From positions 1 to 47,450 of the forward strand of contig JBKOZJ010000128.1 in the NCBI GenBank assembly GCA_046725875.1: DNA of 47,450 nt. Reading direction: 5' to 3'. Below are positions 1 through 47,450 of this stretch, piece by piece (within the stretch, counting starts at the first letter, position 1; each line of letters begins with the position of its first letter). The notes beneath the pieces are model-generated. The model was not told the DNA's origin. It did no database searches and was given only the letters and a program-made list of their open reading frames with translations. This DNA comes from Actinomycetota bacterium. GTDB taxonomy: Bacteria > Actinomycetota > Actinomycetes > JAKEEW01. A program made the translations under genes and the position numbers.

Positions 1-2
1 GG

Positions 3-389
3 ACCACCGGGCGGAAGACCGCATCCGCGCGGACGGCCGCCCGGAAGACGACCGCGAAGCGGTCACCGGCGAAGCGGACCACTTCCGCCCGCAAGTCAAC
101 GGCGCGGAAGACCACCTCGCGGGGCGCAGCGGCCAGGGCAACGACGGCGAGGAAGGCCACGGCGAAGCGGACGAGCACCGGCCGCCAGACCGCCGCCCGC
201 AAGACGACCGCTAAGAAGACAGCCGGGCGGAAGACGACGGTCCGAAAGTCGACGGCCCGAAAGTCGACGGCAAAGCGGACGACGGCCGGCAAGACCGCTG
301 CCCGCCGTCCCGCGGCGAAGCGGGCCAGCGCCGCCCGGCCCGCCGCTAAGCGGACTGCCGTACGGCGTCCCCGCCGGCCGGCCGCCTGA
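3..389 (+). CDS. C-terminal part of a histone-H1-like K/R/A/T-rich DNA-binding protein (start lies outside the window)
   Basis: Frame 3 is open from the window edge to TGA at 387-389 and reads TTGRKTASARTAARKTTAKRSPAKRTTSARKSTARK...RRPAA*. Not in the ORF track because it has no start in the window. Confidence 0.75.
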   Translation, partial: TTGRKTASARTAARKTTAKRSPAKRTTSARKSTARKTTSRGAAARATTARKATAKRTSTGRQTAARKTTAKKTAGRKTTVRKSTARKSTAKRTTAGKTAARRPAAKRASAARPAAKRTAVRRPRRPAA

Positions 390-449
390 CCCTCCAGACA
401 TCGACGAAACGCGGCCGCTCAAGCGTCGAGCTTCGGCTGTCGGCACACC

Positions 450-500
450 GGTAGAAGGCGCCCCTGCTCCAAGGGTTTCGGCGTAAGGGCCCCTTCTACC
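450..500. terminator. Inverted repeat between convergent genes (terminator or REP-like)
   Basis: ggtagaaggcgccc (450-463) pairs with gggccccttctacc (487-500), one mismatch. Confidence 0.55.
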
Positions 501-536
501 TCAAGTCCACTGGGCAGCGTCGCCGGAGCGGCCGAC

Positions 537-725
537 CTACTGGTCGTCGTCGTCACGCCAGCGCGGGTCGCTCTCCCACGCCTCGTTACGCTCCTGCGCG
601 GTCTGCAGTGCCCGCGCCGCCTCCTCGTAGGTGTCGTAAGGACCCAGCGCCTCGGCGGGCGGGCAGGCTGCCTCCTCCGCCTCCACCCGCATGTGCCTGA
701 GGCAGTAGTACCACCGCTCGGCCAT
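537..725 (-). CDS. Small actinobacterial hypothetical protein (62 aa), divergent from map
   Basis: [11 protein letters not shown]...CP...[14 protein letters not shown]...RNEAWE; ggagg-type RBS before ATG at 725. Confidence 0.75.
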
Positions 726-774
726 GTCCGGCTCCTCCCGGTTGTGCACCCCTCCCAACGTATGCTTCATGACC

Positions 775-1662
775 ATGAAGGCCAGCGGTCGGGGTAGTAC
801 TGTCCGACTCGGGGTGGTCTCCCCGATCCGTGGCGTGCCGCCGCACATCAGCCGGCCTGAGTATGTAGGACGCAGGAAGGCGGCCCGCTTCAACGGCTCC
901 GAGGTCAAGGACGCGGAGACCATCGACCGGATGCGGCACGCCGGCAAGATCGCAGCACAGGCACTCGTCGAGGTCGGGCAGGCAGTCCAGCCGGGCGTGA
1001 CGACCGACGAGCTGGACCGGATCGGTCACGAGTTCCTGCTGGATCACGGAGCCTACCCGTCCACGTTGGCCTACCCCGGTTCCTCCGGGAAGGCACCGCC
1101 GTATCCGAAGTCCCTCTGCACCTCGGTCAACGAGGTGATCTGCCACGGGATCCCGGACTCGACGGTGCTGCGGGATGGCGACATCGTCAACGTCGACATC
1201 ACCGCGTTCATCGACGGTGTGCACGGCGACACGGATGCGACGTTTCTCGTCGGCGACGTCGACGAGGAGTCCCGGTTGCTAGTCGAACGTACGCGTGAAG
1301 CTATGTTGCGCGGAGTGCGTGCGGTGGCCCCAGGGCGGCGCATGAACATCATCGGGAGAGTTATCGAATCGTACGCGAAGCGCTTCGGATATGGCGTCGT
1401 GCGCGACTTCACCGGCCACGGCATCGGCACGGCCTTCCACTCCGGGCTGGTCGTTCCGCATTACGACGATCCAAGCGCAGTCACGGTAATAGAACCCGGC
1501 ATGACGTTCACCATCGAGCCGATGCTCACCCTCGGAACCATCGAGTACGAAGTATGGCCGGACGGCTGGACTGTCGTTACGAAGGACCGGGGGCGCACGG
1601 CCCAGTTCGAGCACACCGTCCTCGTGACCGAAGCGGGCCACGAGATCCTCACCCTCCCGTAG
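775..1662 (+). CDS. map: Type I methionine aminopeptidase
   Basis: Motifs [41 protein letters not shown]. Start at 769 or 775; TATGCT at 761-766 suggests a leaderless start. Confidence 0.95.
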
Positions 1663-1730
1663 CTTCATTTAGGAGCCAGGTTCAGCCCGAGCCCGGTCGA
1701 GTGAACGTGCCGTTGTTGCGAACCGCCGCA

Positions 1731-1781
1731 GGATGAATGTGCCGTTGGCTCCAACCTATCGAGCCGACGGCACATTCATCC
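1731..1781. terminator. 21-bp-stem palindrome between convergent map and kdpE
   Basis: ggatgaatgtgccgttggctc / gagccgacggcacattcatcc with one G-U pair; a partial arm copy lies at 1701-1716. Confidence 0.65.
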
Positions 1782-1804
1782 CAAGGTGGCGGGAGGGAAT
1801 GGGG

Positions 1805-2500
1805 TCATGGGCTGGAGTCCGGGCGGAAGCGGTAGCCCATGCCGGGTTCGGTAAGCAGATGACGCGGATGGGACGGGTCGGCCTCGAGCTTTCGCCGAAC
1901 TTGGGCCATGTACTGCCTGAGGTAGTTCGTCTCGGATTGGTACTGCGGTCCCCACACGTCCTGCAGCAGCTGCCGCTGGCTGACGAGCTTCCCCGGGTTG
2001 CGGACCAGGATTTCGAGCAGTGCCCACTCGGTAGGCGTCAGCCGTACCTCCTCGCCAGTGTCGGTCACCTTCACGATGTGGTTGGCCACGTCGACTGTGT
2101 GCCGGCCGATCTCCACGGCAGGCATGCTCTCGCCGGCCGACGCTGCCCGCCGGGTCACCGCCCGGATGCGCGCAAGCAACTCATCGACACCGAACGGCTT
2201 CGTAACGTAGTCGTCGGCGCCGGCGTCGAGCGCCGCGACCTTGTCATGGCTGCCGGCCCGCCCCGAAAGAACGACGATCGGGACGCTGGTCCAGCCCCGC
2301 AGCCCCCGGATCACCTCGACGCCGTCCAGGTCGGGCAGTCCGAGATCCAGCACGACGAGGTCGGGCTGGTGATGTGCCGCCGTCCGTAGCGCGCTGGCAC
2401 CATCCGCAGCGACATCAACGTCGTAATCGCGCGCTCTGAGGTTGATGCGCAGCGCTCGCAGGATTTGCGGCTCGTCATCCACGACCAAAATGCGGGTCAC
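1805..2500 (-). CDS. kdpE: OmpR-family response regulator KdpE
   Basis: Receiver domain (VVDDEPQI, LDLGLPD, GADDYVTKPF) and winged helix ending TEPGMGYRF; overlaps the kdpD stop. Confidence 0.93.
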   Translation of the reverse strand: MTRILVVDDEPQILRALRINLRARDYDVDVAADGASALRTAAHHQPDLVVLDLGLPDLDGVEVIRGLRGWTSVPIVVLSGRAGSHDKVAALDAGADDYVTKPFGVDELLARIRAVTRRAASAGESMPAVEIGRHTVDVANHIVKVTDTGEEVRLTPTEWALLEILVRNPGKLVSQRQLLQDVWGPQYQSETNYLRQYMAQVRRKLEADPSHPRHLLTEPGMGYRFRPDSSP

Positions 2501-5298
2501 CGAGCACCCCCCTTGTCATCCGCGCGGGCGTCGTCGGCACGGGCCCATGGAGAAGATCTCCGGCCGCCCTTGGCATCGAGCACCCCGCGAGACGGACCCT
2601 GAGGGCTCCCGGCGTCTCCAACTCGGTCGTCCCGTTCCCGAGGCAACGCCGTTCGGGAGCCGTTGAGTCGCTCATGGATCGCCCGGTCGGCGATCTCCAC
2701 CGCCTCCGCCTCGCTCGCGAAAACCCCGCTCTCGGCGATGGGCAGTGAAAGCACCATGGTCAGGCCGCCCCGGGGAGTCGTCTCCGGCGTGAGCGTGCCT
2801 CCCATCGCTTCGGCGAGTCCTCGAGACAGCGCCAGGCCGAGCCCGACGCCACTGTCGTTGTCCCGGTCGCCGAGCCGCTGGAACGGGAGGAAGATCTTGT
2901 CGCGCTCGTCCTCCGGAATGCCGGGTCCGTGGTCGATGATCCGTAGCTCGACCTGGCCGCCAAGCTCGCTCGCGGTGACCAGGGGCGGCCGGTCGGGCGG
3001 ACTGAACCGCACCGCGTTCCCGATGACATTCACGAGCACGCGCTCCAGCAGGCCCGGGTCGGCTCGCACCGCAGGCAGATCGTCCGGGATCTGAACCTGG
3101 ACGGCGCCGGCCGTCGCGCCTAGCTCGTCGAGCGCCCTTGGTACGGTCTCCTCGAGGCCGATCGCGGCGGGAGCTACGCCGAGGGCGCCCGCCTGAAGGC
3201 GGCTCATATCGAGCAGATTCGAAACGAGCCGGTCCAGGCGGTCAAGTGACTCGTCGGCGGTCGCCAGAAGCTCAGCTCGATCCTCGGGGGTGAACGATAC
3301 TTCCGAGCTGCGGAGGCTGGTCACCGCGGCCTTTGCCGATGCGAGTGGCGTCCGAAGGTCGTGGCTCACCGCGGCCAGCAATGCCGTACGCATCTTGTCT
3401 GCCTCGGCCAGTCCTCCCGCGGCATCGGCGGCCTCGGCCAGCCTTTCCTGCCGAAGAGCAAGCGCCGCCTGCGCGGCGAAGGCCTCGACGATGCGCTGGT
3501 CTTCGGCGCCAACCGAGCGGCCGCGCAGCGCCAAGGTCAGGTCATCGTCCACACGAACCGTGGTGTCGCCTTCACCTGGGGCGAGGCACGGCCGGGCGCC
3601 GACGCACGCGACGATCCGCCACGCCGCCGTGTCCCGCTGGACGTGGGGCCCGGGAGCTACGCCGGCAGACCGCTCGAGCAGCGTGACCGACTCGAGCCCG
3701 AAGGTCTCTCGCAACCGCTCGAGCAGCGCGGTCAACGGCCGCTCGCCACGCACGACGCTGCCCGCCACCGCAGCAAGCGTCTGCGCTTCTGTGCTCGCTT
3801 GGGCAGCCTCCCGGGTCCGTCGGGCGGCAAGGTCCACGACCCCGCTGACCGCCATCGCAACGAGAACGAACACCGCGAGCGCAAGGATGTTCTCCCGCTC
3901 CGCGATGGTGAAGGTGTGCACCGGTGGGGTGAAGAAGAAGTTGAGGAGCAGGAAGCCCCCGATTCCGGCGACCAGTGCGGGCCACAGGCCTCCAACCAGG
4001 GCGACTCCGACGACCGCCGCCAAGAAGAGCAGGATGTCACTCGCCAGAGAAAGCTGGTCTCGCAGCGGGCGCAGCACGGCCGCCAGGAGCAGCGGAACGA
4101 CCACGGCAGCGATGAAGCCCGTCAGCAAGCGCCGCCGGGACAGCGCGCTGCTCTCCGAGAGCGGCGGCCGGCGGCGGCCGCGGCCCACCTCCTCATGGGT
4201 GACGAGGTGCACGTCGATCGACCCAGACATCTTCGTGGTCGTCACTCCGACGCCGGGCGAGAAGATCTGAGCGAACCGCCCGCGCCGGCTGGCGCCCAGC
4301 ACCAACTGTGTTGCGTTGACCCCATTGGCGAAATCGATCAGGGCTTTCGGGACGTCGTCGCCGACCACCTGGTGGTACGTGCCACCGAGACTCTCGACCA
4401 GGGTCCGCTGCTTCTCCAGGAGCGCGGGGTCGGCGCCGGCGAGGCCGTCACTGCGGGCGACATGCACCGTGAGCAGGTCCGCACCCCTGGCCCGGTCGGC
4501 GATCCGAGCCGCCCGCCGGATGAGCGTCTCCCCTTCCGGACCACCAGTGAGCGCGACAACGACCCGTTCCCTGGTCTCCCAGGTCTTCTCGATTCCGTGG
4601 CTCTCGCGGTAGCGGTCGAGCTGCTCGTCGACCTTGTCCGCCAACCAGAGCAGGGCTAGCTCGCGCAGCGCGGTGAGGTTGCCGATCCGGAAGTAGTTTC
4701 CGAGGGCCGCGTCGATCTTTTCGGGCGCATACACGTTGCCGTGCACCATGCGGCGCCGCAGCGCCTCCGGCGTCATGTCCACGAGCTCGACCTGGTCGGC
4801 CCGCCGGACCACCTCGTCGGGCACGGTCTCCCGCTGGACCACGCCGGTGATCTGCTCGACGACGTCGTTGAGCGACTCGAGATGCTGGATGTTGACCGTG
4901 GAGAGCACCGTGATCCCGGCCTCGAGCAGCTCGTGGATGTCCTGCCAGCGCTTCTCGTTCCGGGACCCGGGCACGTTCGTGTGGGCGAGCTCGTCCACCA
5001 CCGTGACGGTCGGACGCCGCGTCAGCACCGCATCGACGTCCATCTCGGTGAACGTCGCGCCGCAGTAGGTCAGCGTCTTCCGGGAAACGATCTCGAGCCC
5101 CTCGAGGAGATCCTCGGTCTTCTTCCGGCCGCTCTCGACGAAGCCGACGACGATGTCGGTGCCCCGCTGCTTGCGACGATGCGCCTCCTCGAGCATGGCG
5201 TACGTCTTGCCCACCCCGGGAGCGGCCCCGAGGTAAATGCGCAGCTGGCCACGGGTCACCACCAAATCCTCTCTCGCATCACCCAAACGACCAGCCAT
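2497..5298 (-). CDS. kdpD: Potassium-sensing histidine kinase KdpD
   Basis: GAAPGVGKTYAML Walker A, VDELAHTN, Usp-like region, 4-TM segment, H-box SHDLRTPL, HATPase GLGL; RBS gaggagag. Confidence 0.95.
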   Translation of the reverse strand: MAGRLGDAREDLVVTRGQLRIYLGAAPGVGKTYAMLEEAHRRKQRGTDIVVGFVESGRKKTEDLLEGLEIVSRKTLTYCGATFTEMDVDAVLTRRPTVTVVDELAHTNVPGSRNEKRWQDIHELLEAGITVLSTVNIQHLESLNDVVEQITGVVQRETVPDEVVRRADQVELVDMTPEALRRRMVHGNVYAPEKIDAALGNYFRIGNLTALRELALLWLADKVDEQLDRYRESHGIEKTWETRERVVVALTGGPEGETLIRRAARIADRARGADLLTVHVARSDGLAGADPALLEKQRTLVESLGGTYHQVVGDDVPKALIDFANGVNATQLVLGASRRGRFAQIFSPGVGVTTTKMSGSIDVHLVTHEEVGRGRRRPPLSESSALSRRRLLTGFIAAVVVPLLLAAVLRPLRDQLSLASDILLFLAAVVGVALVGGLWPALVAGIGGFLLLNFFFTPPVHTFTIAERENILALAVFVLVAMAVSGVVDLAARRTREAAQASTEAQTLAAVAGSVVRGERPLTALLERLRETFGLESVTLLERSAGVAPGPHVQRDTAAWRIVACVGARPCLAPGEGDTTVRVDDDLTLALRGRSVGAEDQRIVEAFAAQAALALRQERLAEAADAAGGLAEADKMRTALLAAVSHDLRTPLASAKAAVTSLRSSEVSFTPEDRAELLATADESLDRLDRLVSNLLDMSRLQAGALGVAPAAIGLEETVPRALDELGATAGAVQVQIPDDLPAVRADPGLLERVLVNVIGNAVRFSPPDRPPLVTASELGGQVELRIIDHGPGIPEDERDKIFLPFQRLGDRDNDSGVGLGLALSRGLAEAMGGTLTPETTPRGGLTMVLSLPIAESGVFASEAEAVEIADRAIHERLNGSRTALPRERDDRVGDAGSPQGPSRGVLDAKGGRRSSPWARADDARADDKGGAR

Positions 5299-5324
5299 GA
5301 GTCCCTCTCCTCGGATGGCAAGCT

Positions 5325-5756
5325 CTAGCCGGACGTCTTATCGAGGGCGAGGTTGAGCTCGAGGACGTTAACCGCGGGCTCCCCCATGAATCCCAGAGCG
5401 CGATTCGTTGTGTGCTCGTCGATCAGCTTCCGAACCTCACCGACATCCAGTCCGCGCTCCCGGCCCATCACCGCCGGGAAACCGAGCGACAGCCAGAGGT
5501 GGTTCTGCAGCCGCATAAAGGCGTACAGGAACAGGATGGAAACCGCGGAGAAGGCCAGCAGGCTGCGGGCGTAGATCCCCCACGACTGCTCGGCCTCCGC
5601 GTTGACACCGACGACGCGATAGATCGCGCGCTCCACCTGCGAGTGCGTCCGCCCGGTGACGACCCGGTAGATGTAGTCCCCGAGGAACCGGTACGAGACT
5701 GCGAGTGCGGCGAGGAGCGAGACGATGAACAGCACGCCTGCGCTGGTCGTACTCAT
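5325..5756 (-). pseudogene. kdpA: In-frame KdpA(N-terminus)/KdpC(C-terminus) fusion; most of kdpA and kdpC and all of kdpB deleted
   Basis: Residues 1-96 resemble the KdpA N-terminus ([26 protein letters not shown]). The last 47 aa resemble the KdpC C-terminus ([31 protein letters not shown]). Confidence 0.85.
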
Positions 5757-5846
5757 CTAGAAGCGCTCCGGGAACAGCAGGGCGACAACGAGGTAGATCG
5801 CCAGGACAACAGAGATGATCAGGCCGGCTAGACGGGCCGCGCTCAC
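5757..5846 (-). CDS. kdpF: K+-transporting ATPase subunit F (29 aa)
   Basis: GTG-start MSAARLAGLIISVVLAIYLVVALLFPERF*, with the KdpF signature YL..ALL.PERF directly upstream of kdpA. Confidence 0.88.
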   Translation of the reverse strand: MSAARLAGLIISVVLAIYLVVALLFPERF

Positions 5847-5926
5847 AGCCGCTCCATCGCCTTCAGGACCAGGGCGATCAGCGCGAAAAGACCGAGGGTC
5901 AGGAGTACGAGGACCAATTCAGCCAT
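5843..5926 (-). CDS. Small single-TM peptide upstream of kdpF (27 aa)
   Basis: MAELVLVLLTLGLFALIALVLKAMERL*; its TGA overlaps the kdpF GTG (GTGA). Confidence 0.7.
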   Translation of the reverse strand: MAELVLVLLTLGLFALIALVLKAMERL

Positions 5927-6380
5927 GGTTCGATTCCGTTTCGGTGTCCGTACGGGTCCTCACCGGGTGCCGGTCCGGGTTTTGAGTCGATCGCTGTATC
6001 ACTGGGGAGCGGCTTAGGCGCCGCCGAAACAACCAACCAGTGAGCAGGCCGGCAGCGCCCGCAGATGCAACCGCGGTGACAGCCTGGAGGCCGGTCGTGT
6101 GATCCCAGGTCAACTCGCCGTGGCGGTTGAGAAGAAAGCCGTCGAGGAGTAGGTAGCCGACGAGCGCCGTGGCAAGGCCGGACCGCCACTCACCTACGAC
6201 GGCGCAGAAGATCGCGACGGCCGCCGCCATGACCGCGATCCGCGCGCCCCTGTGAGGAGGGGCTACGACACCAGAGTCAAAGAGTGCTGCGATGATCACG
6301 GTCAAGGCCCCGGCCGGGATGGCGAACTCGAACGGTACGCGGCGACGGTCAAAACGAATTCGCGCCGCGTCACCCCGCAT
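5919..6380 (-). CDS. Membrane protein of the kdp locus (resembles the KdpD 4-TM/DUF4118-like module)
   Basis: Four hydrophobic segments, DGFLLNRHGELTW motif, RBS ggaggt before ATG 6380. Confidence 0.7.
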   Translation of the reverse strand: MRGDAARIRFDRRRVPFEFAIPAGALTVIIAALFDSGVVAPPHRGARIAVMAAAVAIFCAVVGEWRSGLATALVGYLLLDGFLLNRHGELTWDHTTGLQAVTAVASAGAAGLLTGWLFRRRLSRSPVIQRSTQNPDRHPVRTRTDTETESNHG

Positions 6381-6464
6381 CTCGCCACCTCCCGTAGGCC
6401 CTGACGGCGCGCCGGTCGGTCCCGCCTGGGCAATGCAACTCCAGTTCACGGCCCCGTCAAAGGG

Positions 6465-6515
6465 CCCTGACGGCTTCCATACGGACGGCGGGGCGGTCTT
6501 GACGAATCCCTGACT
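6465..6515 (-). promoter_or_regulatory. Candidate KdpE binding sites (11-bp-phased direct repeats)
   Basis: ccctgacg-N3-tccatacg (6465-6483) and tcttgacg-N3-ccctgact (6497-6515) upstream of the kdp unit. Confidence 0.45.
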
Positions 6516-6582
6516 CCCGTTAGGCCGGCTGGGGGACCCCCGCGGTTGATGTAAACGCCTTGGCGGCGCCTTGCCTGCCTGG

Positions 6583-8505
6583 CTATTTGCCCTGGTCGAC
6601 CTCGAAATTCGCCAGATGCCGGCCGGACGAGCGCAGCTGATAGGGGACGCTCGTGACCATGACGCCCGGCTCGAAGATCAGCCGGATCTTCAGCCGGAGC
6701 GGGCTCTGGTTGTGGAGCAGCTGCTCCCACCACCTCCCGACCACATACTCGGGAATGAAGACGGTCACCACGTCCCGGGGGCTCTCCTTGCGCAGCCTGC
6801 GTATGTACTCGACCACTGGGTCGGTGACCTCGCGGTACGGGGACCGCAGGACGATGAGCGGAATGTCCAGATCGTGCTTGTCCCACTCCTCCTGCAGACG
6901 CCGGGTCTCCTCGGCGTCGACCTGCACGGTGACCGCCTCGAGGGAGGTGGGGCGAGTAGATTTCGCGTACGCCAGCGCGCGCAGCGTCGGCTGATGGATC
7001 TTGGAGACGAGGACAAGCGCCCGGTTGCGGGCTGGCATTATCAGGCCCTCGGTGGGCTCGACGCGCAGCTCGCGCGCCACGGCCCTGTAGTGGCGGCTGA
7101 TCCCCTTCATCAAGGCGAATAGACCCGCCATCGCGAGGATCGCGATCCACGCGCCGTGCCTGAACTTCGAGTAGACGACGATGACCAGCACTAGAGTCGT
7201 GGCGACCGCGCCGGTCGCGTTGATGGCCTGCTTGCGCAGTAGCCGCCTTCGGGTCCTTGGATCATCAACGTCCGCCAGCTCCCGCGACCAATGCCGCACC
7301 ATGCCCGCCTGGCTGAGCGTGAACGACGTGAACACGCCGACGATATAAAGCTGGATCAGCTTGTCGAGGTTCGCGTCGAACGCCACGATCAGCGCGATTG
7401 CCGCGGCCGACAGCAGCAGGATGCCGTTGCTGTAGACCAGCCGATCGCCGCGGTTGTGCAGCTGCCTGGGCAGGAATCCGTCCTGCGCGAGGATCGAGGC
7501 GAGCAGCGGAAAGCCGTTGTAGGCGGTGTTCGCCGCCAGGATGAGGACGGCGGCGGTCGCGGCTTGGAAGATGTAGAAGAGCGGCGAGTGGCCGCCGAAG
7601 ACCGACGCGGCGAGCTGGGAGATGACCGACGGCTCGCCGTCGGGTTGCGCGCGGGCGTTGAGATGGAGCGCCAGGAACGTGATCCCACTAAACATGCTGA
7701 TCGAGATCGCGCCCATGATGGCGAGCGTTGCCGCTGCGTTCTGGCTCTTCGGGTCTCGGAACCAGGGGACGCCGTTGCTGATCGCCTCGACACCGGTCAG
7801 CGCTGTGCAACCGGAAGCGAACGCCCGCATGACGAGCAGCAGTGTGAAGATGCCGCCCACATGCGCGGTCTGCTCGAGGTGCTGCCCGGCGGTCGACGCC
7901 TGCGGGATCCCTCCGGTGGCGGACCGCCACAAGGCCACGACGAAGAGCAAGCCGACCGAGGCGATGAAGGAGTACGTGGGGATCGCGAATGCCCGGCCGG
8001 ACTCCTTCACCCCCCGCAGGTTGGCCAGGGCCAGCAGCCCGGTCACCCCGACGGACAGCGCGACGGCGTGGTCGTGCAGACCCGGACTGGCCGAGGTGAT
8101 GGCGATGACCCCGGCGACCACAGACACGACGACGGTCATCACGTAGTCAACGAGTAGCGCACTCGCAGCGGTTAGCGCGGCCGACTCGCCCAGGTTGGCG
8201 TAGCTGACCGCGAAGGCGCCGCCGCCGTTCGGATAGGCGTAGACCGTCTGCCGGTATGACAGGACGACGATCGCGAGGAGCGCGACGACCGCCACGGCCA
8301 CCCACTTGGCGAAGACCAGGTAGGCCGCTCCCCCCGCCGCCAGGACCAACAGGATCTGCTCGGTGGCGTAGGCCACCGACGAGAGCGGGTCGCTGCAGAA
8401 GATCGGTAGGGCCATCCACTTCGGCAGCAGCTGCTCGTGCAGCTGCGTGCTCCGCAACGGGCGGCCGACCAGGAACCGCTTCGAGAGCCCCGCGAGCACC
8501 GTCAC
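6583..8505 (-). CDS. APC-family permease, KimA/YdaO-like K+/H+ importer
   Basis: SDPLSSVAYATE, AYPNGGG, ALTGVEAISNGVP, LYIVGVF and the C-terminal SPYR..WWE..LHNQ domain; RBS gaggag before GTG 8505. Confidence 0.88.
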   Translation of the reverse strand: MTVLAGLSKRFLVGRPLRSTQLHEQLLPKWMALPIFCSDPLSSVAYATEQILLVLAAGGAAYLVFAKWVAVAVVALLAIVVLSYRQTVYAYPNGGGAFAVSYANLGESAALTAASALLVDYVMTVVVSVVAGVIAITSASPGLHDHAVALSVGVTGLLALANLRGVKESGRAFAIPTYSFIASVGLLFVVALWRSATGGIPQASTAGQHLEQTAHVGGIFTLLLVMRAFASGCTALTGVEAISNGVPWFRDPKSQNAAATLAIMGAISISMFSGITFLALHLNARAQPDGEPSVISQLAASVFGGHSPLFYIFQAATAAVLILAANTAYNGFPLLASILAQDGFLPRQLHNRGDRLVYSNGILLLSAAAIALIVAFDANLDKLIQLYIVGVFTSFTLSQAGMVRHWSRELADVDDPRTRRRLLRKQAINATGAVATTLVLVIVVYSKFRHGAWIAILAMAGLFALMKGISRHYRAVARELRVEPTEGLIMPARNRALVLVSKIHQPTLRALAYAKSTRPTSLEAVTVQVDAEETRRLQEEWDKHDLDIPLIVLRSPYREVTDPVVEYIRRLRKESPRDVVTVFIPEYVVGRWWEQLLHNQSPLRLKIRLIFEPGVMVTSVPYQLRSSGRHLANFEVDQGK

Positions 8506-8637
8506 CTGGCCGGCTCCTCGGTCAGTTTCTCGCCGGCGGCGCTTGCCGACAGCGTGACCCGCCCACTTCGCGCCCTCACGTCCGAATGGTAGGGGGAATG
8601 ACCAGGCCCGGCGGAGGCCGGTGCCGGTGGCCCGCAA

Positions 8638-8656
8638 TCTTGACGCGTTCTTGACG
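8638..8656 (-). promoter_or_regulatory. Candidate KdpE/OmpR-type binding site
   Basis: Perfect direct repeat tcttgacg-cgt-tcttgacg about 130 bp upstream of the KimA-like gene. Confidence 0.5.
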
Positions 8657-8770
8657 GGCGGCCACGCACCGAGCTACTCGACGGCCCTCGCTTATGGCGG
8701 AGCGGCCCGGCTTGCGAGGCGGGCTCACCGGCTGGCGACTTGCCTGCCAGCTGGGTGCTCCACCCAACGG

Positions 8771-8968
8771 TCAGCGCGCAGAGGCACGGAGGGCGACGTC
8801 GCCGATGATCGCAGCCAGCTCTCTAGGCCGGGACCACATCCGCCAGCGGCTCGTCGGCAGATCTACGTTCGTGACGTCACGTAGCTCAGCCAGGCTGCCG
8901 ATCCATGCATACCCCTCCTTGACCGCGACCTTGATCTGGTCAGACGGGATAGATGTACAGATGACCGC
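8771..8968 (-). pseudogene. C-terminal fragment of an alpha/beta hydrolase
   Basis: VICTS...LAELRDVTNVDLPTSRWRMWSRPRELA resembles the DLPTxHWPMxSRP catalytic-His segment with His replaced by Arg; no N-terminal domain. Confidence 0.5.
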
Positions 8969-9139
8969 ACAGCGTGAGAGCCGTGACATCGTGCCCGCCC
9001 GTACGAAGGCGAGGCAGGACGTCGGCCCACGCCAAGGCTCCAATCCAGAATCCAGGAACCAGGATGATCGGTGCAGAGGTCATGCTCGGGAACCCAAAGG
9101 CTGGCACCGACAAGCGGACCTACTCGGAGGCCGCTTCTT

Positions 9140-10171
9140 TTACCCCAGCCGTCCAGCGACCTGCAGCACGAACAGCGCATCGACGGTCACCCACTCGTTC
9201 GTCGCGCCGTCGCCATGCGGCCCCCACTGGACGCTATCCCTGCTTCCGCCTCGGCCGGTGGAGTAGTAGTGGCGAGCCGATGTCGCCCACCCGCCGTCCG
9301 GCAACCGCTGCGACTCCAGCCGATTCAGCGCATCGGCGCACCGCGCATCGTCGAGCCCGCCCAGCTCGGTCATGGCCACCAGGCCGGCAAGGTAGTCGTA
9401 GTGCCAGTACCGCGGATAATGCGGATGCGCGTACGCCGCCTTGACCAGCGAACCGGTTCGCCGACGGAACATCAACCGCCTGGTCAGGAATACCTCCGCG
9501 GCACGGCGCGCACTTTCCAATGCTTGGTGGGGCGGCGACTGCGCTTCCCCCACCTCGACGGTACTGCCGTTGGCCTGCCTTCCGTACAACGACAGCGCCC
9601 GAAGCGGCAGCCAGGTCTCCTCGAACGATGACACATGCGCCTCTGGTCGCCGGTCACAGTTCCACCCGCCGTCCGGCCACTGCCAATGCAGGAGCCGCTC
9701 AACGAGCTGACCGACTCGATCGTCCACACATCCAAGCACCATGAGGAAACGCAGCGCGTTGCCCTGTTGCGATGCGCATCTGCGATGCCGACCCTGCATC
9801 ACCGGCACCAGCTGACGATTGCGGACTTCCTCAAAAGTCTGCGCTTCCCGGTCCAGGTAGAAACGGCGCGCGAGCCACCAGCGCAGAACCCGGTCGAACA
9901 TCGGCTCCAGCGTGACATCGCCGGCTGGGTGGCCGAGGTCGGCGAGCGCGGAGAGGACCCAGTGTGTGCCGCGCCATTTTGCGTACGGACCACCAGGCGA
10001 GTCGCTGCAGCCGGTAAGGAGCGCGCGTACCCGAGGCGAGCGCGCGATCTCCCGCTGGAGGCTATGCATCGGCGGCGAGTCGGGGGGCTCGCCCAACACC
10101 TGCGTTCGGGTGAGCCAGCGGATCGACGGCTCATCCAACTTCAGCAGGCGGTCGACGACCGAAGCGGCCAC
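9140..10171 (-). CDS. Alpha/alpha-toroid (prenyltransferase/squalene-cyclase repeat-like) hypothetical protein
   Basis: QW-type motifs QWPDGGWNC and QRLPDGGW, plus YPRYWHYD; TACGCT 7 nt before the GTG. Confidence 0.75.
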   Translation of the reverse strand: MAASVVDRLLKLDEPSIRWLTRTQVLGEPPDSPPMHSLQREIARSPRVRALLTGCSDSPGGPYAKWRGTHWVLSALADLGHPAGDVTLEPMFDRVLRWWLARRFYLDREAQTFEEVRNRQLVPVMQGRHRRCASQQGNALRFLMVLGCVDDRVGQLVERLLHWQWPDGGWNCDRRPEAHVSSFEETWLPLRALSLYGRQANGSTVEVGEAQSPPHQALESARRAAEVFLTRRLMFRRRTGSLVKAAYAHPHYPRYWHYDYLAGLVAMTELGGLDDARCADALNRLESQRLPDGGWATSARHYYSTGRGGSRDSVQWGPHGDGATNEWVTVDALFVLQVAGRLG

Positions 10172-10278
10172 GCCGCTCAGCGTATGGCGTGTGACCCTGC
10201 ATGGAGGCGGCGTGCTGGGGCCGATCCTGGGTACGGCCTATCGGAAATCAGGCAGATCACCGGCTCGGGAGGCCAGGG

Positions 10279-11985
10279 GTGACAACGAGAACGTGGACAG
10301 TCGTGGGAATCAACCGAACACAGGACGCCTCGATCGCCGTCACGCGGGGCGGCGCCACGATGTACAGCCTGCAGAAGGAGCGGATCACTCGGCGCAAGCA
10401 CCATTGGGGGCGGCTGGGGGACCTATCCAGCCATTACCTGTCCCGTCTGCCGTATCTCGACCGGCCGGTCGACCTGGTCGTCGAGGGCTTCTCCTCCGAC
10501 ACCGAGATCCAGAAGCTTGACGACTACCACCGGGAGCTGCGGGAGTCTCTCATCCTCGCCGACAGCGGCCAGATCGTCCTGGTTTCGCACCATCTGACGC
10601 ACCTGTACAGCGCGTTTTACCCCTCTCCATACAACGTCGCCGCCGGCCTCGTCATCGATGCACAGGGCAGCCGCGTCAGCGACTTCACCGAGAACGTGGA
10701 TCTCCCTCCGGGCACGGAGCCGGACCTGCTCGAGGTCAGCTCGTTCTACCGGTGCGAGCGCGGCCGGGTCGAGTGCCTCGCCAAGCAGCTGTGGGATGGC
10801 AACTGGAATCGGCCAGCCGGCCTCGGCTGCTTCTACTACCTGCTGACAAGGACGTTGTGGCCGCACGGAGAAGGCAACGAGGGCAAGGTCATGGGCCTGG
10901 CCCCGCTTGGTGACCCCGACGTGCTGGGGCTCCCCGATCTGGATGTCAAGGAACACCAGGTCCTCATCCCGGACGAGTGGGTGAAGACGTTTTCCGAACG
11001 GGATCGCTACGAATGGACCGGCGACCGGGCGACATTCCAGGCAAGCGCCGACCTCGCCGCCGCCGGCCAGCGCGCGTTCGAAGACGCGCTGACGCAGCTC
11101 GTTTCCTGGCTACATGAGCAGACCGGGTTGGACGACCTGGTGTTCGCCGGGGGCTGCGCACTCAACTGCACGGCCAACGGCCGCATTCTGCGTGAGTCGC
11201 GGTTCGGCGAACTCTTCATCCCTCCGAGTCCCCACGACGGCGGTACGGCGGTCGGCTGCGCCCTGTACGGCCTCGTCGACTGTCTCGGGCAGGACAGCCA
11301 GTTCCGCTGGACGAATGACTTCCTCGGTCCGGAGCCGGACCCGAACGACATGGAACGCGCGGTCGCGAGCCTCCCTGACGGCCTCGTCGTCAGCCGACCC
11401 GACGAGCTCGCCGAAGCGATGGTCGGCCTCCTGAAGACCGGACGTGTGGTGGGGCTGCACGAGGGCCGGAGCGAGTCGGGCCCGCGCGCACTCGGACACC
11501 GATCCATCCTGGCCGATGCGAGCCTCCCCGACGTGCAGGACTACATCAACTCCCAGGTCAAGGGCCGGGAGTGGTTCCGTCCACTCGCGCCCCTCGTGCT
11601 CGCCGAACATGCCGAGCGGATCTTCGACGTGGATCGGCCAGCGCCATTCATGCAGTACGCAGCGGATGTGCGCCCCGAATACCGCGCCCAATACCCCGGG
11701 ATCACGCATGTTGACGGCAGTGCACGGCTCCAGACCGTGGAGCCGATCAACACGCCGTTCCTGCACAGGCTGCTGACGGCCTGGTACGAACGGACCGGCT
11801 CGCCGGTCCTCATCAACACATCGTTGAACGGCCCTGGGGATCCGCTAACAGAAACACCGCAGCAGTCGCTTGCGACTCTCCGCGACACGGGCATGCATGC
11901 TTTGGCGCTGCCGCCGTACCTCATCACCAAGGCAGACGAGCCACCCGGGCCCCGCGAGACCTGGTATCGCCCGTCAACCGGTTGA
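10279..11985 (+). CDS. NodU/CmcH-family carbamoyltransferase
   Basis: HHLTH, EGKVMGLA, GGCALNC, HDGGTAVG, GPRALGHRS, KGREWFRPLAP, HVDGSARLQ, INTSLN; RBS ggagg before GTG 10279. Confidence 0.92.
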   Translation: MTTRTWTVVGINRTQDASIAVTRGGATMYSLQKERITRRKHHWGRLGDLSSHYLSRLPYLDRPVDLVVEGFSSDTEIQKLDDYHRELRESLILADSGQIVLVSHHLTHLYSAFYPSPYNVAAGLVIDAQGSRVSDFTENVDLPPGTEPDLLEVSSFYRCERGRVECLAKQLWDGNWNRPAGLGCFYYLLTRTLWPHGEGNEGKVMGLAPLGDPDVLGLPDLDVKEHQVLIPDEWVKTFSERDRYEWTGDRATFQASADLAAAGQRAFEDALTQLVSWLHEQTGLDDLVFAGGCALNCTANGRILRESRFGELFIPPSPHDGGTAVGCALYGLVDCLGQDSQFRWTNDFLGPEPDPNDMERAVASLPDGLVVSRPDELAEAMVGLLKTGRVVGLHEGRSESGPRALGHRSILADASLPDVQDYINSQVKGREWFRPLAPLVLAEHAERIFDVDRPAPFMQYAADVRPEYRAQYPGITHVDGSARLQTVEPINTPFLHRLLTAWYERTGSPVLINTSLNGPGDPLTETPQQSLATLRDTGMHALALPPYLITKADEPPGPRETWYRPSTG

Positions 11986-13360
11986 GCACGTTGCGGGTGA
12001 TCTGCTCGACCGCAGGTTCAATGCCAGCCGTGAGGACCCGAGCCCAGTCGGTCGTTGCCGCCGTGAAGACCGTGCCACCACGGTGGTAGAGCCCCATCGT
12101 TGCTGCGCCGTTGCCGAAACCCCAGCCGCTCGTTCGGCAGTCGCCGATTCCGAGGATGACGAAATCCTGCGGGGTACCGTCCTCGCCGGTCGGCACGACC
12201 GGGTGACCGGCTGACAGGTCGGCCCGGTCGAACAGGGCTCCATCGCACTCGTAACCAACGAGATGCTCGGTCGCGCCAAACTCGTCGCCGTCCTGCAGGC
12301 CGGTCCCCTCGTATACCCAATGGCCGGCGTATTGCACGCGATACCCCACCGGCAGTGGCCGTTCGTTCCGGTCGCGCTCGCCACCGTTGCGGAAGCTGAC
12401 ACCGGTCAGAGTGTTCTCCGGCCGGCCTGACTTCCACCATTCGTGCCCACGGCGGAACACCACATCGTTGTCGAACACGACCCGCCACCAACACGTGTTC
12501 CCGCCGAAGAACGCGACGTTGCCACCCTGAGCGACGTAGGTTTCGACCGCTTCGCGCATCGCATCGCTCCAGTATTCGTCGTGCCCGACACTTACCAGGA
12601 GGCGGTACGGCGACAACAGTTGCGTGCCGTCCCTGTGCACGTCGACGTCCGTGCAGTAGTCGACGACGTGACCCTCGCGCTCCAGCCATGCAATGAAGCG
12701 GGCGTCCCAGTGAGCGAAGGTCTGCCGTGGCGTTTCGTCGTACGGGTCGTAGTTGCTCAGATCCCAGGGGATGCCACCGGTGCCGCCGCCCGGGCGGTGT
12801 ACCGAGACCCCTCGCCTCGCGTCGGCGGGCACGTCCTCCGGCCGCGGCATGTTGTAAAGGCACCAGCTGCCCAGGCCGGTGGTGGGCTCGAAGGCATCCG
12901 CGCCGCCAAGGTTGTAAGCGTGGTATGTGAGCAACGGCACCTTATAGAGGAGGCCTGCTTCGCGACCGGGGGTCTTGCCACGGACCACGAGTAACGCCGT
13001 GCCGCTACGGGCATCCACACTGGTCGGCTCGGCAGCATCTGCATCGTGCCCGTCGCCGTCGCCCTCGCTCAAGACGGCAAGATAGACGCCCGAGGTCCAT
13101 CCCACCGGGACGGTGAACCGGTAACCGGGCCACGGTGCCAACCGCTCACCACGCAGGCCCAACCCGGGCTCTCCCCAGTCCTGACCGGGCAAATGCAGGG
13201 GCGCATCGACACCGGCAAACCAGCCGGCGCCGCCGCACGGTACGAGGGACTCACCGCACCGGTAGAACTGGACACGCCACGCCGGCGCATTCGTCGCCAC
13301 CCGCAGCGTCCAAGGCTCTCCCGGACGAGGGCTTGGTTGCTCCGCGTATCCCCGAATCAC
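11924..13360 (-). CDS. N,N-dimethylformamidase beta-subunit-like protein
   Basis: SGVYLA, TYHAYN, GHDEYWS, GGNVAFFGGN, VGYECD and GGTVFTAATTDW motifs. Confidence 0.82.
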   Translation of the reverse strand: MIRGYAEQPSPRPGEPWTLRVATNAPAWRVQFYRCGESLVPCGGAGWFAGVDAPLHLPGQDWGEPGLGLRGERLAPWPGYRFTVPVGWTSGVYLAVLSEGDGDGHDADAAEPTSVDARSGTALLVVRGKTPGREAGLLYKVPLLTYHAYNLGGADAFEPTTGLGSWCLYNMPRPEDVPADARRGVSVHRPGGGTGGIPWDLSNYDPYDETPRQTFAHWDARFIAWLEREGHVVDYCTDVDVHRDGTQLLSPYRLLVSVGHDEYWSDAMREAVETYVAQGGNVAFFGGNTCWWRVVFDNDVVFRRGHEWWKSGRPENTLTGVSFRNGGERDRNERPLPVGYRVQYAGHWVYEGTGLQDGDEFGATEHLVGYECDGALFDRADLSAGHPVVPTGEDGTPQDFVILGIGDCRTSGWGFGNGAATMGLYHRGGTVFTAATTDWARVLTAGIEPAVEQITRNVLNRLTGDTRSRGARVARLPW

Positions 13361-13364
13361 CGTT

Positions 13365-14087
13365 TCAGCCGCCGCCCCAGGAGAGGCTCTGCCCAGGCGT
13401 CATTTCAATCACCTCAACCCCGTCCAGCCCGCGGGAGTTGAGCGCACCACGGAAGGCCGCAGGTGCTTCACGAGATTCGGGTGCGATCCCGTAGTGCATT
13501 GGAACGACGTGTCCGACGTGGAGCAGCCGCGTTGCCACCGCCGCCTCAAGCGGCCCCATCGTGTGATGGTCCCCCATCGGCAACAGCGCGAGGTCCGGCC
13601 GGTAGACCTCGTGGATCAGCTCCATTCCCGAGAAGGCTGCGGTATCACCAGCGTGATAGATCCGGCTCCCATCCGAGAACTCCAGTACGAAGCCCGCGGC
13701 GACACCAACGTAGGCGAACGGCTCGTCATCGACGCTCGAGGTGTGCGCAGCCGGCGTCATCATCACCCGTACCCCGGCGACCTCGATGATGCCGCCAAGG
13801 TTCATCGTGTGAACGTGCTTAACACCCCTCGAGCCAAGCCACTTCCCCAGCTCGGGGACCGCAACGATCTCCGGGGAGCTGTCCGCCGCGATCTGGAAAA
13901 TGTCACCGAGATGGTCATGGTGCCCGTGCGTGATCAGGGTGAGGTCGACATTGCGAACGTTCTTCAGCTCCTCGGGGCAGAGCGGGTTGCCAAAGGTCCA
14001 CGGGTCCACCAGCACCGTCTTGGACTCGGGTGTCCTGAACTTGAATGTGGCGTGTCCGAGCGACGTGACCTGAACATGCGCGGCCAT
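13365..14087 (-). CDS. Metallo-beta-lactamase-fold metal-dependent hydrolase (UPF0173-like)
   Basis: LGHA, THGHHDH, YHAGDT, PMHY motifs. Confidence 0.9.
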   Translation of the reverse strand: MAAHVQVTSLGHATFKFRTPESKTVLVDPWTFGNPLCPEELKNVRNVDLTLITHGHHDHLGDIFQIAADSSPEIVAVPELGKWLGSRGVKHVHTMNLGGIIEVAGVRVMMTPAAHTSSVDDEPFAYVGVAAGFVLEFSDGSRIYHAGDTAAFSGMELIHEVYRPDLALLPMGDHHTMGPLEAAVATRLLHVGHVVPMHYGIAPESREAPAAFRGALNSRGLDGVEVIEMTPGQSLSWGGG

Positions 14088-14378
14088 TCACCCACGCTCC
14101 TTGCGATTATCCGGCATCCCACTGTTGGTTCGTTCGGCGGCCGACGTACCGCTCAGCCCACAAACCCTAAGCCGGCGCGGAGGTCGCTTCGCCCGTCCAC
14201 AGGTGATCGCGAGAGTGATCGCAATGGGCCCATTGGTCGATGTCACGTGGCAGATGACCACCACGATCTCCGAGTCGCGCCGGTTGACGGATAGATGCTT
14301 CCGGAGAAATATCCCCTATTGGGAAGCGCGCCCGCCGTGGCGAACAGCGTCGCTCGCCCGGGTGCGCAGGGGAGGGTC

Positions 14379-16319
14379 ATGCGGGCCAAGCTAGCCGTGA
14401 TCGGCATTGCCACACTTCTCGTGATACCAGTGATCGCTGTGTCCGCCGCGGATGCGCGGGACCGGCCGTTCTCGACCGCCAGGATGGTTGTCCGTCCGGT
14501 CGTCGATCCGGTTACCAGCGGCAGCACGACGGGCGGCAGTGGGCAGTTCAGCAAGGTGCAGATCGAGCGCTACCGCTGCGCGGTAGCCGCTGGATCCGCC
14601 TACGGCACGCCGGCGGGCGCGATGGACATCTCCTGCAACGATGTTCAGCCCTACCGGCAGGACTTCAATCCCGACAACGAGATCGCGGTCGTGGTCAACC
14701 CGAAGGTCCCCACCCACCTGCTGGCGGGGTCCAACGACTACTTCTACCGCTTCAACAACTCCACCGGCGTGCGCCAGGCGATCGTGCCGACCGGCTTCTT
14801 CACCTCGTTCGACGCGGGTGCGAGCTGGGTCGACGGCCAGATTCCGATGCGAACGGGCAACGGCGCCGGCGACCCGTCTCCCGCGTTCAACGCGCGGCTG
14901 TCCGGCAACACGGCCCAGACCGCCTGGGCCATGATGGCTCAGCTCGAGAACATCGGCGGCCTCGGCGGCCCGTTCGTCGCCCAGGGCGACGTGTCGGTGA
15001 GCTACTCGCGCAATGGCGGCATCACCTGGAGCGAGCCGGTCACGGTGATGAAGGGCAACGGTGCCTCGATCGGTCCGGCCAACCGGGCCACCTTCTTCGA
15101 CAAGGAGTGGCTGACCGTCGACAACAACCCCGCATCACCGTTCTACGGCCGGGCCTACGTGGTCGCCGCGCGCTACCTCAACGCTTTGCACGGGGCGTAC
15201 GCCGAGTCGCCGGTGTACTTCGCCTACTCCGACGACGGTGGCCGCACCTGGTCGAGGCCCAAGGAGATCTCGGGCTCGAATCCGCTGTGCACCTTCCAAA
15301 ACACCGGCCCCACCGGCGAGTGTGACGAGAACGGCTTCCCGATTCCCGATGTCGCGCCCAATGGCGACCTGATCGTTCATTTCCAGAACGGCAACATCGA
15401 GACGGCGTGGGAGACTCCAGGCGAGTACGAGACGACGCTGCTCGCGGTCAAGTCGACCAACGGCGGCGCCACCTTCTCGGGCCCCGTGGTGATCGCCCAC
15501 CTGGAGGATGGCGCGGCCGACACGCCGTGGAGCGTTATCGGACGGCAAACCGTGACCGGTCACCAGATCCGCTGGCAGTCCCCCGGAACGATCACCGTCG
15601 ACCCGACGAACTCCGCACACTGGGTCGTCGTCTACAACGACAACTTTGCGGGGACCCACGACGCCGCACCGGCGAGCTGCCTGGAGGACATCCCCGGCAC
15701 CGCTCCGAACTACAACCCGTGCAACGCGGTGACCAACACGAACATCTACATGGCTGAGAGCTGGAACGGCGGCGCAAGCTGGACCCCGCGGATCGCGCTC
15801 GACGCCTCAGCCGGCGACCAGTGGTTCCCATGGGCCGACTTCCGAGCGAACGGCGCGCTCGCCATCGCCTACGACTCGAACGAGAACATCGCCGACCCCG
15901 GCGGGGACCGCGACGACACGTTCAACCACGTGCTTCTTAGCGTGGCGCCACGGACCGCACCGGGCGGTGCTGCGGTCGTTACCGGGCGAGAGATCCTCAT
16001 CCCCAACGGTGCTGGCCGCCAGCCGACTGAGCAGATCGACATCTCCGTGACGCACTGGGCCGGCCAGTACGTCCCGCAGAGCGCGTGGCCACGCATCTGC
16101 GGGCCGGACGGCTACACCGACCCACCGGTAACCAACGCCGAGGGCAAGGACTGCAACGTCTTCCACGGTGACTACACCGGCCTGGCTGTCGGGTCAGACA
16201 ACCACGTCAACATCGTCTGGACGGGTCTCAACCGCTTGGTGACCTCACCGCAGATCGATGTCTACACCGGCGCTCGACACGACGGCTACGCACAGGACGC
16301 CATGTTCGCGCGACGGTAG
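14379..16319 (+). CDS. Secreted BNR/Asp-box (sialidase-like beta-propeller) protein
   Basis: Signal peptide; Asp-boxes SFDAGASW, SRNGGITW, SDDGGRTW, STNGGATF, SWNGGASW; DKEW and GDYTGL motifs. Confidence 0.85.
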   Translation: MRAKLAVIGIATLLVIPVIAVSAADARDRPFSTARMVVRPVVDPVTSGSTTGGSGQFSKVQIERYRCAVAAGSAYGTPAGAMDISCNDVQPYRQDFNPDNEIAVVVNPKVPTHLLAGSNDYFYRFNNSTGVRQAIVPTGFFTSFDAGASWVDGQIPMRTGNGAGDPSPAFNARLSGNTAQTAWAMMAQLENIGGLGGPFVAQGDVSVSYSRNGGITWSEPVTVMKGNGASIGPANRATFFDKEWLTVDNNPASPFYGRAYVVAARYLNALHGAYAESPVYFAYSDDGGRTWSRPKEISGSNPLCTFQNTGPTGECDENGFPIPDVAPNGDLIVHFQNGNIETAWETPGEYETTLLAVKSTNGGATFSGPVVIAHLEDGAADTPWSVIGRQTVTGHQIRWQSPGTITVDPTNSAHWVVVYNDNFAGTHDAAPASCLEDIPGTAPNYNPCNAVTNTNIYMAESWNGGASWTPRIALDASAGDQWFPWADFRANGALAIAYDSNENIADPGGDRDDTFNHVLLSVAPRTAPGGAAVVTGREILIPNGAGRQPTEQIDISVTHWAGQYVPQSAWPRICGPDGYTDPPVTNAEGKDCNVFHGDYTGLAVGSDNHVNIVWTGLNRLVTSPQIDVYTGARHDGYAQDAMFARR

Positions 16320-16362
16320 CCGCGTCCGAATTCGAGACCTACTCGTAACTGTGTACAAGAGG

Positions 16363-16393
16363 ACCGAATCCCGGCCGATGGCCGGGATTCGGT
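16363..16393 (+). terminator. Perfect 14-bp hairpin after the BNR gene
   Basis: accgaatcccggcc-gat-ggccgggattcggt. Confidence 0.65.
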
Positions 16394-16550
16394 ACCGGAA
16401 GGCTCTGCCGACCCGGCTCCGGCTGGCGAGGCGTTCGGCCCCCGCTCGTGTTACACGCAGTCGCGGATCTGCCCGTACCACTTCGCTGCGCGGCAACCGG
16501 TTGAGCCGCTCGGTGTAGTGTGAGCTGCAGGTCTGTCGCGCCGAGGTGAA

Positions 16551-16698
16551 GGAGGTGGGGCCGCGTGAGTCGCAGCCAACCCTCCAGTACCGGCTCCTAG
16601 CATTCGCCTGATCATTCCTCCCGCGCCGGCGCTTCTTCTCCGTTGAGGCAGCCAGCTGTGGGCAACCGTCCATTGGCATCTTCGACCTGGAGGCTGTC
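16551..16698 (+). promoter_or_regulatory. Candidate corA leader with uORF and anti-Shine-Dalgarno
   Basis: RBS ggaggt followed by GTG uORF 16565-16600 (MSRSQPSSTGS); cctccag (16581-16587) is complementary to the corA RBS ctggagg (16687-16693). Confidence 0.45.
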
Positions 16699-17856
16699 AT
16701 GTCCGACTGGCGTTCCCGCGCCTTGCGCCCCGCTCGCCGTGCGCTGCGCCGGCCCACCGAACGTGGGTCGGTCGCACCGGAGCACACCATGGATCCACGC
16801 GCGACGGTCCCGGAGCCACCACCAGCGCCAGTCGCGGACAGCGTCGTTGACATCGCGATCTATCGTGATGGTAAGCGAATCGCCAGCCCGCCCACGATCG
16901 CTGAGGCGTACCGCGTGTTGTCGCGTGAGCCCGATGCGATGGCGTGGATCGGCCTATATCGTCCGAGCGAGGCGCAAGTGCTGGCCGCCGCCGACGAGTT
17001 CGGTCTCCATGAGCTGGCGGTCGAAGACGCGATCGTTGCCCACCAGCGACCCAAGCTTGACCGCTACGGCGCCACCCTGTTCCTCGTGCTGCGAGCGGCT
17101 CGCTACCTCGACGATATCGAAGAGGTGGACTTCGGAGAGATCCACCTGTTCGTCGGCCCCAACTTCGTGCTGACCGTCCGGCACAGCCAATCCCCCGATC
17201 TCGGCGCCGTGCGACGGCGCATGGAAGACGACCCTGACTTGCTTCGGCTGGGGCCAGAGGCCGTCCTCTACGGCATCCTCGACGCCGTCGTCGACGGGTA
17301 CGCCCCAGTCGTGGCCGGGCTGCAGAACGACATCGACGAGATTGAAACCGAGGTGTTCCGCGGCGACCCGAAGGTCAGCCGTCGCATCTACGAACTATCC
17401 GGCGAGGTCATCGAGTTCCAGCGGGCCACCCGCCCCCTGCTGAACATCCTGGCCGGGCTCGCCGCCGGGTTCGACAAGTACAGCACCGATGAGGAGCTGC
17501 GCCGCTACCTCGCGGATGTGGCCGACCACGCCACCACCGCGGCCGAACGGGTGGACGGCTTTCGGCAGACCCTCTCGGACATCCTCACCCTGAACGCCAC
17601 CCTGGTCTCCCAGGCGCAGAACGAAGAGATCCGACAACTTACCGTAGCTAGCTACACCCAGAACGAAGAGATCAAGAAGGTGTCGGCATGGGCAGCGATC
17701 CTGTTCGCTCCCACCGTCATCGGCACCATCTATGGCATGAACTTCGACCACATGCCCGAACTGCATTGGGTGGGCGGCTACCCGTTCGCGTTCTCGCTGA
17801 TGCTGTCCGTCAGCCTCATCCTGTACGCAATCTTCAAGAAACGTGGCTGGCTCTAG
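16699..17856 (+). CDS. corA: Magnesium/cobalt transporter CorA
   Basis: LAVEDA..AHQRPKL, signature YGMNF..MPEL, two C-terminal TMs, ends KRGWL. Confidence 0.93.
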   Translation: MSDWRSRALRPARRALRRPTERGSVAPEHTMDPRATVPEPPPAPVADSVVDIAIYRDGKRIASPPTIAEAYRVLSREPDAMAWIGLYRPSEAQVLAAADEFGLHELAVEDAIVAHQRPKLDRYGATLFLVLRAARYLDDIEEVDFGEIHLFVGPNFVLTVRHSQSPDLGAVRRRMEDDPDLLRLGPEAVLYGILDAVVDGYAPVVAGLQNDIDEIETEVFRGDPKVSRRIYELSGEVIEFQRATRPLLNILAGLAAGFDKYSTDEELRRYLADVADHATTAAERVDGFRQTLSDILTLNATLVSQAQNEEIRQLTVASYTQNEEIKKVSAWAAILFAPTVIGTIYGMNFDHMPELHWVGGYPFAFSLMLSVSLILYAIFKKRGWL

Positions 17857-18105
17857 CCGCCGACGGTGTCTCATGCAGAGCGCCGAGGGCGGACGAGTCG
17901 GCCGGCAAGCGGAACAAAGGGAGGGCACTCACCACCCTGGGCGAAGCCCCTGTTCCGGCCACGCCTCGGCGTCGACTGCCCGTCGCGAAGACGCGACGCC
18001 CACTCGCGGCCGGGTAGAGGCTTGCAGATCCAGCCGGAGGGCCCTCCACAAGGCGCTCGGCCAAGTGCTGCCGCCAACCAAAGACGAGCGCTAACCCCGT
18101 CCAAA

Positions 18106-18145
18106 GATCCCGCGAGCCTGAGGCATGGTGAGGCTCGCGGGGATC
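18106..18145. terminator. Hairpin inside the island
   Basis: gatcccgcgagcct ... aggctcgcggggatc inverted repeat. Confidence 0.45.
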
Positions 18146-18403
18146 AGTCGTCTTCGACGAGCGGCGCGGCGCGAAGCCACTTCCGGGTCATCCGCCAGAC
18201 GCGCCGCATGCCTTCCTTGTCGGTGCCGTAAAGCTCGAAGTAGCCGTCACGGAACCGCTCGTCCCACGCTGGCTTGCCGGCGGTGAACAGGCCGTCACCC
18301 GAAGGGCAGACCCAGGCCTTACGACCCATGATCCCCACGAGCACCAACACCGGGACCGCTCGCGGGGATCATCGTTACCGGGTCGTGCCGGCCGACGCGA
18401 CGG

Positions 18404-18901
18404 TCAGGAACCGCAGATCTCTGCCACGTACTCGCCCACGCCGGTGCTTCCGTCGAAGGTCCCGTCTACTCGGAAGACTCCCGTCGCACCAGCCCACTTG
18501 CCGGTTCCTGCCAGCACGGTGTCGAGTTCGGAGAATTCACCCGGCCCGGACGTCTGGAACGCGACTGCTTCCTTTTGGGACAGCGTGCCCTTATCGGTGG
18601 TGATCACTGTGTCTGCGGTGAGGAACACCACGGACGTTGTGGCGGTGTCCGCTGTGGGGGTGATGCTGGTGACCGTTGAGAAGACGAGGCCGGACAGCCC
18701 CCCAGTGAGGATGCCGCTGACGCACAGGCCCACGGGCGAGGTGCACTCTGGTCCGGCAACGCTGTTAAGGGTGACCTTGCCCCTCGCTGTCTTGCAGCTC
18801 GCCGCGTCTGCCGCGCTGCCTGAGACAAGCGCTACGGCGAGCAACCCAACGCCGATGCCCAGCGCTCGACGTCGAGTTAGAGCTTGCCTTAGTCCGTTCA
18901 T
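18404..18901 (-). CDS. Secreted hypothetical protein (beta-rich, possible Tat signal)
   Basis: TRRRAL plus hydrophobic signal, Cys pairs, GTGKWAGATG motif; RBS gaagggga. Confidence 0.75.
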   Translation of the reverse strand: MNGLRQALTRRRALGIGVGLLAVALVSGSAADAASCKTARGKVTLNSVAGPECTSPVGLCVSGILTGGLSGLVFSTVTSITPTADTATTSVVFLTADTVITTDKGTLSQKEAVAFQTSGPGEFSELDTVLAGTGKWAGATGVFRVDGTFDGSTGVGEYVAEICGS

Positions 18902-20106
18902 GGCTTCCCCCTTCGGTTTTGGCCCGCCGCCTGACGTCGTCTCTGGTTTCTCGGGTCCTCCCCGTTCCCGCTGCGGTGGCGGCAGGCAGTTCTCACTCTC
19001 GGCCGCTAGAGCATGCCACCCGACCGGGAATAACAGCGGTCGGGTGATATGGCTGGCTCCCGGCTATGGAGCCCCGCATCGACGCAGGACTTCAGCACGG
19101 GCGTGCCGCCGCCAAATGTTCTTGAGGGTGTCGCTCATTGCCCCTCCCCCAGGCTAGAGCGGGCTCCAGGATTGGAGACTCGGCTTAATAATGCACCTCC
19201 TGGCGAGGCCGAACTAGTGGGTTTTACAGCGCATGAGCGTTGCCTCGTTGCTCCCGCGAACTAGATCAATCGCTATCGGGTCCCGAACGCGGCATATTCC
19301 TGTGGTTAAGGCGGTGACCAGTTACCGAGGTCGGTGTTGTACGGACACGGGATACATCAATATCTTCGAGGTCGCCATCGACCACGGCGAGGATCTTTGC
19401 GATCGTTGGAGGACCACATTGAGTAATCCAGTGGAAGATCATCGGCGGAGTACTCGTGAATAGCTGACTGCGCTTCATGATGCCGCGCATCTGCTTCGGT
19501 TATTCGGGGGTCAGATCAGCGACTCGACGCTCGGCCGCCCGCTGCTCGGTGTGAAGCGCAACATAGGGCCAGACGAGCAGACCACCAACGATCGCGATCA
19601 GGGCAGCGCTGGACTGAGCAAGAGCGCAGCCAGTTGACGTCAGCGATGTCTGGAGACGCGAGGAGACGCTACGGTCTAGAGCTAGGTTGTTCCAGCGATC
19701 GCCGTGGCTAGATCGCGCCCAGCTCGCCGGGCCCAACTTTAGTGTGGCGCCCCTACCACCGACGGTTGACGTGCTTCACGAACATGATCCAACCAGCCAA
19801 GATGGAGCTGGCGACGCCGATCCATATCAGCGGAAAGATAAGCCACAACATGAGAACCCCCGAGGCGCTCTACTCTACTCGCTCGTTCGCTATTAATATG
19901 TGGGCCCGCGCGTCGCCGATGGGAGCCTTCAGCCGGACGTTCGATTAGCGGTACGGCCGAGGCATGTGTGTACTGCGTTACCCCCGGGAAGATGTTGCCG
20001 AGGTTGAGCGAGCTACCGGCCCATTTCTCCGGACCGCCTACGGGCAGTCGGGCGGCAAACACCGACCGGGGGAGTAGTTCGGCCCCGGAGGGACAGGAGA
20101 CAAAGA

Positions 20107-20860
20107 GTGGCCACCATTAGAAAGATCCCGCTCACACGGGCCGTCAACGGCTAGCCCGGCTCCTCGTGGCGTGTCTACTACCGTGCCCGGACGGAACACA
20201 GCGGTCTCCTGACTTCCCGCGCGAACGGGACGCTAGAGCGTTTGGGAAACCGTTCCGCTGACTGCCGAACAGGATGCGGGCCTCGCTGACGCGATCAGCG
20301 ACGGCTACCGCGCGTTAGTCATCACGGCCGCGGGGACCGGTCTTCGCATGGGTGAGCTGTTCGGGCTGACTCTGGACCGCGCGGACTTCCTGCGTCGGAC
20401 CGTGAAAGTGGACAGACAGTTGATCGACGCTGCCAGTGACGGCTTGCCCATCTTTGGACCACCGAAGACCAAGACAAGCATGCGGACAGTGCCGCTACCG
20501 CGGGTCGTCGCGGAAGCGCTTGCCGAGCACATCGTGAGGTACGGCACCGGGCCGGCTGGGCTGGTCTTCACGAACGCGAGAGGCAAGCCAATCGTGCGCC
20601 GGCACTTCTACGACTTCTGGCGTTGGGCGCTCAAGGCGGTCGAGCTTCCTACCGACACATGCTTCGTGCGCTACGCCACACCTACGTCTCGCTCTTGATC
20701 GACGCGAACGAGTCGGCCGAGGTGATCCAAGCCCGGCTCGGAAATAAGTCGATCACTGAGACGATGGACACTTACGGCCACCTCTACCCGCGGGCCGCGA
20801 AGACAGCACCCGCACTGCCATCGACGCCGCACTGTCGCCTCGTGTTGCCGAATTGTTGCC
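20107..20860 (+). pseudogene. Tyrosine recombinase/integrase pseudogene
   Basis: N-arm (VATIRK..*..WRVYYRA/PDGTQRS..F..ERDARAF) joined directly to the catalytic domain (TGLRMGEL, PPKTKTSMRTVPLP, frameshifted LRHTYVSLL, LGNKS..TMDTYGHL). Internal stop, frameshifts and a missing core-binding domain. Confidence 0.85.
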
Positions 20861-20918
20861 TCAAGCGGCCGACGAGGCGACCTCCTAATGGCTCCGCTGC
20901 AGGTCAGACCCGATAGGG

Positions 20919-21346
20919 GCGGACGAGTCGGCCTGTAAGCCGGATTCTGTGGCGCCGCGCCGAGCGGCGCCGACGGTCATCCATCTAGGACTGCCGTCGC
21001 CGGCAGCCTCGTGCGGCCTACCCGCAGGCTCGGGCGGGCCGCCCTCGAACGCCTGCGCAGGTCACCGGTCGCCTCGCGGCGAGCGGTGGCCCTCTTGGCC
21101 TTGCTCCGGGTGGGGTTTACCGAGCCGCCCGGGTCACCCCGAGCGCTGGTGGTCTCTTACACCACCCTTTCACCCTTACCGGTCCGGGCCGGCCGAAGCC
21201 GGGTGGACCGGCGGTTTGCTTTCTGTGGCACTCTCCCGCGGGTCGCCCCGGGTGGGTGTTACCCACCACCCTGCCCTGCGGAGTCCGGACTTTCCTCGGT
21301 GGCCTGGTCGCCCCGGTCACCGCGACCGCCCGGCCGGCTCGTCCGC
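20919..21346 (-). ncRNA. rnpB: RNase P RNA, bacterial type A
   Basis: Minus strand has GAGGAAAGUCCGGACUC, AGUGCCACAGAAA and ACAGAAUCCGGCUUA, with terminal P1 pairing gcggacgagcc/gactcgtccgc; usual position after the RNase H/phosphatase gene. Confidence 0.97.
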
Positions 21347-21436
21347 CGTGCATCTCAGCGTACGCCTAACACCGCAGGTGGCAGCTCTCTTCCGCCGGCC
21401 TTTGATCGAGGAGGCGGCCGGGGCCGGCGGCGTGGC

Positions 21437-22702
21437 TTAGGCGGGGGCCGGCCGGAGGTGAGCCGTGTCGTTGAAGAGGCGGAGGGAGCCCGTGCCGTCC
21501 GCGAACCATGCCGCCACCGATAGGGACGCGATGGCAAGCTCCATTCGGAACACGGTCGATGTGTCGACATCGAGCGCCAGGCAGACGAACTGCTTGATCG
21601 GCGTGACGTGGCTGACCACGAGGACCGTGCGCGCCGGATGCCGCTCGAGCAAGCGATCGCGCACCCGCCGTACCCGTACTCCAACCTCGGCAAAGCTCTC
21701 CCCGCGGGGTGGCGCGTATTCGGGCGACGCGAGCCAGGCCGCGAGCTCGTCCGGCCAGCGAGCCATCACTTCCGCGAAGGTGAGACCCTCCCACTCGCCG
21801 AAGTCGCACTCGCGCAGATCGTCATCGACCTCGATCGGCACGCCTAGAACGTCGCCGGCGATGTCGGCCGTCGTACGAGCTCGCGCCAGTGGCGACGAGA
21901 CGATTGCGCTGATCGGGCCGCGGCGGGCCAGCAAAGCCGCCGCCCGTTCGGCCTGGCTAAGCCCGCGCTCGGTCAGCGGCACATCGTCGAGTCCGGAAAA
22001 CCGCTTCTCGATGCTGCGCTCCGTCTCACCGTGCCGGAGCAGAACAAGCATGGTCGGCGGCCCCAGATCCGGTGCCCAGCCCCGGGACACGGCCGCCGGT
22101 GCCTCCTCGACCGCTGACCCGCTCTCCACGGACATGCTCGTGTCCGGAGCTTGCATGCGAGTCCCGACGCGTTCGGCCACTGGTGCCCGAGCGATCGGTA
22201 GCACGGTCGAGGTCGCGGCGGCGTTCCCGGGCGAGCCGCCCGGCGGCCGGCCGAGGCGATCACCCACCCGGTCGAGCGCGACGTTCGCGAGGCGGTCGGC
22301 AGCGGCGTTCTGCTCCCTCGGGACCCACCGGTAGGTGACCTGGTCCGCTGGAAGGACGGCGGCCGCCTCCATGGCCAGCGGGCGAAGATCGGGATGCTTG
22401 ATCTTCCAGTTCCCGGACATTTGCTCGACCACCAGGCGGGAGTCCATCCGTACCTCGACCTGAGCCTGAGGGTTTAGGTCATGGGCGAGCTGGAGCCCGG
22501 CAATCAAGCCGCGATACTCGGCAACGTTGTTCGTCGCCAGCCCGAGCGCCTCGGCGACCTCGGCGAGAACGGCGCCGGTCGCCGCATCCCGGACAAGCGC
22601 TCCATACGCGGCATTGCCGGGGTTGCCCCGCGAGGCGCCGTCCGCCTCGACAATCAGCGCAACCGGCGGGGCCGAGGGCAGGGAACCGCCGGGTCCCGCC
22701 AT
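21437..22702 (-). CDS. Bifunctional RNase HI / histidine phosphatase (Rv2228c-like)
   Basis: EADGASRGNPG, TNNVAEY, DSRLVV, WVPREQN..AD; C-terminal LLRHGET and VSHVTPI. Confidence 0.93.
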   Translation of the reverse strand: MAGPGGSLPSAPPVALIVEADGASRGNPGNAAYGALVRDAATGAVLAEVAEALGLATNNVAEYRGLIAGLQLAHDLNPQAQVEVRMDSRLVVEQMSGNWKIKHPDLRPLAMEAAAVLPADQVTYRWVPREQNAAADRLANVALDRVGDRLGRPPGGSPGNAAATSTVLPIARAPVAERVGTRMQAPDTSMSVESGSAVEEAPAAVSRGWAPDLGPPTMLVLLRHGETERSIEKRFSGLDDVPLTERGLSQAERAAALLARRGPISAIVSSPLARARTTADIAGDVLGVPIEVDDDLRECDFGEWEGLTFAEVMARWPDELAAWLASPEYAPPRGESFAEVGVRVRRVRDRLLERHPARTVLVVSHVTPIKQFVCLALDVDTSTVFRMELAIASLSVAAWFADGTGSLRLFNDTAHLRPAPA

Positions 22703-22707
22703 GGCGG

Positions 22708-23451
22708 TCAGAGCCCCGACTCGGGGGTACGGACCAGGATCCGGCCACACTCCTCGCAACGCAAGACGGCGTCGTCTGGAGCGTTGCGGAAGCGCTGAAC
22801 GTCCGTAGCGCCGAGCTCGAGCCGGCACCCCTCGCAGCGGCGCTGCTTGATCGCCGCAGCCCCGACGCCACCGGTGTGCGAACGCAGCCGCTCGTAAAGC
22901 GCCAGCAGGTCCGCCGGCAGCGAGGCGGCCAGGGCCTTGCGCTTCTCCCCCAGCTCTGCCACCTCGGCGTCGATGACGGTCGTCTGCTCGTCCCGCCTGG
23001 TTTCCGCCGTAGCCAGCTCGGCCCCCCGCTCCTCGGTCTCGACCCGCAATTCGGCGACTCGTGACTGAACCGCTTCCAGCCGCTCCATGACCTCGAGGAC
23101 ACCATCCTCGAGGTCCGCCTGCCGCCTTGCCAGGGACCCGATCTCGTGTTGGAGATTTTCGAGCTCACGTGGCGAGCTGACTTGGCCGCGGTCGAGCCGC
23201 TCCTGGTCACGGCTGGCGCGCGCCCGGACCTGGTCCACATCCGCCTCGGCCTTTGCCTGTTCCCGCGCCAGATCGCTCGCCTCGGTCTCGGCCGCGACCA
23301 TGAGGTCGCGAAGTTGCGCGAGCCGGGCCGACGTGGCGTTGATCTCCGCGTGCTCTGGCAGCGTCAGGCGCCGGTGTTCGAGCTGGTCGAGGCGGGAATC
23401 GTGCGCCTGCAGCTCGAGCAGACGCTGCTGGGCGGCGGCCGAGGCGTTCAG
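22708..23451 (-). CDS. Coiled-coil C4-type zinc-ribbon protein (DUF164-like), probable CTG start
   Basis: CEGC...CEECGRIL; the frame extends upstream to CTG at 23451 (LNASAAAQQRLLELQAHD), overlapping the Nif3 stop, with RBS gggag. Confidence 0.88.
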   Translation of the reverse strand: MNASAAAQQRLLELQAHDSRLDQLEHRRLTLPEHAEINATSARLAQLRDLMVAAETEASDLAREQAKAEADVDQVRARASRDQERLDRGQVSSPRELENLQHEIGSLARRQADLEDGVLEVMERLEAVQSRVAELRVETEERGAELATAETRRDEQTTVIDAEVAELGEKRKALAASLPADLLALYERLRSHTGGVGAAAIKQRRCEGCRLELGATDVQRFRNAPDDAVLRCEECGRILVRTPESGL

Positions 23452-24323
23452 AGCTGCTCCCTCGTCGGTTCAGTTAGATCGGCTAGATCGGCGTAGCCGA
23501 TGTGTGTCTCCCACGGGTCGGTGATGATCCGCGACACTCGAGTCTCCACCGTATCCCCAGAGACAGCCAGCCGCTCCCGCAGGAGGGCGGCCGCTTCATC
23601 GAGCCATGGCCACTCGCTCGCCCAGTGCGCCACGTCTACCAGCGCCGGCCGACCCCACTCAAAGGACTCGGACGCCGGGTGATGCCGGAGGTCCGCCGTG
23701 AGGTAGACGTCGGCACCCGCGGCTCGAGCGGCGTCGAGGTGGCTGTCGCCTGCACCGCCAGAGACGGCGGCGGTCGCCACGGGTCGGTCGAGACTTCCCG
23801 CCAGCCGGATGCCGTGGACGGTCGCCGGGAGACGTTTGCGCACTCGTTCGACGAAGGCTGACAGCTCTTCCGTCGGGTCGATCGTGCAGATCCGGCCTAT
23901 CCCGCGATCCGCCGTGGCGGACCCGTCGCCGGAGCCGGTGGGCACCAGCGCCGGGCCTGGGGTCAGGCCAAGTGCTCTTGCGAGCGCGTCCGACACGCCC
24001 GGCCGAGCCACGTCGGCGTTCGTGTGGGCAACGTATAGCGCGCACCCGTTGGTCAGCAGCGCGTGTACCACCCGGCCCTTGGGAGTCGTGGCAGGAACGC
24101 CGTGCACGCCACGCAGGAAGAGCGGGTGGTGGGTGACGACGAGATCGGCCTGCCAAACGATCGCCTCAGCGGCCACCGCGTTGACCGGGTCCACCGCGAA
24201 GAGGATCTTGCCGACGGTCGCGCCGGGTTCGCCGCACACCAAGCCAACCGCGTCCCAGTCCTCGGCCCATGCGGGGTCGTACAGATCCTCGATGGACCCG
24301 ACCACGTCGGCCAGGCTCGGCAC
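23448..24323 (-). CDS. Nif3-like dinuclear metal-centre protein (YbgI family)
   Basis: AEDWDAVGL, THHPL, HTNAD, TADLRHH, HWASE motifs. Confidence 0.93.
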   Translation of the reverse strand: MPSLADVVGSIEDLYDPAWAEDWDAVGLVCGEPGATVGKILFAVDPVNAVAAEAIVWQADLVVTHHPLFLRGVHGVPATTPKGRVVHALLTNGCALYVAHTNADVARPGVSDALARALGLTPGPALVPTGSGDGSATADRGIGRICTIDPTEELSAFVERVRKRLPATVHGIRLAGSLDRPVATAAVSGGAGDSHLDAARAAGADVYLTADLRHHPASESFEWGRPALVDVAHWASEWPWLDEAAALLRERLAVSGDTVETRVSRIITDPWETHIGYADLADLTEPTREQL

Positions 24324-24386
24324 GCGCGGCAGGTTACCGTGCTGAGTCTGTTGTCGAACCGCGGGCTGGCGTCCGAGCGGGTCATG

Positions 24387-24472
24387 TTTGATCCGGCAAG
24401 CGACGGAAACCTGGGCCTGTCTCCCGGTATTCGCGACGCCGGAGGCCGGTTTCGTCAGCTTGCCGGATCAAA
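24387..24472. repeat. Long palindromic element after the FTR1 gene (terminator/REP-like)
   Basis: Perfect 15-bp arms tttgatccggcaagc / gcttgccggatcaaa with further internal pairing (gacggaaacc/ggtttcgtc). Confidence 0.7.
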
Positions 24473-24513
24473 TCGGGGGCAACGGAAGGCACCGCTACCG
24501 GTGCCACGCAGAC

Positions 24514-25383
24514 TTAGGGGTGGGCCGCGGGCTGCGGCTGGGGCTGGGGCTCAGTGGTCGGCACCGGTTTCGCCGGCCGCGGCCTCTTCAGGAAGAGGTA
24601 GCCGACGGTGAACGCGTAGCCGAGATACGCCACGATTTGCTCGACCGACGGCCGCGGATCCCAGCCGAACATCGCGCCGAAGAACTTGCCGACCTCGGTC
24701 CGGGTGGTTAGCCACGAGTACTGCGTCAGGTCGTACACGTTGTTCCACGAGATCCCCAGGTCCCCGGCGGACTGCAGGAAGAGCACCGTGCGCGAGATGA
24801 GGCCCGCCGCGAACACGATCAGGATGACCCCGGTCACCTTAAAGAACTGCGCCATCGGCAGCCGCTTTCCGCCCAGCACGACCAGGTAGCCGGCGACGCT
24901 CGCAATCGCGAGCCCGATAAACCCGCCGATGAACACGCGCGCCCCGGAGTCGGTCGTCGCGGCGGCGATCAGGAAGAGTGCCGCCTCCAGGCCTTCGCGG
25001 GCCGCCGCGAAGAATGCAGCGAGCGTGACCGCCCACCAGATGCCCCGACCTTTGGACACCGCCGCGTCGATGCTGTGTTGCAGCTCTCCTCGGATCGCCC
25101 GGGCGTGCCGGCGCATCCAGAAGATCATCCAGGTCAACACGGCAACTGCGAACAGCGAGACCGCCGCGAAGGCCCGCAGCCGTGCTGCGCCATCCAACGA
25201 CTCGATGGTCAAGTGGATGCCTATGCCGACCCCGAGCGAGACCACAGCGGCCGCACCAACGCCATACCACATCGGCCGGAACAGGTCGGGCCGGGCGATC
25301 TTCCGAAGGTACGCATAGATGATCGCTACCACAAGGGCGGTCTCGAAGCCCTCCCGCAGCATGATGAGCAGTGCAGTCATCAT
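24514..25383 (-). CDS. FTR1/EfeU-family iron permease
   Basis: Two RExxE motifs (REGFE, REGLE), MIFWM, about 7 TMs. Confidence 0.92.
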   Translation of the reverse strand: MMTALLIMLREGFETALVVAIIYAYLRKIARPDLFRPMWYGVGAAAVVSLGVGIGIHLTIESLDGAARLRAFAAVSLFAVAVLTWMIFWMRRHARAIRGELQHSIDAAVSKGRGIWWAVTLAAFFAAAREGLEAALFLIAAATTDSGARVFIGGFIGLAIASVAGYLVVLGGKRLPMAQFFKVTGVILIVFAAGLISRTVLFLQSAGDLGISWNNVYDLTQYSWLTTRTEVGKFFGAMFGWDPRPSVEQIVAYLGYAFTVGYLFLKRPRPAKPVPTTEPQPQPQPAAHP

Positions 25384-25396
25384 GAGCAGCGCCTCG

Positions 25397-25564
25397 TCAC
25401 CGCGAGCCCGAGCCGGAACCGGAACCCGATCCGGAGCCTGAACCGGAGCCCGAACCGCCGCCGCCGTTCGCGCCGTCATCGCCGCAGCCGGTGAGGCCGA
25501 GCGTTACGGCCGTGAGAAGCGCGGCCGCGGCCAACGCAAGCCGGCGTCTGCGTGTTGCGGTCAT
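25397..25564 (-). CDS. 55-aa lipoprotein: signal, lipobox and (Gly-Ser)9; possibly a truncated EfeO-like gene
   Basis: MTATRRRRLALAAAALLTAVTLGLTG|CGDDGANGGG(GS)9R*; ATGA overlap with the upstream gene; RBS gaagggat. Confidence 0.7.
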   Translation of the reverse strand: MTATRRRRLALAAAALLTAVTLGLTGCGDDGANGGGGSGSGSGSGSGSGSGSGSR

Positions 25565-27312
25565 CGTGACGATCCCTTCGTCGTAACAAGTCTCCCCGTT
25601 CCGGAGACCGGCGTTGTTGGCGGAGTGCCGCCCACCAGGGTTGGTGTACGGCGACGCTCGGCGGTCCGCGCCCCGGCAACGAGCAGAGCGAGGAGTATGG
25701 CGATCCACCCGATGTGTAGTGGCCAGAAGTCACGGCGGTAGTCAGGCAGCACGTGCCGGATAGCGGCGTAGAGCGGGTTGTCTACGCGCTGGAAGCCGCT
25801 CACCCAGGTGATCTCGCGCTGATACCCGTCGACCAGCAACGTGACATATGCGCCCACACCGATGAGGCCGAGCCCGAGCGCAACCCGCCGCAGGAGCGGG
25901 CCGCGGTCGCGCAGCCATGCGAGGACGAGCAAGACCGCGACCGGGAGTACGACGACCAGCTGCCGTCCAGGCCACCAATAACCGTGCATGGTCACGGCGA
26001 CAAACGTCGCGACCAGCCAGCCGGGAACGACGATGGCCAGCAAGACGGCCGGATCAGATGACGGACGAGAGGACGCGGAAACGCCGTTCGGCGCTCTGCT
26101 CGGCTTGTCAGATGAACCGATCCGACGGCTCAGCTTGTCAGAGGAATCGGCTGACGGGTCTGTCGATGCCTTCGCTTCCTCTGACAAGTCAGCGGTGCTA
26201 GCGAGGCGCGTCACGGGTTCTCCAGACAACGGTCCTCGGAGTTGCCGAGTCACCGCGGCTACCGCCGCTGCCGCGGCGGGAACCAGGAGGAGCCAGGCGG
26301 GCTGCCACGTCGCGATGCCGTACTCACGATCGACAAACAGCCCGACGAACCGCAACCCCCGGCCAAAGTAGTCGGGGTGGAAGCCGACGACGCCCAACTC
26401 CCCGGACTGCTGGAAGTGGTCACCGCTGGCATATACCGTCCAGCCACCCCACGCCAGCCGGTGCACAACCAGGTAGCCAGCACCCGCGACTGCGAGCGCT
26501 ACAACACCGATGCGAACGGCGATCCGGTCCCCGGTCCGCCACCACCGGACCAGCGCGAGCAGGGCGAGCACCGCGGCAACCGCGCCGTATTTGACCGAGA
26601 GCCAAGGCAGTGCCGCCACGGCACCGCTGACCACCGCGAGGTTTCCCCTCGTGCACGGGCCAAGGAACGCGGCGACGCCGACCATTGTGACGAGCGCAGC
26701 CGGTAGCTCCGGATATATCTGTTGGCCATAGACGGCGAGCGGTGGCGACGCGAATGCCACCGCAACACCGACGGCGGCAAGCGACAGCGGAAGGCGCAGC
26801 CGGCGCACCGCCGTCCAAAGGGTGAGGGCGGCCAGCAGCCCGGCAAGTGCGGCCAGCGTCAGCTTCGCGCCTACCCATCCGGCCACACCGACCGGGAGGG
26901 CGAGCAGCGCCGGCAGCAGCGGGTCATGCGGGCTGATCTGCCGACCGCCGTCGAGCGCCTCGGTCTGCACCGGCGGCTCGGCGTCGGCGAACTCGCGCCA
27001 GCGGTGCTCGCCAAGCTCGTCCGAAATGTCGAGGCTTCGGTCCTCGGCGAGAGATAGCGCGGTCAGGACATATTGCGTCTCGTCCACGGCGACATGTGCG
27101 CCGAACGTTGCCCGTACCTCGATGCCGACCGCAGCGGCCACGAACGCGATAACCCCCACGAGGAGCATCGCCCAACTTAGTGACTCGTGTCCGAAGCCGG
27201 CGTGAGCATCGCCAACGGGATGCATGGCAGAAGCCGATGGGCCGCATCGAAGTGCGGAGAGCTCGCGGCCGGCCAAACCGGCACCGCTCGGTGCACCGCC
27301 GGATCTGGTCAT
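25561..27312 (-). CDS. Multi-pass membrane protein, GT-C glycosyltransferase-like
   Basis: DE pair after the first TM (VDETQY), then QQIYPELP, LPWLSVKY, WWPGR; 11 or more hydrophobic segments; ATGA overlap with the epimerase stop. Confidence 0.65.
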   Translation of the reverse strand: MTRSGGAPSGAGLAGRELSALRCGPSASAMHPVGDAHAGFGHESLSWAMLLVGVIAFVAAAVGIEVRATFGAHVAVDETQYVLTALSLAEDRSLDISDELGEHRWREFADAEPPVQTEALDGGRQISPHDPLLPALLALPVGVAGWVGAKLTLAALAGLLAALTLWTAVRRLRLPLSLAAVGVAVAFASPPLAVYGQQIYPELPAALVTMVGVAAFLGPCTRGNLAVVSGAVAALPWLSVKYGAVAAVLALLALVRWWRTGDRIAVRIGVVALAVAGAGYLVVHRLAWGGWTVYASGDHFQQSGELGVVGFHPDYFGRGLRFVGLFVDREYGIATWQPAWLLLVPAAAAAVAAVTRQLRGPLSGEPVTRLASTADLSEEAKASTDPSADSSDKLSRRIGSSDKPSRAPNGVSASSRPSSDPAVLLAIVVPGWLVATFVAVTMHGYWWPGRQLVVVLPVAVLLVLAWLRDRGPLLRRVALGLGLIGVGAYVTLLVDGYQREITWVSGFQRVDNPLYAAIRHVLPDYRRDFWPLHIGWIAILLALLVAGARTAERRRTPTLVGGTPPTTPVSGTGRLVTTKGSSR

Positions 27313-28301
27313 ACGACCACCGGTTCGACTGGAGACTGGCTCGGCACAAGCGGGTATGCCTCGGGCCGGGTGGGGGCGAACCACGGCGCTCCCGGACGTA
27401 CACGTTGCGGCCACGTCTGCTGCACTGCTGCGACCTGGCGGCGAATCACGGCGAGCAGGTCGGTTTCCGGTGCCCAGCCGATGAGCTTGCGAAGGCGGCG
27501 GGTGTCCGCGCGAGTATCGCTCACCTCGGCCGGCTGTGCCGGCCGAACCGCGGTTTCGACGTCGCGGTCGAGCGCAGCCGCGATCGCGGTGACAACCGCG
27601 CCAAGCGTGTGACCGGTGCCGGTGCCAACGTTGACGACGCCGGCATACTCCTCCATCGCGAGCGCGACGAGGGTCCCGGCGACCTGGCGCACATCGGTGA
27701 CATCCCGAGTCCGCTTCGGTGAACCGAGGATCACGAGCGGCCGGCCGCCCTGGGCGGCCGCGATCCATCGGGCAATGGCCATATCGGTGCGCTGGCCTTC
27801 GCCGGCGACGGTGAACGGCCGGACGACCGTGACGAGACCTCCGGCCTCGATCCGGCTGGCGCACAACTGCTCGACAATGACCTTGCTCTCGGCGTAACCG
27901 CCGCGGGGCCGAAGTCGGTCGTGCTCCCGGCTCGCCCGGCCGTGCCTCACGCCTCCGTACACCGAAGAGGAGGAGGTCACCACCAGCTGGGTGCGCAGCG
28001 GGACCACCGCGGTTACCAGCGCGGTCGCGAGCACATTGTCACGGTGACGCCGAGACGCGATGTCCGGCGTGTCGTCCCGTACGCCAGGGCACCCGGCGAG
28101 GTGGAACACCACGTCGGACTCGGCCAACGCCGTCGTGACCTCCGGATTGCCCTCGAGCATGTCAGCGATGATCGTCTGGACACCAGGGTGCCCGGGCTGC
28201 GGCTCCCGATCAATCCCGACGACGCGGTGGCCGGCGCTTAGGAGGGTGCGGACGAGGGTGCGGCCGATGAAGCCTGCGGCTCCGGTAACGACCGCCGTCA
28301 C
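27309..28301 (-). CDS. NAD-dependent epimerase/dehydratase (extended SDR)
   Basis: TGAAGFIG, HLAG, SSSSVYG, YAESK, RDVTDV; RBS ggagga before GTG 28301. Confidence 0.9.
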   Translation of the reverse strand: MTAVVTGAAGFIGRTLVRTLLSAGHRVVGIDREPQPGHPGVQTIIADMLEGNPEVTTALAESDVVFHLAGCPGVRDDTPDIASRRHRDNVLATALVTAVVPLRTQLVVTSSSSVYGGVRHGRASREHDRLRPRGGYAESKVIVEQLCASRIEAGGLVTVVRPFTVAGEGQRTDMAIARWIAAAQGGRPLVILGSPKRTRDVTDVRQVAGTLVALAMEEYAGVVNVGTGTGHTLGAVVTAIAAALDRDVETAVRPAQPAEVSDTRADTRRLRKLIGWAPETDLLAVIRRQVAAVQQTWPQRVRPGAPWFAPTRPEAYPLVPSQSPVEPVVV

Positions 28302-28333
28302 TGGTCCTCCTCGCTTGGTGGCCCGTCGACCAG

Positions 28334-28367
28334 GTAGGTTAGGCTCCCCTAAGTTAGCCATACCTTA
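28334..28367. promoter_or_regulatory. Tandem overlapping IdeR/DtxR (DmdR) iron boxes
   Basis: GTAGGTTAGGCTCCCCTAA (28334-28352) matches TTAGGTTAGSCTAACCTAA at 16/19; CTAAGTTAGCCATACCTTA (28349-28367) at 14/19. Confidence 0.85.
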
Positions 28368-28464
28368 GCTGTCGGTCTAGTCCGGGTGGCGCGGGAGGAT
28401 TTCACCCCGCGTTGGAGGCTGGGCCGTCGTCCCGCAAATTGGACTCATCCGAAACGGGAGCCCG

Positions 28465-30201
28465 ATGCCGACGCCCATAGCCGGCCCGCGGCTAATGCGT
28501 GCGAAGCTCGCCGTCGGCAGCACCATGCTGGTTGCCGCGGTCGGCTACCTCGTGCAGATCGCCGACGGCTCGGCGCTGACGAGCACGGTCAGAGCCGTTG
28601 CCGCCGACCCGGCCGGGCTAACGCTTGCTGTGCTTGCCTATGCAGCAGCGTTCCTGCTGCGTTCGTGGGCCTGGCGGCGGACGCTACCCGACCTTCCGTT
28701 GGGCCACTCGTGGGCGGCCTTGCATGTGAGCCTGCTCGGCAACCACGTGCTTCCGCTGCGGCTCGGTGAGGCCTTGCGGGTGACCGGCGTGGTACGGCGG
28801 ACCCCGCTCCCAGCCCAGCCGGTGATCGCGTCGGCGCTGACCATGCGCGCCGCCGACCTGCTCACGGTGACCTCCATCGCCGCCGTCGCCGCGCCCGCAC
28901 TGGCGGTGGAGCTCGCCGGCGGATGGCTGTGGCCGCTGGCTGTCGTACTCCTTGGCCTGGTCGCCGCGGGTGCGCTGTGGTCGGGGCGGCTGCACCGGCA
29001 GGGCGCCGCGATCAGGCTCCCGTCGCCTCTGGCGCTCGCCGCCACGCTCGGCGCGTGGCTCCTCGAAGCCGCCGTGGTGTGGGAGGTCGCCCGGCAGGCC
29101 GGGCACTCACTCGGGCCGGCAGAGGCGGTCGCCGTCACGGCGGTGACGATCACGGCGCAGTCCGTCGCGGTCACGCCAGGCGGCTTCGGGTCCTACGAGG
29201 CGGCGGCCACCGCCGCGCTGGTGGTGCTCGGCGTTCCGGCAGGACCCGCATTCGGGATCGCGCTCACGACGCACGCCGTCAAGACCGTGTACGCGCTCGG
29301 GATGGGGGCGGTCGCGGTTTTCGAGCCGGAGCCGTCCTATGTCGGCCGGCTTCGGCTGCCGCGCAAGCTGCCCGCACGACCCCCGGCGCGTCCGGTCGGA
29401 CCCGACGCACCGGTGGTCGCGTTCATCCCGGTTTACAACGAGGCGGCGACGGTCGGCTCGGTCATCCGGCGGCTCCCGCCGACCGTGGGCAACCGGAGGC
29501 TCGTCGTCGTTGTCGTGGACGACGGCTCGACCGACCGGTCGGCGGAGGTCGCGGCGTCGGCGGGCGCGACCGTCGTCCGGCAGCCGGGCAATCGTGGGCT
29601 CGGGGCCGCAGTCCGCCGTGGGCTCGCGGCAGCGATCTTGTACGGGCCGGCGGTGGTGGTCTACCTCGACGCGGACGGCGAATATTTCCCCGAGGACGTC
29701 GAAGCGGTCGCGGCCCCGGTCCTGAGCGGCGCGGCCGACTACGTCGTCGGGTCCCGGTTTGCCGGCCGGATCGAGCGGATGCTGCCGCACCGCCGCTTCG
29801 GCAACCGCGTTCTCACCTTGTGGCTGCGCTGGCTGGCCCGCCGGCCGATCAGCGACGGGCAGAGCGGCTACCGGGCCTTCTCCCCCGCCGCCGCGGCCCA
29901 GGCCGAGGTCATCCACGACTACAACTACGCGCAGGTCCTCACGCTCGACCTGTTGGCCAAGGGGTTCGAGTACGCCGAGGTGCCGATCCGCTACGCGTTC
30001 CGGGAAACCGGCACATCGTTCGTGAAGCTCGGCCGATATCTGCGCAGGGTGGTGCCGGCCGTGTATCGCGAGCTGAACGCGGACAGCAGATGGGGATCGG
30101 GTCAGTCCTCCACGACGTGGGACTCGAACCGCTCTCGGGCGGCCGCCCAGGCCACCGCGTCGAACCGTTCCCCGGCCACCAGCGCGTCGACGGCGTCGTA
30201 G
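28465..30201 (+). CDS. Fusion of lysylphosphatidylglycerol-synthase-TM (flippase-like) domain and GT2 (polyprenyl-phosphate glycosyltransferase-like)
   Basis: N-terminal NHVLPLRLGE and TPGGFGSYE; C-terminal IPVYNE, VDDGSTD, NRGLG, DADGE, VGSR, DGQSGYRAF. Confidence 0.88.
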   Translation: MPTPIAGPRLMRAKLAVGSTMLVAAVGYLVQIADGSALTSTVRAVAADPAGLTLAVLAYAAAFLLRSWAWRRTLPDLPLGHSWAALHVSLLGNHVLPLRLGEALRVTGVVRRTPLPAQPVIASALTMRAADLLTVTSIAAVAAPALAVELAGGWLWPLAVVLLGLVAAGALWSGRLHRQGAAIRLPSPLALAATLGAWLLEAAVVWEVARQAGHSLGPAEAVAVTAVTITAQSVAVTPGGFGSYEAAATAALVVLGVPAGPAFGIALTTHAVKTVYALGMGAVAVFEPEPSYVGRLRLPRKLPARPPARPVGPDAPVVAFIPVYNEAATVGSVIRRLPPTVGNRRLVVVVVDDGSTDRSAEVAASAGATVVRQPGNRGLGAAVRRGLAAAILYGPAVVVYLDADGEYFPEDVEAVAAPVLSGAADYVVGSRFAGRIERMLPHRRFGNRVLTLWLRWLARRPISDGQSGYRAFSPAAAAQAEVIHDYNYAQVLTLDLLAKGFEYAEVPIRYAFRETGTSFVKLGRYLRRVVPAVYRELNADSRWGSGQSSTTWDSNRSRAAAQATASNRSPATSASTAS

Positions 30202-31523
30202 GCCATCGCCAGCGTGTGGTGCGTGTTGTCGTGCACGAACAGGCCGAGCCGGCCGAACGTGGTCACGTTCGGCAGCGTCTGCGCCCAAGCGTCCACACCG
30301 GCCAGGTGCCCACGGAAGCCGAGCTCGTAGATCGGATAGACGCGCGGCAGTCGCTCGACATGCATGCCGGCGAGCCGAACCGGCGGTAGGCCGTTTCCGG
30401 CGAGCGCGTCGGTCACGATCTCGGCGAGCGCCTGGTCCGGCGCAGTCCACAGGTCGTCGCCGACGGTGCAGGGGATCTCGCAGCAGAGCACGGTGCGGTC
30501 GGTCGGGTCGGTGGCTGACACTCGGTAGTTCGCAGGCTCCGAGATGCGGGTGACCGGTGTGTCGAGCCCGGGCAGGTAATGGGCGTCGTACGGGGTCCAT
30601 GGCCGCCCTGCGTGTACCACGTACACCAGGACCATTGCCCGGAAGCGCAGGCGACCGACGGCCTCGATGGCAACGGCGGGCGGTCCCGGGCGGGAGATCC
30701 GCGCGAGCAGCGGTAGCGGGATCGTCGAGAAGACATGGCCCGCTCGCACCCGTGTCGGCGGGGCGGCGTCATGAGACGGTGCCCTGGTCGCGATCCCCAC
30801 ATCGACTCCGCCGACGAAGGGCGCGACGTCGTCGACCTCGGCGTTGAGCCGGATCTCCGCGCCCGCTTTGGCGGCGGCCTCGGCCAGCGCTTCGACGATC
30901 TGGCCGAAGCCGCTGCGCGGGTAGTAGAACAGCCGCCCGGGACCGCGCCGGCGCGGGCGCAGCATCCGGGCTGCGATCTTCCACGGCGTGTCGGCCGCGA
31001 CCCGACGGCGCGCCTGCTCGGCGTCGATCTGCGTACCGGCCCGGCCCCAGAGCTTGACGGCGTAGGGCGCATAAAGCGCGTCATACAACGCCGGCCCCAA
31101 GCCATGCCGTAGCGCGTCGGCATAGCTGTCCGACGCCCCACGGCGCAGCGGGCCCGTGACCACATCCGCTCCAGCGCGCGCGATCAGCCCGGCCGGGAGC
31201 TCACGGACGAGCTCCCCGGGACGCAGCGGGAACCCGACCCAGCGGCCGGCGACCCGTAGCCGCCCGTTCCTCTGGCGCAGCTGCAGGTCCGCACCGAGGA
31301 GCATGCTCAGGTCGGCGAGGATGCGAGGCGGCGTCGCCGGATGGAGACGGTGGCTCCCGCGATCGACCCGGAGCCCGGCGACATCGAGGCTCCCCGCCAT
31401 CCCGCCCACGGCACCGGACCGCTCCAGAACCACGACCGCCAGTCCGTGCTCTGCGGCCCGCCAGGCAGCAGCGAGCCCGGCCGGGCCCGCGCCAAGCACG
31501 ACGAGGTCAGCACGCGTCGACAT
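30102..31523 (-). CDS. FAD-dependent oxidoreductase (protoporphyrinogen-oxidase/UDP-Galp-mutase-like)
   Basis: GAGPAGL, GGM, DRGSH, YYPRSGFG, YPIY, GRLGLF.H motifs. Confidence 0.82.
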   Translation of the reverse strand: MSTRADLVVLGAGPAGLAAAWRAAEHGLAVVVLERSGAVGGMAGSLDVAGLRVDRGSHRLHPATPPRILADLSMLLGADLQLRQRNGRLRVAGRWVGFPLRPGELVRELPAGLIARAGADVVTGPLRRGASDSYADALRHGLGPALYDALYAPYAVKLWGRAGTQIDAEQARRRVAADTPWKIAARMLRPRRRGPGRLFYYPRSGFGQIVEALAEAAAKAGAEIRLNAEVDDVAPFVGGVDVGIATRAPSHDAAPPTRVRAGHVFSTIPLPLLARISRPGPPAVAIEAVGRLRFRAMVLVYVVHAGRPWTPYDAHYLPGLDTPVTRISEPANYRVSATDPTDRTVLCCEIPCTVGDDLWTAPDQALAEIVTDALAGNGLPPVRLAGMHVERLPRVYPIYELGFRGHLAGVDAWAQTLPNVTTFGRLGLFVHDNTHHTLAMAYDAVDALVAGERFDAVAWAAARERFESHVVED

Positions 31524-31953
31524 TTGCAGGCAACCCTACGACCTGCTGTTCGGGTCCTGGATTGTCCGCCTACCGCAGCGCTGCGACAGTCAGCTGACGG
31601 CGCGGGCGGCCGATCGGCCTCCAATTGGATCGATCAAGGCGCCGGCGGCGAGGCCAGACCCGAAGGTGAGCACTCCCTGTACTCGCCACGTCTGATCTAC
31701 TTGCCCCCCGCGATCGATCGAGACGGTCCCAGGTGGCGAACTGGGGTCGGAAGGTCCACTCGGAATCACCCGACCTGATCGCCCGTGCTGGATGATCGAT
31801 CGTTGTGATCGCAGGTAGCCCTGGGATCGGCGATGAGTCGACCTGAAGCCACCGATCTGATCGACAATTCCAATCGATCAATCGCAAGGGTGTGAAGCGC
31901 ACCGGTGATCCGGCCGACCACGACGCGCCCGCGGAGGTCGGGAGACTCAATCC

Positions 31954-32589
31954 TCAAGTGGCCGCTTGAGCCTCAGCAGAGCGGGGGGACTCGGGGGCGA
32001 GCGGCGGGTTGATCGTGTAGCCGACCGATAGCCCACCCGGACGGCTGGGCAGTGGCGCACTGCCGGGGCGGAGTGGCCGGACGGCACACGCCTTCTTCAG
32101 CGCCTCCAGACCTTCCTCCCAGCCCGTCGTGTATGCGCGCCGAGTCTCGGCGTCGACCTCACCGCACCACGCGTGTTGAACTCGGACGATCGTCGAAGCG
32201 GGCGCCGGAACCGCACCGGCGGCGAAGCCGGCGGGCAGCCGCGCGGAGTCGCGATCGGTGTTAGCCGCGTGGGCAGTGCCGGGACGTACCCCGTCGAGCT
32301 CGATGGTCCAGGCGGAGGCCGCCGCTCCCCGCATCCCCATCGGCCGCGACACCACCAGCGCGGACGGACGTTCGATGAAGGTCACGAGCCCGTACAGCGC
32401 CCCCGCCTCGCCGCCCCAGTCCTCCATGAACCGGCCACCGACCCACGGCTCGAGTGAGACGGCCGAGTCCTTCCGCAGCCGATGCGGCCACCACTCGCCG
32501 ACCTGCAGCAGCGTGTCGAATACATGCTCCCGCGCTGCGGCGATCCGGACCTCCCGCCGGATCTCCGGCTCAACGGCTCCCGTGCTCAT
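31954..32589 (-). CDS. SRPBCC/AHSA1-like domain protein
   Basis: EVRIAA.REHVF...WWP, LEPWVGG.F.E, C-terminal GW...LEALK; RBS ggag. Confidence 0.8.
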   Translation of the reverse strand: MSTGAVEPEIRREVRIAAAREHVFDTLLQVGEWWPHRLRKDSAVSLEPWVGGRFMEDWGGEAGALYGLVTFIERPSALVVSRPMGMRGAAASAWTIELDGVRPGTAHAANTDRDSARLPAGFAAGAVPAPASTIVRVQHAWCGEVDAETRRAYTTGWEEGLEALKKACAVRPLRPGSAPLPSRPGGLSVGYTINPPLAPESPRSAEAQAAT

Positions 32590-32701
32590 GCTCCTACTCC
32601 TCGCCCAAGCTCATGGGTCATCACAAAACCATCGTGCGGCGACCCCGAGCGAGATGTTGAGCAGTTCCGCCACGGGCGTAAACGCCCGGACGACCAAGAG
32701 A

Positions 32702-33295
32702 TCAACGGCCGCCGACGCTGGCGAGGGCACCGCTCCGGCGGGTGGCGGCGGCCTGACCCACGGCGAGCCTCGGCTGCGGCGTCCGGTCCCGTACGACTTG
32801 GACGCACTCCCGCAGCAGATCCGTCAAGCTGCGATTGCAGTCAGTGTCGCGTCGCACGATCGTGTCAATGGTGCGGACGATCGCATGGGTCGCCGGTCCG
32901 TAGGTGTAGAGGACGTCCCGCCAGTGCGTGTCGTGCGGGTGGGCCAGCCGGTCCTCCGCCACGGATAGGGCGTGCCGCAGCCGCCGCGAGCTCGGGTCGA
33001 CCGTTAGCCCGACCCGGGCGCAGATCCGTACGATCGCGGGTGACGTTGCGGGGCCGTCGCCGACCGCACCCACTAGATCGGGCACGAGATGCAACAGCTC
33101 CTGCCGCGTATCGTCGGCCACCTCGTCGTTGACGAGGCGCGCCACCGCCGCAAGGAGCGGATGAGTGCATCGCGGTGCGTCGCTCCACCTTTCGCCGGCC
33201 AGCAACGAGACGATCTCCATAATGCAGCCGCCGTCCTCGGGCTCGAGGTGACGGCCACGCGAAATAACCGGCAGTTGGTCCGGGATCTGGGCCAT
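32702..33295 (-). CDS. Actinobacterial hypothetical protein
   Basis: SRGRH....GGCIME..S.LAGERWSD.P.CTHP.LA..AR.VND motif; RBS gaggagg. Confidence 0.75.
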   Translation of the reverse strand: MAQIPDQLPVISRGRHLEPEDGGCIMEIVSLLAGERWSDAPRCTHPLLAAVARLVNDEVADDTRQELLHLVPDLVGAVGDGPATSPAIVRICARVGLTVDPSSRRLRHALSVAEDRLAHPHDTHWRDVLYTYGPATHAIVRTIDTIVRRDTDCNRSLTDLLRECVQVVRDRTPQPRLAVGQAAATRRSGALASVGGR

Positions 33296-33560
33296 CGTGC
33301 GCCTCCTCGCCTGTCACGCTCGACGATCGCGTGGGCAATCCACTCCGAGTCTGCCGCAATCGCCGCCGTACCGGGGAATGTCAAACCCCGGATCCTGAGA
33401 AATGGTTCCCGGCTACGCCGTGGCGAACCGCACGCAGGCGATTTGCCGCCTGGAAGTGGGGGTCTGGCAGTGGAACTCTGGCCTATCCAACGTCTGCGGG
33501 TCTACGGTGCGAAGCATCAAGAGCCCATGTCGCAGCAAGTTTGGCGAAGCGGAGGGCGCC

Positions 33561-34925
33561 ATGCCGGACCGTACAAAGCTCACCCTCGACGAATCGGAAC
33601 TTCCCAGCATTTGGTACAACGTCATCCCCGACCTACCCGCCCCGCCGCCGCCTCCGCTGCATCCCGCGACGCTGCAACCAGTCGGGCCCGACGATCTGGC
33701 ACCGCTCTTCCCGGTCGATCTGATCATGCAGGAGGTCAGCGGCGACAGCTATATCGAGATCCCGACTGAGGTGCTCGATGTCTACCGGCTCTGGCGGCCA
33801 ACGCCGCTCATCCGGGCGTACAACCTCGAACGGGCGCTGGGCACCCCCGCCCGCATCTACTACAAGTACGAAGGCGTCTCGCCGAGCGGCTCGCACAAGC
33901 CGAACACCGCAGTTGCGCAGGCCTACTACAACGCCAAGCAGGGTGTCCGGCGGCTCACCACGGAGACAGGCGCCGGCCAATGGGGCAGCGCGCTCGCCTT
34001 CGCCTGCGCTCAGTTCGGGCTGGACTGCGAGATCTGGATGGTCCGGGCATCGTACGACCAGAAGCCGTACCGCCGCTCACTCATGGAGGTGTACGGCGCG
34101 ACCGTCCACCCGAGCCCGTCGGACCTGACCGAGGCAGGGCGGAAGATCCTTGTCGACCAGCCGGATTCGCCGGGCAGCCTCGGCATCGCGATCAGTGAAG
34201 CGGTGGAGGTTGCCGGCGGCTCTGCGGAGACCCGCTACTCGCTTGGAAGCGTGCTCAACCACGTGCTGATGCACCAGACGGTCATCGGCCAGGAGGCGCT
34301 CGCCCAGCTCGAATCCGCCGGGGAGACACCTGACCTGATCGTCGGCTGTACTGGCGGCGGCTCGAACTTTGCCGGCCTCTTCTTCCCGTTCCTTCGGGAG
34401 AAGCTCGCCGGGCGGATGTCCCCCGTGATCCGAGCGGTGGAGCCGGCCGCATGTCCGTCCTTCACCAGGGGGGTGTATGCGTACGACTACGGCGACACGG
34501 CGGGCTTTGCACCGCTGCTGAAGATGCACACGCTCGGCCACGACTTCGTACCCGATCCGATCCACGCCGGCGGGCTGCGCTACCACGGCATGTCGCCGCT
34601 CCTGTCCCACATGTACGAGCTCGGGCTGTTCGAGGCCGTCGCAAAGCCCCAGCGGGAGTGCTTCGAGGCCGGTGTGCTGTTCGCCCGCACGGAGGGCATC
34701 GTCCCGGCGCCGGAACCCACCCACGCGGTCGCGGCGGCGGTCGAGGAGGCGCGCCGGTGTGCCGAGACCGGCGAGGAGAAAGTGATCCTTACGGCGATGT
34801 GCGGCCACGGTCATTTCGATCTCGCGGCATACGACCGCTACCTGGCCGGCGAGATGGAGGACTTCGAGCTTCCGCAGGACCGCATCGACACCGCGCTCAC
34901 CCGGCTACCCAACCCACAGCTCTGA
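33561..34925 (+). CDS. trpB2: TrpB-like PLP enzyme (TrpB2 type)
   Basis: GSHKPNT (PLP lysine), [25 protein letters not shown]; stand-alone, no trpA; RBS ggagg. Confidence 0.92.
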
Positions 34926-34981
34926 GACCGCGGCGCTCACCCGGCTACCCAACCCACAGCCCTGAGACCGCGGCCCTCACC
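34893..34981 (+). repeat. 40-bp tandem duplication spanning the trpB2 stop (about 2.2 copies)
   Basis: gcgctcacccggctacccaacccacagc(t/c)ctgagaccgcg at 34893 and 34933, partial copy at 34973. Confidence 0.9.
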
Positions 34982-35124
34982 GAGTAGAAATGCGGGTCCA
35001 AGCGGGCCGAGGGATGGCTACCCACGGCATTCGGTTCAGTTGCACCTGCCTATTGGCCCGCGTTTCTATCCGGCCTAATTGAGTGGAGCCGTCCTCTGGC
35101 GATCACTTACTTTGGGTAGTCGTC

Positions 35125-36870
35125 ATGCGCACCCTCCCGCTGGAAGATCCCGGCACGCCGGATGCGCGCAGTCCCGCTCGCTACCTGTGGTGGATCATCC
35201 GCGGCCAGCGGGGAACGGTCGCCGCCGGCGTGCTGTTCGGCGTTCTCTGGATGGCGAGCCAGGCCTTCGTGCCCGCGGCGATCGGCAACGCGATCGACGG
35301 GGTAGCCGAAAAAGACACGGGCCGCCTGCTGATCTGGACCGGCGCTGTGCTCGGGCTCGGCGCCGTCACCGCCGTGGCCGGAATCCTCCGCCACCGAATG
35401 GCCGTCTTCAACTGGCTTTGCGCTGCCTACCGGACGGTACAGGTCGCGGTCCGGCACACCACGAAGGTCGGCGCCGCCCTGCCGCGCAAGATCTCCACCG
35501 GCGAGGTGGTCAGCATCGGCGCGACGGACATCTCCCACATCGGCGGCGCGATCGAGATCACTGCCCGAGCCGCGGGTGCGGTGGTCGCCTTCGTCATCGT
35601 GGCCGCCATCCTGCTGACCTCGTCGGTGACCCTCGGCGTGATCGTCCTGGCCGGCGTGCCGGTTCTCATGCTCGCCATCTCGCCGTTGTTCGGCTCCCTG
35701 CACCGCCGCCAACACACCTACCGCGATATCGGCGGCAGGCTCACCACCCGGGCCACCGATATCGTGGCCGGCCTGCGCGTGCTCCGCGGCATCGGCGGCG
35801 AGGAGTCGTTCTCCGGTCGGTTCAAGGAGGAGTCGCAGCGGCTGCGTCGCGCCGGGCTGCAAGTCGCGAAGGTTGATGCCGCGCTCGACGGCGCGCAGGT
35901 CCTACTGCCCGGCGTCTTCGTCACGATCGTCACCTGGCTCGGGGCGAAGTTTGCGCTGGCCGGCGACATCTCGGTCGGAGAGCTGGTCGCCTTCTACGGC
36001 TACGCGGCGTTCCTGGTCCAGCCATTGCGTACGGCGACCGAAGCCGCGCACAAGATCATCCGAGGCCTGGTCGCCGCCCGCCGGGTCACCCGGCTGCTCG
36101 CCCTGAAACCGGCCGTGGGGGACCCGGAGCGCGCGGCTCTGGCGCCGGTCGCCGAGGCGCGTGACAATGAGGACAGCGACCAACGTGCGGACGGGCCCGA
36201 GCTGGTCGACGCCGAGTCGGGGCTCTCGGTCGGAGCCGGAACGCTCACCGCGGTGGCGGCGACCGACCCGGAAGACGCGGCCGCCCTCGCGGACCGGCTC
36301 GGGCGCTATGTCGACGCGGATGTCGGGTGGCGGGGCGTTCCGCTCGACGGGCTCCTGGTGGCCACCGTCCGGGAACACATCCTCGTCGCGGACGGCGAGG
36401 CGAGGCTGTTCTCGGGCCGGCTCCGCGACGAGCTCGATGTCCGGGAATCAGCAAGCGGTGCTGCGGTCGCGGCGGCACTTCGTACGGCCTCTGCCGAAGA
36501 CATCGTCGACAGTCTCGCGGACGGGATGGATGAGGTCATCGAGGAGCGCGGCCGCTCGCTCTCCGGCGGACAGCGCCAGCGCCTGCTGCTCGCTCGCGCG
36601 CTGCTCGCCGACCCGGACGTGCTCATCCTCGTCGAGCCGACATCGGCAGTGGACGCCCATACCGAAGCGCGAATCGCGGCCCGGCTGAGGGCCGCGCGGG
36701 CTGATCGGACCACCATCGTCGCGACGACGAGCCCGCTAGTTCTCGACCACGCCGACGAGGTGGCATTCGTCGAGGACGGGAAGGTGGCGGCGACGGGAAC
36801 GCACCGGCAGCTTCTCGACACGTCGCCTGGGTACCGGGGCCTGGTGACCAGGGGGGAGGACGACCACTGA
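35125..36870 (+). CDS. ABC exporter half-transporter with degenerate NBD
   Basis: 6-TM domain and LSGGQRQR signature; Walker A lost (AVAATDPEDA), Walker B LILVEP. Confidence 0.9.
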   Translation: MRTLPLEDPGTPDARSPARYLWWIIRGQRGTVAAGVLFGVLWMASQAFVPAAIGNAIDGVAEKDTGRLLIWTGAVLGLGAVTAVAGILRHRMAVFNWLCAAYRTVQVAVRHTTKVGAALPRKISTGEVVSIGATDISHIGGAIEITARAAGAVVAFVIVAAILLTSSVTLGVIVLAGVPVLMLAISPLFGSLHRRQHTYRDIGGRLTTRATDIVAGLRVLRGIGGEESFSGRFKEESQRLRRAGLQVAKVDAALDGAQVLLPGVFVTIVTWLGAKFALAGDISVGELVAFYGYAAFLVQPLRTATEAAHKIIRGLVAARRVTRLLALKPAVGDPERAALAPVAEARDNEDSDQRADGPELVDAESGLSVGAGTLTAVAATDPEDAAALADRLGRYVDADVGWRGVPLDGLLVATVREHILVADGEARLFSGRLRDELDVRESASGAAVAAALRTASAEDIVDSLADGMDEVIEERGRSLSGGQRQRLLLARALLADPDVLILVEPTSAVDAHTEARIAARLRAARADRTTIVATTSPLVLDHADEVAFVEDGKVAATGTHRQLLDTSPGYRGLVTRGEDDH

Positions 36871-38630
36871 TGAGGCAGATCCTGCCGGTAGCCGACGGGC
36901 GGGCGGTGCGCCGCTACGCGCGGCGGCTGCTGCGCCGGCATCCAGGCGCGCTCGGCCTCGCGCTCGGCCTGCACGGGCTCGCCGCGGCCGCCGCCCTCGC
37001 CGTACCGAGCCTCCTCGGCGACCTGGTCGAGGGTGTGCAGCAGGGCACCGCGCGCGGCGACGTGGACCGCAGCGCGACGCTCATCGGGGCCGCGGTCGTC
37101 GCGGCGGCCGTACTGACCGGTTTTGCGCGGTGGGCCTCGATGCGCTTCGGCGAGCAGGTCCTCGCCGACCTTCGGGAGAGCTTCGTCGACCGGGTGCTCG
37201 AGCTGCCACTGTCCATGGTCGAGCGCGCCGGGACCGGCGACCTGCTCACTCGGACCTCCAGGGACATCGACGCGCTCTCGCGCTCGGTCCGTTTCGCGGT
37301 ACCCGAGACGCTGATCGCGCTGGTGACGTGCACGCTGACGATCGGCGCACTGGCGCTGGTCGGCCCGCTGCTGTTGCTGCCTTGCCTCGCCGCGGTGCCA
37401 ATGCTGTGGATCAGCACGCGGTGGTACCTCCGCCGCGCGCCCGAGGGCTACCTGCGGGAGAACGCGGCCTACTCAGACATCAACGAGGGCATCGCCGAGA
37501 CAGCGGACGGCGCCCGCACCGTGGAGGCGCTGGGGCTGGCCCGCCGTCGGATCGAACGCACTGACGCCGATATCCGCCGTTCGTGGACGGCCGAGCGCTA
37601 CACCCTGCACCTGCGCACGGTGTGGTTCCCGACCGTCGAGCTCGGCTACGTCGTCCCGGTCGTCGCGACGCTGCTCGCGGGTGGCCTGACGTACGCGCAC
37701 GACATCGTCTCGCTCGGACAGGTCACCACGGCGACACTCTATGCGCAGCAACTCATCGAGCCGCTCGACCGGCTGCTGTCCTGGCTCGATGAGCTGCAGG
37801 TCGGCGGTGCGTCGCTGGCCCGGTTGCTTGGTGTTGCCGACGTGCCGGACGACCGGTCTCCGACCGGCCGCCGGCCGGCAGACGAGCTGCTGCAGGCCAC
37901 AGACGTCCGATTCGCCTACCGGACCGGCCATGACGTTCTGCAAGGTGTCGACCTCGCGCTCCGGCCGGGCGAGCGGCTGGCGATGGTGGGTCCCAGCGGC
38001 GCCGGCAAGTCCACCCTCGGCCGGCTGCTCGCTGGCATTCACGCGCCGCGCACCGGCGAGGTCAGCGTCGGCGGCGTCGGCCTGGTCGAGCTGCCGCTCG
38101 GCGAGCTACGCGGTCACGTCGCGCTGATCACTCAGGAGCACCACGTCTTCGTCGGCACGGTCCGCGACAACGTGGCGATGGCCCGGCCGGACGCGACCGA
38201 CGGCGAGATCAAGTCGGCGCTAGCCGCCGTCGACGCACTCGACTGGGTCGACGCTCTTCCGGACGGCCTCGCCGCCCGGGTCGGTGCGAACGGGCGGTCG
38301 CTGTCCGCCGCCCAGGCACAGCAGCTCGCCCTGGCTCGGCTCGTCCTCGCCGACCCCCACACGCTCGTCCTCGACGAGGCCACCTCGCTCATCGACCCGC
38401 GGGCCGCCCGGCATCTCGAACGGTCGCTGGCGGCGGTCGTGTCCGGACGCACCGTGGTCGCGATCGCCCACCGGCTGCACACCGCGCATGACGCGGACCG
38501 GGTGGCGGTCGTCGAGGACGGTCGGGTTGCCGAGCTCGGCAGTCACCCGGAGCTTGTTGCCGCCGGCGGTGCTTATGCCGAGCTGTGGAACGCCTGGCAC
38601 GGGGACCGGAACTTGGCGGGTAAGGGGTGA
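36870..38630 (+). CDS. ABC exporter half-transporter (heterodimer partner)
   Basis: GPSGAGKS, degenerate signature LSAAQ, VLDEATS, IAHRL; start overlaps the previous stop. Confidence 0.92.
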   Translation: MRQILPVADGRAVRRYARRLLRRHPGALGLALGLHGLAAAAALAVPSLLGDLVEGVQQGTARGDVDRSATLIGAAVVAAAVLTGFARWASMRFGEQVLADLRESFVDRVLELPLSMVERAGTGDLLTRTSRDIDALSRSVRFAVPETLIALVTCTLTIGALALVGPLLLLPCLAAVPMLWISTRWYLRRAPEGYLRENAAYSDINEGIAETADGARTVEALGLARRRIERTDADIRRSWTAERYTLHLRTVWFPTVELGYVVPVVATLLAGGLTYAHDIVSLGQVTTATLYAQQLIEPLDRLLSWLDELQVGGASLARLLGVADVPDDRSPTGRRPADELLQATDVRFAYRTGHDVLQGVDLALRPGERLAMVGPSGAGKSTLGRLLAGIHAPRTGEVSVGGVGLVELPLGELRGHVALITQEHHVFVGTVRDNVAMARPDATDGEIKSALAAVDALDWVDALPDGLAARVGANGRSLSAAQAQQLALARLVLADPHTLVLDEATSLIDPRAARHLERSLAAVVSGRTVVAIAHRLHTAHDADRVAVVEDGRVAELGSHPELVAAGGAYAELWNAWHGDRNLAGKG

Positions 38631-38748
38631 TCCATAGGGGATCAGAACACGTCCAGTGACTGGGGCATCCCCGCGCTTTGTGTGCCGTTCGTCGCCCATT
38701 TGGGCGAAGCGACAACATCGCCGAAGCCGCGAACCTACGATCACGACC

Positions 38749-38877
38749 ATGGGCAAACGCGACGACGACCCGCTGCCGATCAAGTGCCCCAACTGTGGCG
38801 GAAGTGGCCGCATCAGGCCGGACAACCTGAACCCGCGCGGAATCTGTCCCTGGTGCAAAGGCAGCGGCCGCGGCTAG
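38749..38877 (+). CDS. 42-aa DnaJ-type zinc-finger microprotein
   Basis: MGKRDDDPLPIKCPNCGGSG...CPWCKGSGRG has two CxxCxGxG motifs; TACGAT lies 7 nt before the ATG. Confidence 0.65.
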   Translation: MGKRDDDPLPIKCPNCGGSGRIRPDNLNPRGICPWCKGSGRG

Positions 38878-38973
38878 GGCCGCCGCGAAGGTGGCATCGG
38901 CCATACCGCCCCTACCACCCGGGCAAACGCCGGCCCAGACGCGGTCATTCGTGCCATCCGGGACACTGTACGG

Positions 38974-40206
38974 ATGACCCCACCGTCCGTTGCGCCCGCC
39001 GATACCGCCGCAAAGACTTCATTGAACCGCGCTGACCTGCATCCGGAAACCCGGGCAGTCCACGTCAGCGTCCCAATGCCGGTGCGGGGCGAGCCACTGA
39101 GCGTTCCGATCTTCCAGACGACGACATACGCATTCGACGATCCGGACCTCATCGCCGAGGCAATGACCCGCCCCGACGCCGGCTACACGTACACCCGCTA
39201 CGGCAACCCCACGGTTCGCGCGCTCGAAGCGGCCGTCGCGGAGCTCGAAGGAGGCACGGCGGCCTTGGCCACAAGCTCGGGGATGGGCGCGATCAACTCC
39301 ATATTGATGGGCCTGGTGCGCACCGGCGATCATGTCGTAGCGCAGCGTTGTCTGTACGGCGGAAGCTACGCCACGCTGAACCACCTGCGGGACGACTTCG
39401 GCGTCGATGTCACGTTCGTCGGCGGCGCCGACCCCGCCGAGATCCGGGCAGCGCTGCGGCCGAGGACCCGCTTGCTCTATCTCGAGACGATCGCGAACCC
39501 CATGACCCAGGTCGCCGACATCCCCGCACTCGCTGCCCTGGCCAAGGCCGGGGGTGTGGTCACCGTCGTGGACAACACCTTCGCCTCACCGGTCCTGTGC
39601 CGGCCAATTGAGCACGGAGCCGACATCGTCATCCACTCAACTACCAAGTACCTGGGCGGCCACTCGGACGTAACCGGCGGCATCGCCGTCTTCGCAGACG
39701 AGGCGTTGTATCGCTCCCTCTGGACCCGGTTCATCGAATTCGGTGTCACCGCCGACCCCTTCGCGGCCTGGCTCACCCTGCGCGGCCTCGCCACCCTTAC
39801 CCTTCGGGTCCGGCAGCAGTGTGAGAACGCGCACTACCTCACCAGCCGGCTTGCGGACCATCCCGCCGTGTCGGCGGTCCACTGGCCCGGCCTGCCCGAT
39901 CATCCCAACGTCGATCTGGCCGACCGGATCCTGTCCGACGCGGGCGGCGTCTTCTCCTTCGACCTGGCCCGCGGACGCGAGGCGGGGCGTGAGTTCGTTC
40001 GTCGAGTTCGGCTAGCCAAGCTCGCGGCCTCGCTCGGCGGAACCGAGACCCTGGTCTTGCATCCCGCCAGCACCTCGCACCGGATGCTGTCCGCGGTCGA
40101 GCTGAAGGAAGCCGAGATCGGTGCGGGGACGATCCGAGTCGCCGTCGGCATCGAGCATCCGGCCGATGTCTGGTCCGACTTCGACCAGGCACTCCACGGG
40201 CTCTAG
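38974..40206 (+). CDS. PLP-dependent trans-sulfuration enzyme (cystathionine gamma-synthase/Met gamma-lyase family)
   Basis: YTRYGNPT, SSGMGAI, LYGG, DNTFA, STTKYLGGHSD, SLGGTETL. Confidence 0.92.
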   Translation: MTPPSVAPADTAAKTSLNRADLHPETRAVHVSVPMPVRGEPLSVPIFQTTTYAFDDPDLIAEAMTRPDAGYTYTRYGNPTVRALEAAVAELEGGTAALATSSGMGAINSILMGLVRTGDHVVAQRCLYGGSYATLNHLRDDFGVDVTFVGGADPAEIRAALRPRTRLLYLETIANPMTQVADIPALAALAKAGGVVTVVDNTFASPVLCRPIEHGADIVIHSTTKYLGGHSDVTGGIAVFADEALYRSLWTRFIEFGVTADPFAAWLTLRGLATLTLRVRQQCENAHYLTSRLADHPAVSAVHWPGLPDHPNVDLADRILSDAGGVFSFDLARGREAGREFVRRVRLAKLAASLGGTETLVLHPASTSHRMLSAVELKEAEIGAGTIRVAVGIEHPADVWSDFDQALHGL

Positions 40207-40227
40207 TCCCACCCGGCGGCGCGTCCC

Positions 40228-43164
40228 CTAGGCAGGTTGGCGGCTCTCCTCCTCGAGGAGGCCAGCGCGATGGGCCATCGCGGCGGCCTCGCCGCGTCCG
40301 GACACCCCGAGCTTGGCCAGGATGTTCGACACGTGAACGCTTGCGGTCTTCGCTGTGATGAAAAGCTCCTCGCCGATCTGGCGGTTGCTCCGGCCCGCCG
40401 CGACCAGCCGCAGCACATCACGCTCCCGCTGGGTGAGGCTGAGGCCGCCATCCGAGCCGCCACTGGCCACCTCGTTGAGCAACGGCATCCGGGCGCGGCG
40501 GCTGAGGTCTTCGACCCAGCCCCGGACCAGACCCGCTCCCAGCCGATCGGCATCCGTCGCCGCCTCGCGCAGCGCCTCGGTGGCAGCCGCCCGGTCGCCG
40601 TCCGCTGCGAATGCCTCCCCTAGGCGATACCAGCCGTAAGGGCGCAGGTAAGCGGGCCCGCCCGCGGCCGCAACCTCGTCGAGAACCTGGCGCCACGCCA
40701 CCGTCGCCGGACCGTAACTCGCCGAGCCATCCGAGAGATCGACCACCGCCCGCGGCTCCCGGTCGGCCAACTCGGCGATCACGACGCTGCGCCAAACCCC
40801 TGCCGGTCCCCAGTCCTTGGCTGCGGCGGCCGTCTCGCGGATCCGCTCAGCCTCATCGGGGGAGCCACGGCGGGCAGCCGCCTTGGCTGCAACGGCAAGC
40901 ATTCGCATGTCGTAACCAGTGGCGCGAGGCTCGTCCAGCGCGGTGAGTGCCTCAGCCCAGGCAGCGTCGACGTTGTCCTTGGCCAGTGCGATCTCCGTGG
41001 CGAGCACGGCGGTGGGGATGGCATAGCCGGCGCCAGGGCTTCGCCTGGCCATGCGCTCCTTGAGTTCGACCAGCGAACGGCCGGCCGCATGGACATCGCC
41101 GCGCCACAGCTCAAGCCAGGACCGCAACATGAGCAGATGCCATATATGCCGAACCGGGGGGTCGAGGTCGAGTGCGCGGCGGACGAGGCGCTCGGCCTCA
41201 TCCCACTCTCCGAGCGCGATCAGCGGGTCGGCCGCGTTGCCGGCCAACATCGCGCCCAGTGTGCGCGCGAGTCCCAGCTCCTGCGCACAGCGGATGCCCA
41301 TCCGGGCGGCGTCGACCGCCTCTCGATAACGGCCGAGGAGGTTGAGGGCATCCGAAAGGTTGAGGTAGTAGGAAACAAGCATCTCCGGAGCGTCGCCCGC
41401 CGCGGCGCGGGCGGATGCGAAGGCTGCCATTCCCTCGTCGATGCGGCCCAGGTGAATTAGGGCTGGGCCACGGACGTTGTGCGCCCGGAACAGTGGATTG
41501 GTGGCGCCTGCCGCAGTGGCCAGCTTGGCCGCATCGACGGCGACCTCGGCGGCCTCGGTGAAACTTGCCTGCATCATGAGCTGGGAGGCGAGCAGCTGGG
41601 TCAGCCGCGCCCTGGGCTCGAGCGGGGATTCGGCCGGAAGCGCCGCCAGCCCATCCTTCGCGACCTTGATCGACTCGGATCGCCCTAGATCGTTAAGGAT
41701 CTTGCTCTTGTAGTGCACGATCATCGCCCACTGTGTGGCGTCGGTATCGAGATCGACCTCGGCGAGGGCCGCATCGATCAAAGCAAGAGCGCGTTCAAGC
41801 TCGCCTGCGTCGAATGCCGCCGAGGCGGCGCGGACGAGGATCTCAGCGTGGTCGGCGCCGGCGGCACCAGCTGGATCATTGACACGGTCCCAGAGCTCCA
41901 GAGCCCGCTCGAACAGCTTCTGCGCCTCGGCGTGCGCATAGCTTCGCCCCGCGTCGTCGGCGGCGACCAACGCGGCGCGAAAGGCGCGCTCGAGCTCGTG
42001 CGCCGCATACCAGTGGTGGGCGATCTCGGCGATGGCCGAGGACCCGTCGAGCAAACCCGGCCGCTCCTCCAGCACCTCGGCATAACGCTTGTGCAGCCGC
42101 ACGTGAACTCCGGGCAGGAGGTCATCGTGCAGGACCTCCCGCAGCAGCGCGTGCCGAAAGGCGTATCCCTCGCCGTCGACCCGAATGACGTGGGCCGACA
42201 CCGCCTCGAGCAGGGCCTGATCAAGCTCCGCTGCCTTCAGGTCGGACACCTCGGCAAGCACGGCGTGGTCGACTCGGTTGCCTCCCACGGCCAGCAGGCG
42301 GAGTGTCGACTGGGCGGTATCGGAGAGTTGCTCAACGCCGACGAGCAGCAGGTCGCGCAGCGAGTCTGGGAGCGGCCGACAGCCGTCGTCGATCTCACCG
42401 CGCGCCAGCTCCTCGACGAAGAACGGGATCCCGCCGCTGCGCTCATACACCCTCGCCACGGTCTCGGCCGCGACCTGCTGCCCGATGATCCCGGCTAGCT
42501 GCTCCCCCACCTCAGCCTGGGAGAGCCGAGGAACTTCCAGTCGCTCTACGTTGCGTACCCGATCAAGCTCGGCGAGGAACCGACGCAGCGGGTGCGTCCG
42601 GTTGACCTCGTCACTGCGATAGCTGTAGACCAGCATCAACCGCGTCGAACTCAGCGCGCGCACCAAGAACCTCAGCAGGTCTCGGGTCGAGCCGTCTGCC
42701 CAGTGGATGTCCTCGACAACGACCAACAGGGGTTGCTCCGCGGACGCCTGCTCGAGGAGGACGGCGACGACCTCGAACAGCCGGCCCCGGCCGTAGTCGG
42801 CCGACGGATCGCTGAGGCCGAGCTGCGGAACGAGGGCGGCCAGCGCGGATCGCCCGGGACCAGCCAGCTCGAGCACGTGCTCGGCGCCGAGCTGCCCGAC
42901 GAGATCGCGCAGCGCTGCCGCAACCGGGGCATACGGTGGGCCGTCGCCGCCCAGCTCGACGCACTGGGCCAGGACAACCCGGACACCGCGGCTAGCGGCC
43001 TCCCGGCTGAACTCACCGATCAGCCGGGTCTTCCCGACACCGGCCTCGCCACCGAGCAGAACCGTGACCGCCTCGCCGCCCGCGGTCGTGGTTAGGGCGG
43101 ATCGCAGCTCGTCAAGCTCCGCGATCCGCCCCACCATGCCAGGACTGCTAAGGGCGGCGGGCAT
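40228..43164 (-). CDS. Large ATP-binding LuxR-family transcriptional regulator
   Basis: GEAGVGKT, VVEDIHWAD, GIPFFVEE, TPR-like middle, C-terminal LTQRE..VL...TASVHVSNILAKLG; start at 43164 or 43173. Confidence 0.93.
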   Translation of the reverse strand: MPAALSSPGMVGRIAELDELRSALTTTAGGEAVTVLLGGEAGVGKTRLIGEFSREAASRGVRVVLAQCVELGGDGPPYAPVAAALRDLVGQLGAEHVLELAGPGRSALAALVPQLGLSDPSADYGRGRLFEVVAVLLEQASAEQPLLVVVEDIHWADGSTRDLLRFLVRALSSTRLMLVYSYRSDEVNRTHPLRRFLAELDRVRNVERLEVPRLSQAEVGEQLAGIIGQQVAAETVARVYERSGGIPFFVEELARGEIDDGCRPLPDSLRDLLLVGVEQLSDTAQSTLRLLAVGGNRVDHAVLAEVSDLKAAELDQALLEAVSAHVIRVDGEGYAFRHALLREVLHDDLLPGVHVRLHKRYAEVLEERPGLLDGSSAIAEIAHHWYAAHELERAFRAALVAADDAGRSYAHAEAQKLFERALELWDRVNDPAGAAGADHAEILVRAASAAFDAGELERALALIDAALAEVDLDTDATQWAMIVHYKSKILNDLGRSESIKVAKDGLAALPAESPLEPRARLTQLLASQLMMQASFTEAAEVAVDAAKLATAAGATNPLFRAHNVRGPALIHLGRIDEGMAAFASARAAAGDAPEMLVSYYLNLSDALNLLGRYREAVDAARMGIRCAQELGLARTLGAMLAGNAADPLIALGEWDEAERLVRRALDLDPPVRHIWHLLMLRSWLELWRGDVHAAGRSLVELKERMARRSPGAGYAIPTAVLATEIALAKDNVDAAWAEALTALDEPRATGYDMRMLAVAAKAAARRGSPDEAERIRETAAAAKDWGPAGVWRSVVIAELADREPRAVVDLSDGSASYGPATVAWRQVLDEVAAAGGPAYLRPYGWYRLGEAFAADGDRAAATEALREAATDADRLGAGLVRGWVEDLSRRARMPLLNEVASGGSDGGLSLTQRERDVLRLVAAGRSNRQIGEELFITAKTASVHVSNILAKLGVSGRGEAAAMAHRAGLLEEESRQPA

Positions 43165-43226
43165 GTCATTCATCGTGCCACCCACCACCGACAGCGGCGG
43201 ACCAATTTTGGTCCGCTCGCCGCCGG

Positions 43227-43490
43227 TCACGCCGCGCACCGGAGAAGATCCACTGACGTGTCCTTGCTGCCAAGCTCAGGATTGCCGGTCCGCTGCTCAG
43301 CCGACGGGTGCTCCCGCTGCCGCGGGATCTGTGCCGGCCGCCGCGGGCCGCCGCGACTTCGTAGGGCGCGGGCGGACGTGCGAATCGACCCGATCATCCT
43401 TGCCAGACGGTAGGCCTGCGCCTCCTCGCGCAGCCCCACGGAGCGCTCCTCCGACACCAGCCTGGTGAAGTAGTCGTTGGTGATGGTCAT
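43227..43490 (-). CDS. Small hypothetical protein upstream of the LuxR regulator
   Basis: RBS ggagg; MTITNDYF...EER...LREEAQAYRLAR. Confidence 0.6.
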   Translation of the reverse strand: MTITNDYFTRLVSEERSVGLREEAQAYRLARMIGSIRTSARALRSRGGPRRPAQIPRQREHPSAEQRTGNPELGSKDTSVDLLRCAA

Positions 43491-43641
43491 TGCTGCCTCC
43501 TCGAACACCGTCTCCTTCGACAGGTTCGAGACTGCTCCCTAAGGCAGACCGGCCACATTGGGAGATCGCCTGGTCTTTCCCGGTCAGGGGCCTTAGATGA
43601 GCTGACCGAGGACCGCTTGAACTACTAAGGCACCGGCTCGG

Positions 43642-44889
43642 TCATCCCGCCAGCGCGGCGAGTCGGCGCTTGAGCAGGTCTTGCTCTGGCGTATTGGCCG
43701 TCCGGCCGATCGCCGTCTCGTAGGCCCGGGCCGCCTCGGTGGTCCGGCCCACCCGGAGCAGCAGGTCGGCCCGGACGGCGTGGAAGAGGTAGTAGGTATC
43801 AAGATCGAGCGCGTCCACCGCGGCGAGCGCCTCTGCCGGTCCGGCAACCTCAGCCAACGCGACCGCCCGGTGCAATGCAACGACCGGCGTCGGCGTCAGC
43901 GCGAAGAGCTGGTCGTAGAGCTGCAGGATCTGGCCCCAGTCGGTGTCGGAGGCCGTCGTCGCATCGGTGTGAACAGCGTTGATCGCCGCCTGGATCTGGT
44001 ACGGACCGGGCTGATTCCGTCTTAGGCACTCCCGGACGATCGCCTGACCCTCCCCGATAAGGTCCAGGTCCCACAGCCCTCTGTCCTGTTCAGCAAGCAG
44101 CACGATTGCGCCATCGGGCGTCGCGCGGGCCGGCCGCCGCGACTCGGTCAGCAGCATCAATGCGAGCAGGCCCATGACCTCGGGCTCGTCCGGCATCAGC
44201 TCGGCGAGCAGCCGACCGAGCCGGATCGCCTCCGCGCAGAGGTCTGCACGGTCGAGCCGATCGCCGCTGGTCGTCGCGTACCCCTCGTTGAAGATGAGGT
44301 AGATCACCGTCAGCGCTGCGCCCAGGCGATCGGGCAGCTGCTCTGCGCGTGGCGCCCTGTACGGAATCCGTGCGTCACGGATCTTGCCCTTCGCCCGTAC
44401 CAGCCGTTGGGCCATCGTGGGTTCCGGCACGAGGAAGGCCCGCGCGATCTCTGCAGTGGTCAAGCCACCGAGCAGCCGCAGCGTCAGGGCCACCCGCGAT
44501 GCTGGCGCCAGCGCTGGATGGCAACAAGTGAAGATGAGGCGCAACCGCTCGTCCGGCACCGCGTCCTCCTCGCCCGGTTCGTACGGTCCCTCGGAATCAG
44601 TGAGCAGCGCGGCCTGCGCATGCTTGTCCGCGCGCACGGCTTCCCGGCGGAGCCGGTCGATGGCGCGGTTGCGCGCGGTCGTGATGATCCAGCCCGCCGG
44701 GCGCGGCGGAAGGCCGGTTGCCGGCCATCGCTCTATGGCTGCGGTGAACGCCTCCTGGGCTGCCTCCTCCGCGACGTCGATGTCGCCGAAGGAGCGGACC
44801 AGCACGGCCACCGCCCGCCCATACTCGGCCCGGAACACTCTCTCGATGTCCGCCCGAGTTACCGGGTCTGGCGTATCAGTCGAGAGCAT
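43642..44889 (-). CDS. ECF sigma factor with C-terminal TPR extension (ECF42-like)
   Basis: AEEA.QEAF..A...WP, ARNRAID, LIFTCCHPAL, IFNEGY, GPYQIQAAI; adjacent to a YciI gene. Confidence 0.9.
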   Translation of the reverse strand: MLSTDTPDPVTRADIERVFRAEYGRAVAVLVRSFGDIDVAEEAAQEAFTAAIERWPATGLPPRPAGWIITTARNRAIDRLRREAVRADKHAQAALLTDSEGPYEPGEEDAVPDERLRLIFTCCHPALAPASRVALTLRLLGGLTTAEIARAFLVPEPTMAQRLVRAKGKIRDARIPYRAPRAEQLPDRLGAALTVIYLIFNEGYATTSGDRLDRADLCAEAIRLGRLLAELMPDEPEVMGLLALMLLTESRRPARATPDGAIVLLAEQDRGLWDLDLIGEGQAIVRECLRRNQPGPYQIQAAINAVHTDATTASDTDWGQILQLYDQLFALTPTPVVALHRAVALAEVAGPAEALAAVDALDLDTYYLFHAVRADLLLRVGRTTEAARAYETAIGRTANTPEQDLLKRRLAALAG

Positions 44890-44897
44890 GACGCTTC

Positions 44898-45245
44898 TCA
44901 GGCCGCGTAGTACGCGAGCGGCCGTACTTCGATCGGCAGCGTCGTCGCCTCGGCGGCCTTCGTGGCCCAGTCGAGGGCGGCGTCCAGGTCGGGCGCGGAA
45001 ATGATCCAGAGGCCACCGATGTGCTCCTTGCCCTCGACATACGGACCATCGGTGATGAGCGGGTCGCCGTCCTTTGCCCGTACAACGGTCGCCGTGCTCG
45101 CCGGGTGTAGTCCCGCGGTGAAGACCCACGCGCCCGCCTCCCGGATTTCCTGATTCAGGACCTCGAGATCCGCCATCACCTTTTCGAGGAGCTCGGGCAC
45201 CGGAGTGCCTTCAGGCTGATAGATGCTGAGCAGGTACTGAGTCAT
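44898..45245 (-). CDS. YciI/DGPF-family protein
   Basis: TDGPYVEGKEHIGG, IEVRP; RBS ggagga. Confidence 0.9.
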   Translation of the reverse strand: MTQYLLSIYQPEGTPVPELLEKVMADLEVLNQEIREAGAWVFTAGLHPASTATVVRAKDGDPLITDGPYVEGKEHIGGLWIISAPDLDAALDWATKAAEATTLPIEVRPLAYYAA

Positions 45246-45334
45246 CGCTGTTCCTCCACTGTCGTCGGCGCGTTGGCCTCTCACCCCCTATACGAAGTCA
45301 CATCGCGCAGCTCGACACGCTCCGTCGAAGACTG

Positions 45335-46249
45335 TTGCGCCAGGGGCGCGCATGGATCCGCTCGTACCTTCCAACTGCTCAGCTCGGCGGCTCCGTGTCG
45401 AGGTATGAGTTCAGCGATCATGCTCCCGCGGCCGAGGGACGGTTTGGGCCATCGCCATGGAAGCCGAACCCCGAGGCGGGGCATTGGCAGCCGTTGCTGA
45501 ACCCGGACGGCACCCCAGTGCTCGACCCGACCCCGTGGGTCGGCGAGGTGCGGCCGTTCCTGATGCAAAGCTCGTCGCAGCTCCGCACCGACGGCCCGCA
45601 GGCATTGAGCAGCGCCGCCTGGGCGGAGGACTTCAATGAGGTCAAGGCCCTCGGCTCGGTAAACAGCACGGCCCGCACCGCTGAGCAGACACACATTGCG
45701 CTGTTCTGGCAGAGCGCGGGGGGTCCGGCCCTGCAGTGGAACGGTGTCGCCCGGTCCCTGGTCGAGGATCCGGCCTACGGAGTGGACCTTGACGACAGCG
45801 CCCTCCTGTTCGCGATGGAGGACCTGGCCGCCGCGGACGCGGCGATCAACTGCTGGAACGACAAGTACTACTGGGACTTCTGGCGGCCCTGGCAGGCAAT
45901 CCACGAGGCAGACCGGGACGGCAACCCGGCCACCCAGCCGGACCCATCCTGGACGGCACTGCTCACCGCGCCCTACCCCGAGCACCCATCCGGCCACCTC
46001 TGTGTGGACGGCGCCCACCTGGGGGTGCTGCGGATGTTCTTCGGCACCGACAAGGTCCGGTTCGGCGTGACCAGTTCCCGGTTCCCGGGGGAGATCCGCT
46101 ACTTCGATCGATTCTCGGAGCCGCTCAAGGAGATCATCGACGCCCGCATCTGGGCCGGCCTGCACTACCGCACCGCCGACGTACAAGCCCAGATCCTCGG
46201 CGGGAAGGTCGCCCACTACACGGCGAAGCACTACTTCCAGCCAGTGTGA
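45335..46249 (+). pseudogene. Vanadium-haloperoxidase/PAP2-family gene, apparently 5'-truncated
   Basis: KYYWDFWRP, PEHPSGH and RIWAGLHY motifs; no credible RBS, signal peptide or N-terminal domain. Confidence 0.7.
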
Positions 46250-46357
46250 CGGCTGGCATCCACGCCAGGCGGCCGCTCCATGCGGCCGCCTGGCTGGTCT
46301 CACTCTCGACATCGTGCTGCCCGGACGGGGAATGGCGTCCGACCGTATGCTCCCGGC

Positions 46358-46750
46358 GTGGACGTGTTGGCAGCGGCGCGCCGGTGGCGGGATACGTGGC
46401 AGCGAGCGTGGCCGGAACGTGACGTCGAGGCGATCGTCGCTCTCTACGCGGACGGCTGCCGTTACCGAGCGCTGGTGTTCCGAGAGCCCGATCGTGGTCT
46501 TGACGGTGTCCGCCACTACCTCACGGAGAACTTTGCTGTCGAACAGGACATCGAGTGCTGGTTTGGCGAACCGATTGCGGCGGGCAATCGGGCTGCGGTC
46601 GAGTGGTGGGCAACCTGGGTCGAGCAAGGTCAGCAGCTCACCCTCGCGGGTACGACGATCCTTCGGTTCGCCGGCGACGGCCAGATCGTCGACCACCGCG
46701 ACTACTGGAGTCAGGTCGAACGCCGTGAGCCACCCTTTCCCGGCTGGTGA
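46358..46750 (+). CDS. NTF2/SnoaL-like protein
   Basis: AW..RDVEAIVALYA, RAAVEWWA, IVDHRDYW; TATGCT 6 nt before the GTG. Confidence 0.85.
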   Translation: MDVLAAARRWRDTWQRAWPERDVEAIVALYADGCRYRALVFREPDRGLDGVRHYLTENFAVEQDIECWFGEPIAAGNRAAVEWWATWVEQGQQLTLAGTTILRFAGDGQIVDHRDYWSQVERREPPFPGW

Positions 46751-46765
46751 CTCGCGCACCTGGCA

Positions 46766-47449
46766 TTAGCGAAGCAATCCAGCAATAAGGTTCACCGAGC
46801 CGCCAATGATGACCGCGCCAAAGAGATACGACAGAAGAGCGTGGGACAGCACCGTGCGCCGGATCAGCGGAGCTCGCACGGCCGTGTCGGATACCTGATA
46901 TGTCATGCCGATCGTGAAAGCGACGTAGGCAAAGTCGCGGTAGCTGGGCGGATCTTGTCCGCTGGAGTCGGGGAAGGCGATGCCTGTGGCCGCCGACCTG
47001 TAATACAGGTGGGCATAGTGCAGGGTGTAGACGGTGTTGTTCACCGTCCACGACACCAAGACGGTGAACACGGCCACGGCGATGGGCAGGGCACGCTCTG
47101 ACCCGTTCTCCCGACTGGCAAAGATAAGGGCGGCGCCCACACCTAGGAGGCTGGCAACGCTCGCCGCTAGGAGCAGCACCGCGGCGGATCCCCGATTTTC
47201 GTCCTCACGTGTTGAGAGCTGCTTGGCTTGCGCGCTGTCCGCCCGGAAGATGATCGGCCAGATGGTCAGAAGGTAGGCAACCGCCGCGGCGTCCCAGCCC
47301 AGGACCGCAGCCAACTGCCACGGTGCGGCCCACCCGAGCAAAAGACCGACGACCAGCCCGATGAACGCCGCCACGAGGACTCGCCGCAGTGAAGAGGCGT
47401 TCCAGCCCATCCATCGGTGATACAGCGTCACCGTTGGAGTTCGGATCAC
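46766..47449 (-). CDS. DUF1345-like membrane protein (start uncertain, possibly 47410)
   Basis: GWD, LHYAHLYY, PSYRDFAYVAFTIGMTYQVSDT, IRRTVLSHALLSYLFG. Confidence 0.85.
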   Translation of the reverse strand: MIRTPTVTLYHRWMGWNASSLRRVLVAAFIGLVVGLLLGWAAPWQLAAVLGWDAAAVAYLLTIWPIIFRADSAQAKQLSTREDENRGSAAVLLLAASVASLLGVGAALIFASRENGSERALPIAVAVFTVLVSWTVNNTVYTLHYAHLYYRSAATGIAFPDSSGQDPPSYRDFAYVAFTIGMTYQVSDTAVRAPLIRRTVLSHALLSYLFGAVIIGGSVNLIAGLLR

Positions 47450-47450
47450 T

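Follow-up and report, generated by a model that had tools for sequence, protein, structure and literature searches.

The sequence analysed here (the window) comprises positions 1 to 47,450 of contig JBKOZJ010000128.1 from an Actinomycetota bacterium (JAKEEW01; assembly GCA_046725875.1, 3.76 Mb, 89% complete). The locus of interest contains the following genes and features:

24514..25383, minus strand: FTR1/EfeU-type iron permease, 289 aa counted from the ATG at 25383 (PF03239, E 1.8e-43)
25397..25564, minus strand: prelipoprotein of 55 aa; predicted mature lipopeptide with no folded domain, likely acceptor
25403..25456, minus strand: (Gly-Ser)9 repeat, in mixed synonymous codons according to the codon list
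25561..27312, minus strand: GT-C-fold membrane glycosyltransferase of an unnamed family
27309..28301, minus strand: NAD-dependent epimerase (PF01370), closest to UDP-glucuronate 4-epimerases
28334..28367, no strand: two overlapping IdeR/DtxR-type operators (predicted), between the divergent epimerase and GT2 starts
28465..30201, plus strand: fusion of LPG_synthase_TM (flippase-like; PF03706, E 8e-24) and polyprenyl-phosphate GT2 (PF00535, E 2e-21)
30102..31523, minus strand: PRK07208-like FAD enzyme, homologue of eukaryote-type UDP-galactopyranose mutase

The arrangement described in the initial annotation was recovered in full. The genes for epimerase, membrane protein and lipoprotein (28301–27309, 27312–25561 and 25564–25397) are linked via ATGA overlaps, FTR1 starts at 25383, 13 nt past the lipoprotein stop, and ends at 24514, and the GT2 fusion (28465–30201) and the FAD enzyme (31523–30102) are convergent with a 100-nt overlap. 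The tandem IdeR/DtxR-type sites lie, as claimed, at 28334–28352 and 28349–28367, each with three mismatches to what we take to be the IdeR/DtxR consensus. At this level, zero sites were expected (100 shuffles) and only three exist in the entire assembly; the predicted 19-bp operator is above chance and its position is conserved among loci. The genome encodes an IdeR-type repressor (E 1e-78 to IdeR 1fx7). Allowing up to six mismatches over 24000–32500, we found only the 28334–28367 cluster, and the FAD enzyme had no box directly upstream within the window in a scan to six mismatches. In the locus comparison, the set of four enzymes and the iron box were both conserved; the locus is a predicted four-enzyme lipid-carrier sugar-transfer module behind that box.

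The best solved relatives of the epimerase are MoeE5 (6kv9, E 4e-33) and 6zl6 (E 1e-20), the latter named 'epimerase domain-containing protein'; we take both to be UDP-glucuronate epimerases. The motifs PGVR, SSSVYG, YxxxK and FTVxGxxQRxDM are shared with these closest relatives, and by homology the enzyme is a putative converter of UDP-glucuronate to UDP-galacturonate. The structures nearest to the GT2 domain are DPM synthase 5mlz and ArnC, while the flippase-like domain of the fusion contains PF03706 and scores below the cut-off for TIGR00374. For the membrane protein at 25561–27312, the suspected multi-pass GT-C fold was borne out by structural matches, the best of which include ALG12, ArnT, AftB, Pmt4 and Pmt2. 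Because ALG12 and ArnT score like Pmt4, the acceptor class is not readable from the fold, which cannot discriminate between protein, glycan and lipid. A DE motif after the first helix (approximately 27084–27079; D48–E49 of P0001, the window protein) is invariant over 36 rows with identity down to 26%, and may be the acidic catalytic motif in a predicted first external loop. The GT-C fits no profile: PMT/GT39 profiles matched neither the window protein nor any of 57 relatives, and one relative had a faint GtrII match (E 0.0047). In Planobispora rosea, the GT-C is WP_068926647.1. The window protein contains a low-complexity insert that most relatives lack. Two UniRef names include "PMT", which are automatic labels.

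The initial annotation proposed the Ser-rich linker of the iron-uptake lipoprotein as a plausible target of glycosylation. The (GS)9 repeat is exact, but the ORF of 55 codons has its stop immediately 3' of the repeat, so no iron-binding domain follows that it could link. Ser-rich lipoprotein segments stand as the likely acceptor. The window lipoprotein, however, is a tag peptide on its own rather than an iron-uptake protein that contains a linker, and its predicted mature form of 29 residues is given as Cys, Asp-Asp-Gly and then (GS)9. It weakly matches the N-terminus of the FEA1-related lipoprotein NF038033. The Cys-x-Asp-Asp-Gly start is by itself common among unrelated lipoproteins.

In other genomes, the tag is found on several unrelated iron-uptake lipoproteins. 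EfeO, FEA1 and P19 proteins whose genes lie at a distance from the module have the repeat only in module-bearing genomes. Part of the contrast of 17/19 vs 0/61 reflects lineage, because related genomes do not count independently and the tagged EfeO belong mostly to the cupredoxin-less type. Two cases speak against a strict link of tag, box and module. In one 75% complete genome (G020), a P19 lipoprotein is tagged and perfectly boxed, with no GT-C, FAD enzyme or GT2 match; in another (G001), an ABC binding protein is tagged and has no box. The repeat is highly variable in length and shows Ser-to-Thr exchange. From the gene coupling and the phylogenetic profile of the tag we consider it likely, by a modest degree, that the module O-glycosylates the Ser/Thr-Gly repeat tag of iron-uptake lipoproteins, here that of the tiny stand-alone lipopeptide.

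When iron is limiting, the module could instead decorate a non-protein target in the envelope (a cell-wall polymer, lipoglycan or glycolipid), as GtrABC or ArnT systems do, with the peptide as an accessory subunit or bystander. This would agree with the glycan and lipid modifiers ALG12, ArnT and AftB among the top structural matches, and with the distant GT-C homologs that sit in GT4/methyltransferase clusters without iron genes. It would also suit the mycobacterial carriers G388 and G679, where module and box are present and no tagged protein was found, and the peptides that retain only the acidic start. Counting against the tag reading itself are these two carriers and G122 (61% complete), which likewise shows no tagged protein, the EfeO of G388, which lacks the repeat, and 8 of the 30 tiny peptides in which a long repeat is missing, some of them having just 2–5 Ser/Thr. 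We nevertheless think the non-protein alternative unlikely, as it leaves unexplained both the restriction of the far-encoded repeats to module-bearing genomes and the exchange of Ser for Thr.

Glycosylation of the tags might also do no more than make the linker of iron-uptake lipoproteins stiffer or shield it, for protease protection or membrane spacing, the role ascribed to ordinary O-mannosylation in actinobacteria, and the stand-alone peptide would then be the vestige of a lost cupredoxin domain. In other classes, the same position holds a tag+cupredoxin or tag+FEA1 gene; as a quick tree places these lineages outside the rows from Actinomycetes, the peptide would on that account be derived by domain loss, and the wide variation in repeat length fits as well. 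However, 30 of 40 loci, from many families, retain the domain-less peptide with signal and lipobox intact and codons mixed, and in some loci it has a box of its own. Moreover, no other lipoprotein carrying such a repeat was found in the 89% complete assembly, so the pathway would here serve a vestige. We judge this explanation distinctly improbable.

The initial annotation also expected a conserved association with FTR1, which did not hold: FTR1 is present at 10 of 40 Actinomycetes loci and at none of 15 loci in other classes. FbpABC is the commoner partner, and 19 of the 40 loci have neither FTR1 nor FbpA in the DNA fetched, several of these being short contigs. We conclude that FTR1 is an exchangeable partner of the module. 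The permease of the window, whose relatives align from the start at 25383, scores 229.5 bits against the NCBIfam EfeU model, below the cut-off of 255, and differs from EfeUOB in having no EfeO (imelysin) or EfeB (DyP) beside it in the window; PF09375 was unmatched and tblastn found neither in the 89% complete assembly. It is very improbable that the peptide, with its acidic start and flexible tail, is itself an FTR1 accessory that needs no sugar, the glycosylation genes being neighbours that share a repressor. Asp-Asp-Gly is the best conserved part of the peptide alignment and the peptide abuts FTR1 in the window, but it tracks GT-C and not FTR1, occurring in many FTR1-less loci and missing from the FTR1 locus L059, and the ATGA overlap is expected to couple its translation to that of GT-C.

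The profile of the FAD enzyme fits UDP-galactopyranose mutases over 320 positions (E 1.3e-20), covering most of the fungal enzyme, and scores 33.6 bits against TIGR00031, below the cut-off of 303.75. His, Arg, Tyr and Asn residues aligned to what we take to be the catalytic residues of the mutase active site are invariant in 25 rows. That it is a protoporphyrinogen oxidase, the label given by many databases, and the locus a heme/iron cluster and not a single pathway, is the least credible alternative, as the match to the solved oxidase 3lov is confined to positions 3–77 and the gene co-travels with GT2 across loci.

The preferred reading, glycosylation of the tag, can be laid out in five steps. 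Iron shortage would make IdeR release both divergent units, the boxes, the genome-encoded IdeR, gene order and fold being read from the sequence. The epimerase would convert UDP-glucuronate to UDP-galacturonate, and the mutase-like flavoenzyme would further alter the sugar, ring contraction being the simplest guess. GT2 would place the sugar onto polyprenyl phosphate, the fused membrane domain would flip it, and GT-C would transfer it to Ser/Thr residues in the tag, directly outside the membrane, as gene coupling and the phylogenetic profile of the tag suggest. Jointly, we find these four steps somewhat more likely than not. In the fifth and most speculative step, which we put forward tentatively, as many as nine acidic sugars in close succession, together with the Asp-Asp start, would retain Fe(III) at the membrane and pass it to the importer at hand, FTR1 here and FbpABC or EfeUOB elsewhere. 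The lipopeptide might then, in a still more tentative picture, be a ribosomally made, membrane-tethered glyco-siderophore or bacterial mini-proteoglycan: a dedicated GT-C family would load its Ser-Gly repeat densely with a uronic sugar, acidic and possibly a furanose, to form an iron trap feeding interchangeable importers, and the same tag would be a portable address label on four unrelated iron-uptake domains.

Several known systems resemble parts of this scheme. Actinobacterial Ppm1/Pmt (GT39) O-mannosylation, a housekeeping pathway, uses a GT2-made lipid donor and a GT-C with a DE motif to modify Ser/Thr-rich N-terminal segments of lipoproteins; the module is similar in its predicted GT2-made donor, its DE-motif GT-C and its likely Ser/Thr-rich acceptor segments, with Pmt4 and Pmt2 among the best fold matches, and differs in lacking a PMT profile match and in its dedicated iron-boxed operon, own sugar enzymes and narrow tagged substrate set. 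Galacturonosylation by Rhizobium LpsL/RgtE/RgtA-D has a similar enzyme set (UDP-glucuronate epimerase, polyprenyl-phosphate-GalA synthase and ArnT-like transferases) and LPS as its acceptor; we know of no iron control or mutase-like enzyme there, whereas the module has a mutase-like enzyme, predicted iron control and a likely non-LPS acceptor. In siderophore-microcins such as MccE492, the Ser-rich tail of a short ribosomal peptide receives a sugar-linked iron-binding group, and the defining catechol siderophore enzymes and C-terminal ester ligase are encoded in the cluster. Neither was among the recurrent neighbours in clusters of 63 loci; unlike MccE492, the lipopeptide is membrane-anchored, has no catechol, NRPS or toxin part, and its enzymes are unrelated.

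Three-component extracytoplasmic glycosylation (GtrABC; pentofuranose systems) combines a polyprenyl-phosphate sugar synthase, a flippase and a GT-C with auxiliary epimerases, according to the available part of Kelly et al. 2024 (PMC11127046), and excerpts of a commentary (PMC11194591) mention Bacillus systems with additional FAD oxidoreductases and NAD(P) epimerases. The acceptors known for these systems are mainly polysaccharides, and the word 'iron' is absent from the commentary. The module shares the PF00535 polyprenyl-phosphate GT2, the GT-C and the epimerase, and its LPG_synthase_TM domain is a candidate flippase, whereas this domain and GT2 are fused, its GT-C falls outside the profiles, its control by an iron box is predicted and its likely acceptor is a peptide tag. 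EfeUOB/M, FbpABC, P19-Ftr1 and FEA1 transporters or binding domains adjoin the module or carry its tag; the accessible sections of PMC9174327 do not mention glycosylation of these proteins and describe an EfeO-like protein, Algp7, that binds the polyuronide alginate. Proteoglycan cores of the Ser-Gly type, serglycin among them, are small proteins whose glycans are attached at consecutive Ser-Gly repeats bordered by acidic residues (PMC4859157, in part); serglycin is an animal protein modified in the Golgi by nucleotide-sugar enzymes, and its likeness to the lipopeptide is an analogy alone.

If true, the reading would tie protein glycosylation directly to iron acquisition, an undescribed means of dressing the cell surface to capture iron. 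It would also establish a new GT-C family that acts on a short, portable acceptor tag, and assign a role to a gene whose small size puts it beyond most annotation. Gly-Ser repeats are the commonest engineered linker, and a GT-C reading them could serve as a glycoengineering tool. Carriers of the module range from actinomycetes of soil to metagenome lineages of low GC content, and among them are the cultured genera Nonomuraea, Streptosporangium, Planobispora, Sporichthya, Haloechinothrix and Carbonactinospora, so the module is testable now.

All seven elements named in the initial annotation were found at the coordinates it gave, and they are listed here after two flanking features.

20348–20916, forward strand: two short overlapping ORFs, recognized by eye only
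20920–21341, reverse strand: RNase P RNA gene, class A
24514–25383, reverse strand: FTR1 iron permease
25397–25564, reverse strand: lipoprotein
25561–27312, reverse strand: GT-C membrane protein
27309–28301, reverse strand: epimerase
28334 and 28349: overlapping 19-bp IdeR/DtxR-type boxes
28465–30201, forward strand: flippase–GT2 fusion
30102–31523, reverse strand: FAD enzyme

As claimed there, ATGA overlaps link the epimerase, membrane protein and lipoprotein genes, FTR1 lies close behind (start 25383, 13 nt on), and the flippase–GT2 and FAD enzyme genes converge, their 3′ ends overlapping by 100 nt (30102–30201). Many relatives share this last arrangement, and the C-terminal residues HVVED of the FAD enzyme are invariant in 25 rows. 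The GT-C protein carries a low-complexity, Ser/Asp/Lys-rich insert of about 50–60 residues (about 26050–26250, reverse strand), modeled with low confidence and absent from most relatives. The iron module is inserted beside a conserved RNase P RNA/RNase H/Nif3 block, in which the RNase P RNA gene lies upstream of its usual companions, the RNase H/phosphatase, zinc-ribbon and Nif3 genes (21437–24323); by eye only, the two short ORFs look like a disrupted tyrosine integrase C terminus.

The tandem boxes were confirmed, each site having 3 mismatches to an IdeR/DtxR consensus. Sites of at most 3 mismatches were absent from 100 shuffles of the window and numbered only 3 in the whole assembly, G000:C25:31344 being the sole further operator-like one. 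A box scan of positions 24000–32500, allowing up to 6 mismatches, found no separate box for the FAD gene. The host has a typical IdeR gene in its 89%-complete assembly, and the IdeR regulon looks very small, unless parts are missing from the assembly. For comparison, we fetched 40 loci from 39 published Actinomycetes genomes, the host's own excluded, and 20 from other classes, of which 15 were close homologs. Among the 40 loci with a readable GT2 start, 3 split loci included, a box lay upstream of GT2 in 29 at up to 4 mismatches and in 38 at up to 5; among 800 random windows, the corresponding counts were 17 and 18. At three loci from other classes (L169, L171 and L175), a DtxR-family repressor gene adjoins the module.

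The lipoprotein had been described as an iron-uptake protein with a Ser-rich linker, a reading that did not hold: the 55-codon ORF encodes an anchor and a repeat without a domain, with 29 residues after the predicted lipobox cysteine, the last part being (GS)9-Arg. It is the only lipoprotein found in the host genome with such a repeat; its Asp-Asp-Gly start is generic among lipoproteins. A broken EfeO was ruled out, as domain-less peptides of 18–87 residues recur in 30 of the 40 Actinomycetes loci, mostly directly 3′ of GT-C (one extra was found by eye). An alternating Ser/Thr-Gly run of at least 5, here called the tag, was present in 22 of these 30 peptides, the long repeat being absent from the other 8, and serine codons are mixed TCN/AGY (AGY 29 of 115 across 10 peptides). 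At the same gene position in other classes, a cupredoxin or FEA1 domain comes after the tag (8/15 loci, strict scan), with Thr-Gly replacing Ser-Gly in L169 and L179. Three split modules (L070, L072 and L073) pair GT-C with a tiny Pro-rich lipopeptide lacking the repeat; the divergent neighbor encodes a protein rich in Pro and Lys that weakly matches a GVDTG sorting domain, and in these genomes the repeat is present on EfeO and FEA1.

If the tag is the acceptor, distant iron lipoproteins should be tagged only in module-bearing genomes, and we tested this prediction on EfeO, found in 149 of 401 genomes, 23 with GT-C and 126 without. Nineteen of the 23 were scored (left out: two from unpublished genomes, one lacking listed coordinates and one that could not be read) and compared with 61 EfeO regions, hand-picked across families, that came from 59 of the 126; two more regions were unreadable and in three no clear lipobox was seen. 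Of the GT-C-positive EfeO, 17/19 had at least 5 alternating S/G, vs. 0/61 of the GT-C-negative ones, in a nonrandom sample of nonindependent kin. Same-family pairs showed the same trend, tagged with GT-C and untagged without; both GT-C-positive cupredoxin-type EfeO were tagged and four GT-C-negative cupredoxin-less ones were not. Two Nonomuraea genomes lack the adjacent peptide, and in both EfeO is what the tag profile matches best genome-wide; two genomes (G145 and G029) carry tagged, boxed FEA1 and P19 lipoproteins far from the module. At E 1e-10, the profile matched in 25/40 published module genomes vs. 1/358 others, a partly circular comparison. Some results count against the proposal: one 75% complete genome (G020) has a tagged and boxed P19 and no module gene was found in it, in G001 an ABC binding protein is tagged but has no box, 8 of the 30 peptides are short of a long repeat, and the FAD gene here is without a box of its own. 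The EfeO counts speak against the less likely rival reading that the module glycosylates a non-protein acceptor; two mycobacterial carriers in which no tagged protein was found speak for it. The mycobacterial loci L025, L026, L027 and L071 combine FbpABC, module and box, again with no tagged protein found, and past a second box encode a small secreted protein, presumably hemophore-like.

The two best solved relatives of the epimerase, with motifs common to all, are MoeE5 and 6zl6, which we take to be UDP-glucuronate 4-epimerases; UDP-glucose dehydrogenase-like genes occur within a few loci. For GT2, the closest structures were dolichol-phosphate mannose synthase and ArnC. Many sources label the FAD enzyme protoporphyrinogen oxidase, a very unlikely identity: the profile of the FAD enzyme aligned to a porphyrinogen oxidase solely at the FAD-binding start, but along the sequence to UDP-galactopyranose mutases of the eukaryote type (E 1.3e-20). 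Because of these three homologies, the simplest reading is a donor sugar derived from galacturonate.

Most likely, iron shortage would take IdeR off both divergent units, a nucleotide sugar, probably a galacturonate derivative, would be loaded onto polyprenyl phosphate and flipped, and GT-C would place it on the Ser/Thr of the tag. Because whole families retain a gene for anchor and tag only, the useful product is likely to be the glycan. Our leading guess is an acidic brush that may hold Fe(III) beside the importer. Loose precedents are proteoglycans, which carry glycans at Ser-Gly repeats flanked by acidic residues (PMC4859157), and an EfeO-like protein that binds the polyuronide alginate (PMC9174327); the rival to such a brush is a tag glycan with a mere shielding role. 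The module parts are of the same kind as those of three-component lipid-carrier glycosylation (PMC11127046, PMC11194591). Our literature search found in print neither iron control of such a module, nor the unnamed GT-C family, nor a portable tag shared by four iron-uptake domains that are unrelated to one another, nor a stand-alone tag peptide.

GT-C was found in at least 43 of 401 Actinomycetes genomes (at least 40 of 398 with three unpublished ones set aside) and, phylum-wide, in 37 of 301, about ten being weak or distant matches. Three genomes have an isolated GT-C, with epimerase, box and GT2 elsewhere; the FAD gene was seen in 2/3 of the epimerase/GT2 stretches fetched from them. FTR1 occurs in 10/40 Actinomycetes and 0/15 other-class loci, the FbpA-type ferric binding protein in 11/40 and 12/15, and EfeO-EfeB in 4/40 Actinomycetes loci; 19/40 have neither FTR1 nor FbpA, several being short contigs. 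EfeO and EfeB were not found in the host assembly (89% complete). In a quick tree, the iron-linked GT-C rows fall into a single supported group (57 rows), with Fbp-linked rows at its base and FTR1 confined to Actinomycetes rows; more distant homologs lie in GT4/methyltransferase clusters without iron genes. The neighbor counts, boxes and tree therefore indicate that, of the conserved association proposed initially, the iron linkage of the module stands (boxes, FbpA/EfeO neighbors) and the linkage to FTR1 does not. A further, improbable rival is that the genes are unrelated neighbors.

One genome (G004) has two module copies on different tree branches (L042 and L050), reflecting either transfer or bin contamination. 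The loci of the distant homologs L248 and L249 comprise flippase/GT2, FTR1 and GT-C, with a Ser-Ala-rich lipoprotein in L248; no IdeR-type box was found at either locus, and the system may extend to lineages that do not use IdeR. Two metagenome loci of 45% G+C hold the whole module with box, FbpAB and a tagged FEA1.
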